From contig CBFFRP010000034.1 in the NCBI GenBank assembly GCA_965644295.1, positions 1 through 64,000 on the forward strand: a DNA stretch of 64,000 nucleotides. The letters are read 5' to 3'. This document shows positions 1 through 64,000 of the stretch, one piece after another. The position numbers were made by a program, and so were the translations under genes. Numbering within the stretch: position 1 is the first letter of the stretch; each line of letters opens with the position of its first letter. The stretch comes from Paraphysomonas bandaiensis. Its lineage: Eukaryota; Protista; Chrysophyceae. The notes below the pieces were generated by a model. It was not told the DNA's origin, made no database searches, and saw nothing but the letters and a program-made list of their open reading frames with translations.

Positions 1-1431
1 AAACCGTAAGTGTCTTACAACCCATTTTGACAACTGAATCTGAAAGTAATCAACCACCATCATCCATGTATTTGTGCACCAAACTCTACTTTGACATATC
101 TTATTTTGTACAATAATTGTAATTCATCCTCTCGATTTTAGAACGAAACAATATTTGATTAATGAAAATATCACCGGACCAATCAATAACCACCCCAATC
201 AAAACATCATTCATCTCATTCTGAATATATACGAACATAGTGCACTGGTCTTATATTTCAGTAACCATACGTAACGATTTCCCTCAGATACAACATTATA
301 ATATTGTAAACAATAGAATGATCCACTCAACGCAATCTCATTGAAAAGAATCCAACAATAGAAATATCAACTGGAATAACAACAAGCTCGCAAAGTAATA
401 ACTCCCATTTTTAGTCTCGAAGTTAACCATCACTAGCATATATAATTCTTTCGCATGCAATAGTATTATCAACACCATACCTCCAAATATCATTGACACT
501 TAACCATCGATCTCATACCCGATGCATAATACAGTCGAACAATTGAAAAATACCAGCGACAAAGTTTTCAAAATTTCATTGACATGTTGTATCACTGAAC
601 CATATTCACTTCAACGTAACAGAAACTTCAATTTCGAACAACTTTCATTCAACAACTAACCATGAATTTAGACAAGTTAATTCGTTGCATTTATGGATAC
701 CATATATTCAAATTCAATCCCATTGCAGATCCAAAAAAAAAAAACTGAGTAACCATTTTATAACCATCAACAAGACAATGAATATCTCAAACTCCTTCCT
801 GTGTCCATTCATTCTCTTTAATACAAAATGCAAAGCACACTGAAAACATATTGCTCCAAATATACTTTCCTCATACTGAAATTACAACATCAAAATTTAC
901 ATTCTGTTCACATAGAGGCAATCGCGTTCATTAAAAAACTGTTTACTTCCTCTGAAATTATACTTTCGTATATGAATCATATAGTATTGCAAAACTTATC
1001 CAAACCATACATGACCCTTGCAAAACTATAACAATAATTGCTTGCCATTGATGTTGAAACCATACCATTGATATTGAACAACTCTTTGCAGACTTTTTAC
1101 CAATCTCAGACAATACTGTCATTCATTGAAACTTGATAAATTCACTGAAACCCATTCTTATACATTGAACTTAAAACCGAATTATTCTCTCGTAGTAGTC
1201 AGTATCACACAGGACTATTGAGCATAATCTTAACTAGACATTATTGAATATGGATCACACTTCTCAAAAACTCAGAACTCTCATATTGTAACTCCTATCA
1301 CAACGGTAAGGCTCACAACAACCTCAATCCATTCCGAAATAAAATGAATAAAACCATGATAAATATTGCATCATCATAAATAATAAGATGAACTTTGAAA
1401 CAAAAGACACTTGCTGTATTTGGAATTGAAC

Positions 1432-2070
1432 TTACTGAATCAATGGCGGCCCTGGCCCATGCTCCGCAATAAACACAAGATTTGAAAGCAATAAACTCAA
1501 ACTCTTGTTCAACGTAAGAAACTGAAAAACGTAACAAGCTGCATCTTGCTTTATCAGCATAAACAAGGAATATTCAAACACCGAATAATTGAACACTGAA
1601 AAAGGTACGACTGACATGCGCTCGATTACATCTGTAGCATCATTGGCAGTAGTCTCTTTTCCAAAGGAATTTGGAATTACCATTTCAGGATCAATGGCAA
1701 CATGCTGCATAACAACTTGAGAATTATCAACAAAAATCTCAGCCTCGAATGACTCTGACTGAACGTCCTGCTGCTCAACAAATTCCAACATATCATTGAC
1801 AACATTCTGCACAATACAGTTCTCATCGGTTCTGTTCTGAAGTAGATCTGAATTAGCTGGAATCGCTCGTCTTGAGGAACGTCGAGACTCCAACTGCTGC
1901 AATCTTTGTTCGAACATTTCGAAATGAAGATCGATGGACTCAAAACGCTTGTTCAGCTGCTCTTGTTGTTCAGCAAACCGCTGCTTTTGTTGAGCAAACT
2001 GTTCATTTTGTTCAGCAAACCGCTGCTGAAGGAACTCCATAATCTTTGAAACCTCTTCTTCCGAACTCAT
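1432..2070 (-). CDS. ORF1 of LTR element copy A (~212 aa; coiled-coil N-terminus, hydrophobic C-terminus)
   Basis: First ATG shortly after the LTR; heptad-like FAEQ repeats; open in both copies with 3 aa differences. Confidence 0.6.
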   Translation of the reverse strand: MSSEEEVSKIMEFLQQRFAEQNEQFAQQKQRFAEQQEQLNKRFESIDLHFEMFEQRLQQLESRRSSRRAIPANSDLLQNRTDENCIVQNVVNDMLEFVEQQDVQSESFEAEIFVDNSQVVMQHVAIDPEMVIPNSFGKETTANDATDVIERMSVVPFSVFNYSVFEYSLFMLIKQDAACYVFQFLTLNKSLSLLLSNLVFIAEHGPGPPLIQ

Positions 2071-2127
2071 AGTCGACAATAATATAAATAAACAATGTTT
2101 CTTTCTATCCGACTAAAGTATTAATAC

Positions 2128-2515
2128 TGTAATCTTTCTGATGAGAAAGACCGTGTTTACAACGTTTTATATGAATTTAAAGTGCTTCCCAAACCGAGAA
2201 TACACTGTCCAGAACACCAAACCGGTGAAACTGCCTCCTAACACAAGCAAACCGCGAGTATAGAATGAATTAAATTACGTTAAAACGTGTAAAGAAAAAA
2301 GTGAAATCATACAACACTCTATCTTGCTGTGAATCATCTACAGTTTACAGTATCATACTTGTACATATACGGGACTTATATCCCTTCAAGAATACAGTAA
2401 CCGCAATGTATACTAAATAAACTGAAAATGAAAGTACAACAGCATGCTACCTAGAGTACCGCAGTATAACACCGTATAACTCCACGTATAACAGTAACTA
2501 CAGGTATGCGTGACA
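2128..2515 (-). repeat. 5' LTR of copy A (388 bp, TGT...ACA)
   Basis: Matches the LTRs at 31032-31420 and 36220-36608 apart from a pyrimidine tract. Confidence 0.95.
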
Positions 2516-4940
2516 CAGGAAGATATACATGGTATCCTACCTTCTCATCAGAGTAACCCATTAAATATCCAACTAGAGCCTTATCCTCCCAATCCTTTCG
2601 TCGATCCGCCTTCGGTGAAAGAACATAAGTTCGACACCCCCATACCCTAAGATATCTCAAATTTGGAGGCTCACCCGTTAGAAACTCTATAGGAGACATA
2701 TACCCTTTATCTGTTTTCGTTGGCAATCGAATCAAAATATATCTGGCTGCCATGTATGCATCCAGCCAAAATTGCGGTGGCAGTCCAGATTGGATTAGCA
2801 TTGCAAGAGTCATCTCTCCAGCAGTTCTGAACTTCCTCTCCTCTATGGCATTCATTTCTGGAGAGTCTGTTGAGCTCCACGTATGTTGATAGCACCCCTG
2901 TGTCCTAAGATACTGACGCAGCTCTTCACTGATTAACTCTCTTGCACCATCTGCATGATAGTGCTCCATCTTGAGCTTGTACCTTCTAACATCTCCTCTA
3001 AATAGCTCTTTGAAGACTTCTAAGACCGCTTCCCCAGTTCTGTGGACTAAACCCGTCGCCCAGAACATTTTGCTGGCATGATGCGTTATCTTTAACACAT
3101 ACCTCTCACCTCCTCTAGCAGGACAATTTAAGTACACAGCAATATCTGCTGAAAAATTCGGTCTAACGGAATTCTCGTCCTTCGTTCGGAAGCTGACTCG
3201 GGTTATTTTAGACCTGGCACACACATCACACAAACACTGATTTTTGTGTACCTTGGCTGTGAGGTGTTTCCGTTTCAACCCTGTACCCATGATGAGCATC
3301 CTCTTATGTGCCTCTACTAAAGCATGTTTGTTGAAGTGACCCGCTCTCCGATGCAGCAACTCCAGCTCGTCCTCACCAGTCCTATCGCTAAGATTTACTT
3401 CACAATTACTCGGTGTAGACACATCTGGAAGCTCCAACAGCTGCTGAGTTGGAACTGCAGTCATTCCATTCTTCATGGGTCCCTCCAGTACCAGCTCACC
3501 GGTATTACAGTCATAAATTTGGATCCCATACCACACCGTGAATCGATAGCCCATTTCGTTCAGCTTACGTCCGGAGCACAGGCATCGATTGATCTGATCT
3601 GAAATTTCAATGTCTCTCCATGCTCCACGGGAACCCACACTTGTAATATGAATCTCTGATCCCTTCTTAGAGCCGTTTATCACCTTTGATGTATTCATAT
3701 GAGTGTCAAGCATGGTCACATCATTCATCAAGAACATTGATGATGAACAGCAGGTGTCAATATATGTATAATGCATGTCATCATTTACACTACATATATT
3801 CGTTTCATGTATATTGCATGACAATTTCATAACATCCTCGATCATATTTGCTTCATCTTCATCAGAGAAATCTGCTGGTTCTCCACGCCGTATATTCTCT
3901 ACTGTCAGCAGCCTTTTGTCCGGCTTCCTACCATGATTCTTCCCTTTCTCTCCTCTTCTAGAATGCTTTTTCTTCGTCGTTGGACAATCAGCAGCAAGAT
4001 GTTCCAGAGACTTGCAATTTCTGCATCCCGTGTATTCAGCACTTCCAGGACGCTGCCCTGATATCTCTCCATCCTTCTTCCTCTGCTTCCTCCTGCACTG
4101 TTCAGTTGAATGGCTATGAGGAATTCCTTCTTTCCTGCAATATCTACAGTTGCCCTTCTTACGCTTATCCCGTTCCGTTCGAGACCGTTTGCTCTTTTCA
4201 ATGAAATTCAGCTCCTCCACCTTCTTGCGTTTCCGCTCTAACGCAATCCTTCCAGGAATGGTATCATCATACCGTTCTATCTTCCTTGATAATGTTGCAT
4301 AATCAACATCATCAGGCATCAAATACAAAGCAACATTCAGAGGAGCATATTCTTCATTCAACAGACCTTCTCGTAACCGTGTTATTTTTGAGAGCTCCGA
4401 TATGTCCTGCTGCTGCTCCTGTAGCTCTTTCAGCAGTATTTCAAACCGTATTATATAGTCCTTCGCAGTCTCCTCCGGACGCATACGGAAAGAGCCATAC
4501 TGAGTCAACAGCTCGCTGATCTTGTTTTGCTTCCCTCCAGCAAAGCACTTCTTCAACTCATCAATCATAATATGCGCCTTAAACCTGTTGCTTCCTCTTC
4601 CATCAGCCTTGAACCCTTTATGTAAAAGATGGAATTTCTGAAGCGCCTTCGAAGATGATTGCACTGCCTCTCTACAGTACGAATACGCTATGGCATTCGC
4701 CTTCCAGTACTTCTTCACAGCCTGTCTGTAAGACTTCTCCTCCATTAACGTGAGTGGCTGTTCCCCGAAGTCGCTCTCCTTCGGTGGTGGCTCCACCGCT
4801 ACTTCACTTTGCTCTTTCCTCATGAGGAACGTTTCGAAGTCTTCAATCCATTGTTCAACATTGCTCTCATTAAACTGTGGCACTACTCCTCTATCCTCCT
4901 TCTCTCCTCCTCGCTCGCTACCATGTTGAGAAACGCTCAT
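2516..4940 (-). mobile_element. Ty1/Copia gag-pol ORF (Gag, zinc knuckles, protease, integrase, SH3), interrupted at 2515 by the Gypsy-derived element before RT
   Basis: CRNCKSLEHLAADC knuckle; YIDTCCS protease-like site; LLHRRAGH...CDVCARSK pre-integrase zinc motif; SADIA/HADGARE/NAIEERKFRT DDE core; NLRYLRVWGCRTYV...GYLMGYS...GYHVY SH3. Domain order PR-IN is Copia-type. The last 21 aa of the 2451..4940 ORF come from the inserted LTR. Confidence 0.93.
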
Positions 4941-5377
4941 TTTACACTAGATCACAGAGAGAATTTGTCGTAAGACTAGATAGATTTATTAGTATCGTTT
5001 ACACGAAGTTGTGATAACCAACACTAACTCATTATAATCCCTGCATAATATCCTACATATGCGAACCTCTCGTTACTGAACATATCTTGAAAGGTCAACC
5101 TATTTCAGTTTCTCAATATCATCACAGCATTTGTACATCACTATATTTCACTGTATTCTCGTACATTGTCTTCAAGTGACATACTGAATATACTAGAATA
5201 AGATCCATATTCTAATAATCCTACCAAATACCCTTCCCGTATATGATACATGGAGAATGTCGTGTGAATTTGATAGTGAATAAACCCGATCGATTTCTAT
5301 AGTATTATCATATATACTCAATTTAGGAAGCTACTACATAGTACCTATGATCAGTACGCTACATATAATTAAGCCAC

Positions 5378-5466
5378 CCAATGAATTGCAATTGATTGGC
5401 AACATTTACCAACAATAAAAACTGAAATTATCGCCTTTAAAACCAATTAATTGTTACGCAAGCCTG
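5378..5466 (+). mobile_element. Isolated terminus of hAT-like DNA transposon family
   Basis: AATTGTTACGCAAGCCTG (5449-5466) matches the 61850-61867 terminus AATTGTTACGCAGCCCTG at 16/18; an AATTGCAATTG subterminal motif lies at ~5384. Confidence 0.6.
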
Positions 5467-5595
5467 AGTGATTGAAGATTCGGGTGACAATATGTGACTC
5501 AATCGTATAATTTATATATTATGTCTTAAATATCACAAACGCTGATGGGTACTTGCAACAGCACAGTGATCAATCACATTCTACACATGCAACTA

Positions 5596-8500
5596 CTACT
5601 TCTTCTTCTTACTTTTGGAATCCTCAGTTTGATGTTTCATGCGGTGAAATAACTTGCTTTCTTGCCGTCTAACATATGACTGGCGCGCAATCTCATCCTT
5701 CACCCTGATATTTATGTCATTATAAGAAAATAAGCTAGTACCATTACAGGTCATCATACGTACCACTCAGGCATGGACGGTACAACCATCGAAACCGCTG
5801 CAGCGAAAATGAACAAAAGATGCTCTATACAGAAGACGCTACCCCATACAAATCGACCCATCCCCGCAGCCATGATGTGTTGACGGTCCCCGTCAGAAAA
5901 AGCCTCAGGTGCTACTACGAATAATTGTGGTAACAACTGCATCATCTGTATACATTATTAAGACGACGACACGAAACAAATGTTTCAATATCAAAGATAA
6001 ATGTCACAAAACATTCTGTAAAGCAATATGCCATGTCAAAAGGCTATTATATGCAATACGAAATATACCTGCTCAGTGGTAAACGCGAATATAAACGTGT
6101 TAGTAACGACTGCAAGCCAGGATAACGCAACCAGAACCGAAGCCCAAGTTCCAATGTCAGAGACCTGGCACGTATACGTTTAGTTAATCACAAGTATAAG
6201 TCTCACGCTAAATCACTCGCTTATACGAATATGATATGTTGGTGATAATTCAGCAATATTTGCAATCAAAATTTTAAATGCATCACCTGCGCCGGAAGAG
6301 GGCGGCGACACACCCAAAACAACTTGAATATATCTGCCACGTAAACATTTTAACAATATTTATATTATGTGTGTCGTATCATAGAGTACCCGAGCGGATT
6401 TCAATTATCAGACACACGATCGTCAAGGCAGATGCCAGTGGGAACGCCGTGGCAAATAGAATAATATATCTGCGTACAGGACACGAAGGCATAAAAAGTG
6501 GCATCATGTGCTTGTGCAACACCTCACCCAAACGCAATAACCTATCAAGTGCTATTAGGTTGACTATACTAAAATGTACATGAAATCAATACCATTTCTA
6601 GATAGTCATCAAATGCCTCATATTCATCAAGAATATACTCTTTGGAAAGAGATACGTCCGACTTGCTCATAATCTTCGATTTAGTATCAGATGGCGATAT
6701 CTTCCTATCAAAACAGTAAACCCATATCAACCATACAACGTGTTATAAAAATACACAACGTGTTCTTAAAACAAAGAAGCACAAGTTACCTGTCTTCCTG
6801 AGAAGCGAAACTGCGACTCTCATATTTGTTGACAAGCCAAGGCAGCACACTTTCCGTCAACAATCGTCTTACAGAGTCAGTTGTGTATCTATACCAGCGT
6901 CATTGTAAACTTCATGTAATTTTCACTACCATAAACCAAACTTACAATCCAAATAGGTCAGTTCGAAGAGCATTGATGTCGCATTTGAAGAATGCTAAGT
7001 AAAACAGTGCAATGTAACAATCGAAGCACTCAAAAAATATTCTCTTAATTATGAGAGAGTTATTGTGATCGTTGTCCGTGCGATGATTCTCTAAAGCTGT
7101 CAGCCATTCGGCAATACTGCGGTAAAGCGTGTTGAGCCCCATAATTACTACTGCGTGCAGAATGACGGGAACCAGTGGTAGAAAGGTTGGAAAGGGGCCA
7201 CCTGCATTTCATAATAGCGTACTCACAACAACTTGTGTGATCAGACATCGTGGGGAATGAATCGCACCTCCTTGGTTGTCAAACCACTGCCCAGGAGCGC
7301 TAAACTGACTCACTGCGGAAAAATGAAGATAGCGTCCGCCCATTGCTTGTGGATGTATATATCCCTGTCGTATAGAAGTCACATATATAACAGAGCATGA
7401 ACAGAGTGGCAGTGATGTGTAACGTACTTGAAGGTTTAAAGAAATAATCATGACCGCAAAAGCTACCCACAGCATCCCCGCAGTCACAACAGCAGAAAGT
7501 ACGTAAAACGGGATCCGCTTATACCAAGGATAATGCTTTATTAACAGCCCAGTCACCTGTACAACATATGCAGCATAGTCAAAAACACAACACCAACTAA
7601 AAATTTCTGTGTCTCGCTCATGAAATATTGCATAAATCCCCATAAGTGTTCTAAAAGCCACGACTCGTAACCCACAGTGTATTCTATGTGAATTCTAAAC
7701 GTGTTTACCTTACTGGTCGTTATTTCTCCCTTGAACTCATATCGCGGTGCATTTCTACCATTTTTTCCAATAGTGCCCCACCGGCAGGAATAGGAGGCAC
7801 ATGTTTGCTTTAGATATTGCACAAAAAGTACAGCCCATGCAATCATAAACATACTAAAGAGTGGAATGATCAGGTTGTTGTCAACTGCAATACAAGATAA
7901 GACCAATACAGTAAGACTATGTATCACGTAATGAGTCCGTCCATTCATCATTAGATCCACATCCAATATCATCAACTTACCGTCTAGCTCAGAGTCAACA
8001 TAATTCCACACAGCAATGACTAGCCCAAAGATCCCAGGTGGTACCAACCACATCGTAAAGTGGTCCATGAAAGCAAAGTACATTGCAACCTCACTGCCAA
8101 AATAGGAATAGATATCCTCAATAACTGTCACATATAGAGCTTAGATATAATTATAGTCGAAATACATACAACTATTCACGTGAGTACAATGCAGTATACT
8201 TATATAATATTTTACATGAATATTTATATATACATCTACCTCTTCCGTCACATGGCCAAGAATATATAGCACGCTTAAAAATTTTATCTCGTAGTTCAGA
8301 GTCATGGGGAGGAAATAAGCATTCAATGATCTCCACCGATTTCGCAGCTTCAATAAGCTCTGACCCCACAGATACCTGCTTATCGCCATCATATTTATCA
8401 AACTCTTCATCCGTTGTTATCTGTATATAAATACACCGTGAATACGTTGTATTCGTATAACATCACTAAGTCTGTTAGCACCTGTTCCATTATACTTAAC

Positions 8501-8784
8501 AGCAGTGTGGCTTTCTCACTATTATGGAAGAAATCTTTTGATCCATAGCCTTTAAAATCATGTGCATTCACAATCTCAAAGTTCTGTAATAAACCTTTGT
8601 TATTAATCTTAATTAAATCCAGTCGTTCAGCCTCTTGTTCGAGTGTTTCGCTTGGGGCGGATATAAGGGACATATGAGGGTGTTGGGGGTCCACTTGTAC
8701 CTCCAAACCATGTTCTTTAAAGGCTTTTAATACATATGCTTGCCCATCTGGTTTTGATTTGGAAAAGATTACAGCGATAGACAT
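5596..8784 (-). CDS. Anoctamin/TMEM16 family Ca2+-activated channel or scramblase (multi-exon)
   Basis: Exon motifs IYSYFGSEVAMYFAF, EWLTALENHRT...SLIIKRIFF, DEYEAFDDYLEM, LFATAFPLA...IEIRS, IEHLLF. Last exon ends ...SKSKKKK* at 5596. Confidence 0.9.
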
Positions 8785-8864
8785 AATGCCAGTGATGTAG
8801 ATGGAAATGTGAGAATGATTTGCAGTGCCTTGAGATTATGATACATGTACCGCTGCAGTGCGTG

Positions 8865-9070
8865 TGTATGTATGTATGTATGTATGTATGTATGTATGTA
8901 TGTATGTATGTATGTATGTATGTATGTATGTATGTATGTATGTATGTATGTATGTATGTATGTATGTATGTATGTATGTATGTATGTATTTATGTACGTA
9001 TGTAGGTAGGTAGGTACAGGTGGGTATGCACAGCAGTATGTATGTAGATGGGTAGGTACGTAGGTAGGTA
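8865..9070. repeat. (TATG)n microsatellite (~30 units, to ~8988) grading into degenerate (TAGG)n
   Basis: Seen directly. Confidence 0.98.
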
Positions 9071-9223
9071 GTAACTCTGTACTTGTGTAGTACAACGTGG
9101 TGGTGCACGTGGTGGTTGTTGCTGCCTTGGCAAATTTCGTAGCACATATATTTTCATCAGGACAAACTTCTACAACAATGAACAAGTATAAGATAATGCA
9201 CCATCCTTAGGATATTCTTTACC

Positions 9224-10336
9224 ATGAGGTCACTGGAAACATCACTGCGGCGCACAAGGACTTTGGATGCAGAAAGATTATCTGAATCGTTTCCAAAAAG
9301 TGATATTACACCATATTTGGACATGTTCAATGCATATCCTCCTCGAAAAGATGATGGGATTATAAAGAAATTATTGTGTTGGCTTATATTTATGTTATTT
9401 ATATCGTTTGCAATATTTGCAGCGTTTTTTACCTTGTATGGTATCGTAGTTGACCATGAACCGTTTTGGGTTACTCTGAATTTGACACTATGGGTTAAAT
9501 GCATTGTTATAAAGTACTTACTGGTACAAATCGACAAAAAAAAGGAAGAGTACTCGAATCGATTTATTTCAATGTGTGAGGAGTCATACCCATCTGCTGT
9601 ACTGTATTTTCGAATGACAACTATAATATATGCCATTGTCATGATCGGGTGGGCCGCTATTCGTTTCGGCTTTTTTCCGGATGTGTATTGGGTTCTATTC
9701 TCAATCGCCATAATAGGAGGAACATTTGCCTACACCTGTTATCTCTCCACAGTAATGTTGTTTTGCATAGCCGATGTATATCTTGTACAGAGCAAGATAA
9801 AAGACCTGACTACACTTCTCAACGACCAATCGCTGACTAAAACTGTATATAAGGCTACCTACGAGTTTGTGAAAGCAAAAGAAAAGGGTGTATTCCGTAT
9901 AAATGAATTGTTAGTTGCATCAGTACTGCTTAACACTGTTGTTCTTGCGATTACTATATTTCGATACGAAGCAATAACCAGTGACGAATCGTTTTTCTAT
10001 GCTGTTTGGTTGGTGCTATACACCATCACTCTCGTGTGGGTCGGTGATCTCTGCTACCTTCTTTTAGCACTTCCAATAATGGGCAGCACGAATGATCTAG
10101 TCAATGATCTTTACACTGCAACTGCTCTTGCTGAGTGGGAACAGGAGAATGAAATAACTAGACTCGATGTTTTGCACATCATGATAGCCAAGCCGATATC
10201 CGTGAAGGTTTTTGGCGTGAATCTCACCACAAATGATGTTTACAAGAGATTGGGTGGGTTCATTGTTGGAGTGCTTTCAATTGCCGCAAAATTTGGAGCC
10301 CTCATTGCAGAAGAATACAGTGATCGGCATTCATAG
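9224..10336 (+). CDS. Intronless 370-aa seven-transmembrane protein, gustatory-receptor-like (7TMIC/DUF3537-like) topology
   Basis: Seven hydrophobic segments, long polar helices after TM4 and TM6, C-terminal KPISVKVFGVNLT followed by a last TM. The ORF is well supported; family assignment is pattern-based only. Confidence 0.7.
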   Translation: MRSLETSLRRTRTLDAERLSESFPKSDITPYLDMFNAYPPRKDDGIIKKLLCWLIFMLFISFAIFAAFFTLYGIVVDHEPFWVTLNLTLWVKCIVIKYLLVQIDKKKEEYSNRFISMCEESYPSAVLYFRMTTIIYAIVMIGWAAIRFGFFPDVYWVLFSIAIIGGTFAYTCYLSTVMLFCIADVYLVQSKIKDLTTLLNDQSLTKTVYKATYEFVKAKEKGVFRINELLVASVLLNTVVLAITIFRYEAITSDESFFYAVWLVLYTITLVWVGDLCYLLLALPIMGSTNDLVNDLYTATALAEWEQENEITRLDVLHIMIAKPISVKVFGVNLTTNDVYKRLGGFIVGVLSIAAKFGALIAEEYSDRHS

Positions 10337-11755
10337 TATCTGTTTACCCTGAATCGATATCTGATATTGATTTAGCGAGATATACCTTCTATACTATCTC
10401 GCTGCTAGACCGTCACATAGATTTTACTCAGTTGCGATAATTATATGGTCGTTATACGTACTATTTTTTGTAGTTATAGATTGCGGTGCAGTTCATATTA
10501 AAATGCATAGTAATTTATAATTTATATAGTAGTCTTTCCACATTATAGATCACCGACTGGTGGTCTCCTGTAATTTTACAGGCGCTTCAAGTACACACTA
10601 TACTAGTTTGAAATGTGATTGGATTAAATGGGTACCCCATTCCGAGTGCAGTGCATGGTTGTGGTGATGAAAATAGGAATTGCACATGATCTCTAGAATC
10701 CCGCGGTATCATAGTGTTTTCTAAGCGTAAACCACATGATTAGAATAAACCCTTCGTATTCTGAGAACCGGGACTTATAGTCCCATCGACAATCTCGTGC
10801 CATGTCCCTATAACCCCTATATGGCACTCTGAAGTCCATTTGCCATTAAAGGAAGTCCAGTGTGCTTTTTGTCAACGAAAAGGGGGGCTAAAGACCGTGT
10901 TCTGCATCCGCATGGTTTCTTGTTTTCTACAACTAGTCACCACACATGATTCTTTGTCAAGGGTATTCTTCGTGAACAGTCCACATGGAGGATGGTACTA
11001 CTCTCGGAATGGAAGTGATAGAGATTTATTACTACTATCTCACAACTCCAATCTTTAAAACTGAGTAAAATTTAACTGTATCTTTCAAACGATGCCAAGT
11101 TTACTAAATCAGTGAAAAGAGAGGATACAGTACCAGAGATGATACAGTGTAAAACCAATAGGAATTTCACACAATAAATAAATGAATAAGTCATACTGTG
11201 GTTGCATGTGATAAGATCTATTAGAAACAACGGTCATATGGTGAGCATGTTCATGTCACATCATTGCAGGTTGACCCTGAAGTTTACCAGCATACTCTGT
11301 ATTTTTACCCCACTTCTTGACCTACATGAACATACTTTGATGTGTTGATTCTCCTTAACTTTATCCTCACTGCTGTTGGTCATATGAGTGCACACAAGAA
11401 GCAAGAGTTCATTCAACAGGTATATTATTGGGAGAAACAGAACGGCATAGACGAAATTTCTGAATATTTTCATGTGTCCATTCAAGATTCTCCGAACACA
11501 AAAACTGGATCTTTCTTTCATACAGACCTCATACAAATATCCCTACATACATACACTACTCTATATACATACATTATAATCGTACGTATATATATGTAAG
11601 AAACATGCATCCCATGTGCATGGTGATACAGTACTGTACATTGTACATATATATGTATATCTAAGACATTAACTTGCATTGATCTACTTAACTATAGGAA
11701 TATACATACCATATTACTGATACGAATGTATTAGTTCCCTATAGGATATAATCAA

Positions 11756-14700
11756 ATGGGCAATGTACTTGATGTACCAAAATCAACCGGTGATCTTCAT
11801 GCTGAAGATCTAAGCTGGTTAAGTGTCCCAAACTCTGCTATATTCAATGACTCCTATGTTGCTGAGACATATGAAAGTTTACCACCATTTAAAGGCACAG
11901 AAATATCTCAGGTTGAGTGTGATATATGTATATGTATATATAATGATGTGGTTAGGAGGATGAGGTGGTTACAGAGAATGATGAGGAGAAATCAAGCATA
12001 AGAATTAAGCGATTAGTTGAAATATTTTCAAAATCAAAGAATGCTGTTACATATGTAGAAAATTTTGAGGTTGATATGTTAGTATTGATAATTATTATTT
12101 TTGATAGATATTTGTGATAGGAGTTGTCGTGTGCCAAGGAGCTAGAGAATTCCCCATTTGCCCAGAGCAATAAGATGCGTTCTAGATTACTGCAGAGAAT
12201 CCACTTGGCTATGCTTCGCTCTGCTACAAGGTCGCCAATGTCGTCTGGAGGGTCTACTAGTGAAACCTTTGTACGTTCACTGCAGTGTGACAACTTCGAT
12301 GACGCGGATGGACTACTCACTGCGACCTCGATCCGTATGTCGCTAGCTATAATGCAGTGCCTTGCCCCAACAAGTGTGGTTTCTTTTTTCGTTAAATGAA
12401 CTACCAGATGACTAACGTATACCGCAGATCCACCTTTGTTTAAATCGATGTCGGCATCGATCATGGACTTGCTGTCGCGATCATCCAGCCTTGGCTTGGC
12501 TTCGGTTGAGGATTCCTCGCCACAAGGAGAAGGACTGCGGGCCATTATCGAATTCGCCCAGGAGACTGCGTCACAGAGCAGTGGTATTGTTTTTATTAAC
12601 TTTAAAATGTTGGCGTTATTTCTGATATGCAGCAAATCGCAGTGATGCCCTGGCCCTGCTCCTAGCTGTTGCCGTCACGTCTGGATCACTCAGTGGCCTC
12701 ATTGCCGTTGTCTCTAACCTTAAGCGAGGGTCCGATCGCCTCCCCACTTCTGTAACCCCTTTTATGCAACGCTTGGAGCAGCGTGAGACCACCTTGGATC
12801 TGTCTATTCCAATGGAGGATACGATTTCTGGCGATATTAATGTGAAAATGGTGTTTGACTTTCCAGATGCGGACAAACGCAAGTGTGAAGCTTCATTTAC
12901 CACCGACGGCACCCACCTGTTCATATGGAATAGTATAAGTTGTGCGATTCACAAGATTGGAACAGGATTTCATGGTACTATAGCGGGTAATGAATACTTG
13001 ACGAATGCTCTGGTTGAGCAGCAGATTCGGGATCGCCTAGGTATGATGGTGTACGAGCCTCAGCCACGGGAAAACTCAAGCGCAGAAACCGCTCCAGAAC
13101 CGGAGTCTGTGGGTGATACTCACTTAGTCCGGGTGATCGATTCTGCACGTCAAATTACAATTGACGAACACCTTGATGTAGATGATTGTCTTTCAGAATT
13201 CTTTGCGCATGAAGAGTTTGATGAGTTATTGAACTTTGTTGGGCCAATTCTCGAGGAGCGTGTGGTATATGTGTTAGAATTCGATCGTTCTATAAGATTT
13301 TTCCGAATTGGAGAACGTGAGTGGATATCTGAAGAAAACCCAGTAAATGATGAATCCGATGTTGATGATGACGATGATGACTTTGACAGCGAGTCGAGAG
13401 TAGTTGGATTCACTCGTGCTGTGGATGTAATTACTAACACCAGTGGAGGACAGGAGGCTGCATCATCGGAGACTATGAATAGAGATGTGGAGGAAACGGA
13501 AAAAATAAAGCCCGCCTGGATTTCATGGGCTCACGGGAAAATATATCTCAGGATGTGCTATCTGTTAGGCCCGTTTCGAATCGCTGTATTCTCTGCCAGT
13601 GCTCTCAAGTTGGAAGATATCATTGACTTGGACCTGCCCGTTCCTTTATTAATTAAAACCAAGCGGTCATGGTTGAAGAAAATGGCAGTACAGCTGCGAG
13701 AGGGTATGCTTGTAGATATAGAAGAAAGCAAAGAGGATATTGTACATCATGACGAGAAGTTGTGTGATGCGTTGGATGCGGTGGATATTGACCTCAACAT
13801 GCTTGAAGAAGACGAGGGGGAAAAAGAGATATGGGAAGACGGCGAGCAAGTTGATCTACTTCACTCAGTGCTTGTAGGAAATGAAGATTTCTCAAGGCCA
13901 TCTATTGCCACAGCCTCATCTAACTTCATGTCCTCTGGTGGTGAGCAAGAAAGGAACCTTTTGGCGGCGGATGACGAGTGGAACATTGAGTCATCCTTTC
14001 AGTTCGGGCCCGGTGATACGAACCAAGAAATTATTTTGGACATGGGGGGGCAATTCAGAGTGACGGAAATCGGGGCTTCATTTGACATCCCCGATGGTAG
14101 TCACAGCTTTGAGGTGCATGTATCTTCTGATGGGAATAGTTACGAGTTGTTCGGCTCTATTATTCCTTCTACGGTACCTGCAATGTTGCACTATTCTCAG
14201 TCGGATGAACAGCAAGATAGCATAAGCACGCTGCCAAATGTACGATATATCCGATACACTTTTGGTGGGCATTCGCCTGATGGAAATGGGTTAGTAATTC
14301 ACCGATTGTATGTACGAGGCCCGAATAAGGTCCGGAAAGACTTTGTCCCACCGTTTCCGGTCATGACTTCTGATGGTAGAAACCTTATATTCCTTCATAT
14401 GGACAAGCGGTGCATCTTAGGCGATGGTGGAAATGAGGAAGAACACATACTGCAGTCATTTGTATTTGATCCCTGTGTTGGCATGAAGGCAAATCAATGC
14501 AAGCAAACAGATTACAAGTGGGGACTTTCTGGCGGGGAAAATGAGCTTCAACAATGTTCATTTTTGTTTAATAGCAGCAATTTAATTGTTTCCCACACAA
14601 AAAAATTTGCGAGGATTAGCAAGGATGATAAGCAAACAACTTTCTGCTTTTGGAAATTCGACACTGCCAACGGAAAATTATTGTCGTCTACAGAATGCAA

Positions 14701-17700
14701 TTTCAGTAAATCGAAAGGATACCCATGTTCTTTGTCGTATGATTCCCGTAACAACATGATATGGGCATGGAATTGGGCAGATGTCATGTGTCTGCGATGG
14801 CGCAACAATGGACTAGCACCACGATTCGATCCTCCGAAACCCATATCTGCTCGCGAGCTTTTGCTATCTACCTCACCACATCACCGCCTGGAAGCGCTTT
14901 ACTCTATTCCAGAGGAACAACGTGATTCTGCTTACGAGGCTTCTTTTATCATGTGCCAACTAGATCGTCTGGCACTTTTGTATAGTCCTCCTCGTGAATC
15001 TGTGGCAGAAGCGAAGAAGTTTAATGAACTGGAGGTTCAATCGGCTGGTGCTGATGATGGAAATTTTTGTAAGCTTCTTGTTCGAGGTCAAGTACATGGC
15101 AGCTACGGACGGGGATTTAATATATTAGTTCTGGACAATCATTTTGTTCCGAAAGATTTCAGAAATTTTGATACACATGATAATATGAGTGCTTCTGAAC
15201 GGATGGCTGATTTTGTTGATACAATTCCGGAAAATAGACTTGTTCTTGTTGCCACTATGGACACAGCAGTGAACAATCTGACGTCACGTGGAAAGGCTTC
15301 GCTACGAAGTCTCGGTGCTGGCAGTCATATCGAGAGGCTCCCTTGTAAAGGCTCGTTTGCGATGATTGGGCGGAAAGGTGCTTCGCCATCTGAAGTGGTG
15401 CAACAGGTAGCAGATAGGAAGGCTGGAGCAGTAGTAGTACGGCAACGGATGCCCTCGCCTAAAGTACCACTTGCTGTCGAATGTTCTTCTCCTGCGATTC
15501 ATGGGCTCGTGGAACTTGTACGGAACCACCACGAACTAATTAAAAAGAGTGTAGCATCGCCGATGGATGTTCTTCTGCTCATCTCCTCGATGCGACTGCT
15601 TTCTACCAATGTGCATCAGCTACTGTGTGGCTCTTCTATAAGTGATGCCACAAGAGTATTTGATGTAAATGACCGAAAAATCATTGTTAAGATTGTAAAT
15701 GATTTCATTGACCAGCCTCCTGCTGTGGAGGGTGGAGCTGTTATTGCCGAGACTGCGTTGCAATTGTACATCACGTCTATTGATGTGTTGTACCCCTCTC
15801 CGAATGAAAAATGCTCTCTTCTGGTGAAGTACCTCGATGAATTTGTGAACGGAACTTTGTCAGACCTTGAGGGTTCAGTATTGGAGCTTCTATTGAGACA
15901 AATGTCCGATGCCACGTCTCTCGGAAAGTTGTTTGAGCATACTGAAGGATCAGCAGTCGCTAACCCAGATCAGCTTTTGTCTTCTCTGCTATCTATATCG
16001 AAGGTGGAAACACTCTCCAGGCTGAAGGCTGTGTCCAAGGTCGACTCTGTTTCTACTACCCTGGGAAATGGAGTGGCTGGTGTCGGAAACGCTGCGGTTC
16101 TTATGTTGGCCACACTTTGCAATATGATTCTCAGTAAATGTGCACAGACCATAATTGTTTCCGATGACAAGGACCTTGTTGAAATTAATGCAAACAGTAT
16201 AATGTCGCTCATTTCGAATATTGCTGATAGCAGCTCAATTATTTTACAGGCAGGCTTCGAAACGAATCGTTCTTTATGTGGGCTACACGATAACAGCAAT
16301 AGTATGGTTTTGGATGATGAAATAGATGAAATACTCAAATTGTCATTTGTTGGGGAACTTTTACCTACCGTTCTTCATGCCTCTGGGCTACTCTTTGAAT
16401 CACATGGATCAAAATTGACTTCACACTTTTCTGACACCTTTTCAGAGAGTCTGACATCTTGTCTGAAAGACGTTCACTCTCTTCTTGCAACAGTTCCAAA
16501 AATTAAGCTTCAGCCGCAAGGTGCAACTGAATCAGGTGTCCGAACCAGCACCCATACGTATGAGTCTGCCCATCCATACCTGCCAAACACAGATGAAAAA
16601 TTTGAGTTGAACTTTCCTAATGCGATTCGCATGACAATAGCATTCGATCAGGATACGAGGACAGAGAACAACTATGATTACGTTCGAATTTGGAAAGACT
16701 CTAGCAAGACGGAGTCTTGCCACCCGGGCATTGACAAATTGACGGGAAGGAATGGTTCAGAGAATTGGCCTGGTCAAGGTGACCGTCCTCCTCTTGTAAT
16801 AGAAGGGGGTGAGTGTTATGTGGAATGGCACAGTGATAGTAGTAACGAAGATTGGGGATGGCGATTCAATGTTGTAGTGGAGTTCAGGAGGCGTGCGTCG
16901 ACGCAATCCCACTGGCTAGTTGATATAGAAAAGCAAATATGTTTTTGCGGTGCTGAAGCAGCAACCAGTATGATTATTAGCACGCCATGGAATAAAGAAA
17001 AAGAAGACCGCAATGCTTTCTGGATGGAAGATAGCTTGTTGGACTTCGGATTTTTGGAGGAAAGCGAGGTTGACATGGAGAACGATGAGGAAGCACAATT
17101 TCTCAATGACTTCGAAATTCGACCATCAGGATCCCTTGCCTCTGCCTTATGTAAAATAATGAAAACTCATGTTCGAGAAGATCAGGGACAGGTGGAAGAT
17201 ATTAACTGTGCAGTCTATGCTACATGCGCGGCTTTGCTTAAGCATAACAATCTTGTCGCCGAAGCGCTTGCTCTGGCGAAAGATAATAGACAAAAACCGT
17301 CTGATCTATTGATCAAAGTGTGGACCACCGGACAAAAGATGAAAACTTTCTTTGCATTTGGTGATGTGCGCGATGCATCCAAGGCTGAAGCGAACGATCC
17401 TGATTTGGATGATCTACCTCCTCCACCAACAATGGAGCGGGGTCCGTCAATATACAGCGGAGCGGATGCCGAGGTGGTTCGAAAGACATCCGAAGAAGTT
17501 GTAAAACGCGCCAAGTTTCTTCTCAGAGTAAATTCTTCTTCAAAAGCTGCAGCAGTCGCGAAAGAAAGTGCAAAACGAAAATGGGAACTGCTCAGTAAAT
17601 CTGTCATACATAGAGGGCGTTCTCGAGATGAATCTGACGGTGACATTGGTGGAAAATGGCACGCACTCGTTGGTGAAGTTCATGCTGCATACAAGCTAAA

Positions 17701-20700
17701 AGGTATGCTCACTCATATGCGTAAAGAGGCCTCCCTTCGCAAGGGAGGTGCAGCACTGACGACTACCGAAAAAGTGCTACGTTTTGTGCAAGGAAGGGTA
17801 AATGTGGCTGATCTTGAGAGCATCCGTACTCTTCGTAATGCGAGAGCCCATGTTCGATCTTGTGGTTTTGACATGATATCAAGACTTATCGAGGCAGCTA
17901 TTTCTCCGTTTGCGATTAAATGGTTGATGTGTACCCTGTCGAACGCTATACGATCCAGTAAAAGACCAGATTGTGCCAAGCCTGGTGTGCATTATCTAAA
18001 CACCATTGAGGGGTGTTCAAATGCAGAGCGTGGGGCAGTAATCAAATCGTTTTGTGGCATTGTAGAGAAATGTGTGAATATGATGGGTATAGCCTACGCG
18101 AATAGCAATAAAAATGAGTTGACGGAACATGAGAGAAACGAATGGCGAAGTGCAACCATCAGCTGTATTCGCGCACTAGCCATTGATTATAACCTCCTCG
18201 ACCACAGTATATTAGATAGTTGTAATATTCTCGCGGAACTTCAGTACTTTTTACAGGCTAGTGAATTTGATGTTCAGCGCACCGGATGGAGTTTGTTCGA
18301 ACTCTTGCTTCCTCGTTGTGTTGGTTTAGAAGGGCATCGCCATGGCTCAAATTCTATTTCAGATGAGCCCACAGACTTTAGCAAAAAGCTCGTGGCAATG
18401 CTTGTCAATCAACTTGACCGTGCCGCCTGCCGAATATCCGCACTCCCTACTCCAGAGAATACTGATTTGGCTCTTGCTCTAGGCGGTAACTCTGTTATTC
18501 CCGGCGTAGTTTCGTTGCGAAGAGATAGTTTGGGGTATTGCGCTCCCCACCAGCCACTCGGTCTGTATCATACGTTTTCCTTTTGGATGAAGCGAAAGAA
18601 GTGTGCAATGGATAGCGCTTTTGAATCTGGGGAGATTGCCGAAGGGTATAAAGTCTTTCGTGGTCCAAATTGGAGGAAAGGAAACATTGACGATGGTGGA
18701 GACGGGTGTTTGGGTACGGTTGTAAAAGTAGATGGCGACAAAGTCACAGTAAAGTGGGAAAATAAAATACAAGCGAAGTACAAGTTTGGAGCGATTGAAG
18801 ATGGCGAGAAAGTATATGAGGTTTCTGTTGTAGATACCACAGTAGGTGGGCATATATTATCGAAGGGTATGAATGCGTTATTAAGCGAAGATGATGCGGC
18901 TGATGTGTGGTCTACATTTGGAATATGTTTAAGGCCAAATGCTACCTTGAAAATGTTCGCTGCCTCCGGCGGTGACGACTTTTACGGAAGTGTGGGGAAA
19001 AATATAATTCCTGCCGAAGAATGGACGCATGTAGCAGTTGTACAAGACAAAGATAAAAATAAAATATATATTAACGGCACAATGGATTGCGAGAATACAA
19101 TTCCAGGCCATATGCTCTATCCAGGCAAGGGATCGAGAAATGTTGTGGTAGTGGAGAGCCCTCACCCATATAGAGACAACACTGAGCTATATACTGTTAT
19201 TCAGGAAGAAGGAGCCGTCAGCTACACTATAACGTTTGATCCACGCACCAGAACAGAGAGCAATTATGACTATATTCGATTCTACAAGAATGACAGTCAC
19301 AGTGATTACTGGGGGGAACAAAAGTATACGGGCGGCCGCGGGGGGTCTTCATCAAACTGGCCTGGATTCAATGGACGTCCGCCTCTTGTCATACCAGCCG
19401 CAAGATTTATTATCTACTTCAAGACCGACTGTAGCAACAATGATTGGGGGTATAAGATGAATATTTCTGTTGAGAAGCTCGAAGTTGTTGATGATGAAAG
19501 AGATATAATCGATACACTCAATGACAAACCTATATATATTGGGCAAATGCCGTCATATGTGAATAACCTTCCTAATTTGCCGAACTCTTTTGATGGGCTC
19601 ATTGGTGGCCTCAGCGTGTACCCACGGGTTTTATCAGGCGATGAGATTGCATCATTAGCCACTCATACACCTGAATCACCAACCGATTCTGGCGATGAGG
19701 TTCTTTGTCTTGATGTGTTATCTATGATGGATCGATCCTGCCAAGCGTTGAAGGGCATTAGTGCGACAATGTCCAATGCATTCCCTGGGCCAAATGTTGT
19801 TTATCCACTTTTGTGTATTGTCTCAAAAGGTACTGCATTTGTTCAGTCATCTGCTCTGCGTGTCTGTGCCACGTTGCTTCCAGTTTGTCCGATTGAGCTG
19901 GTAAATGTGCAGGCCACGCGTGCAGGTCTGAGCAAGAACGGTAGCTTTTTGAATTTTATACTCAATCGAGTTGGACAAACAATGAACGTGTGGTCGCGAT
20001 ACTCCGTCCAGCCCCCAGAAGCCCGACTGTGCAACGAATTGGAGTTTAGTATTGGGATGGAGTATTTGAATCTACTGAATGCTTTGGCAGTTTCTGAAGA
20101 ATGGGGCAGCACGATATTGTCTACTGTTGATGAGATTATATCGACAACTTCTCCGGCAACGATAGCGAGCATTAAAAAATGTACTGAGAAGGAAACAGCA
20201 CTAGGTAAATCTTCCTCGAACATTGAGGTTCAAGATGAGGACTTAAACTTGGTGTTTTCTATTCTGGGGCTTCTTGGTGGAACGCTCAGTGGACTTTATG
20301 CAGGTGCAAAGGCACGATATGCTACAGGGGATGACAATGGTATCATGGAGGAATGTACTGTCCTGGCATCAACGTGGCCTCCAGACCCATCGTCTTTCAA
20401 TGACAAAGTCGACGCTGCAATGTGGAAAGATATGACATCATTTGGTGATGCATTTGTGATTGTCCTCAATTCTCAGCCCGGCGAATCTTTAGTTGTTCCT
20501 AGAAATAAGCTGAGTGTTTCATCAACTCCATTCTGCAAAGATATGAGCAGTTTTCTGTCGAAGTTATCGGGATCTTTAGTTAACCTCTTCTCTGTAATTT
20601 GTAACATTGATGCAACTGACAAGCGACCTGTACATATTCCGAAAATTAAGGAGTCAGATGAATGTCATGAGTTTGAAAGCCCTCACCCTTATCCAGATAA

Positions 20701-23700
20701 TTCAGAGGTGTACAAAGAAATTAAGTTCCCAGGTGCAAAAAGTATTATAATTGAGTTCGATAGGCGCACAAGGACAGAACCATCATGTGACTATGTACGC
20801 TTCTATAAGGACAATAATCATAGAGATTATTTTGGCGATGAAAAATATCACGGAAGGGATAACGAGCAGAATTGGCCAGGAGTTGCGGGTAGACCACCAT
20901 TAGTGATACCTGGGGATTCATGTGTCTTGTACTTTCATTCCGATGGATCGAATAACGATTGGGGCTATAAATTCACTGCCAAGGCGCACTGCATAGTAAA
21001 GACTTTCCCCCCTCCTCGTCCGCCATTGCTGCATAATGCACTGATTGCTCACGTTAAACTACTTGGTGTCAACGCTCTCCACACTTTACTTAAGGAATTT
21101 TCGTGGTTTAGTTTATCCTGTATGCCTATCATGTCCAGTTTGCTCTCGGCTGCACTCTCTCCTCTCCCTGTCAGCAAAGTTGGTCCCGTTGCAACGAAAC
21201 CTTTGGTTTTTGAATCTAAACACCCTTACGACCATAACTTGGATGACTACATACCTGTGAGAATAGCAGGTGCAAAGAAATTAATCGTCACATTTGATGA
21301 CCAAACGGCTACAGAAAACAGTTGCGATTACATGAGGCTTTATAAAGACGACTCCAAGAGTGAGTATTGGGGTGAGAACCAGTACACTGGTGGTAAAGAC
21401 GGGGGAAGTTGTAATTGGCCTGGTATTCAAGACAGACCGCCTCTTATTATACCATCGGATTCATTCATCATATATTTTCACACAGATAGCTCTGTAAATG
21501 CATGGGGTTGGAAAATGTTTGTGAGTGCTGCCGTGGATGAATCTGGAGGCTCCACGCCTGAAATGGACACTGGACTCTGTTTGTACCGGGCCCAGTGTTG
21601 CCAAATGGTGCTAAGAGATTGTCCTGCACGTCAGCCCGAACCAGAAGGTCTCGATGAATTTGAAGTAGAGACTCCAAGTGCAGGTGAGCTACTGCTCCTT
21701 GACATATCGAATGAAATAGTCGAAGATGCTGCTTATTCCACTGCCGTCGAGGCGGATGATACACCACCCGTCACCCCTTTGGATAGAATAAAGTGTAATA
21801 TGGACACCATTATGAATGTAAGAGCTCGTGGTGGTGCTTTGTGGCCGAGAGACTTTAAAATGAACCCGAAAGACACTACTCAAGTGATCATTCGCTCAGA
21901 CACAGCTGATGAAGCTGATATTGTGACTGTAGTTACTGGTGGCTGTGTGTTGACTGCTGAAGGTGAACATGGAGACTGGTTGCGCGTGAAAGCTACTGAA
22001 AATGATGACGTGAAGGAGGGGTGGGCACGTCGCCGCGTTGGAGATCTTCAGTACCTGTTGCCGGTAGTAGATGGAAGCGTGAATGAATCTCTCGAATCTG
22101 ATGATATTATCATTCTTCCTAGCGAAGACGATTCCAGTGGTATTGGATCACGCCACTCCATGTACGATGTCGACGAGAGTACCCTCAGTTCAGTTTATGG
22201 GAAGCATGACATTCAGCCCACTCCTTTGGAGTTGCTGCAGCCATGTGCAGACTGCATTGAGCGAACTGCAGCAGACATGTGCCAAATTGGGGCTGTATGT
22301 GTGGCTCAGGACTGTGTTTCCAGAATTGTTTCTATATGGCCAGACGACATACCGTTCACCATGCAGTCTTTCGGCAACACAGGAAGACTTTTGGCTTATA
22401 TTCGCGCGGCTTTTATACGAGAAAGTTCTATGGGCAGTGGGACTTTTTCGGGGCCCAATTCTGCTCTTGGCGTCCTCAAAAATCGAATATTAGAAGTTGT
22501 GCGCAAGGAATCTGAGGGAACTGAAGTATCTGATGACCCGCCGTTGGCTGACACTGTTATGAAATATGCAGTGAAGCAGCTCGCAGAAAGCTTGCGACTG
22601 GAAACTGCCTTGCGCCCAGTTCGAGCTAAAGTGAAAACCTTGGAATGCAAACACCCGTACGATGACAACATGGATGAGTATTGGGACCTCAGTATTCCAG
22701 GTGCTAAGTGGATGAAAATTGTTTTTGATAAGCGGACATCAACTGAAAAGGACTGTGATTATCTCACAGTGTACCATGACCAGTCAAGAACCCAAACTTA
22801 TGGGCCAAGGTATACTGGGCGTGCGTCCGGTAATGACAAAACGTGGCCAGGTCTTGGTAGTACCCCGCCACTTATAATTCCTGCGGACAGCTGCGTTGTG
22901 CACTTTCACAGCGATTCGTCTAATGTCGACTGGGGGTTTCTGTTGAGGTGCTATGGAATTATAGATGAACCTACTGAAGAGGAGAAAGAGAAGGTGAAGG
23001 CTGAAAAGACTTCTCCAAATGCCCCTATTCCAGAACTTGCTTGTTGGTTGCTTGAGTTCCTCGCCAAAGAACCTGTGGAAGGTGTGTACCGTATTCTATA
23101 CGCACCTTCAACTATTGCAACTCTCCGGCGATATGTTGAAATTATGCCAACAGAGAAAAAGCTATTCGCAGTGAATCTCCTTACCAATATGGTACAAGAA
23201 ATTACTCGTGTGCCAGTTACTCAAGAAACCGTCGATGAAATTTTCCTCCTCAAGAAGGTTATTGTGGATCTTTCTAGCAAGCAGCATGCACTTGAAGCAG
23301 CCGGTGGAGGTAGCCCAAACGAAGTATCACAGCTCTTACAGGCGCTGATCCAAGCTGCAATTGTGTTAGATTCAAGCGTCGCAAGCCTGCAAGTGGACAG
23401 GAGTTCCATTGAAGTCTTTTCGTCGCCCAAGAAAAGAGGAGATGTTGACGGAACATCGGTTAATGAGAGCAAAGAGGAAAAGATATTGTACGAACACAAA
23501 GACAACGATGATATGGTTGAGCATGTGGGATGGAATTCGGATGCATTAGGAAAGAACTTGGAATTGGCAGATTCAAATAGAACTGTTCGCCGACGTCCGT
23601 TTGTGGTTTCAGGTGAGTACACGAGTGCTCTGTGCAACGGAGGGTTTCAGAGCGGCACTCACACCTCTCATGTGAAGTTGAACTTCATTAGTGGTGCTGG

Positions 23701-26700
23701 ACCAATAGTTGGGGTAGCTGTTCGTAATTATACTGTTGACAAACCAATCGGGGATACTGGTGAGTTGTTCAGCATTGGTTGGGGCTCACAGAAGTTGCAT
23801 GTTTCTTGCAGAGACGACCCCATTCCTTTTGGACCCAAATTTTCAATTGGAGATGTGATATCTGTTGAAGTTGACCGCTCTCGTATGACAGTGACATTTT
23901 TTCGCAACCATGCCATTGTTGGAATCGCTGTTGGACCTACAGGCTCGGGTGCTGTTGTGGAGATGCCTCTACCTAGTGATCAACCACTGCATCTGGCAGT
24001 CAGTCTAGGAAATACTGGGGACTCTCTGCAGTATGTAGAATCTATACCGCCTGTAATTGCACCTATCACCACAGTCTCAGCGCTGACATCAGCATCATCA
24101 GACATGCCGGACTGGTTTCTTCCAATCAGAGAAGCGGTTATGCTGTTGCGCTCGTGCTCAGCACGTGAACTGCCGGCGTCCGTATTTAGCCGTGAATTTG
24201 TCCCTATGTGTGAGGAAAAGGCCCAGGTTGTAATAGAGAGTACACATCCATTCAATTCTGCGCCGTTACAGAGAACCATTGTCATTCCTGGCGCAGAGAG
24301 TCTTACAGTGCGGTTTGACAGTGCGACGAAGATGGGGACGAGAGATATCATCCGGATTCAGGGACCACTCATTAGGGGAGAGCGACAGAAATTTGAGTAC
24401 ACTGGATTAGTTGGGGGCTCCGTTGTTTCCAAATCTGCTGTTAACACAATTTCTGTTTCTGACAAAGTGGTTCGGGGTCCGACATGGGACTGGGGTGATC
24501 AAGACGGCGGCCCAGGCTCTTACGGTGAAGTATTAGAAGTCACAACGTGGAAAGGGAAACCGAATGCAGGCGTCACGGTCAAATGGAAAGACACCGACTT
24601 TGTTGGTTTATATAGATGGGACTTTGAGGGATTCTTTGATTTGTTGGTGGTAGGTCAGTCGGAAAAGTCTATGAACCCCCTTAATATTAGCGGAGACACT
24701 CTTGATATTGAAGTTCAACCTAGTTGTGATGAGTCAAGTACATTACGGATCCCAAAGGTGGAGTGGGCTGGTGCTCTTTATTTTAATGGCACATCATCTC
24801 ATATAGAGATCCCGTCTTCAAACGATATTGAGTTAACTAGTGATCTAACTGTGGAAGCGTGGATTAAAGTGGCAACCAATATTCCGTCTACAGTCGATTT
24901 CCTTCCTGTCTTGACACGTCAGATAGAATTGGATGGGATAAAATCCCAGTTCAGTCTACAATTGGGGTTTCCTGGTGAGTGTGGAACAAATACATTGGTT
25001 ATGCATGCAACGAACGTAGAAATACAGCCCGCAATCCACGTCCACGGTGGAAACATTACTCCGGGACTGTGGACACATATAGCTTGTGTGGTTATGGGAT
25101 CTGTATCTGCCCTATTTGTGAATGGTACGCTAGTTGGCTCAACAAACACTATCACAGGAACTAGACTAGGTGCTTTGGGTGCACCTTTATATGTTGGCAA
25201 GTCAGCCGACAGCCGGTTTTTCAAGGGTAATATTTACGATATTCGCATTTTCAACATTGGTCGCTCCATTGATGTTATTCAGGCGGAAAAAGGCACACCA
25301 CCTGCAGCTGATACACCAGGTCTGATATCTCATCTTGGCACCCACCAATCATCTGTGACCGATTTAGTATTCGATGCAGTTAGATCAGAAACTCCGTTGG
25401 CTGCGCCAGATGTCATGTGGGACTCGGCCGTTGAACCCAACGTTCTTCCAGCTGGCGCGAACTATGGGTACAAGTGCATCGTTACTCCAACGTTCTCGCT
25501 GAACACTGTCCTGCACAGTGATATGTTCCAGGACATTTTGCATAGCCTTCAGAACCAGTACACAGTTGGCGAATTCCGCCATGACCTCGCACTGGTGCGA
25601 TACATTAACCAAGTCAGTCGTGCGAGGAAGATTAATATAGCTCAGTTGCTTGTATGCAAATGGTCAGATATTGCCCCCACAGAGGGAGAATTGTCCAGTA
25701 TGCCTCTTCTTAAGGACCTCATACACATGGTTGACTCACGGGTATCTCTTCATGGTGGAGAAGAGGAATCGAAGAACTCGACCGACGGTCACAATATGCC
25801 TATGTGTGCACCACCGGTGCATACACCCACTGAAGGTTCTGAGACGGTTTTGCGTCCAATTGAAGCGCGCTTTAAGCTCCTCCAGCTTCTCAACAAGGCA
25901 CTTTCTACTACTGTTCCTTTCTTTGACTTGTGCACTGTAGATAAGCCTTGGAGCGTTGCGAGTTTGCTCTCCGCTTGTCGCGGACTTGTATTTGAAGCCA
26001 CCAAGCAACCTATATGGGACGCCGGTATGGCCGCAACAAATTGCTCCAACTCCTCCACATTTGATCTCAAATTATCACGATCTCGAGCTGCCAAATTTCA
26101 CCGGACTGGTCAAGTTGACAACGAGGGTCGTTGGATGGTCTTTTCGCAGGCATTCCGAGTACTACACACAATGCCCCCTAGCGCTCTTCGGCGAAGTGAT
26201 AAAGTGTACAATTGCACTTTCATGGGGGAGAGGGCCCATGATGCAGGTGGGCCTTATCGTGAGTCGTACGCAATGATGGCGCTGGAGCTGCAAAGTCACG
26301 CATTGCCACTCCTCATCCGTACGCCAAACAGTCGTCATAATGTGGGGCAAAATAGAGAAAAATGGGTCTTAAACCCGGGGGCTACGAGCTCACTTCATAT
26401 GGATATGTTCTGTTTTCTTGGAAAACTTATGGGCATTGCTGTTCGTACGAAGGAATACCTGGCGTTGGACATACCGTCAATTATATGGAAACTCCTTGTC
26501 AATGAAACGCCTACTCGTGAGGATCTTGAGGGAATTGATCTATTCAAAGTACAGTCACTTGATAAAATGAGAAACATTCATTTGCACCAAGTGGATGCAA
26601 GTACATTCAGTAGTGTTTTCTACGAGACATTCACGACTGTAACAACTGACGCGCGAACTGTTGAACTCCTTCCGGGGGGAGCAGAGAAAGATTTGACGTT

Positions 26701-27253
26701 TGAAAATCGTGATTACTACTGTGACTTAATCGAGCACTATCGACTGCACGAATTTGATGCCCAGGCCGCTGCTGTGCGCCGAGGTCTAGCTGCAATGCTT
26801 CCTTACCGCCTGTTGTCGCTATTTACATGGGACCAGTTAGAGGAGATGGTCTGTGGAAGGCCAATTATTGATGTCGCTCTGTTACGATCTGTGACAGAGT
26901 ATTCCTCGTGCTCTTCGACTGATGAGCACGTTCAGTACTTCTGGCAAGCGATGGAGGAGTTTACTAACGAAGAGCGATCAATATTTATTCGGTTTACGTG
27001 GGGGAGGTCCAGACTTCCACTCACTGCGGACGCCTTCCCTCAGCGGTTCAAGCTGCAGAGCTTTGGGAAGAGTCCACCAGATGCATACCTTCCGGTCGCA
27101 CATACTTGCTTCTTTAGTCTCGAATTGCCGCGATACAGTACGCTGGAAATAATGAAAGAAAAACTTAGGTATGCAATTTTCAACTGCCAGGCGATAGATG
27201 GAGACGATACCAGTGTTGGTATGCAGGCTGCCTCTATGGGGTGGGAGGACTAA
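11756..27253 (+). CDS. Giant HECT-type E3 ubiquitin ligase (~5,000 aa) with discoidin-like, ILEI/PANDER, ~6 CUB-like, 2 MIB/HERC2, 2 LamG/ConA-like, SH3-like, SPRY and HECT domains
   Basis: 4,829-codon ORF with HECT motifs FMGERAHDAGGPYRE and LPVAHTCFFSLELPRYS (catalytic Cys at 27107-27109) and MIB/HERC2 VVRGPTWDWGDQDGG. About four small 5' exons start at MGNVLD (11756). Intron 12584-12632 joins in frame to the final exon 12633-27253. Confidence 0.93.
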
Positions 27254-27480
27254 GATGTTCTACGACTTAGGTCAGCGGTGAAATCATAGTCACAATGTGT
27301 GTTGCAACTAAGCGTAATTCTATTTCAAGTGTAGTCATGTAAATGCTTCATAACTGCCCACCTATAATAACGAGAAATGTTGCGGCCTATATTGTATGCT
27401 CTGAGATAATTTAGTGGGTAAGTTTTCATGAAAAGTAGTATATAATGTAGATAGGGAAGTACCATTAGGATAAGGGTTTC

Positions 27481-28140
27481 CAGGGCTGCGAAACAGTTGT
27501 CAATTAATTGACGCAGGTTGTGTCGATTATAATTGCAATTTTTTCTTACTGTCTCAGTTAATTGATACCAAACTACGTATATACTAAGTAGCTATACGTT
27601 AGCTGCCAACATAGCTTTTTCAACTGTAATTTTATTCCAAAGGTGACGTTTAATGAGTAAAAACGTAAGTAATTCTAAATGCTGAGTAGTCATCAGTCAT
27701 AACAATATCTGCTCTACTGAATAATCTTTCAACATTATTCGTTGTGGCATCAGCAAGTGCTTCATGCTGCGGTATCGAGTTTTCTTGTGAAGGTGTGCTC
27801 GCTTCGGCTGAATTATCATAATTCAAACGTTGCGCTGTGTTGTCATTCTGTACTCTACTCTCACTGTCATCACCTTCTTCATCCCCATTGAGCAAAAACA
27901 TTTTAATTTAATTCATTTCCGTCCGGGTAAGGCTTCGTTGCCACTTTGAACGTTCACGACTGCCTTTTCGTAAGCAGCGTTATGAATAATAGAAGCATTG
28001 TCGCCCAGATTATGCTCGACAATCGGGTGCCTATTTTTGAGTTCGTCAAACAATGTACAAACGTCGTGGAGATCGAGCGGATGAGCGCCTTCTTTCTGTA
28101 GTTCTATTAGAACACACTTAAAGAATTTCAAATCGTCCCG
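27481..28140 (-). mobile_element. hAT-like transposon remnant (3' terminus and transposase C-terminal fragments)
   Basis: Terminus CAGGGCTGCGAAACAGTT; fragments LDLHDVCTLFDEL...LGDNASIIHNAAYEKAVV and TTNNVERLFSRA resemble hAT C-terminal/dimerisation regions. Confidence 0.7.
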
Positions 28141-28510
28141 AAACTGCCCTGCTGGGCGTACTCCATATCACTTGATAGTAACTAGTTAGTAGAGTTACAA
28201 CATGATGATGGAAACCCAAAAACATGAATATCGAACATGAGTAGCGTTCTTCGTTGAAGGTAATTATCATAATTGTTCGATATTATAAGAATATATGACT
28301 TAAGTGATTACGAAGAGTAATATATGATTCATCAAATCTATTTTCAAAGACACACGAGCACAATGAACAATACATACCAATACGTTGCAATATATATCGA
28401 GGCCAAACTTTGCTAAAAATAATAAATATATAGTAGCCAGCAAAAATAAATAATAGCAATATTCTATAGAAATAATATATTGCAATCCAATATATTTTTA
28501 CCTGGCCCTG

Positions 28511-29441
28511 CTTATCGCCACTTCAATATTTTTCCATTTCCGCATCTTTGATGCTTCCGTCCACACGTCCCATTTTTAGCTGTATATGTTATCATATGTG
28601 CTAAACAGTACGGCATCTACACCCTCCAACGTTTCACCAAACCATCGAATATGCCAGTTGATCTGTGCGTCCATCAAACTGTATTTGTGAGGTAAACATG
28701 GCAACTGCTTATCGAAAACAAGGTGCCCCACTGGAACTTCCTGGAGAAGGTTGTAATCAGCGATCATGCGGAGTATCCTGTCAAGGTGCCCTCAAGAGCC
28801 ATTAATTCATACCTATCAAAGGACGCTGGACAAAGATTGTTCACAGCGTGCAGCATGACTCGATAAAGCAACTCGATTGTACCAGGCACAATTTGGCTTA
28901 CGACTAATATGAAATTTTCCATGTATTGCGCCAGTTTAACATCTTGCTGGTTCTCACCATGAAACTTTGCAATACTTTCATTCACTCGTGCGATGTCTAT
29001 TCCAGACTCGTGACACCAAGGGTCATACATCGAGTCATAAAACATCGCTAACTGCTAAAAAGGCTTCAGAAATTATGATGCGAAAAGCTGGATCTTCGTA
29101 ATAGAGACTCGGAAGGGCGGGTATACCAACTAATTCATTGGAATTCACGTAACCATCTCGAAGTGAAGTTAACGTCCTTTCTATACACCCCCGCTGCGGA
29201 GAAACAACTGGAGTATACCTTCCTCACTACACTCCCCAAATTCAAACAATTCAAGCATGTTGACAAACTGATTTTTTCGTCGAACTGGGTGCACATTGAG
29301 TTCTGTGTAGACACTGTCGCTGAGAGAAGTATATTCGTCAAAGCCATATGCGTCGGGGTACAGAGCCCATCGGACAATGTTTCAACTTGCACAGGCCGCT
29401 ATATGCCAAAACAGTTCATATCTTTACCCAGTAACACTATT
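28511..29441 (-). pseudogene. Truncated duplicate of the decayed ORF at 39606-41460
   Basis: Identical ORF fragments, cut by the duplication junction. Confidence 0.5.
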
Positions 29442-31031
29442 CTGTTGGACCTACAGGCTCGGGTGCTGTTGTGGAGATGCCTCTACCTAGTGATCAACCA
29501 CTGCATCTGGCAGTCAGTCTAGGAAATACTGGGGACTCTCTGCAGTATGTAGAATCTATACCGCCTGTAATTGCACCTATCACCACAGTCTCAGCGCTGA
29601 CATCAGCATCATCAGACATGCCGGACTGGTTTCTTCCAATCAGAGAAGCGGTTATGCTGTTGCGCTCGTGCTCAGCACGTGAACTGCCGGCGTCCGTATT
29701 TAGCCGTGAATTTGTCCCTATGTGTGAGGAAAAGGCCCAGGTTGTAATAGAGAGTACACATCCATTCAATTCTGCGCCGTTACAGAGAACCATTGTCATT
29801 CCTGGCGCAGAGAGTCTTACAGTGCGGTTTGACAGTGCGACGAAGATGGGGACGAGAGATATCATCCGGATTCAGGGACCACTCATTAGGGGAGAGCGAC
29901 AGAAATTTGAGTACACTGGATTAGTTGGGGGCTCCGTTGTTTCCAAATCTGCTGTTAACACAATTTCTGTTTCTGACAAAGTGGTTCGGGGTCCGACATG
30001 GGACTGGGGTGATCAAGACGGCGGCCCAGGCTCTTACGGTGAAGTATTAGAAGTCACAACGTGGAAAGGGAAACCGAATGCAGGCGTCACGGTCAAATGG
30101 AAAGACACCGACTTTGTTGGTTTATATAGATGGGACTTTGAGGGATTCTTTGATTTGTTGGTGGTAGGTCAGTCGGAAAAGTCTATGAACCCCCTTAATA
30201 TTAGCGGAGACACTCTTGATATTGAAGTTCAACCTAGTTGTGATGAGTCAAGTACATTACGGATCCCAAAGGTGGAGTGGGCTGGTGCTCTTTATTTTAA
30301 TGGCACATCATCTCATATAGAGATCCCGTCTTCAAACGATATTGAGTTAACTAGTGATCTAACTGTGGAAGCGTGGATTAAAGTGGCAACCAATATTCCG
30401 TCTACAGTCGATTTCCTTCCTGTCTTGACACGTCAGATAGAATTGGATGGGATAAAATCCCAGTTCAGTCTACAATTGGGGTTTCCTGGTGAGTGTGGAA
30501 CAAATACATTGGTTATGCATGCAACGAACGTAGAAATACAGCCCGCAATCCACGTCCACGGTGGAAACATTACTCCGGGACTGTGGACACATATAGCTTG
30601 TGTGGTTATGGGATCTGTATCTGCCCTATTTGTGAATGGTACGCTAGTTGGCTCAACAAACACTATCACAGGAACTAGACTAGGTGCTTTGGGTGCACCT
30701 TTATATGTTGGCAAGTCAGCCGACAGCCGGTTTTTCAAGGGTAATATTTACGATATTCGCATTTTCAACATTGGTCGCTCCATTGATGTTATTCAGGCGG
30801 AAAAAGGCACACCACCTGCAGCTGATACACCAGGTCTGATATCTCATCTTGGCACCCACCAATCATCTGTGACCGATTTAGTATTCGATGCAGTTAGATC
30901 AGAAACTCCGTTGGCTGCGCCAGATGTCATGTGGGACTCGGCCGTTGAACCCAACGTTCTTCCAGCTGGCGCGAACTATGGGTACAAGTGCATCGTTACT
31001 CCAACGTTCTCGCTGAACACTGTCCTGCACA
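29442..31031 (+). pseudogene. Promoterless internal fragment of the HECT gene (CUB-like/MIB/LamG region), fused to an LTR-encoded tail
   Basis: The 541-aa ORF is identical to the parent up to ...LNTVLH, then reads MSRIPVVTVIRGVIRCYTAVL* from the LTR. Confidence 0.9.
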
Positions 31032-31420
31032 TGTCACGCATACCTGTAGTTACTGTTATACGTGGAGTTATACGGTGTTATACTGCGGTACTCTAGGTAG
31101 CATGCTGTTGTACTTTCATTTTCAGTTTATTTAGTATACATTGCGGTTACTGTATTCTTGAAGGGATATAAGTCCCGTATATGTACAAGTATGATACTGT
31201 AAACTGTAGATGATTCACAGCAAGATAGAGTGTTGTATGATTTCACTTTCTTTCTTTACACGTTTTAACGTAATTTAATTCATTCTATACTCGCGGTTTG
31301 CTTGTGTTAGGAGGCAGTTTCACCGGTTTGGTGTTCTGGACAGTGTATTCTCGGTTTGGGAAGCACTTTAAATTCATATAAAACGTTGTAAACACGGTCT
31401 TTCTCATCAGAAAGATTACA
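31032..31420 (+). repeat. 5' LTR of copy B
   Basis: TGTCA...TTACA; three GTTATAC repeats at 31055-31083; TATAAG at 31167. Confidence 0.97.
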
Positions 31421-31432
31421 GTATTAATACTT
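31421..31432 (+). promoter_or_regulatory. Candidate self-priming primer-binding site GTATTAATACTT
   Basis: Abuts the LTR, lacks the TGG of a tRNA PBS, and is complementary to LTR 31187-31197 with one G:U and one bulge. Confidence 0.55.
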
Positions 31433-31477
31433 TAGTCGGATAGAAAGAAACATTGTTTATTTATATTATTGTCGACT

Positions 31478-32116
31478 ATGAGTTCGGAAGAAGAGGTTTC
31501 AAAGATTATGGAGTTCCTTCAGCAGCGGTTTGCTGAACAAAATGAACAGTTTGCTGAACAAAAGCAGCGGTTTGCTGAACAACAAGAGCAGCTGAACAAG
31601 CGTTTTGAGTCCATCGATCTTCATTTCGAAATGTTCGAACAAAGATTGCAGCAGTTGGAGTCTCGACGTTCCTCAAGACGAGCGATTCCAGTTAATTCAG
31701 ATCTACTTCAGACCAGAACCGATGAGAACTGTATTGTGCAGAATGTTGTCAATGATATGTTGGAATTTGTTGAGCAGCAGGACGTTCAGTCAGAGTCATT
31801 CGAGGCTGAGATTTTTGTTGATAATTCTCAAGTTGTTATGCAGCATGTTGCCATTGATCCTGAAATGGTAATTCCAAATTCCTTTGGAAAAGAGACTACT
31901 GCCAATGATGCTACAGATGTAATCGAGCGCATGTCAGTCGTACCTTTTTCAGTGTTCAATTATTCGGTGTTTGAATATTCCTTGTTTATGCTGATAAAGC
32001 AAGATGCAGCTTGTTACGTTTTTCAGTTTCTTACGTTGAACAAGAGTTTGAGTTTATTGCTTTCAAATCTTGTGTTTATTGCGGAGCATGGGCCAGGGCC
32101 GCCATTAATTCAGTAA
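31478..32116 (+). CDS. ORF1 of LTR element copy B (~212 aa, coiled coil; Gag-position ORF of unknown function)
   Basis: Three 21-bp tandem units encoding xxFAEQx; conserved open in both copies. Confidence 0.6.
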   Translation: MSSEEEVSKIMEFLQQRFAEQNEQFAEQKQRFAEQQEQLNKRFESIDLHFEMFEQRLQQLESRRSSRRAIPVNSDLLQTRTDENCIVQNVVNDMLEFVEQQDVQSESFEAEIFVDNSQVVMQHVAIDPEMVIPNSFGKETTANDATDVIERMSVVPFSVFNYSVFEYSLFMLIKQDAACYVFQFLTLNKSLSLLLSNLVFIAEHGPGPPLIQ

Positions 32117-34742
32117 GTTCAATTCCAAATCCAGCAAGTGTCTTTTGTTTCAAAGTTCATCTTATTATTTATGATGATGCAATATTTATCATGGTTTTAT
32201 TCATTTTATTTCGGAATGGATTGAGGTTGTTGTGAGCCTTACCGTTGTGATGGGAGTTACAATATGGGAGTTCTGAGTTTTTGAGAAGTGTGATCCATAT
32301 TCAATAATGTCTAGTTAAAATTATGCTCAATAGTCCTGTGTGATACTGACTACTACGAGAGAATAATTCGGTTTTAAGTTCAATGTATAAGAATGGGTTT
32401 CAGTGAATTTATCAAGTTTCAATGAATGACAGTATTGTCTGAGATTGGTAAAAAGTCTGCAAAGAGTTGTTCAATATCAATGGTATGGTTTCAACATCAA
32501 TGGCAAGCAATTATTGTTATAGTTTTGCAAGGGTCATGTATGGTTTGGATAAGTTTTGCAATACTATATGATTCATATACGAAAGTTTAATTTCAGAGGA
32601 AGTAAACAGTTTTTAATGAACGCGATTGCCTCTATGTGAACAGAATGTAAATTTTGATGTTGTAATTTCAGTATGAGGAAAGTATATTTGGAGCAATATG
32701 TTTTCAGTGTGCTTTGCATTTTGTATTAAAGAGAATGAATGGAAACAGGAAGGAGTTTGAGATATTCATTGTCTTGTTGATGGTTATAAAATGGTTACTC
32801 AGTTTTTTGGATCTGCAATGGGATTGAATTTGAATATATGGTATCCATAAATGCAACGAATTAACTTGTCTAAATTCATGGTTAGTTGTTGATTGAAAGT
32901 TGTTCGAAATTGAAGTTTCTGTTACGTTGAAGTGAATATGGTTCAGTGATACAACATGTCAATGAAATTTTGAAAACTTTGTCGCTGGTATTTTTCAATT
33001 GTTCGACTGTATTATGCATCGGGTATGAGATCGATGGTTAAGTGTCAATGATATTTGGAGGTATGGTGTTGATAATACTATTGCATGCGAAAGAATTATA
33101 TATGCTAGTGATGGTTAACTTCGAGACTAAAAATGGGAGTTATTACTTTGCGAGCTTGTTGTTATTTCAGTTGATATTTCTATTGTTGGATTCTTTTCAA
33201 TGAGATTGCGTTGAGTGGATCATTCTATTGTTTACAATATTATAATGTTGTATCTGAGGGAAATCGTTACGTATGGTTACTGAAATATAAGACCAGTGCA
33301 CTATGTTCGTATATATTCAGAATGAGATGAATGATGTTTTGATTGGGGTGGTTATTGATTGGTCCGTCCGGTGATATTTTCATTAATCAAATATTGTTTC
33401 GTTCTAAAATCGAGAGGATGAATTACAATTATTGTACAAAATAAGATATGTCAAAGTAGAGTTTGGTGCACAAATATTTGTATGATGGTTGTTGATTACT
33501 TTTCAGATTCAGTTGTCAAAACGGGTTATAAGACACTTACGGTTTTCAGTTGTGTGTGTCTTCTTGAAAAGGTTGTACGAGAGATTTGAGACAATATTAT
33601 GGTATTATTACATTGGTTGAAAAGATTTGAGAAGTTTGGAGTCTTGATATTTCAAAAGCGGAGCATGTTCGATTGTTCAAACTTGATTTATTTGTTCGAT
33701 ATTCGGAATGTGTGAACTTCTTGTTGTTCATGTTTAAAATTCGAGATTCGAGGTTGTATATTATGGAATTAAAGAAGTGTGATTGTGAATAATATGGAAA
33801 GTATTATTCTTGGTGTTTCTTTGGTGGGTAATTCTTAATTTTGATGCAAAGTTCTACATTCAAAGTTACAACGGTGTCAGTAATGTTGATGATGAGTTCA
33901 AGTGTTGAAATCAAGTTGAGGAGTTGTTGGAGTGAATTTTCTTGTAATGTTTGGAGAGTGCTTTGAGTTGATTTTCAACTTACGAATATGATTTTGTGTT
34001 AGAATGTTGCAAGAATCAAATCTTTGAATTGAGTTTACGAGAGTTGATGAGTCTATATTAAGTTCCGGATGATGAATTGAGTCGATGTGAAGTTTGTGCA
34101 GTTAAGGTTGTTAATATTATGGATTAAAATTCAGAATAGTGGAGTGATTAAGTTCCTTTTGTGAACTCGCTTCTATTGTTTATGATGAATGAAATAAGAG
34201 TTTTACAACGTTGTTGTAGTATGTCTGGTTACAACAAGGTTTATGCTAAGACTTGCTCAACTTGGCTGTTACGAGTATTTGGTGGAATGTTATTCAGTCC
34301 TAAGGTTAGTGTCTCTCTGATTTACTTCGGACTTGTATTCACGGATATTCAATTGTGTCTAATGGCGGGTGAAATGAACAAGTGTTTGAGTTGAAGCGTA
34401 TTTCCTGCAATTGAATTGCGTGAAGGTTATGATGATCAAATACTTGTGGTTAATGTCATTGAGTGCGGAATCTATTTACATGACCATTAGTGGCTCTACG
34501 TAATTCTCATTTGGTTATATACTGGATATATAAGGCAAAGGTTAATCCAAAATCTTATGAGCATTTGAGAATTCAGTATCTTTTAATTTCACTGTGGTAT
34601 TCTATTTAACTACAAGTGAATTCTGTGGTTGAAGCGAGGATGCAATTTGTCATGTTAAGTTTTTCCTGACTTGAACTACAGAGATTGATGTTAAGGCGTT
34701 ATCCGAGGGCTTATCTTGCTATTGTGTGGATGGTATTAGTTT

Positions 34743-35966
34743 TTGAATCTACTGCTATTATTGGTCTTCGTGAGTGCTGAGTTCTATGAGGAGTTTCTAT
34801 TGAAGTGGTTTGAAGTTCGATTTCGAGTGTCATTAACTAATCGACATGAGTCCAACATGGTCGAGCGATCTCATCGAGAGCTGTTGCGATTTCTACAGGG
34901 TTTAGTCCACGATGAGAGGTTGCAAGATTCATGGGGGGATATTGAGTGTTACATGTTGATTCAGTTCATTTTGAATGATGAAGTCAGTAGTGAGACTGGA
35001 CTCTCTCCTTTTCAATATGTGTTTGGTACCGTTGATATTCCATATTTTCGTTTGGGTGAACTGACTATGGATGAATCTTCTGCTGCGGGTTATGTGTCTA
35101 TTTTGAATGAGAACTTACAGAAGATTCGAGCGGTTGCCATGGATGTTCAGCGCAAAATCCAAGACAAGCGCAAGTCTGCCACGCCTACACACACTTTGAA
35201 TGAATATCAACCTGGTGATTTAGTTTTGTTGCGGCTGGATCCAACTCAACATAAGCCCAGTAAATTGTACCCTCGTTTCAAAGGTCCTTACGAAGTGATT
35301 TCCACGTATAAGGCTGATGTCACATGCATGCATGTTGTGATGCGTTTTGAAGTTGTGCTGCACATGTCATGGCTCAAACCGTTCTTTGGTACGCCCGAGC
35401 AGGCATATCGTGTTGCGCAAATTGATTTTAACCAGTATACTGTGGTTGCTGTGATTGCATACCGAGGAGATCCGGAGGTTCGTTCTCGAATGGAATTCCA
35501 AGTTCAGTTTGAGGATGGTTCGTTATTATGGCTTCCATGGTCACAGGATATTGCTTCCACCTCGCAATTTCAGTCGTTCTGTGAGCAGAAACCTCAATTG
35601 TTCCCTCTGTTGTTTTCTGCTGCTATGGCAAAATCTGAACGTGCACGTTTGAAACGTATACCTATCGAAGGGGTGTCACCTGGTCAAACAATTTATGTAG
35701 ATTTGCGTGCATGGGGTTCAGATTTCTATGATGAACTTAATCTGCCGAATTGTTATACAACGATGTATGTTGTCGAATGTTCTTATGTGCGGTGGGCTGG
35801 CCGTCGCCAGTTACGTATAGACCTCTATTGCCCGTTGTTTCAATCTACATATGAATGGAGTGCCTATGACGTTCACTGCTATGGTCGAGTCACGGAATTT
35901 GATCCTTCTACTATGGTATTGGTGGATGCTGCATTCTGCCAACAATATCCTAATATTCTCCTCTAA
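34743..35966 (+). CDS. Truncated Gypsy integrase C-terminus, GPY/F motif, chromodomain-like domain and ~100-aa unknown tail (first ATG at 34857, 369 aa)
   Basis: HESNMVERSHR (third catalytic residue helix), ETGLSPFQYVFG, YQPGDLVL, KLYPRFKGPYEV, YTVVAVIAYRG...MEFQVQFEDGSLLWLPW. Confidence 0.85.
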   Translation: MNLLLLLVFVSAEFYEEFLLKWFEVRFRVSLTNRHESNMVERSHRELLRFLQGLVHDERLQDSWGDIECYMLIQFILNDEVSSETGLSPFQYVFGTVDIPYFRLGELTMDESSAAGYVSILNENLQKIRAVAMDVQRKIQDKRKSATPTHTLNEYQPGDLVLLRLDPTQHKPSKLYPRFKGPYEVISTYKADVTCMHVVMRFEVVLHMSWLKPFFGTPEQAYRVAQIDFNQYTVVAVIAYRGDPEVRSRMEFQVQFEDGSLLWLPWSQDIASTSQFQSFCEQKPQLFPLLFSAAMAKSERARLKRIPIEGVSPGQTIYVDLRAWGSDFYDELNLPNCYTTMYVVECSYVRWAGRRQLRIDLYCPLFQSTYEWSAYDVHCYGRVTEFDPSTMVLVDAAFCQQYPNILL

Positions 35967-36202
35967 TTGTTGATTACTTTTATTTATTTATTTAATATCT
36001 CATGCTTATATCACATATATATATTATAACATTCATACTATTATTCATACTTATTATCATAATATTGCTCTACGTATGTTTATTACTTTTATTTCATGAA
36101 TTGGATTTTTATTTGCTAATGCTTGGAATGACGCTTTATTGGCTGATACAAGTATTATTTCTATTTATCCCAGATATGTATTCCTATTTCTTTTCTCTAG
36201 CT

Positions 36203-36219
36203 GGAGGGAGAAGGGGTAG
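36203..36219 (+). promoter_or_regulatory. Polypurine tract
   Basis: GGAGGGAGAAGGGGTAG immediately 5' of the 3' LTR. Confidence 0.9.
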
Positions 36220-36608
36220 TGTCACGCATACCTGTAGTTACTGTTATACGTGGAGTTATACGGTGTTATACTGCGGTACTCTAGGTAGCATGCTGTTGTA
36301 CTTTCATTTTCAGTTTATTTAGTATACATTGCGGTTACTGTATTCTTGAAGGGATATAAGTCCCGTATATGTACAAGTATGATACTGTAAACTGTAGATG
36401 ATTCACAGCAAGATAGAGTGTTGTATGATTTCACTTTCTTCTTTTACACGTTTTAACGTAATTTAATTCATTCTATACTCGCGGTTTGCTTGTGTTAGGA
36501 GGCAGTTTCACCGGTTTGGTGTTCTGGACAGTGTATTCTCGGTTTGGGAAGCACTTTAAATTCATATAAAACGTTGTAAACACGGTCTTTCTCATCAGAA
36601 AGATTACA
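36220..36608 (+). repeat. 3' LTR of copy B
   Basis: Direct repeat of 31032-31420. Confidence 0.97.
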
Positions 36609-36617
36609 CACAGTGAT

Positions 36618-38348
36618 ATGTTCCAGGACATTTTGCATAGCCTTCAGAACCAGTACACAGTTGGCGAATTCCGCCATGACCTCGCACTGGTGCGATACAT
36701 TAACCAAGTCAGTCGTGCGAGGAAGATTAATATAGCTCAGTTGCTTGTATGCAAATGGTCAGATATTGCCCCCACAGAGGGAGAATTGTCCAGTATGCCT
36801 CTTCTTAAGGACCTCATACACATGGTTGACTCACGGGTATCTCTTCATGGTGGAGAAGAGGAATCGAAGAACTCGACCGACGGTCACAATATGCCTATGT
36901 GTGCACCACCGGTGCATACACCCACTGAAGGTTCTGAGACGGTTTTGCGTCCAATTGAAGCGCGCTTTAAGCTCCTCCAGCTTCTCAACAAGGCACTTTC
37001 TACTACTGTTCCTTTCTTTGACTTGTGCACTGTAGATAAGCCTTGGAGCGTTGCGAGTTTGCTCTCCGCTTGTCGCGGACTTGTATTTGAAGCCACCAAG
37101 CAACCTATATGGGACGCCGGTATGGCCGCAACAAATTGCTCCAACTCCTCCACATTTGATCTCAAATTATCACGATCTCGAGCTGCCAAATTTCACCGGA
37201 CTGGTCAAGTTGACAACGAGGGTCGTTGGATGGTCTTTTCGCAGGCATTCCGAGTACTACACACAATGCCCCCTAGCGCTCTTCGGCGAAGTGATAAAGT
37301 GTACAATTGCACTTTCATGGGGGAGAGGGCCCATGATGCAGGTGGGCCTTATCGTGAGTCGTACGCAATGATGGCGCTGGAGCTGCAAAGTCACGCATTG
37401 CCACTCCTCATCCGTACGCCAAACAGTCGTCATAATGTGGGGCAAAATAGAGAAAAATGGGTCTTAAACCCGGGGGCTACGAGCTCACTTCATATGGATA
37501 TGTTCTGTTTTCTTGGAAAACTTATGGGCATTGCTGTTCGTACGAAGGAATACCTGGCGTTGGACATACCGTCAATTATATGGAAACTCCTTGTCAATGA
37601 AACGCCTACTCGTGAGGATCTTGAGGGAATTGATCTATTCAAAGTACAGTCACTTGATAAAATGAGAAACATTCATTTGCACCAAGTGGATGCAAGTACA
37701 TTCAGTAGTGTTTTCTACGAGACATTCACGACTGTAACAACTGACGCGCGAACTGTTGAACTCCTTCCGGGGGGAGCAGAGAAAGATTTGACGTTTGAAA
37801 ATCGTGATTACTACTGTGACTTAATCGAGCACTATCGACTGCACGAATTTGATGCCCAGGCCGCTGCTGTGCGCCGAGGTCTAGCTGCAATGCTTCCTTA
37901 CCGCCTGTTGTCGCTATTTACATGGGACCAGTTAGAGGAGATGGTCTGTGGAAGGCCAATTATTGATGTCGCTCTGTTACGATCTGTGACAGAGTATTCC
38001 TCGTGCTCTTCGACTGATGAGCACGTTCAGTACTTCTGGCAAGCGATGGAGGAGTTTACTAACGAAGAGCGATCAATATTTATTCGGTTTACGTGGGGGA
38101 GGTCCAGACTTCCACTCACTGCGGACGCCTTCCCTCAGCGGTTCAAGCTGCAGAGCTTTGGGAAGAGTCCACCAGATGCATACCTTCCGGTCGCACATAC
38201 TTGCTTCTTTAGTCTCGAATTGCCGCGATACAGTACGCTGGAAATAATGAAAGAAAAACTTAGGTATGCAATTTTCAACTGCCAGGCGATAGATGGAGAC
38301 GATACCAGTGTTGGTATGCAGGCTGCCTCTATGGGGTGGGAGGACTAA
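36618..38348 (+). pseudogene. Duplicated C-terminal 576 aa of the E3 ligase with an intact HECT domain, directly behind the 3' LTR (pseudogene or LTR-driven mini-gene)
   Basis: Identical to 25523..27253; ATG lies 10 bp after the LTR end. Confidence 0.8.
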
Positions 38349-38575
38349 GATGTTCTACGACTTAGGTCAGCGGTGAAATCATAGTCACAATGTGTGTTGC
38401 AACTAAGCGTAATTCTATTTCAAGTGTAGTCATGTAAATGCTTCATAACTGCCCACCTATAATAACGAGAAATGTTGCGGCCTATATTGTATGCTCTGAG
38501 ATAATTTAGTGGGTAAGTTTTCATGAAAAGTAGTATATAATGTAGATAGGGAAGTACCATTAGGATAAGGGTTTC

Positions 38576-39235
38576 CAGGGCTGCGAAACAGTTGTCAATT
38601 AATTGACGCAGGTTGTGTCGATTATAATTGCAATTTTTTCTTACTGTCTCAGTTAATTGATACCAAACTACGTATATACTAAGTAGCTATACGTTAGCTG
38701 CCAACATAGCTTTTTCAACTGTAATTTTATTCCAAAGGTGACGTTTAATGAGTAAAAACGTAAGTAATTCTAAATGCTGAGTAGTCATCAGTCATAACAA
38801 TATCTGCTCTACTGAATAATCTTTCAACATTATTCGTTGTGGCATCAGCAAGTGCTTCATGCTGCGGTATCGAGTTTTCTTGTGAAGGTGTGCTCGCTTC
38901 GGCTGAATTATCATAATTCAAACGTTGCGCTGTGTTGTCATTCTGTACTCTACTCTCACTGTCATCACCTTCTTCATCCCCATTGAGCAAAAACATTTTA
39001 ATTTAATTCATTTCCGTCCGGGTAAGGCTTCGTTGCCACTTTGAACGTTCACGACTGCCTTTTCGTAAGCAGCGTTATGAATAATAGAAGCATTGTCGCC
39101 CAGATTATGCTCGACAATCGGGTGCCTATTTTTGAGTTCGTCAAACAATGTACAAACGTCGTGGAGATCGAGCGGATGAGCGCCTTCTTTCTGTAGTTCT
39201 ATTAGAACACACTTAAAGAATTTCAAATCGTCCCG
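38576..39235 (-). mobile_element. Duplicate of the hAT-like remnant
   Basis: Identical to 27481-28140 at offset +11095. Confidence 0.7.
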
Positions 39236-39605
39236 AAACTGCCCTGCTGGGCGTACTCCATATCACTTGATAGTAACTAGTTAGTAGAGTTACAACATGA
39301 TGATGGAAACCCAAAAACATGAATATCGAACATGAGTAGCGTTCTTCGTTGAAGGTAATTATCATAATTGTTCGATATTATAAGAATATATGACTTAAGT
39401 GATTACGAAGAGTAATATATGATTCATCAAATCTATTTTCAAAGACACACGAGCACAATGAACAATACATACCAATACGTTGCAATATATATCGAGGCCA
39501 AACTTTGCTAAAAATAATAAATATATAGTAGCCAGCAAAAATAAATAATAGCAATATTCTATAGAAATAATATATTGCAATCCAATATATTTTTACCTGG
39601 CCCTG

Positions 39606-41460
39606 CTTATCGCCACTTCAATATTTTTCCATTTCCGCATCTTTGATGCTTCCGTCCACACGTCCCATTTTTAGCTGTATATGTTATCATATGTGCTAAA
39701 CAGTACGGCATCTACACCCTCCAACGTTTCACCAAACCATCGAATATGCCAGTTGATCTGTGCGTCCATCAAACTGTATTTGTGAGGTAAACATGGCAAC
39801 TGCTTATCGAAAACAAGGTGCCCCACTGGAACTTCCTGGAGAAGGTTGTAATCAGCGATCATGCGGAGTATCCTGTCAAGGTGCCCTCAAGAGCCATTAA
39901 TTCATACCTATCAAAGGACGCTGGACAAAGATTGTTCACAGCGTGCAGCATGACTCGATAAAGCAACTCGATTGTACCAGGCACAATTTGGCTTACGACT
40001 AATATGAAATTTTCCATGTATTGCGCCAGTTTAACATCTTGCTGGTTCTCACCATGAAACTTTGCAATACTTTCATTCACTCGTGCGATGTCTATTCCAG
40101 ACTCGTGACACCAAGGGTCATACATCGAGTCATAAAACATCGCTAACTGCTAAAAAGGCTTCAGAAATTATGATGCGAAAAGCTGGATCTTCGTAATAGA
40201 GACTCGGAAGGGCGGGTATACCAACTAATTCATTGGAATTCACGTAACCATCTCGAAGTGAAGTTAACGTCCTTTCTATACACCCCCGCTGCGGAGAAAC
40301 AACTGGAGTATACCTTCCTCACTACACTCCCCAAATTCAAACAATTCAAGCATGTTGACAAACTGATTTTTTCGTCGAACTGGGTGCACATTGAGTTCTG
40401 TGTAGACACTGTCGCTGAGAGAAGTATATTCGTCAAAGCCATATGCGTCGGGGTACAGAGCCCATCGGACAATGTTTCAACTTGCACAGGCCGCTATATG
40501 CCAAAACAGTTCATATCTTTACCCAGTAACACTATTCTGCCTAATTACATTATGTCTCCATTCAATTTTTTTCATTGTTTCTCTATCTGCACCATCAGGA
40601 ATAACTTCATAGAGTTTGTGAAATTCGTTTGCACAAAGGAAATGATCCCCTTTTTAAGATTACTTTGAACATACTCTAAGAGTTGATCTCAATAGTCGGC
40701 ACTTCGATTAATTTCAGTTAACAATAGCTCCATAGAGTAGTGTGTTGCCTTTGCCCAGTCCTGGAGAGTTCTATATAACACAGCTGACAACCATGATCGT
40801 CGTCTTGCCAATAATACCAACCGGGCCGCAATATGGTGAACACATTTACTGTGACCTGAACTATTGCTTCACTTCCCCTGCCCCCGTTTCCAAGGCCCTC
40901 TCGACTTTTTGATTGTTTGTTGGAGATTTTTCTACCCATTGATAAACGGAACGAGTTTTTAACGCCTATTGCTAAATAAAAAGACATTCAATATATATGA
41001 TAAACTGACACTCTCAAGATCAAACTTCCGTTTAGGGATGGTGTGTTGCTTACATCCGCTTCTGTAGATGGCAAGAGCTCGTTCTCCTGCTGGCAACCCG
41101 AGCATATAAAATGCCAACCACTCCGATGGATATTCGGAACCAGTGTATAAATTCCTCTGGCTACGTCTCGCCGGGAAGGAATTGAATGGAACATAGCATT
41201 GATGTTTCGATCCCTTGTTGGATATGTCCGGAGTACATCAAAGAAACATCGTAGGCCAACTCGTATAGAACGCCACATCTTTGCATCCGGTTTGAAGTTC
41301 GTTGTCACTGAGTTGCAGGAAATTCCAGAGACAAGATTGATTAATGAGTTTTTGAGGGATATTGCTTCTTTACTCTTGTCTTTCTCAGTCAGACACTTTA
41401 TCGGTTCTACAACCTCGTTAACTGATGGAACTCTTTGTGGAATGGGAACTCATCATTAGA
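39606..41460 (-). pseudogene. Decayed gene, probably a P-loop NTPase
   Basis: Chain of short minus-strand ORFs broken by stops and frameshifts; CGPVGI(I)GKTTIM Walker A-like peptide at ~40792-40830. Confidence 0.45.
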
Positions 41461-42332
41461 TGCCTGATTTTCCTCATTGCTTCCTATCTCAGGTGTGTGT
41501 ACATCTACACAATGCTATCAGTAAATATTAATCACTAAGAGCAAGTGTCATTTATCTTGAGCTTCAGAGACATTGCAACAGGTTCTTCCGGCAATCCTCA
41601 GAATGATCCATGGTTCTCATTTAGCTTAATGTGATTATTTTTATTGCAAGAAGTGCATGCATTTCACACAAAAACCTACCCTCAATTACCCCAACCCACT
41701 CCAGGTAAAATGGCTAAATGTGGGATAATATTATTTACTGTTAGAATTGGACATTTTACTGAAGTTAACTTTACTCTACACGTAAATCTGAATCTTGCTT
41801 TGTTGAACACGATGCATTTTCAAGTAAGATATTATAATTATTTTACTCTGAACACTTCACTACATATTCGTGTAACATCTCGTAAATCACCTGTTCTCAG
41901 CAACACCTGTTTATCATATGTTCACTAGTCACTCCTATATCTCATATAGTCCCAGTTCAGTAGCTCAATTTAATTTCTTTGTAACTAATCACCCGTTAGG
42001 TTGGGGTAAAATAGCATAAACAAGCAAGGAAAGATAACCTAAATTACCCCTCGATTTTTCTTATTAGAAAGTTATTGGGGGAGGGTAACTTCTTCCACGG
42101 TCAGAATACCTCTCGCTTATATGAAAGCACCCTTACTGTGTGAGTTTAACTTCAGTTATTTAAGCTTTTTCACAGCCAAATATCAAATGTCCGATGTAGT
42201 ATGTATACCAATAAGATCATCCATGTACCACAATACCAGCAACTTGCGTAATTCATATAGAAACGAAATTAATAATAAAAGTTACAGATAAAATATTACA
42301 CGAATCTACATCCACAGCAATCACACCCAGTT

Positions 42333-45320
42333 CTAAACTTCAAATTGATGATCTGGCGGAGTATTTGAGAGTGCTTCTTTTGCCTGTAGCGATTCCTGTT
42401 TAAAGTGATAAAGCGCTTTCATCCAATTTACTGCTTCTTCATTTCCTACTCTACTCCGAACTATCCACTGAAAAAGAGATGGTTCACTTTCACCGAACTT
42501 TGGCGGGCGACGAACCGATTCAGTTCTGAACGTTAAACGCATGAGTCCAGTGGAGTTGAGATCCACATCAGCAGCAACACAATCTGTCCATGCCACGATT
42601 TTAAGAAATATACAAGCAAACTATCGCTTACCACTTAAGTCTAGAAACAAGAAGTCATCGCCATCCGCCCCCCTCCCTTTTGAATTAGAATAATTCTGCA
42701 AGCGATGTATACACAAAGACGCGCAATCCACAGTCAACATCAGTAGTACGGAGCCATACTCGACCATGATGCTGGATCCACGAGTAGAATCTGTTTTGTT
42801 CACATCGTCTGCCTCTTCAAGAATCACGTAAACAAGAGATGAGGTACTGCGATTTCCAATTACGTACCAGATTGAGGAATGCTGCAATTACTGGATACCA
42901 GCTGTGAATGTTTCACAGAACCACACTCCGCTGGCGGAGAAGATGCACTCCTAGAAAACCAAGACTTTCTTGACTTGTCGTCTCTATCACAACTATCTGG
43001 ACGATTGTCAGAGTTTGTTTCTAGCTTTGATCGGTCCTCAGAATAATTCTGACTTTGTTCTATAGAACTTTTCAACTCATCTACCGATTTATCGTCGACA
43101 CAATCTACGGCACTACAACTACCAAAAGAGTAACTATCCCGCTGGCCAGGTGTCGTCTCTGCCATTTTCTCTGCCACGGGGTCATTTATTGGTTCACCAT
43201 CCCCAGGGTTATCTTCTCTGCCATCAACCACCAGAGAATCACTCTTCAACACACTATGTGTGGATTCTTTCCTATGGAAAGAAAGTCGGCGCCTTCCTAA
43301 CACACTCCGCTTTCTCGCCATGTCTGAGTCACTAACAGCACCCCCAGAATCATCTTGTGAGTGCGATCCTCCTGTTTTACTCAGTACTCCGGTCACAAAT
43401 GACGAAAGCCGGGCAAATGACCCTTTTCGCTTCATTTTTTCATTTCTTCCACGTACTTCCGAGTCAGATGCGTATTTGGCATCCGCATGAGAGCCAGGCA
43501 ATGTACCAACCGAGCTGCCTCGTTTGGTCACAACACGCTTTATAACGTCCCCGTCGCTAAGAGGATACTCTGGCATCGAACCTGATATATTGAATTGACC
43601 TAAGTGTTATGCTTAAATAACAGCAGGATTACCAGTTGAACTATCAGGGTAACCCTTGGGTTCAATATCGTTATTGACAGCGTCATGTTGCTGGTGGATT
43701 TGACCCGGATGAAGTACAGAATCAGACTGTTGCCTAACCAAGGGATCACCAGAGTCCGCGGCAGAAGTAGTAGACGTTTCGAAAAAGCTACTAACACTTG
43801 CATCTTTGGGGGAAGAGGCACCAGCGCTCTTCGCTCGCCTAACCACTTTCGAAACAGGAGGTTCAACAAGCACAGGGTCCCTATCCTTTACATATTGTTC
43901 GTGTGTGTAAGGTACAGTTAGGGCTTCTGGAGTAAAATGAGAAAAAACACCATGAAAAGGATAATACAAACATACCAATTGTCGACGACGGGGCTGCAAG
44001 CAAAGCTCGAAGATCGTCAATATGCCTACTACTCTCGGATGCTATATATGCGCCCACAATTGATGAGTGCAATATAAAACAATACAAAATACGATTTACC
44101 GTGCAACGTTCGCGAACAAAGTCTACTCTTTTCTGTCCACATATAACAATTATACTACTTTCATAATTGTCTACGCATCAAGTACCTGAACATGCGTCAT
44201 GCAAAAGCAAAGCTGCCCTAATAGCTTCGGTCCAGAGTCGAGATGTGTCAGCGGAGGGTACCACTGGGGTGAATTCTGATGAATCCTTACTAGCGATTAC
44301 AGTGAATGAGTAGCCGGAGTAATCATCCTGTTTCACATCGCGTATTGTGCTAAGCGGAAGAGTGTTGCTGGACACATGGGGGTCTAATTGTTCCTGCCCC
44401 GTTAGTGGGTCCTTTATCAACTAGTGCATGATACAGCGCTCAAATTCGAGATAGAACAAATAAATATGTTCACACCTTCAGTTTAATGGTTGAAAGCCGC
44501 AGACACCATTCCGAGGAATCGCGCGAATACCAGTCAATATACAAATATCTCTTCCGCATTTCTCCCCTGTCTGTAGAGACAGGTTTACGAATCACGTAGC
44601 ATCCACCTACGCGCAAATACATAACAAACATCAGACACGCAATCGAAATTACCTTCTACTTTACTAATCACCTCGGCTAGTCTATATTCCTTAGAAACAG
44701 ATATATATGCAATATATTTGACCAAAAATTTTTGCCAGTCTCTTCTCTCTGCATCGGTGAGGAAGACAAGAACAAACGGTCTTCTAGTAGCATGAGATAC
44801 CCTTGGCATACAAATCACAGCAACTCAGCACAGCATATATCGGCTTATATACCTCAGTTCAAACCCATCAACATCTTTACGTCCTTTCAATGAAAAACTT
44901 TTTCGATTATCGTTGGGTAGTTCCAGTGAGCAATGATTGAGAGGAATAGTACCTTTAGGTTTGACGGCATTAGCATCTTGGAAGTAGGTCATCAGACCAC
45001 CTCTGACGATGAAATATCGCTTTTTCCAACTCACAAGATTACTGTCACCTATATACATATCTCAATATTTATTACATATCTCATATACTATCTACAATAT
45101 ACTACTAACCTTTCATGAATTCTCCATCTTTAAATCCTGGTGGTTCCTCAGGTAATCTCAATAAATCATCACGAGTAACAGATATTTTTTTCTCGCCATC
45201 ACATATCCATGCATCATAATGATTCTTTTCTCCTTGTCCACTACATGTCCATGCAGTACGTACACCATTACCATAATCTATTGCAGTTTCATATGTATCA
45301 TGTGGTATAGTAGTTGTCAT
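42333..45320 (-). CDS. Multi-exon PH-domain protein (2-3 PH-like domains and a low-complexity Ser/Asp-rich linker)
   Basis: VSWKKRYFIVRGGLMTYFQD...PKGTIPL and ERRDWQKFL; further PH-like closing helices LWTEAIRAAL and EAVNWMKAL. Confidence 0.8.
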
Positions 45321-45926
45321 GTGTATAGACTCTATAATGATGTCTATTATATATAAAAAGATACCTTAATTAAAAGAATTTAAGTGTTAATATGCATATA
45401 ATAAGACCCTTGTGTTCATAGATGATAGTTTGTTGTATATATGTTATACTTAAGGATATAGTCTCACTTATGGTAAGTTATGTCGGCTGCTATACTAACA
45501 TATACATACATACAGACTAACTGTGTATGTGTAGGGAATGTCATAGAGAATTCCTGTACAAATAGCGATAACCTAATGTTTGAAATAAAATCGTATATTT
45601 TATATGATCACTTGAGATAAAAAATGTACTTTTCAGAAAAAAACTAAGAAATTGATCAAAAACATCATGTTTTAATAAATATAGTATATAAAACATATGG
45701 CTAAACAAATCGAATAAAAATCTAGAAATTTGCTTGACTATATATTTACCTACAACAACACTATACAGTTAATTGATTGGTTGATTTTATTGGTTGCAGT
45801 TGATTTCAATGGAAGTGAAGAAAGTCATAATGAAGTGGCTGTTTGATAGGATGTTGTAGTATATATTATCAGATTGCTTCATAATCATATATAAGAAGAT
45901 TATATAGAATTATTAGTATCAATATA

Positions 45927-48532
45927 ATGAATAATGATGAACAAGAGACTATGGAACCAGTGATATCTACACCGGATGAATTGGGAATCACTGAAGTGGA
46001 GAGTATGTGTATGAGTTGTGGAGAGAATGGGCTTACTAAGTTCCTTATGCATAAAATACCATATTTTCGGGAATTAATTATTGCTTCATTTGAATGTGAG
46101 CATTGTGGTGAAAGAAATAATGAGGTTACATTCGGAGGAGAGATTCAGATACAAGTATGAGATGTAGTATATAGTATCACCTCTACTGTGTACTTATATA
46201 TATAATACACAGGGATCGATATACGAATTAGAGTGTACTAACGCCAAAGATTTGGATCGTCAATTGATTAAATCGGATAGTGCTTCTGTATACTTTCCTT
46301 CCTTGGATTTTGAGATTCCACCGAAAACACAGAAAGGTGAAATATCAACTATTGAGGGTTTCTTAACCACTGCGGCTCGAAATCTGAGTCTCTATCAGCG
46401 AGAGAGAATGGCGGAAAACCCAGAAGTGGGCGCCAAGGTTGCTGAGATTATAGGTGTGTGTGCTTTCCTATGTTGTTGTCGATTTGACCATCTGACAGTT
46501 GAATTGGGCCGGATGTCCAGTGGTGTGAGCTTCCCGTTCAAAATCGTCGTAAATGACCCGGCCGGTAACTCCTTTGTTGAAAACCCCTTTGCCCCAAAAT
46601 CCGATCCTAAAATGCGTGTACGCCACTACCATCGGTACGTATTCATGCACTTGATGGACGTTTTCTGAAGTGCTTATGCCTGTAGCACACCTGAACAGGA
46701 CATATCTCTCGGACTCCAACCAGAGCACGGCATCTACCGGAAAGATGAGGATACCAATTTCAAGTCTCTCATCGAGGGGCGCGGAGGATTCGGTGGAGAG
46801 AAAAATGTTGCAACACAGGATGAGGTTCCTCCGAGTGGAGGTGGGGAAGGAGACGGAGCAGAGCCCTTGGGGCGAAGTGAGGCAGTCAGCATCCCGCAGA
46901 ACTGCCCAAACTGCAATCATCCGGGAGAATGCCTCACTGCTCTCACAGATATACCACATTTCAAAGAGGTATGTTCTGCTATTACTGAATGCTTGCGAAT
47001 TGATGAAGTGATATCTAACGTTGATGGCGGCTCCATTTGCAGGTTATCATTATGGCGTTCACATGTTCTCAATGTGGCTATAAGAACAGTGAAGTTAAAG
47101 GTGGCGGAGCGGTTCCTACTCTCGGAACTGAGGTACAGTAATCTCTTATAGTAATTTTGTTTGGCTAATGTACTCTTGTTGAAGGTTACTTTGCATGCGA
47201 CATCTGCAGACGACCTGAAAAGGTGAGGTGCTGTATCTGTGGAGTTTTCTCCTTTCTAACACCGTTCCTCGAATCTCAGAGATGTGTTGAAGTCAGACAG
47301 TGCCATGGTGCGCATACCAGAATTAGACCTTGAACTGCAGTATGGAACATTAGGAGGAGTCTACACCACGGTGGAGGGTCTACTGCAAAAAATTGAGGCC
47401 AGTCTGAGGTATGGAACCCATGCTTATGCGATGCTGTTTTAATAGTGAGCACAGGGACTGTAACCCGTTTGCCCTGGGTGACTCAACTAGGCTTCATCAC
47501 TCAGAGGCTCTCAAGACAGAGAATGTAAGTTGTCTATTACATAGAAAACATGAGCTTACACTGTCACATAGGCCACAGATAGGTTTATTGTCGTTATGGA
47601 CCATCTCAAAGAGGTTTACTCAGGTATGATTTCAATTTCATCCATATCAATAAATCCCTAGTCCAGGTCAAAGATTTCCCTTCACTCTTGTCCTGCGAGA
47701 TCCGTTGGGAAATAGCTTTATTTCCGCACACATTGGTGAGAAGTCAACATTGTGTTTATTGGGTCTTTGCTCACATCATGTCCGCTATCAGGGTCTTTTA
47801 TTCCACCCGAGGCTGACTCAGGACTCTCCATTGAGGATTTTCAGCGCACTTGGGAAGAGGTGAATGCCCCATACTTGCTATATATCATGCTAATTTTTTG
47901 TATAGAACGAGGAATTTGGCTTGAATGATATGAACACAAAAGACTTTGAAACTGGCGTGAGCTACGACGACGGACCAATATTGTCTGATAGACTGACACA
48001 TGTTTTGCCCAAAGGTATACCAATAGCTTTGGTGCATTTTTGTGTGTCGTCCTTCAGCTAATGAATGAATGAAGTCTAATCTTATCTGTATTCAATAGGA
48101 GCGGATCATCCAACTCCTTTTGCCCAAGGCGTTAAGGATTCTACACCCTCAGGTGTCTACTTTGACACTCCTGTAGCAGGACCTGCTCCTGAACCATACA
48201 TTGACGACACGGGGAAAAAAGTTGGATGGACTTCTGTGGGACCCTCTTGGGGTCCGGTAGATATGGCCAAGGAGTTGGGCTGTCCAGCTCCTAACAATGA
48301 GGAATCTAACGATGATGCCCCCGTTGTTGATGGGCGCAGACATTTCAATGAGCGGGATTTTACCCTTAAATTTTCAGCTAGGGAAGAGTTTGGCGGGGCT
48401 AGACCTGGTTTTGTTTTCAGGCTTGGGGCCCAAGGACTCGGCTATTATGAAGATGTCGGTATTGCTGATGATAAAAGTTCAAGTACAGTGGATAGAGAGT
48501 CACCAGTAGAAGCGCAGGACGAGAAAAAGTAA
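45927..48532 (+). CDS. ZPR1: Zinc finger protein ZPR1 (multi-exon) with a C-terminal extension
   Basis: ESMCMSC...IPYFRELII..FECEHCGERNNEV, DRQLIKSDSA, ISTIEG, DPAGNSF; second finger CPNC...IPHFKEV...CSQCGYKNSEVKGGG, LGGVYTTVEGLL. Confidence 0.95.
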
Positions 48533-49306
48533 TACAGCGTGCTGGTAACTTATCGTATCAGTAGATAGTGTGGTATAATAATTATGCTTATTTGCTGTAG
48601 AAATAACTTAGTGAAGGTTGAAAGTTAATAACATATCTATTTAAAACCCAAGAGGTTGAGATATTTTGTGTATCATGTGCACTTTGCCCAAACTGTCAAG
48701 TGATTTGGTGATCTTATGTCTTTTTCATATGGTTGTCCCTACACGTTTTCCTATCTCACATTGTCAGATAAAATGTTGTTCTTTTGCACACTATTGATGC
48801 CACTTGATTCACGGAATAACGTATTTCCCTGTTTGTTGTATGACAGAGCCTGTACGTGTATTGGCTCAGTGTAGAATATGACAACGTACTTATATTTTCG
48901 ATCGGAGTCCATCGGATAAACAGCAATCAATATTACCGCATCGATAGCTGGTGATAGTGATACAGTTGTCATTGCACAGTAATTACTTCCATTCGAGGAA
49001 TGTGTACGACATATGTACAACTGGAAACATGACTGTGTTGTTGCAATTGTTGTAACTATTTTTTTGTAGGTTCATTTTTTTAGTTAACCAATTGAACCAA
49101 TAGAAATGGTTTTACATATTTTGTAGGATGTTGATTGGTGGATTCTTTTATTGGTGGCGAAGAAAGCATGACAGTTTATTATATGGGTAGTATATGCATG
49201 TATATGTGATATCATGCACACTGTTGTGTTAGAATTAAACTCAACACTTCCAAATCGGATACATTCATCTTCTGTTTAATTAACTGTATCAGAAGATTAT
49301 CTTATC

Positions 49307-50078
49307 ATGGCATCGATGTTGGTGACAAAGAAAACCCTTAAATCAATGGGAGGGAAAATGAATGAAAGTTCTGGTAGTGCAGTCTCTGCATTCGCTCGTA
49401 GACAAATGGAGAAGTTTGGATGGACAGAGTGAGATAACAAATCAATAACAATGTATATGACTAATCTTATTGAATTATTAGGGGTAAAGGTCTAGGAAAG
49501 AATGAAGATGGTATTCAAAAACACGTGAAAATAGTAAAACGCGACGAAAACACTGGGGTAATTCTAACAGATTGGCTTGTAATAGTGTGTAATGCTTGTC
49601 ACAGTTAGGTAGCGAAGCGAAGCCTGTTGATCCAGAGGCTGAAACCTGGTGGCATGATGCTTTTGCGAATGCTTTAAGTAAAGTGTCGACAAAGAAGAAA
49701 AGAAAACGCTCTGAACAGTCCAGCAGTTCTCCACCTACATATGATGAGCTCTTTGCTGCCACTGGTGGTGTAAGACTTGGCATGCGAGCCAGAGCTGATC
49801 AAGTTGGTAAATTGAGTAGAGTTAATGATTTCCCTGAAATACAAAAAGTTTCAAGAACTGCAGAATCCAGCGATGTGGCCAGTTCCAAATCGGACTCTGA
49901 ATCTGGCTCTCCATCGACCTGTATCAGTAATGGAACAACGGAGCAACAAAGCAGCAATTCTATAGAGCAGACAAAGGATAGAAAAGAGAAGAAAAGCAAG
50001 AAAGAGAAAAAAGAGAAGAGTAAGAAGGAGAAGAAAGAAAAAAAGCTAAAGAAGTCAAAGTCGAAAAGAGAGAAATGA
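49307..50078 (+). CDS. G-patch domain protein with Lys/Glu-rich tail (GPATCH4/Tma23/Pxr1-like, ribosome biogenesis)
   Basis: FARRQMEKFGWTE|GKGLGKNEDGI across introns; WWHDAF; YDELFAATGGVRLGMRARA; KKEKKEK tail. Confidence 0.88.
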
Positions 50079-51047
50079 AAAAGGAATAGTCTGTAGCCGT
50101 TGTCTTTGTCAATATCAAGTATGAATCTCGACATGGTATAGTATTAGTATAATGTATGTGATAATGTTAGTAATAATAATTTTGCAGCTAGTGCTGTGCG
50201 TTAGTGTCTAGATTTCAAGGTTCTCTATCCATTTGTTGGGAATTATGTCATGGGAAATATTATTCAACCTAGTCACACTATTTTGGTGGAATAGCATAGT
50301 CAAAGTAATAAATGACTCAACCTAGTCGTTATTAAATCCATTGATTACACACTGTGACAGTTACGGTACCATCTCACACCACACAATATATTAGTGGCTT
50401 GTGGCTTACATTCAAACATAACAATAAGCTCATATATTTATATCTACTTAACACAGGTGCATATATGTCTATCGAGCCTATCCATAGCTTACAAGTATAC
50501 TGCGATGGGTCCCCTGTCAGTGTTATGGGGAGGAGGGGTCCATGAAGCTGTAGATATATCTTACACTGTGATCTATGATCTGCAATCTGCAGGGCATCTC
50601 GAGATCTTCATATGCTATGAGTGATAGCGCTCATCGATAATTCACCTCGATATATAGAGCGCAGAATATTTGACACGTGATAAACATCAAAAGACTATCT
50701 TTGAAAGAAGCGAGGAAAGAGATAGCTCAGGGTTCAGCTACAACTAACCACATAATAGAATAACTATGTTTACTTTTGAGGTAACGTATGTTTCAGGACA
50801 CTTAACAGTGTAGATATCTCCGAGGAAAATTGTTTCCTAAAATAACATTAATTATTAATTGTTACTATAATGAGTTATCTATGATATCTGAAAAGTCGAT
50901 AACTGAAATTACCAATAATTGAGAAAATTCTAAGAACTTCGACTGCTATTCATTTATACGCGGTATTAAATAATCGTAAATGTAAAGTATTATCTTTGTG
51001 ATTTTGTGTACATTCTCTATTGCACACATATGATGATTTCAGTCTAA

Positions 51048-51713
51048 TCAGTGCCAATATGTAAGCCATTCGTTCATCAAGAAGTTATTCCACTGCTCCC
51101 ATACGTAGTTCGGAAGATATTCCAAGGGTGTCGCACCAAATTTTTCAGATATAAACATGAGGCGAGGGTCATTTCTCAGCAAAAGTCGGGCGATTTCGAA
51201 ATTGGGGACTCCTCGCCAACAGAGGTCATGAAGGGGGGTGCGCCCACAGTCGTCAGCCATGATCACAGCTCCGTTCTCCAAAAGGAAAGTAACAGTCTCC
51301 AAGGAAGACCGCTTGCAAGCTAGGTGTAGTATCGATTCACAGTGTTCGTTGCAGGCTGACATCGAGTAACCTGACCGTTTCAGTTCGGATAGCATATGCA
51401 CATCAGAATTTCTCACAGCAATCAACAATTTCGTATCATAGCTATGACGTTGTTCCTGAGTTGGGGACATTCGATACTGTGATGTCACTCCGCTCCGAGG
51501 AGAGAATGTAAAACCACGACTGCTGAGTAGCATTTGTAAGAACCAATAAGGGTTCTCAAGTTCAATATCAGATGACGTTGATAGATCTTCAGACGAAGTC
51601 TCACTTATGTTATGTGGGTCATAATCAGAAGTGCTACAATAATGCTCGAAGTTATAGGGCTTCTGGCCAACAGTTAGCGACATTCCCACAGATTCTAATG
51701 ATATAATGGACAT
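51048..51713 (-). CDS. Ankyrin-repeat protein (221 aa)
   Basis: ESILHLACKR...VTFLLENGA, GRTPLHDLCW, GATPLEY. Confidence 0.9.
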   Translation of the reverse strand: MSIISLESVGMSLTVGQKPYNFEHYCSTSDYDPHNISETSSEDLSTSSDIELENPYWFLQMLLSSRGFTFSPRSGVTSQYRMSPTQEQRHSYDTKLLIAVRNSDVHMLSELKRSGYSMSACNEHCESILHLACKRSSLETVTFLLENGAVIMADDCGRTPLHDLCWRGVPNFEIARLLLRNDPRLMFISEKFGATPLEYLPNYVWEQWNNFLMNEWLTYWH

Positions 51714-52278
51714 TGTATAGAGTGTAATTGTGATAAGTCAGTACGTTTGATAAGTAGGAGTGTATAATAAGATGCATCATTCGCAAGATATAAACCACGT
51801 AATAGTGTTCCTTGAATAGTATATTGAAGGTTATCTGACAACATACAGACATGTCCATATTATATCTCATATCCTAACCTCTCATGCGTCACTATTGCAT
51901 ACCAACACCATTCCCTCTTCATCGATTTCCAGTTCTTAAGTATGTCATCTGCTGTTACCAGAACTCTCCTCTTCCCCGTTAGTAGAATGAACTGTGCGAT
52001 GTTACCAGGATAAACGGTCGGTTGCCCGGAAGAGATAACCCGGATATACTCTGCCGGGTTGTTGGTTGTTGTACAAGGTTCAACTATACGGATATAATCT
52101 TACCCGTATCCCGGATATATGTAGCCGGTTATTTTATGGCAGATGGTGGACATGATATGCTCCTGTCCATATATATATATATATATACACAGATGCATCC
52201 ATACAACATGCAGCCATGTTGCAACATAGCATTCAACTTAAACTTCTATATGGAATAAAAACAACACCTATTGCAATT

Positions 52279-53975
52279 ATGGAACAAATACAAGATTTTA
52301 CACCTACTCTTAATAAACCTACTGCATCAGGGCAACTAGAACCCCTTCAAGATGCTATTTCAACTGATTTTGAGGGAATATTAGATGAAATGCGCACAGA
52401 GATTGCAACATCTCAAGAAATTAACACACAAGTATATAAAACTCGATTAATATTTCATTAATCTTATATTGATGGGTAGGTTAATGACAGTCTGAGATTG
52501 TCTTCCAATGCTCTGTTCTCTGTTAAGACGGGCGATATTGCCAGTGGACAGGAATCCATTCAGTCAAGCATAACAATATTATCAAACGTATGTATCTCTC
52601 TCATATTGTATGTACTCTTACTAATCTAGATACAAATATGTCCCTTTAGATTTTAAATAAACATTCCAACGCACGAATTGTAAACAGCAGATTTGGGATC
52701 GCTGTGCAGAGTGCTTTGGAAGTTTTGCTTCTTTTGGAATTCTTCGAGCATGGAAGACTTCTCAACATAAACGAAGTAACTCTTTGTACAGATGAGGAGT
52801 ATGTTGGGGCTACTCTTGGTCTTGCATCGGAAATATCGCGTTATTGCGTTACTAGAGCGTGTGAGGTAATCGTCGAACTTTTGTTCAGTGCTATCTCTTA
52901 GTGCAATATCAACAGAACGACCACACATCTGTATTACTATGTAGGGCATTTCTGAATGCGGTAAACGGAAAGATGCTGGAATTTTATTTTCGCAATGGTC
53001 CACTGCGTCGCATGTACGATGGCCTAAAATATGCCTACAAGCGTGTCGAGGATATTATTTTCGATATGAGTATGCTCTGCCCACCAGGTATATTTCGTAG
53101 CAGCATATACAATTTACGAAGTCGATGTATTTACAGCTAAGTATGTAGTGGAGAAAGATAAGTTAGAGCCTGAAACTAAGCGAGCACGTACATCGGGTGC
53201 ATTTGATTTACAGCTGTTTGACTCTCGTGTGTTTTTCGATTCCGAACAACTTGATTCAGTCAAGAGCCGAATGGATGCCTACGATCTCATGAGGGAGACT
53301 GTAATTAAGAAGTCAAGAGACATTCAGAAGTTCTCGAAACAGGCTGTGTTTTCTTTGCACGGTATGAGGAAGGAGGAGGCTAAAAATAAGCTTTCTAAGG
53401 CTCAAGAAATTGCCTTGGAGATACTACCTATTATCACCGACGTAAGAAATTATCTCAATGTGCCATACCGTTAACTAATTCAGCACGAATTATTTGTGTA
53501 ATATGTATAACAGTACCCGACTTTAAGATCTGGATCATTCAGTAACTCTCTCGAAGAGTGGGCGGAAGCACGACTGTTTTTAGAATGGGTGCAACGACAG
53601 GCGGTACTACGAAGGAGTGAATTAGGAGAAGCCCTAGGGCAGCCACTCACTTGTGGAGAGTATATTGGCGCTCTGTCTGATCTGACTGGAGAATTGGGGC
53701 GGGTTGCCGTTGCAGAAGCCTCCAAGCGAAATGTTGAGGCTGTCAGATCAATACATGTTGTCAGTCTGACAATCTCGCGAGCACTGTCGGATCCTACTGT
53801 AACCGGAAAGTTTAACCAGAAGCAGAAAGCTGTGGTCAATAACACGAACAAAGTAGAAGGGCTTATATACGAATTGAGTATGGTACAAAGGGGTGGTCGT
53901 CGGGTTGTAGAGGAATCTCGTGATGGTACTAGCTCAAGCAAGCAAAAGGTAGTAGATGACGAAGATGATGTGTGA
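52279..53975 (+). CDS. Tandem Translin-family protein: translin-like N-terminal domain and TRAX-like C-terminal domain
   Basis: Domain 1: EEYVGATLGLASEISRY and RNGPLRRMYDGLKY...VEDIIFDMS. Domain 2: RETVIKKSRDI, SLEEWAEA, EYIGALSDLTGELGR. Joined in frame by phase-1 intron 53088-53148. Confidence 0.85.
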
Positions 53976-54867
53976 ATTGTTAGCATTAAGTCGAGGTAAT
54001 ACCAAAACCTGGTAAAGCAATTTCACCAGGTTTCATATATAAGTATTGAGTTATTATTTTACTGTAATTTGTATCTGAGAGGTTAAAGATAAAGAAAAAG
54101 TCGCAAGTATAGTTGTTATTAGCAGTATTTATTGCGTTAAAAGTTGGCCCTGCTATTATTACTTGTGTTGGATATTGCATTTCATATAGTGCTGTATTTA
54201 GCTGTCCCGTACTGTAACAGAGCTGTGAAAATGCAGCCAAGCTTGAGCATTCGCTGTAAGTTAACAAATGACATCTATTGACGTATAAAGCGAATCAACT
54301 AGGAGAATTTCTCAATTATACTGGCTAAAAATATATACTTTTCTCTACAGCCAAAGCGTTCTGTTCATCTACTAAGCGTTGACTCGTTACCATCTGAATT
54401 AAGTTCAAACAAGACTGACTAGAAATAGAGTGAGATTGAGAAGAAAAACAGAACGAGTTCTACTATATACTATATTAGTTTAGAAGAGGACATTTAGACG
54501 TTTAGTTTATTCGTAACTGTAATAGAACTAAATTCAAGGCTAGGGTGAGCACGATATATATAAAGGGATACAGAAATTGTTGAATACAGAAAAACGTAAG
54601 AGATACTACTGTAATTAACTAATTAATAAGCAATAAGCAATACTACTGAACGACTAACATAATACTACTACCTTGCGCACAGGAAAACATAAACTTAAAT
54701 TCTTTCCTAGCTATTAGTCTGTGTAAAGAGTTCGCTTCATCTTAGTATTATCACTGCGAAACGGTAAAATTATCACGAGATACTTTCTTAGAATCGAGCA
54801 GTGTGTGAGTGATTCAACTTCTAATCAATACATTTATTTTATATACAACAGAATATTATTAGGGAAA

Positions 54868-57620
54868 TCATTGTAAATTGTTCCAGATTGATCTAATCTT
54901 CCTAGCCCTTCGTTTTTCCTTCTTCATAAACACTGATACTCTTTTGCGTTGATATAGTATACTCTTTCGAAACTGTTGTGGAACTACATCTTCAGGTCCA
55001 AATTTAGTCATTAAATCATTCAGGACCTGAGACAATGCACTATTTAGGCCACTTCTCCGAAGTGCTTCTACCAAGAGACGACCTTCCTGTACAGAATAGA
55101 GATAGCACACACAGCCTGAGTTAGTATTAAAATCATCACCCAGACTAATGTTTTCCACACCAACAACTATCGACGGAAATATTTCAACGGGTGGGCAATA
55201 CATATTTTCACTGTAAAAGTTCGTAAAGAGTTTTATGATTTCAGCACAACATTTCCCAACCATAGTGTCATGAAATTTCGTTGCAGACATGAGCGCTACT
55301 AGCCACTCCACTGCCATTAGTCGAATCAGAATATACTCTTTCCAACTCGTAAAACAATAGCCCCTGAAGCTACAAATGCAGCATGTTATCCATTTGAGCA
55401 CTTCAACACAAATAGTACAATTGCATGTTGTCGGTGGATGGATTACTTTAGCTTTCTTACAGGGAGGAAGCTGGTTTTCACTAGACATATCAGCAAATCT
55501 AGTGCAAAGTTGAGAGCACTCCAATGCTATCATTCTTCTGACAATCCATCGCATTGATAAAAACACACCCCAGTCATTGCAGGACAACTCCATCAAAGAA
55601 GCAACACATGACAATGAAAGTTCCGGAGTGCACCCTGTCTGTGACGTCATTAAGTGCCGCAGTGTAGACAAATCACTAGGGCCAAATGATTCAGAATTGA
55701 GAGCCAAAGTGAATCGCTGTACTTCCACTTCACGAGGAATACTCGTCAGTGGGGCTAACATTGATATCACCGAAAAATCGGATCCAATCAATGGTGAGCA
55801 AGACGATTTTATAGGCATGCATCCACATATCTGTATTCCCTATTACATCTATGATATTTAAGTACACAATTCAAACCTCATAGAATGCCGAAGTAACGCC
55901 TGCTGCAGATACAGGTAGAGCCACAGCTTCTTGCACTGGAGAAATAAACGGTGGGTCAAACCATCGCGCAATACCACATACACCACTACAATCTCCAGAT
56001 TCAGATAAAGAATCTATCATAGTTCCCTAAAACTATGTCATTGTAGCACCAAATATAACACTCTTGTATAATACCTGCCAGCGGCTATCATCGTGCGACA
56101 TAAAACAATCTAATGACTAATCATAAATACTTGCAACAAAATAAACCATCCATTATTATACCTCCTACAATGAGTCCAAAGTGTTTGCAGTCTTTAAATA
56201 AACCTCGTATTTGCTGTATATACATCATCAGAGAGGTAAAAGTGTTTTAAAATAAGCACCTCCAGCGCAGCACAGGCTGCAACTGGTACAGCATGTACAC
56301 CACAGCCGCCCGCAGTTTTCTTCATTCTACGTAGCAGTTTTGTCTTCGTGTCACTGCTCGAAGTAGAATTACGCAGCGATCTCAGCCCAGCCTTGCGTAA
56401 CACAGCAGCTGGACTGCAATCATTTGTGGACTCATTATAGATACCAACTTCTAAGTCTGTCCCATTTGTTGTCGTCGCAACAATGTCGACTGCGGGACTA
56501 TTATAACTATTTGTTCAATATAAGGCGCGCAATATACACCTGGAAAAGAATCAAAGGCGTAGTTTGCAACGACTACGACCATATCCCAATGCAAGCAGCC
56601 ATTCGGAATACAACCACCTAGTCGCGCTCATATTATCAAATAGCACATAACAAAGGGATAGCGGTCATTCACAACCACTGCTACCTGAGTGTAGTAATCG
56701 CATTTCTGGTTTATCAGTAGGCACTGCGGATGCGCGAAAAGTTGCAAAATCGAGATATCTCTTGTCACACAGCTCACTGTGTTGAAAATCGATAGTGTTA
56801 GTTAAAACGAAGTAAAACGTTTGACGATCACTATATTGGCTACATCATTCACAATCGTACAAACGAAATCGTACCTGAACCACGGGAGATGTAGAAGATC
56901 CTTAAAGACTGAGTCATGAAAGTCAGTACAGATCGCCATACTTTCACCCCAACGCCTCTGTACATGAAATAATATAAAGTCTCGTAAAATATATATAGCT
57001 GGGTACACTCAATAAGCGAAAATAGTACATTCGTTAAGTGCAGATATTTACATGAAATAACATACACGAGAAATCTCCTCAGCTATATAATAAGAAAGAA
57101 TCCCGTGTCCTGCGCCAATCTCAACAATACATATAGAAGGAGGCCCCCTGGATACCATCTTCCACATAGATTGAATCTCCTCTACGTACATATTAGCTAC
57201 AAATCGATTGCTGGATACTTCAAATGGTACATCATTACTATTCCATGCATCTAACTGAGATCGAGAGTAGTATGAGTTTTGCATCGACCATATTCTAGAA
57301 TTAGAAAACGACGTGAACTGATCCTCTGTATGTGTATTAGTCTTATATAAATGAAGAGGGTTTGGTATGGTGTTTGAAGTAGAAGGCTTGTTATCTACTA
57401 ATCCATCCAATAGTGCAAACTCTCTCATGAAATACAGTCTATCTGTAGGTGATAATGTGTTAAGGTAGAGTAGTAACTTACGGCGTAGTTTAGTATCATT
57501 GATAATGAATTCTGCCCCTATACGATGTAGTCTATAGCACATAATCACTACTTGTAGTGGACTGTTGCATGTTATGCAGTGGGAGATTAGATATTGGATG
57601 ATCTCGAGAGAGGGATTCAT
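54868..57620 (-). CDS. SAM-dependent methyltransferase-like protein (MidA/Methyltransf_28-like), multi-exon; inclusion of the long last exon is inferred
   Basis: SRIWSMQNSYY...AW...VPFEVSSNRFVA, ICIVEIGAGHG (motif I), AICTDF, VVVANYAFDSFP. Confidence 0.65.
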
Positions 57621-57840
57621 AGAGAAGAGAGATTATTCATGAATGGATGAGAAGTTACTTGTGTATGCACTGTGGTGTGGTATGAGATGTTATACAATGG
57701 GGCACTGATGGGGTGTATAGCCATAGCACGAGTCGTTTAACAGCATGGATGGTTTGATTGATACCCACCCCAGTCAACAGTCCAGTGTAGATATGCTGTA
57801 CAACTGTAGTCCGATACCTACAACCTGCTTTGTACCTACA

Positions 57841-58227
57841 TGTACCTACCTACCTACCTACATACATACATACATACATACATACATACATACATACATA
57901 CATACATACATACGTACATACATTCGTACATACATACATACATACATACATACATACATACATACATACATACATACATACATACATACATACATACATA
58001 CATACATACATACATACATACATACATACATACATACATACATACATACATACATACATACATACATACATACATACATACATACATACATACATACATA
58101 CATACATACATACATACATACATACATACATACATACATACATACATACATACATACATACATACATACATACATACATACATACATACATACATACATA
58201 CATACATACATACATACATACATACAC
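57841..58227. repeat. (TACC)4-(TACA)~90 microsatellite
   Basis: Seen directly; a few variant units at ~57911-57928. Confidence 0.98.
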
Positions 58228-58459
58228 AGGACCGTAGTCCATAGTGTCGTATATTTTCCAGTGTGTATCGACCACCCATCTGCCTGTGAATCTACAGCAT
58301 ACTACAGTCATATCCTGCACATGCATCTCTTGCACAGCAACACATACATATACACATACATACATATACACATACATTCATACCACTCTCTCAATCATTC
58401 TCTACTTACATTACAGTCACTGGTACTTGGTGTTACCCTCTTCATATTAGATCGTTAGA

Positions 58460-59781
58460 ATGGGTGTGTTTACCTTATTACCTGTAGTGGGTGCCGTATT
58501 ATTAGGGATTAAACTCTCCTATGTATTGTCACCACAAAATCCTGTGAATGAATTAAAGTGTTGGTCAATACAATTTTTGGATTCATTTTTAGTACCAAAT
58601 GATATATGGATAATGCGACCATATCATGAAGCATGTACAGAGGCACTCATGAAAGAGTTTCCTAAAGGTACATCATGGGACACTGTCGCATCGATTGTAG
58701 AGCTCACTCCTGAAAACATGACTGAGTATTTCAGCAATAGCGAAGTTCTTGATGTCCCATTTGTAATCCGCGGATTTCTTAATCAGTCAAACACTGTGTT
58801 TGATTTAACAAAGTATGCTGATGTTAATCATCTTCGCGAATCCGTAAATGGAACTTATGAGTACAACTTCGATGCCAACGACCATGCTGAAAAGTTGACT
58901 CTGCCGGATGCCATCGATAAAATGCTTGGAGGTCATGGACTGTATATGAAGTTCAATCGTGATTTCACTATCAATGAACCAGTTATAGCGAATGCCGTGG
59001 ACGCAGCCACAGCTAAGTTGGTCGAACTTGGCGGCCCAGTTGTTAAGGAGGCACTTGCCGACGCATGGAAAGTCACCTTTATGACAATTGGATCTCAGAT
59101 GAATACCAAGATACATAATGCTATGTCAGCTAACTGGTTTTTCCAAATCGCTGGTATTAAGGACTGGAAGATTTACGATCCCCGCCACTCCATTTACCTG
59201 CAGCCTTACAACCTCCCCAATGCCATTGCATCGGCTTCATCCTTTGACACATCTTTCCCACAGGGCCCACCATACATTGCCACTCGCACAAATCCTGGAG
59301 ACTTCCTTTACTTCCCCTCATTCTGGTTGCATGAGGTTGACAACTATGGTCCTGGCCTCAAGCTTGCCATTGGATTAAGACCTTCTATTCAAGGTAAATT
59401 TCTCTACACTCATGCGCTTAACGTTTGTGTTATATGTCATATTTCCCCAAACTAACTGTGTGTGTAGCTGTGCAGCATATGTGGAAGACTGCCTTACTCC
59501 CCTTTTACGAGAACCCGAAAGGCACGACTGGCTTGGCTCTGTGCCATCTTGGACCGTCTCTGAAGCTCATTGCTGACCTGACTGCGGCTAAATTCAGTGC
59601 CAAATGGAAAGCTGCCTTTGGCGAGACAGATCCCTTACAGGCAAATGATGTAGAGGTGTTCCAGTCAGAGAAGGATGGACGTGGAACGGATTGGTGGGTA
59701 AAGTCAAGCTCGAAGCGGTACAAACAAAAAAATGCCGGAGATCAGACAATTGATGAAATGACTGCGAATATTAACTTCTGA
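58460..59781 (+). CDS. JmjC/Cupin_8-like Fe(II)/2-oxoglutarate oxygenase-fold protein with N-terminal signal or anchor; intron 59394-59467
   Basis: VPFVIRG, TKIHNA...NWFFQIAGIKDWKIYDP, PGDFLYFPSFWLHEVDN; hydrophobic N-terminus. Confidence 0.88.
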
Positions 59782-60884
59782 GTAACTGTTGAATAAACAT
59801 CAGCTGTTGAACACATAGTCATGACTCTAGTCGCAGCGAAGTTATCTTAACAGTTACAAGTCTTTTTGTCACTCACTTGATTTCTTGCGGTATTGATGTA
59901 ATTTTTTAGTTTACATAATGGTGAGATGTCAACTAATAGGACTTCAATTGTTGGTATCATAAAAATGAGCACTTTCAAAAAATATGATTTTTATATCTAT
60001 TTTGATTTCGTTTGATAGTATTTTGCGACCACTCTTTAAGAAAGCAAAAAGCTCTGATGAGAGAAAAATACATTAGTGTTGTATCGTAAAAAATTCGGGA
60101 TATCGGAGCTATTGATTAAAGGTGGAATCCGTATGATAATGACTATAGTGAATGTGCAATACGCGTGTAAGAATCAAAACTAATGTAACATTGCAATTTA
60201 GAATTTAAATGACTAGTGCTTAACTCTGATATCCTACTGCATTTAGCGCTACTAAAACTGCCTTGTGCGTCACCACTTGCGTTCTATCACTCAAAGAAAA
60301 CGCAGTGAGCAAGCAAAACGTTGATTTACCTGGCAGCTGCTGACTTCAGGTTATGATTATGACGCTATACCTTAAACAGTAATACATATTGTATATAGTA
60401 TACCTGGGAAGAGCTAGCCAAAACTATAGTGGTGATGAACTTTGCAATAAACGGAATCCATTAGTAGTATTGAGACTATTTATTATTTACCGCTTGCAAT
60501 ATATTGTAATCAACCTTTTCCGCGGTAATTACTATTTCACATCAGCAACACAATATTTTTAGTGTAAACTATATGTTGTTGCTTGGTGAAGGATGATGCT
60601 TCAAAACTTTTGAAGCTTAATACAATCTAATTATCTGCACCACGTCAATGGAGTAAGCACAAATAAATTCATCAAGTAGTATGTGCTCTCAATACGTCGT
60701 GCCTATAATTTTGATGGAAAACTATCGTTGTTACATTGATTCGTATGTCAGTGATATTATTATAACTGCATCTACAGATCTTGATTGCTCTGTCGAGATT
60801 AAGCAGTAAGCTAACATATGCATCTTGTTGGTTGTCAATTTACCTATTTATTTATCGTATTCAGTGCGAGTAGTTTTGCTCTAC

Positions 60885-61040
60885 ATGTATGTATTCAGTG
60901 ATGCCGACTGGGCTGGCGACATACTTTCTGAGACGTTCCACTACTGGAAATATGTAGTCGAAGTCCGAATATACGGCTGAGTATGGAGTATGTAGTTATT
61001 CAAGAATTGGCGTGACTACGAGGAGGTTTCGAGAGCTGAG
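60885..61040 (+). mobile_element. Decayed Copia RNase H fragment
   Basis: VFSDADWAGD then a frameshift, RRSTTG, and later IQELA*LR. Confidence 0.8.
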
Positions 61041-61217
61041 ACTTACATAATTGAGAGATAAATCTATTATTTATGAATACAAAGGGTAAAACGAGACTTG
61101 TTGGACAACCAGTTTACTACAACTGATCATATTAAAATATATTGAAATATGCAGTATCATTGAGTACGTGAGCAGTTGTGAACGGCAGACTTCCAACAAA
61201 AACATATTATTATTCGT

Positions 61218-61867
61218 CATGGCTGCGAAAAAATTAATTGAAATGCAATTAGTTGTAGTTAATGGCAATAATTAATTGTAATTGCTATTAAATTGCATGG
61301 AATATACGTAACAATTGCAATTATAATTGCTCGCTGGAAGGTTGTAATTAAATTGCAATTAATGGGCAATTATTACTATATATAGATATAGTATAAGAAG
61401 AACATAATATTAGAATTAGTACTTGGAAAACATTAAAGACGATGGCCATTTATACTAGCCATCACCTTGGTGCGGATGCGGACGTAATTACGAATCAGAC
61501 CTTCGAAAATGCTGCTGATTGGAGAACACTCTCACTCGACCTGAAAAGGCAAGAACAAAAGCGACCACGTACTACCAAACCAACTAAGTGCCACTGCTTA
61601 AAGTACTCCACTACTAATTGTGTAGAAAGGCTTTTCAGTAGAGAAAAAATCAACTTGCGTGATCTGCGCAAATCTACGGCACCTCATCGATTAGAGGCAG
61701 ACTTCTTGCGCTTAAGTAAGACTTCTGTGGAATGCAAGTACGGTTGAAGATGGTATTCGTGTTAGTAATGAGTAGCTAATTTAAATAGACATTAATTGGC
61801 AATTGATTGCAATTATAATTGCGCGAGCTATAACTCATAATTGCAATTTAATTGTTACGCAGCCCTG
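61218..61867 (+). mobile_element. 650-bp internally deleted hAT-like element
   Basis: Imperfect 18-bp TIRs (CATGGCTGCGAAAAAATT / CAGGGCTGCGTAACAATT, 15/18); degenerate 8-bp TSD TTATTCGT/TTATCCAT (6/8); AATTGCAATT subterminal repeats; TTNCVERLFSR...DLRKS..PHRLE fragment. Confidence 0.8.
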
Positions 61868-62195
61868 TTATCCATACTCAATACTAATTATCAATAAATA
61901 ATAAATTAAAATGTAAACATTATTTTAATGTAAGGGCTCGTCTGTGAGTGACTATAATATTTTGCCTTCTGATATATAGCCAAATTTATCCTTCAGTTTC
62001 CGATACAGGATCTATTGTAAAACGACTTGCTTGAAGTCATAACTGTAAATATTTCGTATGGCATCCAAGACAAAGCTAAAGTATATTACTGGACTACTGG
62101 TAAGTGGGTCCACTTACTTTATTACCACAATGCTCAGCACATCCGAATAAAGTCTCTAATATTACAGCAATTTTACAAACATAGTACTTAATACA

Positions 62196-64000
62196 CTACG
62201 GTGGACGAGGCGGCTTCGTCGACAAGAGCTGAGGTAAATCAGACACATCTATTGAAGGAATTACTTGTGGTATATGATTACTTCGTTTTCTGCTCGCCTT
62301 CTTTTTCGTCGACACTGGTGACTTCCAAATAGGCTGAGTCCCTGTAATTGATGATTTATCAGTCCCACTGGGACTAAATCTACCTGTGTCGTATTTGGAA
62401 GGAGAACTTTTAGATCTTGTCGGAGTGTCAAATCTCGGCAGAGTTATGGTTTTCTCTTCCGGTTCGATGAAACCGGATATAACTTTTCGACGGTGAAGTT
62501 CCTTTTTTAAAGCGGGATCTCGAGCACTCTCTTTAGAAACCTCCATAACATCAGTATTACGCGATATTTTAGCTAGTTCCTGAATTTTAGTTTCCTGATC
62601 AGGATTCATATAGTCGCCATGTTTGCAGGTCACAATTGGACTGCATAAACTCCCACAAGAAGAAACACCACATGCCTCATACGTCCCTGTTCGAGAGTGA
62701 GGCCTACTCTGTTTCGCCTTTTCTTCTTCAGCCGAGAGTCGTAGCAACTCTTCAATCTCTTCCGAATGTACAGGTCCTTCTACTAAAATATCATCTTTTG
62801 GGTCCTCATGATTTTTACTAATAGCCCATTGCACATCTGCCACAGCTTGACCTAATCGAAAGTGAATACGAGCAATTTTAGTGAGAGATTCACGCATTCT
62901 AGGCAAATCTTTGCGTACATGGGGCCCTCTCATTCCAATGGCAACATTGTACGTAAAGTCCACGATATCTGCAATACCATCTAATGGAATTTTGTCAACT
63001 TTTCGGACCTCCTTACGAAATATTTCAATGATGTTAAATTGCTTAAATAAATCAAATGTGCTGATAGAATCCTTGGATAAATATCTCAAAACTTTAAGTG
63101 CAGCTAAATACGCCGGGTCATTGCGGGGACATGCCTGGGAATTTAAAATGTTTGCGCAACACTCAACAATTCGAAAATTCGGATGTAATATCATTTGATT
63201 GGCCTCACCAAACTTAGGACTATTGTAATTCGCAGACAGCGCTACTAATTTTAGACAAGATGCAACATCAAGGCGATTCGGATCAATTTCCTCTATATAT
63301 CCAGCTTCAGTACGCTCTCTTCTGTACATAAGTACATCCTCCCCCTCAAGGTGTGGAGTGGTCAAGGCGATACGATCAAGAGCACGTCGGAGAAATCCTT
63401 CAGATAAGCTTATTGCCTTTCCTTGCTCGGTCTTGCATAGGCTCGACATTACATCAAACACAGATCGCGGCAGCTCACGCAGGCCATTTTTGTATATTGT
63501 TTCCTCCGTTAATATCTCACCGACTATATTTAGAGGAGTCGGTAGATGCAGCACAAGAGCGTCGCATAAATTCCATCCACGAAATGCGGCAGCAGTTCCA
63601 GCCGGTGCTTCCGTCAGTCGAGTGAGGAGCTGACACAGATCATCTAGTATGCGCGTAGTGCGTGGGGTGGTACCAAAAGCACGCTGTATCTGGCCCAACA
63701 CCTATTCATACAAACTTATCATCCATATACAAGCAACACACTACAATCACATTTCAACACATACCCGACAAGTAGCTTTCCCAATAGTCTGTGCCAGTTC
63801 CGCAAGTGCCTCATCACCACATTGTGATCGTACAGCCAGAAGACAGCACGTGTATCTCTCAAGAAATTTAACAGATGTCAGAGCGACATGATCCTGTAAG
63901 CTTTTAGTTTTGTCAGGGAGTAACATATTTACGGAATTTGAGAAAGTGTTCAAGAAGTAATTGGCAGCTTGTGCTGCGTGAGACTCACGTATACCAGTCA
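62196..64000 (-). CDS. 3' part of an unknown helical (ARM-like?) protein with a disordered Ser/Pro/Lys-rich tail; 5' end outside the window
   Basis: ~500-codon terminal exon plus an upstream open exon beyond an intron at ~63702-63764. Confidence 0.7.

What the first reader, a model, noticed from the sequence alone, without database searches (positions are those of the whole stretch)
52279..53975. Apparent single-chain Translin-TRAX (C3PO) fusion gene
Seen: two translin-family domains in one spliced frame. Intron 53088-53148 has GT..AG ends, a CTAA branch motif and phase 1 (CCA G|TG GAG), and leaves no room for a second promoter. Domain 1 resembles non-catalytic translin (GLASEISRY vs human ILASELSRL; LRRMYDGLKY vs LRKRYDGLKY; QSALE lacks the first catalytic Glu). 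Domain 2 carries the full TRAX acidic set (E..E at 53556/53565; D...E at 53679/53691). Known: animal and fungal C3PO is built from two genes into a translin-rich octamer (about 6:2) acting in RISC activation and pre-miRNA/tRNA processing, while archaeal C3PO is a homo-octamer. Inference: fusion would fix a 1:1 ratio (e.g. a tetramer of fused chains), a third C3PO architecture. I know of no description of this but cannot check the literature.
Basis: partly seen in the sequence, partly recalled or inferred. Interest (0 to 1): 0.8.

Follow-up and report, generated by a model that had tools for sequence, protein, structure and literature searches.

The report
Single-chain translin-TRAX (C3PO-like) nuclease gene
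This alga encodes both halves of the RNA-cutting complex C3PO (a translin-like half and a catalytic TRAX-like half) in one protein chain, and the same fused design, which I found described in no paper, occurs in many marine protists.

Summary
A six-exon gene at 52279-53975 (+) gives a 467-residue protein. It has an N-terminal translin-type domain without the full catalytic tetrad, a roughly 32-residue linker carrying a basic KRAR motif, and a C-terminal TRAX-type domain with the complete E..E / D...E set.

No RNA reads could be obtained, so the splice across 53088-53148 is inferred. Three results support it:
- The model aligns end to end (40-47% identity, E about 1e-110) with more than 70 two-domain proteins of 420-560 residues.
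- Some of these are uninterrupted intronless ORFs (including Nitzschia inconspicua), and some are complete transcriptome ORFs.
- The closest relative reads through the junction in one frame. Another has an intron at the same site and phase.

This is the only translin-superfamily locus in the 62.6 Mb assembly.

The two halves have congruent trees, which suggests one old fusion. It occurs in chrysophytes, diatoms, diplonemids, Telonema, a dinoflagellate and a prasinophyte.

Two points stay open: whether the halves are true orthologues of animal translin and TRAX, and whether intron retention also yields free translin.

I found no published description. The 1:1 ratio itself is not new, because full-length Drosophila C3PO is 4:4. 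I class it as a new variant of a known kind.

The parts
52279..53975 (+). Whole gene, from ATG to the TGA stop (53973-75). Six exons give a 467-residue product. An in-frame upstream ATG at 52216 is a possible alternative start.
   Evidence: End-to-end alignment with fused homologues.
52279..52431 (+). Exon 1 (residues 1-51), the N-terminus and start of helix 1 of domain 1.
   Evidence: The N-terminal segment aligns with the family's LPxxP...FGxxLQ block.
52432..52479 (+). Intron 1: 48 nt, GTATAT..TAG, phase 0, with in-frame stops.
   Evidence: The alignment shows no gap at this junction.
52480..52587 (+). Exon 2 (residues 52-87).
52588..52649 (+). Intron 2: 62 nt, GTATGT..TAG, with a TACTAAT branch-like motif.
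52650..52865 (+). Exon 3 (residues 88-159), the middle of domain 1. It contains QSALE (52707-21) and LASEISRY (52821-44).
   Evidence: Pfam PF01997 positions 78-144, E 1.2e-4. Domain-1 profile 54.6 bits.
52866..52915 (+). Intron 3: 50 nt, GTAATC..CAG. The same position is used in relative L007.
52916..53087 (+). Exon 4 (residues 160-216), the C-terminal helices of domain 1 with the translin signature FRNGPLRRMYDGLKY (RRMYDGLKY at 53006-32).
   Evidence: phmmer against PDB hits only translin chains, E 5e-6. Domain-1 profile 78.3 bits.
53088..53148 (+). Intron 4, in the inter-domain linker: 61 nt, GTATAT..TAG, phase 1. Retention gives a TAA stop at 53138-40. An alternative acceptor at 53135-36 also keeps the frame.
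   Evidence: L007 has an intron at the same site and phase. L006 has no intron here and is one open frame.
53149..53441 (+). Exon 5 (residues 217-314): the linker with basic KRAR (53178-89, NLS-like) and helix 1 of domain 2.
   Evidence: Pfam positions 3-43. Basic motif present in 68 of 79 linkers. Stand-alone-type profile 68.9 bits.
53442..53513 (+). Intron 5: 72 nt, GTAAGA..CAG, phase 0, three in-frame TAA. The same position is used in L007.
53514..53975 (+). Exon 6 (residues 315-467), the catalytic core of domain 2 and an acidic tail.
   Evidence: Pfam PF01997 51.2 bits, E 2e-13. 417 relatives found.
53550..53570 (+). LEEWAEA motif. Catalytic Glu codons at 53556-58 and 53565-67.
   Evidence: Invariant in 79 of 79 family members. 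Aligns with the metal-binding ELvEa of AfTRAX.
53676..53702 (+). SDLTGELGR motif. Catalytic Asp codon at 53679-81 and Glu codon at 53691-93.
   Evidence: Invariant in 79 of 79. Aligns with DavGE of AfTRAX and DiaGE of NEQ131.

Best explanation
One spliced mRNA from 52279-53975 encodes a 467-residue single-chain C3PO-like protein.
- The N-terminal half is a translin-type seven-helix domain. It lacks two of the four metal-binding acidic residues and is predicted to be a non-catalytic scaffold and nucleic-acid-binding half.
- A disordered linker of about 32 residues carries a basic KRAR motif, probably a nuclear localisation signal.
- The C-terminal half is a TRAX-type domain with the complete Glu-Glu-Asp-Glu site. 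It is predicted to be a Mg2+/Mn2+-dependent endoribonuclease.

Inferred steps: the two halves pack against each other as the translin-TRAX heterodimer does. Four chains then close into the hollow octamer-equivalent particle with four active sites facing the cavity. That particle cuts single-stranded RNA, such as small-RNA passenger fragments or tRNA and pre-miRNA processing substrates.

Shown here: gene structure, domain identities, fold, conservation of the catalytic residues, family-wide fusion, and absence of any other translin-superfamily gene in the assembly. Inferred: splicing of intron 4 in this organism, intramolecular pairing, oligomer, enzyme activity, substrate and nuclear targeting.
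For: Gene model and fusion:
- The gene model has five GT..AG introns of 48-72 nt.
- The joined model aligns over residues about 9-465 with more than 70 two-domain proteins of 420-560 aa, at 40-47% identity and E about 1e-110. The linker aligns too.
- 68 of the top 150 cluster representatives (50% identity clusters) hit by exon 6 are at least 380 aa. Most of those were listed with two matched stretches, the better one in the C-terminal half. Pfam finds two Translin stretches in all eight fused-length (at least 384 aa) homologues tested.
- L002 (457 codons) and L005 (Nitzschia inconspicua, 460 codons) are uninterrupted ORFs.
- Trinity and MMETSP 'complete' ORFs exist from Biecheleria, Telonema, Lacrimia and others.
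- The closest relative, L006, covers model residues 159-449 in one frame at 52% identity. L007 has introns at the sites of window introns 3, 4 and 5, and its linker intron shares the site and phase, 'CCA G|GT'.

Domain identities:
- The domain-1 profile scores 72 bits against translin and 20 against human TRAX.
- The domain-2 profile scores 63 against AfTRAX, 61 against NEQ131 and 58 against human TRAX, but 32-41 against translins.
- The AF2 model of homologue P0173 has pLDDT 90 and pTM 0.84 with a disordered linker. Its residues 28-218 match translin structures at Z about 20-21, and residues 262-453 match archaeal C3PO at Z about 20.
- The catalytic E, E, D, E are invariant in domain 2 in 79 of 79 members. 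In domain 1 the first-Glu position is Glu in 3 of 79 and the Asp position is Asp in 2 of 79. The window has Ser and Gly there.

Genome context:
- Only this locus matches Pfam Translin, the domain-1 profile or the stand-alone-type profile in the 62.6 Mb assembly.
- Argonaute/Piwi genes are present.
Against: - There is no transcript evidence for this genome.
- Each domain-1 exon scores below Pfam's gathering cut-off on its own (22.5 and 15.6 bits against 25.9). The joined model was not sent to Pfam.
- The structure model is of a homologue 42% identical to the window protein, not of the window protein. Its inter-domain geometry could not be superposed on a solved heterodimer.
- No biochemical data exist for any family member.
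Confidence: 0.85

Rival explanations
1. Two adjacent but separate genes. A translin gene would end at the TAA at 53138-40, and a TRAX gene would be translated from ATG 53271. The 'intron' would be an intergenic spacer.
For: Reading through 53088-53148 gives an in-frame stop. An ATG exists at 53271 just before the conserved MDAYD block. No RNA data were obtained.
Against: - Only about 130 nt separate that stop from that ATG, whereas flanking intergenic gaps are about 565 and 890 nt.
- The stretch 53149-53270 aligns with the conserved linker and the start of helix 1 of fused homologues, including the KRxR motif. It has no in-frame ATG.
- Orthologues are uninterrupted single ORFs.
- The intron's site and phase are conserved in L007.
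Confidence: 0.04
2. Fusion plus regulated intron retention. The linker intron is kept because leaving it unspliced ends translation 17 codons later and yields free translin. The cell could then tune the translin:TRAX ratio above 1:1, as in translin-rich animal C3PO.
For: - The stop at 53138-40 lies shortly after the translin domain.
- An intron at the same site and phase occurs in a relative about 47% identical (L007), and it also carries an early in-frame stop.
- Another first-stage note on the same stretch raised this idea.
Against: - Every intron of this gene contains in-frame stops or shifts the frame, so the stop is not special.
- Many family members have no intron in the linker at all (L002, L005, L006), so the mechanism cannot be general.
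- No expression data were obtained.
Confidence: 0.15
3. The two halves are not orthologues of animal translin and TRAX. An ancestral-type single gene, like the stand-alone protist proteins that carry both the catalytic tetrad and the translin-like C-terminal motif, duplicated in tandem and fused. The copies then split the roles, repeating the translin/TRAX division of labour convergently.
For: - Stand-alone proteins of oomycetes, trebouxiophytes and Pavlova have LEEYAEA and DFTGEL together with FDFRNGSLRKKYDALKY. They score about equally against TRAX, archaeal C3PO and translin.
- Domain 2 shares their N-terminal and catalytic blocks. Domain 1 shares their C-terminal block.
- The AU test does not reject domain 1 plus domain 2 as one clade (p = 0.26).
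Against: - In the best rooted tree domain 2 nests among the stand-alone proteins (97/93) and domain 1 lies outside.
- Domain 1 scores higher against canonical translin (72 bits) than the stand-alone profile does (59-67). It scores far lower against TRAX and archaeal proteins (20-38 against 54-77). This points to derived characters shared with translin.
- Translin structures are the best fold matches of domain 1.
Confidence: 0.3

Closest known systems
Eukaryotic C3PO (translin-TRAX complex of human, Drosophila, Neurospora; PDB 3PJA, 3AXJ, 3RIU)
   Same: It has a translin-type non-catalytic partner and a TRAX-type partner carrying the Glu-Glu-Asp-Glu metal site. Both have the same seven-helix fold. 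The TRAX-translin heterodimer is described as the building unit, and full-length Drosophila C3PO as a 4:4 octamer (PMC6144819).
   Different: Here both partners are one polypeptide from one gene, joined by a disordered linker of about 30-45 residues with a basic motif. The stoichiometry is fixed at 1:1, and no separate translin or TRAX gene is detectable in the assembly. Sequence identity to the solved chains is only 17-24%.
Archaeal homo-octameric C3PO (AfTRAX 3ZC0/3ZC1; Nanoarchaeum NEQ131 5JR9/5JRC)
   Same: Domain 2 matches these best by profile (61-63 bits) and by structure (Z about 20 over about 185 residues). It keeps all four metal-binding residues.
   Different: In the archaeal particle every subunit is catalytic and comes from a single-domain gene. 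Here alternate domains (domain 1) lack the tetrad, so at most half of the domains can be active.
Stand-alone single-domain 'translin family' proteins of oomycetes, trebouxiophyte green algae and haptophytes (for example Phytophthora, Saprolegnia, Coccomyxa, Pavlova)
   Same: They are the nearest single-domain kin of domain 2 (36-43% identity; grouped with it at 97/93). They share the linker-proximal LLDxxDF...VIKRSRD...SKQAIFSLHRG block and the catalytic motifs.
   Different: They have one domain of about 220-260 residues that keeps both the catalytic tetrad and the translin-like FDFRNGSLRKKYDALKY motif. They are presumably homo-oligomeric. From memory, and unchecked, these look like the 'single translin superfamily protein with both motif sets' of Gupta, Kale and Kumar, J Mol Evol 2012. 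I could not read that paper.

Membership tests
Translin family (Pfam PF01997), two tandem domains | Two separate matches to the Translin profile on one product. | tested here: met
   Window exons 3 and 4 cover profile positions 78-202, and exons 5 and 6 cover 3-202. Exon 6 alone scores 51.2 bits against the 25.9 cut-off. The domain-1 exons score 22.5 and 15.6 bits singly, but 54.6 and 78.3 bits against the family's own domain-1 profile. All eight fused-length homologues tested have two Pfam stretches. The joined model was not sent to Pfam.
C3PO (translin-TRAX endonuclease) | A TRAX-type subunit with the four metal-binding acidic residues (human E126, E129, D193, E197; Ne E82, E85, D117, E121). 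| tested here: met
   The codons are at 53556, 53565, 53679 and 53691. The residues are invariant in 79 of 79 family members and align with the AfTRAX and NEQ131 motifs.
C3PO (translin-TRAX endonuclease) | A translin-type partner that lacks the catalytic site but keeps the translin C-terminal signature (LRKRYDGLKY). | tested here: met
   Exon 4 hits only translin chains. The domain-1 profile scores 72 bits against translin and 20 against TRAX. The window has Ser and Gly at the first-Glu and Asp positions. The fold match to translin has Z 20-21.
C3PO (translin-TRAX endonuclease) | The halves are orthologous to animal and fungal translin and TRAX respectively. | tested here: inconclusive
   The rooted tree separates domain 1 from domain 2 plus the stand-alone proteins. 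The AU test does not reject a domain 1 plus domain 2 clade (p = 0.26). No canonical translin or TRAX sequences were available to add to the tree.
C3PO (translin-TRAX endonuclease) | Assembly into a hollow hetero-octamer and Mg2+-dependent RNase activity. | not testable with these tools
   There is only a monomer model of a homologue (pTM 0.84). No multimer prediction or assay was available.
Archaeal-type homo-oligomeric C3PO | Every translin-fold domain carries the full catalytic tetrad. | tested here: not met
   Domain 1 lacks two of the four residues in the window and in nearly all relatives.

The most novel reading that the evidence does not exclude
The covalently fused C3PO may be an ancient, vertically inherited architecture shared by several eukaryotic supergroups: ochrophyte stramenopiles, diplonemids, Telonemia, and possibly dinoflagellates and prasinophytes. 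It may have arisen independently of the animal translin/TRAX split, by tandem duplication and fusion of an ancestral-type single gene. That would be a convergent re-invention of a catalytic/non-catalytic pair, and the conserved linker intron would allow optional production of free translin.
Probability: 0.2. Interest if true: 0.75.

Novelty: new variant of a known kind. Interest (0 to 1): 0.55.

Why it matters
C3PO stoichiometry has been disputed, with 6:2, 4:2 and 4:4 all reported. The TRAX-translin heterodimer has been proposed as its building unit (PMC6144819). A natural family in which the two partners are covalently joined, and in which no free partner genes exist, is independent evolutionary support for the 1:1 heterodimer as the functional unit.

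It also offers a chemically homogeneous particle for structural and enzymatic work. It gives the first handle on C3PO-type RNA processing in diatoms, chrysophytes and diplonemids, which have Argonaute genes but no described translin biology.

Together with the stand-alone 'both-motif' proteins of oomycetes and green algae, the family also allows a test of how the catalytic/non-catalytic division of labour in this superfamily arose.

Tried and rejected
- phmmer of exons 3 and 6 against PDB gave nothing. Family profiles were needed.
- Literature: eight full-text searches found no description of a natural translin-TRAX fusion and nothing on translin in diatoms. Two of these were badly posed and uninformative. 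The most relevant paper, Gupta et al. 2012, J Mol Evol, is not held.
- The domain-1 word search found no named stand-alone translins, only fused proteins and fragments. Canonical translin and TRAX could therefore not be added to the trees.
- The protein-atlas search on ORF 2451-4940 returned only Copia retrotransposon clusters and did not identify the organism.
- Recent internal duplication is rejected: the halves are 22% identical and not sisters in the best tree. An ancient duplication is not rejected.
- An alternative genetic code was considered, because introns 1 and 5 are in frame with only TAA/TAG stops. It is rejected because introns 2-4 shift the frame and homologues show no insertions at those sites.
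- It was built only inside local scripts from window.fa, for alignment, BLAST against proteins already fetched, and trees.

Full report
**1. What is in the sequence**

Region 52279-53975 (+) reads as a six-exon gene:
- Exons: 52279-52431, 52480-52587, 52650-52865, 52916-53087, 53149-53441 and 53514-53975.
- Introns: 48, 62, 50, 61 and 72 nt, all GT..AG.
- The gene ends at TGA 53973-75.

Joined inside a local script, the exons give 1404 nt and 467 residues.

This covers the motifs, the phase-1 junction CCA G|TG GAG, the TAA at 53138-40 if intron 4 is kept, and the acidic codons at 53556, 53565, 53679 and 53691.

Pfam's Translin model (PF01997) hits exons 3 and 4 at profile positions 78-202. It then restarts at positions 3-43 in exon 5 and 74-202 in exon 6. 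This is the pattern expected of two tandem domains.

- AG 53135-36 is a second possible acceptor. It also keeps the frame and adds four residues to the linker.
- An in-frame ATG at 52216 could extend the N-terminus by 21 residues.

**2. How the searches were run**

The joined model was never sent to a search tool. It was used only in local scripts, for MAFFT, BLAST against proteins already fetched, and trees.

This report therefore contains no transcript evidence for this genome.

**3. Is it one chain?**

Exon 6 alone, searched against 1.84 billion cluster representatives, found 417 relatives. Of the best 150, 68 are at least 380 residues long. Most of those were listed with two matched stretches, the better one in the C-terminal half. 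Pfam finds two Translin stretches in all eight fused-length homologues tested.

The joined model aligns as a single BLAST segment over residues about 9-465 with more than 70 such proteins of 420-560 residues, at 40-47% identity and E about 1e-110. The N-terminus, both domains and the linker are all collinear.

The architecture does not depend on anyone's splice prediction:
- The genes for P0188 (L002, also found on a TARA scaffold) and for the Nitzschia inconspicua protein P0245 (L005) are uninterrupted ORFs of 457 and 460 codons.
- Several members are 'complete' ORFs of assembled transcriptomes: MMETSP entries, and Trinity contigs of Biecheleria, Telonema and Lacrimia.
- The closest relative I found, metagenome contig L006, covers model residues 159-449 in one open frame at 52% identity. 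It runs straight through the domain junction.
- L007 is a short contig filed under a Symbiodinium microadriaticum assembly, about 47% identical to the window gene. It has frame changes at the sites of window introns 3, 4 and 5. Its linker intron starts at the same codon position and phase, 'CCA G|GT'.

The two-gene alternative fares poorly:
- It would leave about 130 nt between the stop and ATG 53271, whereas the flanking intergenic gaps are about 565 and 890 nt.
- It would also discard a conserved coding stretch (53149-53270) that contains no ATG.

**4. What the halves are**

- *Profiles against PDB.* A profile of thirteen N-terminal halves scores 70-72 bits against translin chains, 28-38 against archaeal C3PO and 20 against human TRAX. 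A profile of the C-terminal halves scores 63 against AfTRAX, 61 against NEQ131 and 58 against human TRAX, but only 32-41 against translins. Window exon 4 by itself hits only translins.
- *Divergence between halves.* The two halves are 22% identical profile to profile.
- *Structure.* An AlphaFold2 model of homologue P0173 (42% identical to the window model, 78-sequence alignment) has mean pLDDT 90 and pTM 0.84, with only the linker (about residues 227-263) disordered. Translin structures superpose on its residues 28-218 (Z 18.7-20.9, rmsd 1.6-1.9 Å). Archaeal C3PO chains superpose on residues 262-453 (Z 19.4-20.0) (Foldseek results).
- *Catalytic residues.* The four metal-binding residues of TRAX-type nucleases are invariant in the C-terminal half of all 79 aligned sequences, the window included. 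In the N-terminal half, the first-Glu position is Glu in 3 of 79 and the Asp position is Asp in 2 of 79. The window has Ser and Gly there.
- *Linker.* The median linker is 31 residues. It carries a K[KR]x[KR]-type basic cluster in 68 of 79 sequences, which is KRAR at 53178-89 in the window. By analogy with the nuclear targeting signal reported in the TRAX N-terminal region (my recollection, unchecked), I read this as an NLS.

**5. Genome context**

Pfam Translin, the domain-1 profile and the stand-alone-type profile each find only this locus in the 62.6 Mb assembly. The fused gene is therefore the only detectable source of either half.

The assembly has Piwi/Argonaute genes and many silicon-transporter genes. 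The latter fits the 'marine diatom' label in other agents' notes. I did not verify that label further.

**6. Distribution and origin**

Named sources of fused proteins:
- Chrysophytes and synurophytes: Spumella, Chlorochromonas/Ochromonas, Epipyxis, Mallomonas, 'Chrysophyte H2'.
- Diatoms: Nitzschia, Coscinodiscus.
- Diplonemids: Lacrimia, Rhynchopus.
- Telonema.
- The dinoflagellate Biecheleria.
- The prasinophyte Cymbomonas.

Some of these transcriptome attributions could be contamination.

Trees of the two halves are congruent. The same diatom clade, the same P0019/P0024 pair and the same 11-member clade appear in both, and the window sequence is the first branch of that clade in both. This suggests one old fusion followed by descent as a unit.

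The window protein does not group with the Nitzschia/Coscinodiscus clade. It is a long branch, so I leave this unexplained.

The nearest single-domain kin of the C-terminal half are stand-alone proteins of 220-260 residues from oomycetes, trebouxiophytes and Pavlova. These keep both the catalytic tetrad and the translin-like FDFRNGSLRKKYDALKY motif. They score about equally against TRAX, archaeal C3PO and translin.

I rooted a careful tree with 17 DPANN-archaeal homologues. It places the C-terminal halves inside these stand-alone proteins (97/93) and the N-terminal halves outside. An AU test does not reject the two halves being one clade (p = 0.26).

The N-terminal half scores higher against canonical translin than the stand-alone profile does, and far lower against TRAX and archaeal proteins. 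I therefore favour a fusion of pre-existing translin-type and TRAX-type paralogues, at roughly 2:1 over an independent duplication and fusion. Canonical translin and TRAX sequences could not be brought into the tree, so this stays open.

**7. Mechanism**

I take the product to be a single-chain C3PO:
- a translin-like scaffold and nucleic-acid-binding half;
- a TRAX-like metal-dependent endoribonuclease half;
- a flexible linker long enough to let the halves pair as the TRAX-translin heterodimer does.

The high pTM supports a fixed mutual arrangement of the halves. I could not superpose the model on a solved heterodimer.

Four chains would give the octamer-equivalent hollow particle with four active sites. 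Likely substrates, by analogy with published C3PO work, are small-RNA passenger fragments, tRNA precursors and pre-miRNAs. Assembly, activity, substrates and localisation are all inferred.

**8. Comparison with what is known, and novelty**

The animal complex is made from two genes. Mo et al. 2018 (PMC6144819) report that the heterodimer buries 4,441 Å2 and is the likely building unit, and that full-length Drosophila C3PO is 4:4. They also find the translin C-terminus and the TRAX N-terminus disordered, which are exactly the ends joined here.

So 1:1 is not a new stoichiometry. A genetically enforced one is new.

Eight full-text searches found no description of a natural fusion and nothing on translin in diatoms. 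The one survey likely to have touched on it, Gupta et al. 2012, is not held. As far as I recall, its abstract refers to single proteins with both motif sets, which fits the stand-alone group rather than the fusion.

The sequences themselves sit in public databases as 'translin family' or hypothetical proteins.

**Verdict:** the gene is real and well supported. It is a new variant of a known kind, belongs to a broad protist family, and is of moderate interest.

Noticed in passing
window 52036-52128 and 52157-52198: The 240 nt upstream of the start codon hold three copies of a CGGATATA-containing motif (52041-52, 52089-100, 52107-28) and a (TA)n tract with flanking inverted arms. They could be promoter elements or a transposon remnant.
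   Followed up: no
window 52216-52278: An in-frame ATG 21 codons upstream of the assumed start. Homologue N-termini fit ATG 52279 better, but 52216 is not excluded.
   Followed up: partly
P0322, P0364, P0310, P0318 and others (alignment A5): Stand-alone proteins of 220-260 residues from oomycetes, trebouxiophyte algae and Pavlova combine the TRAX catalytic tetrad with the translin-like FDFRNGSLRKKYDALKY motif. They look like an ancestral-type, presumably homo-oligomeric eukaryotic C3PO.
   Followed up: partly
L008-L010 (Woesearchaeota MAG contigs): DPANN-archaeal translin-superfamily proteins are up to 49-52% identical to the eukaryotic stand-alone proteins. That is unusually close for an archaeon-eukaryote pair. 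Possible causes are gene transfer, mis-binning or a slowly evolving ancestral form.
   Followed up: no
L007 (contig CAJNJV010023497.1 of a Symbiodinium microadriaticum assembly): This 2.6 kb contig carries the window gene's nearest named relative, with the same intron positions. It is annotated as only a 297-residue product. Its affinity to the window gene rather than to other dinoflagellate sequences suggests a contaminant contig and an incomplete gene model.
   Followed up: partly
window gene versus P0245 / P0087: The genome is rich in silicon transporters and other agents call it a diatom. Even so, its fused protein is only 32-34% identical to those of Nitzschia and Coscinodiscus. It branches at the base of a different clade (chrysophytes, Cymbomonas, Telonema) in both halves. 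Possible causes are long-branch artefact, old paralogy with differential loss, or gene transfer.
   Followed up: partly
window 2451-4940 (-): An 829-residue ORF resembles Copia-type Gag-integrase-Pol polyproteins.
   Followed up: no
window 12764-27253 (+): A single uninterrupted ORF of 4829 residues. I did not examine it.
   Followed up: no
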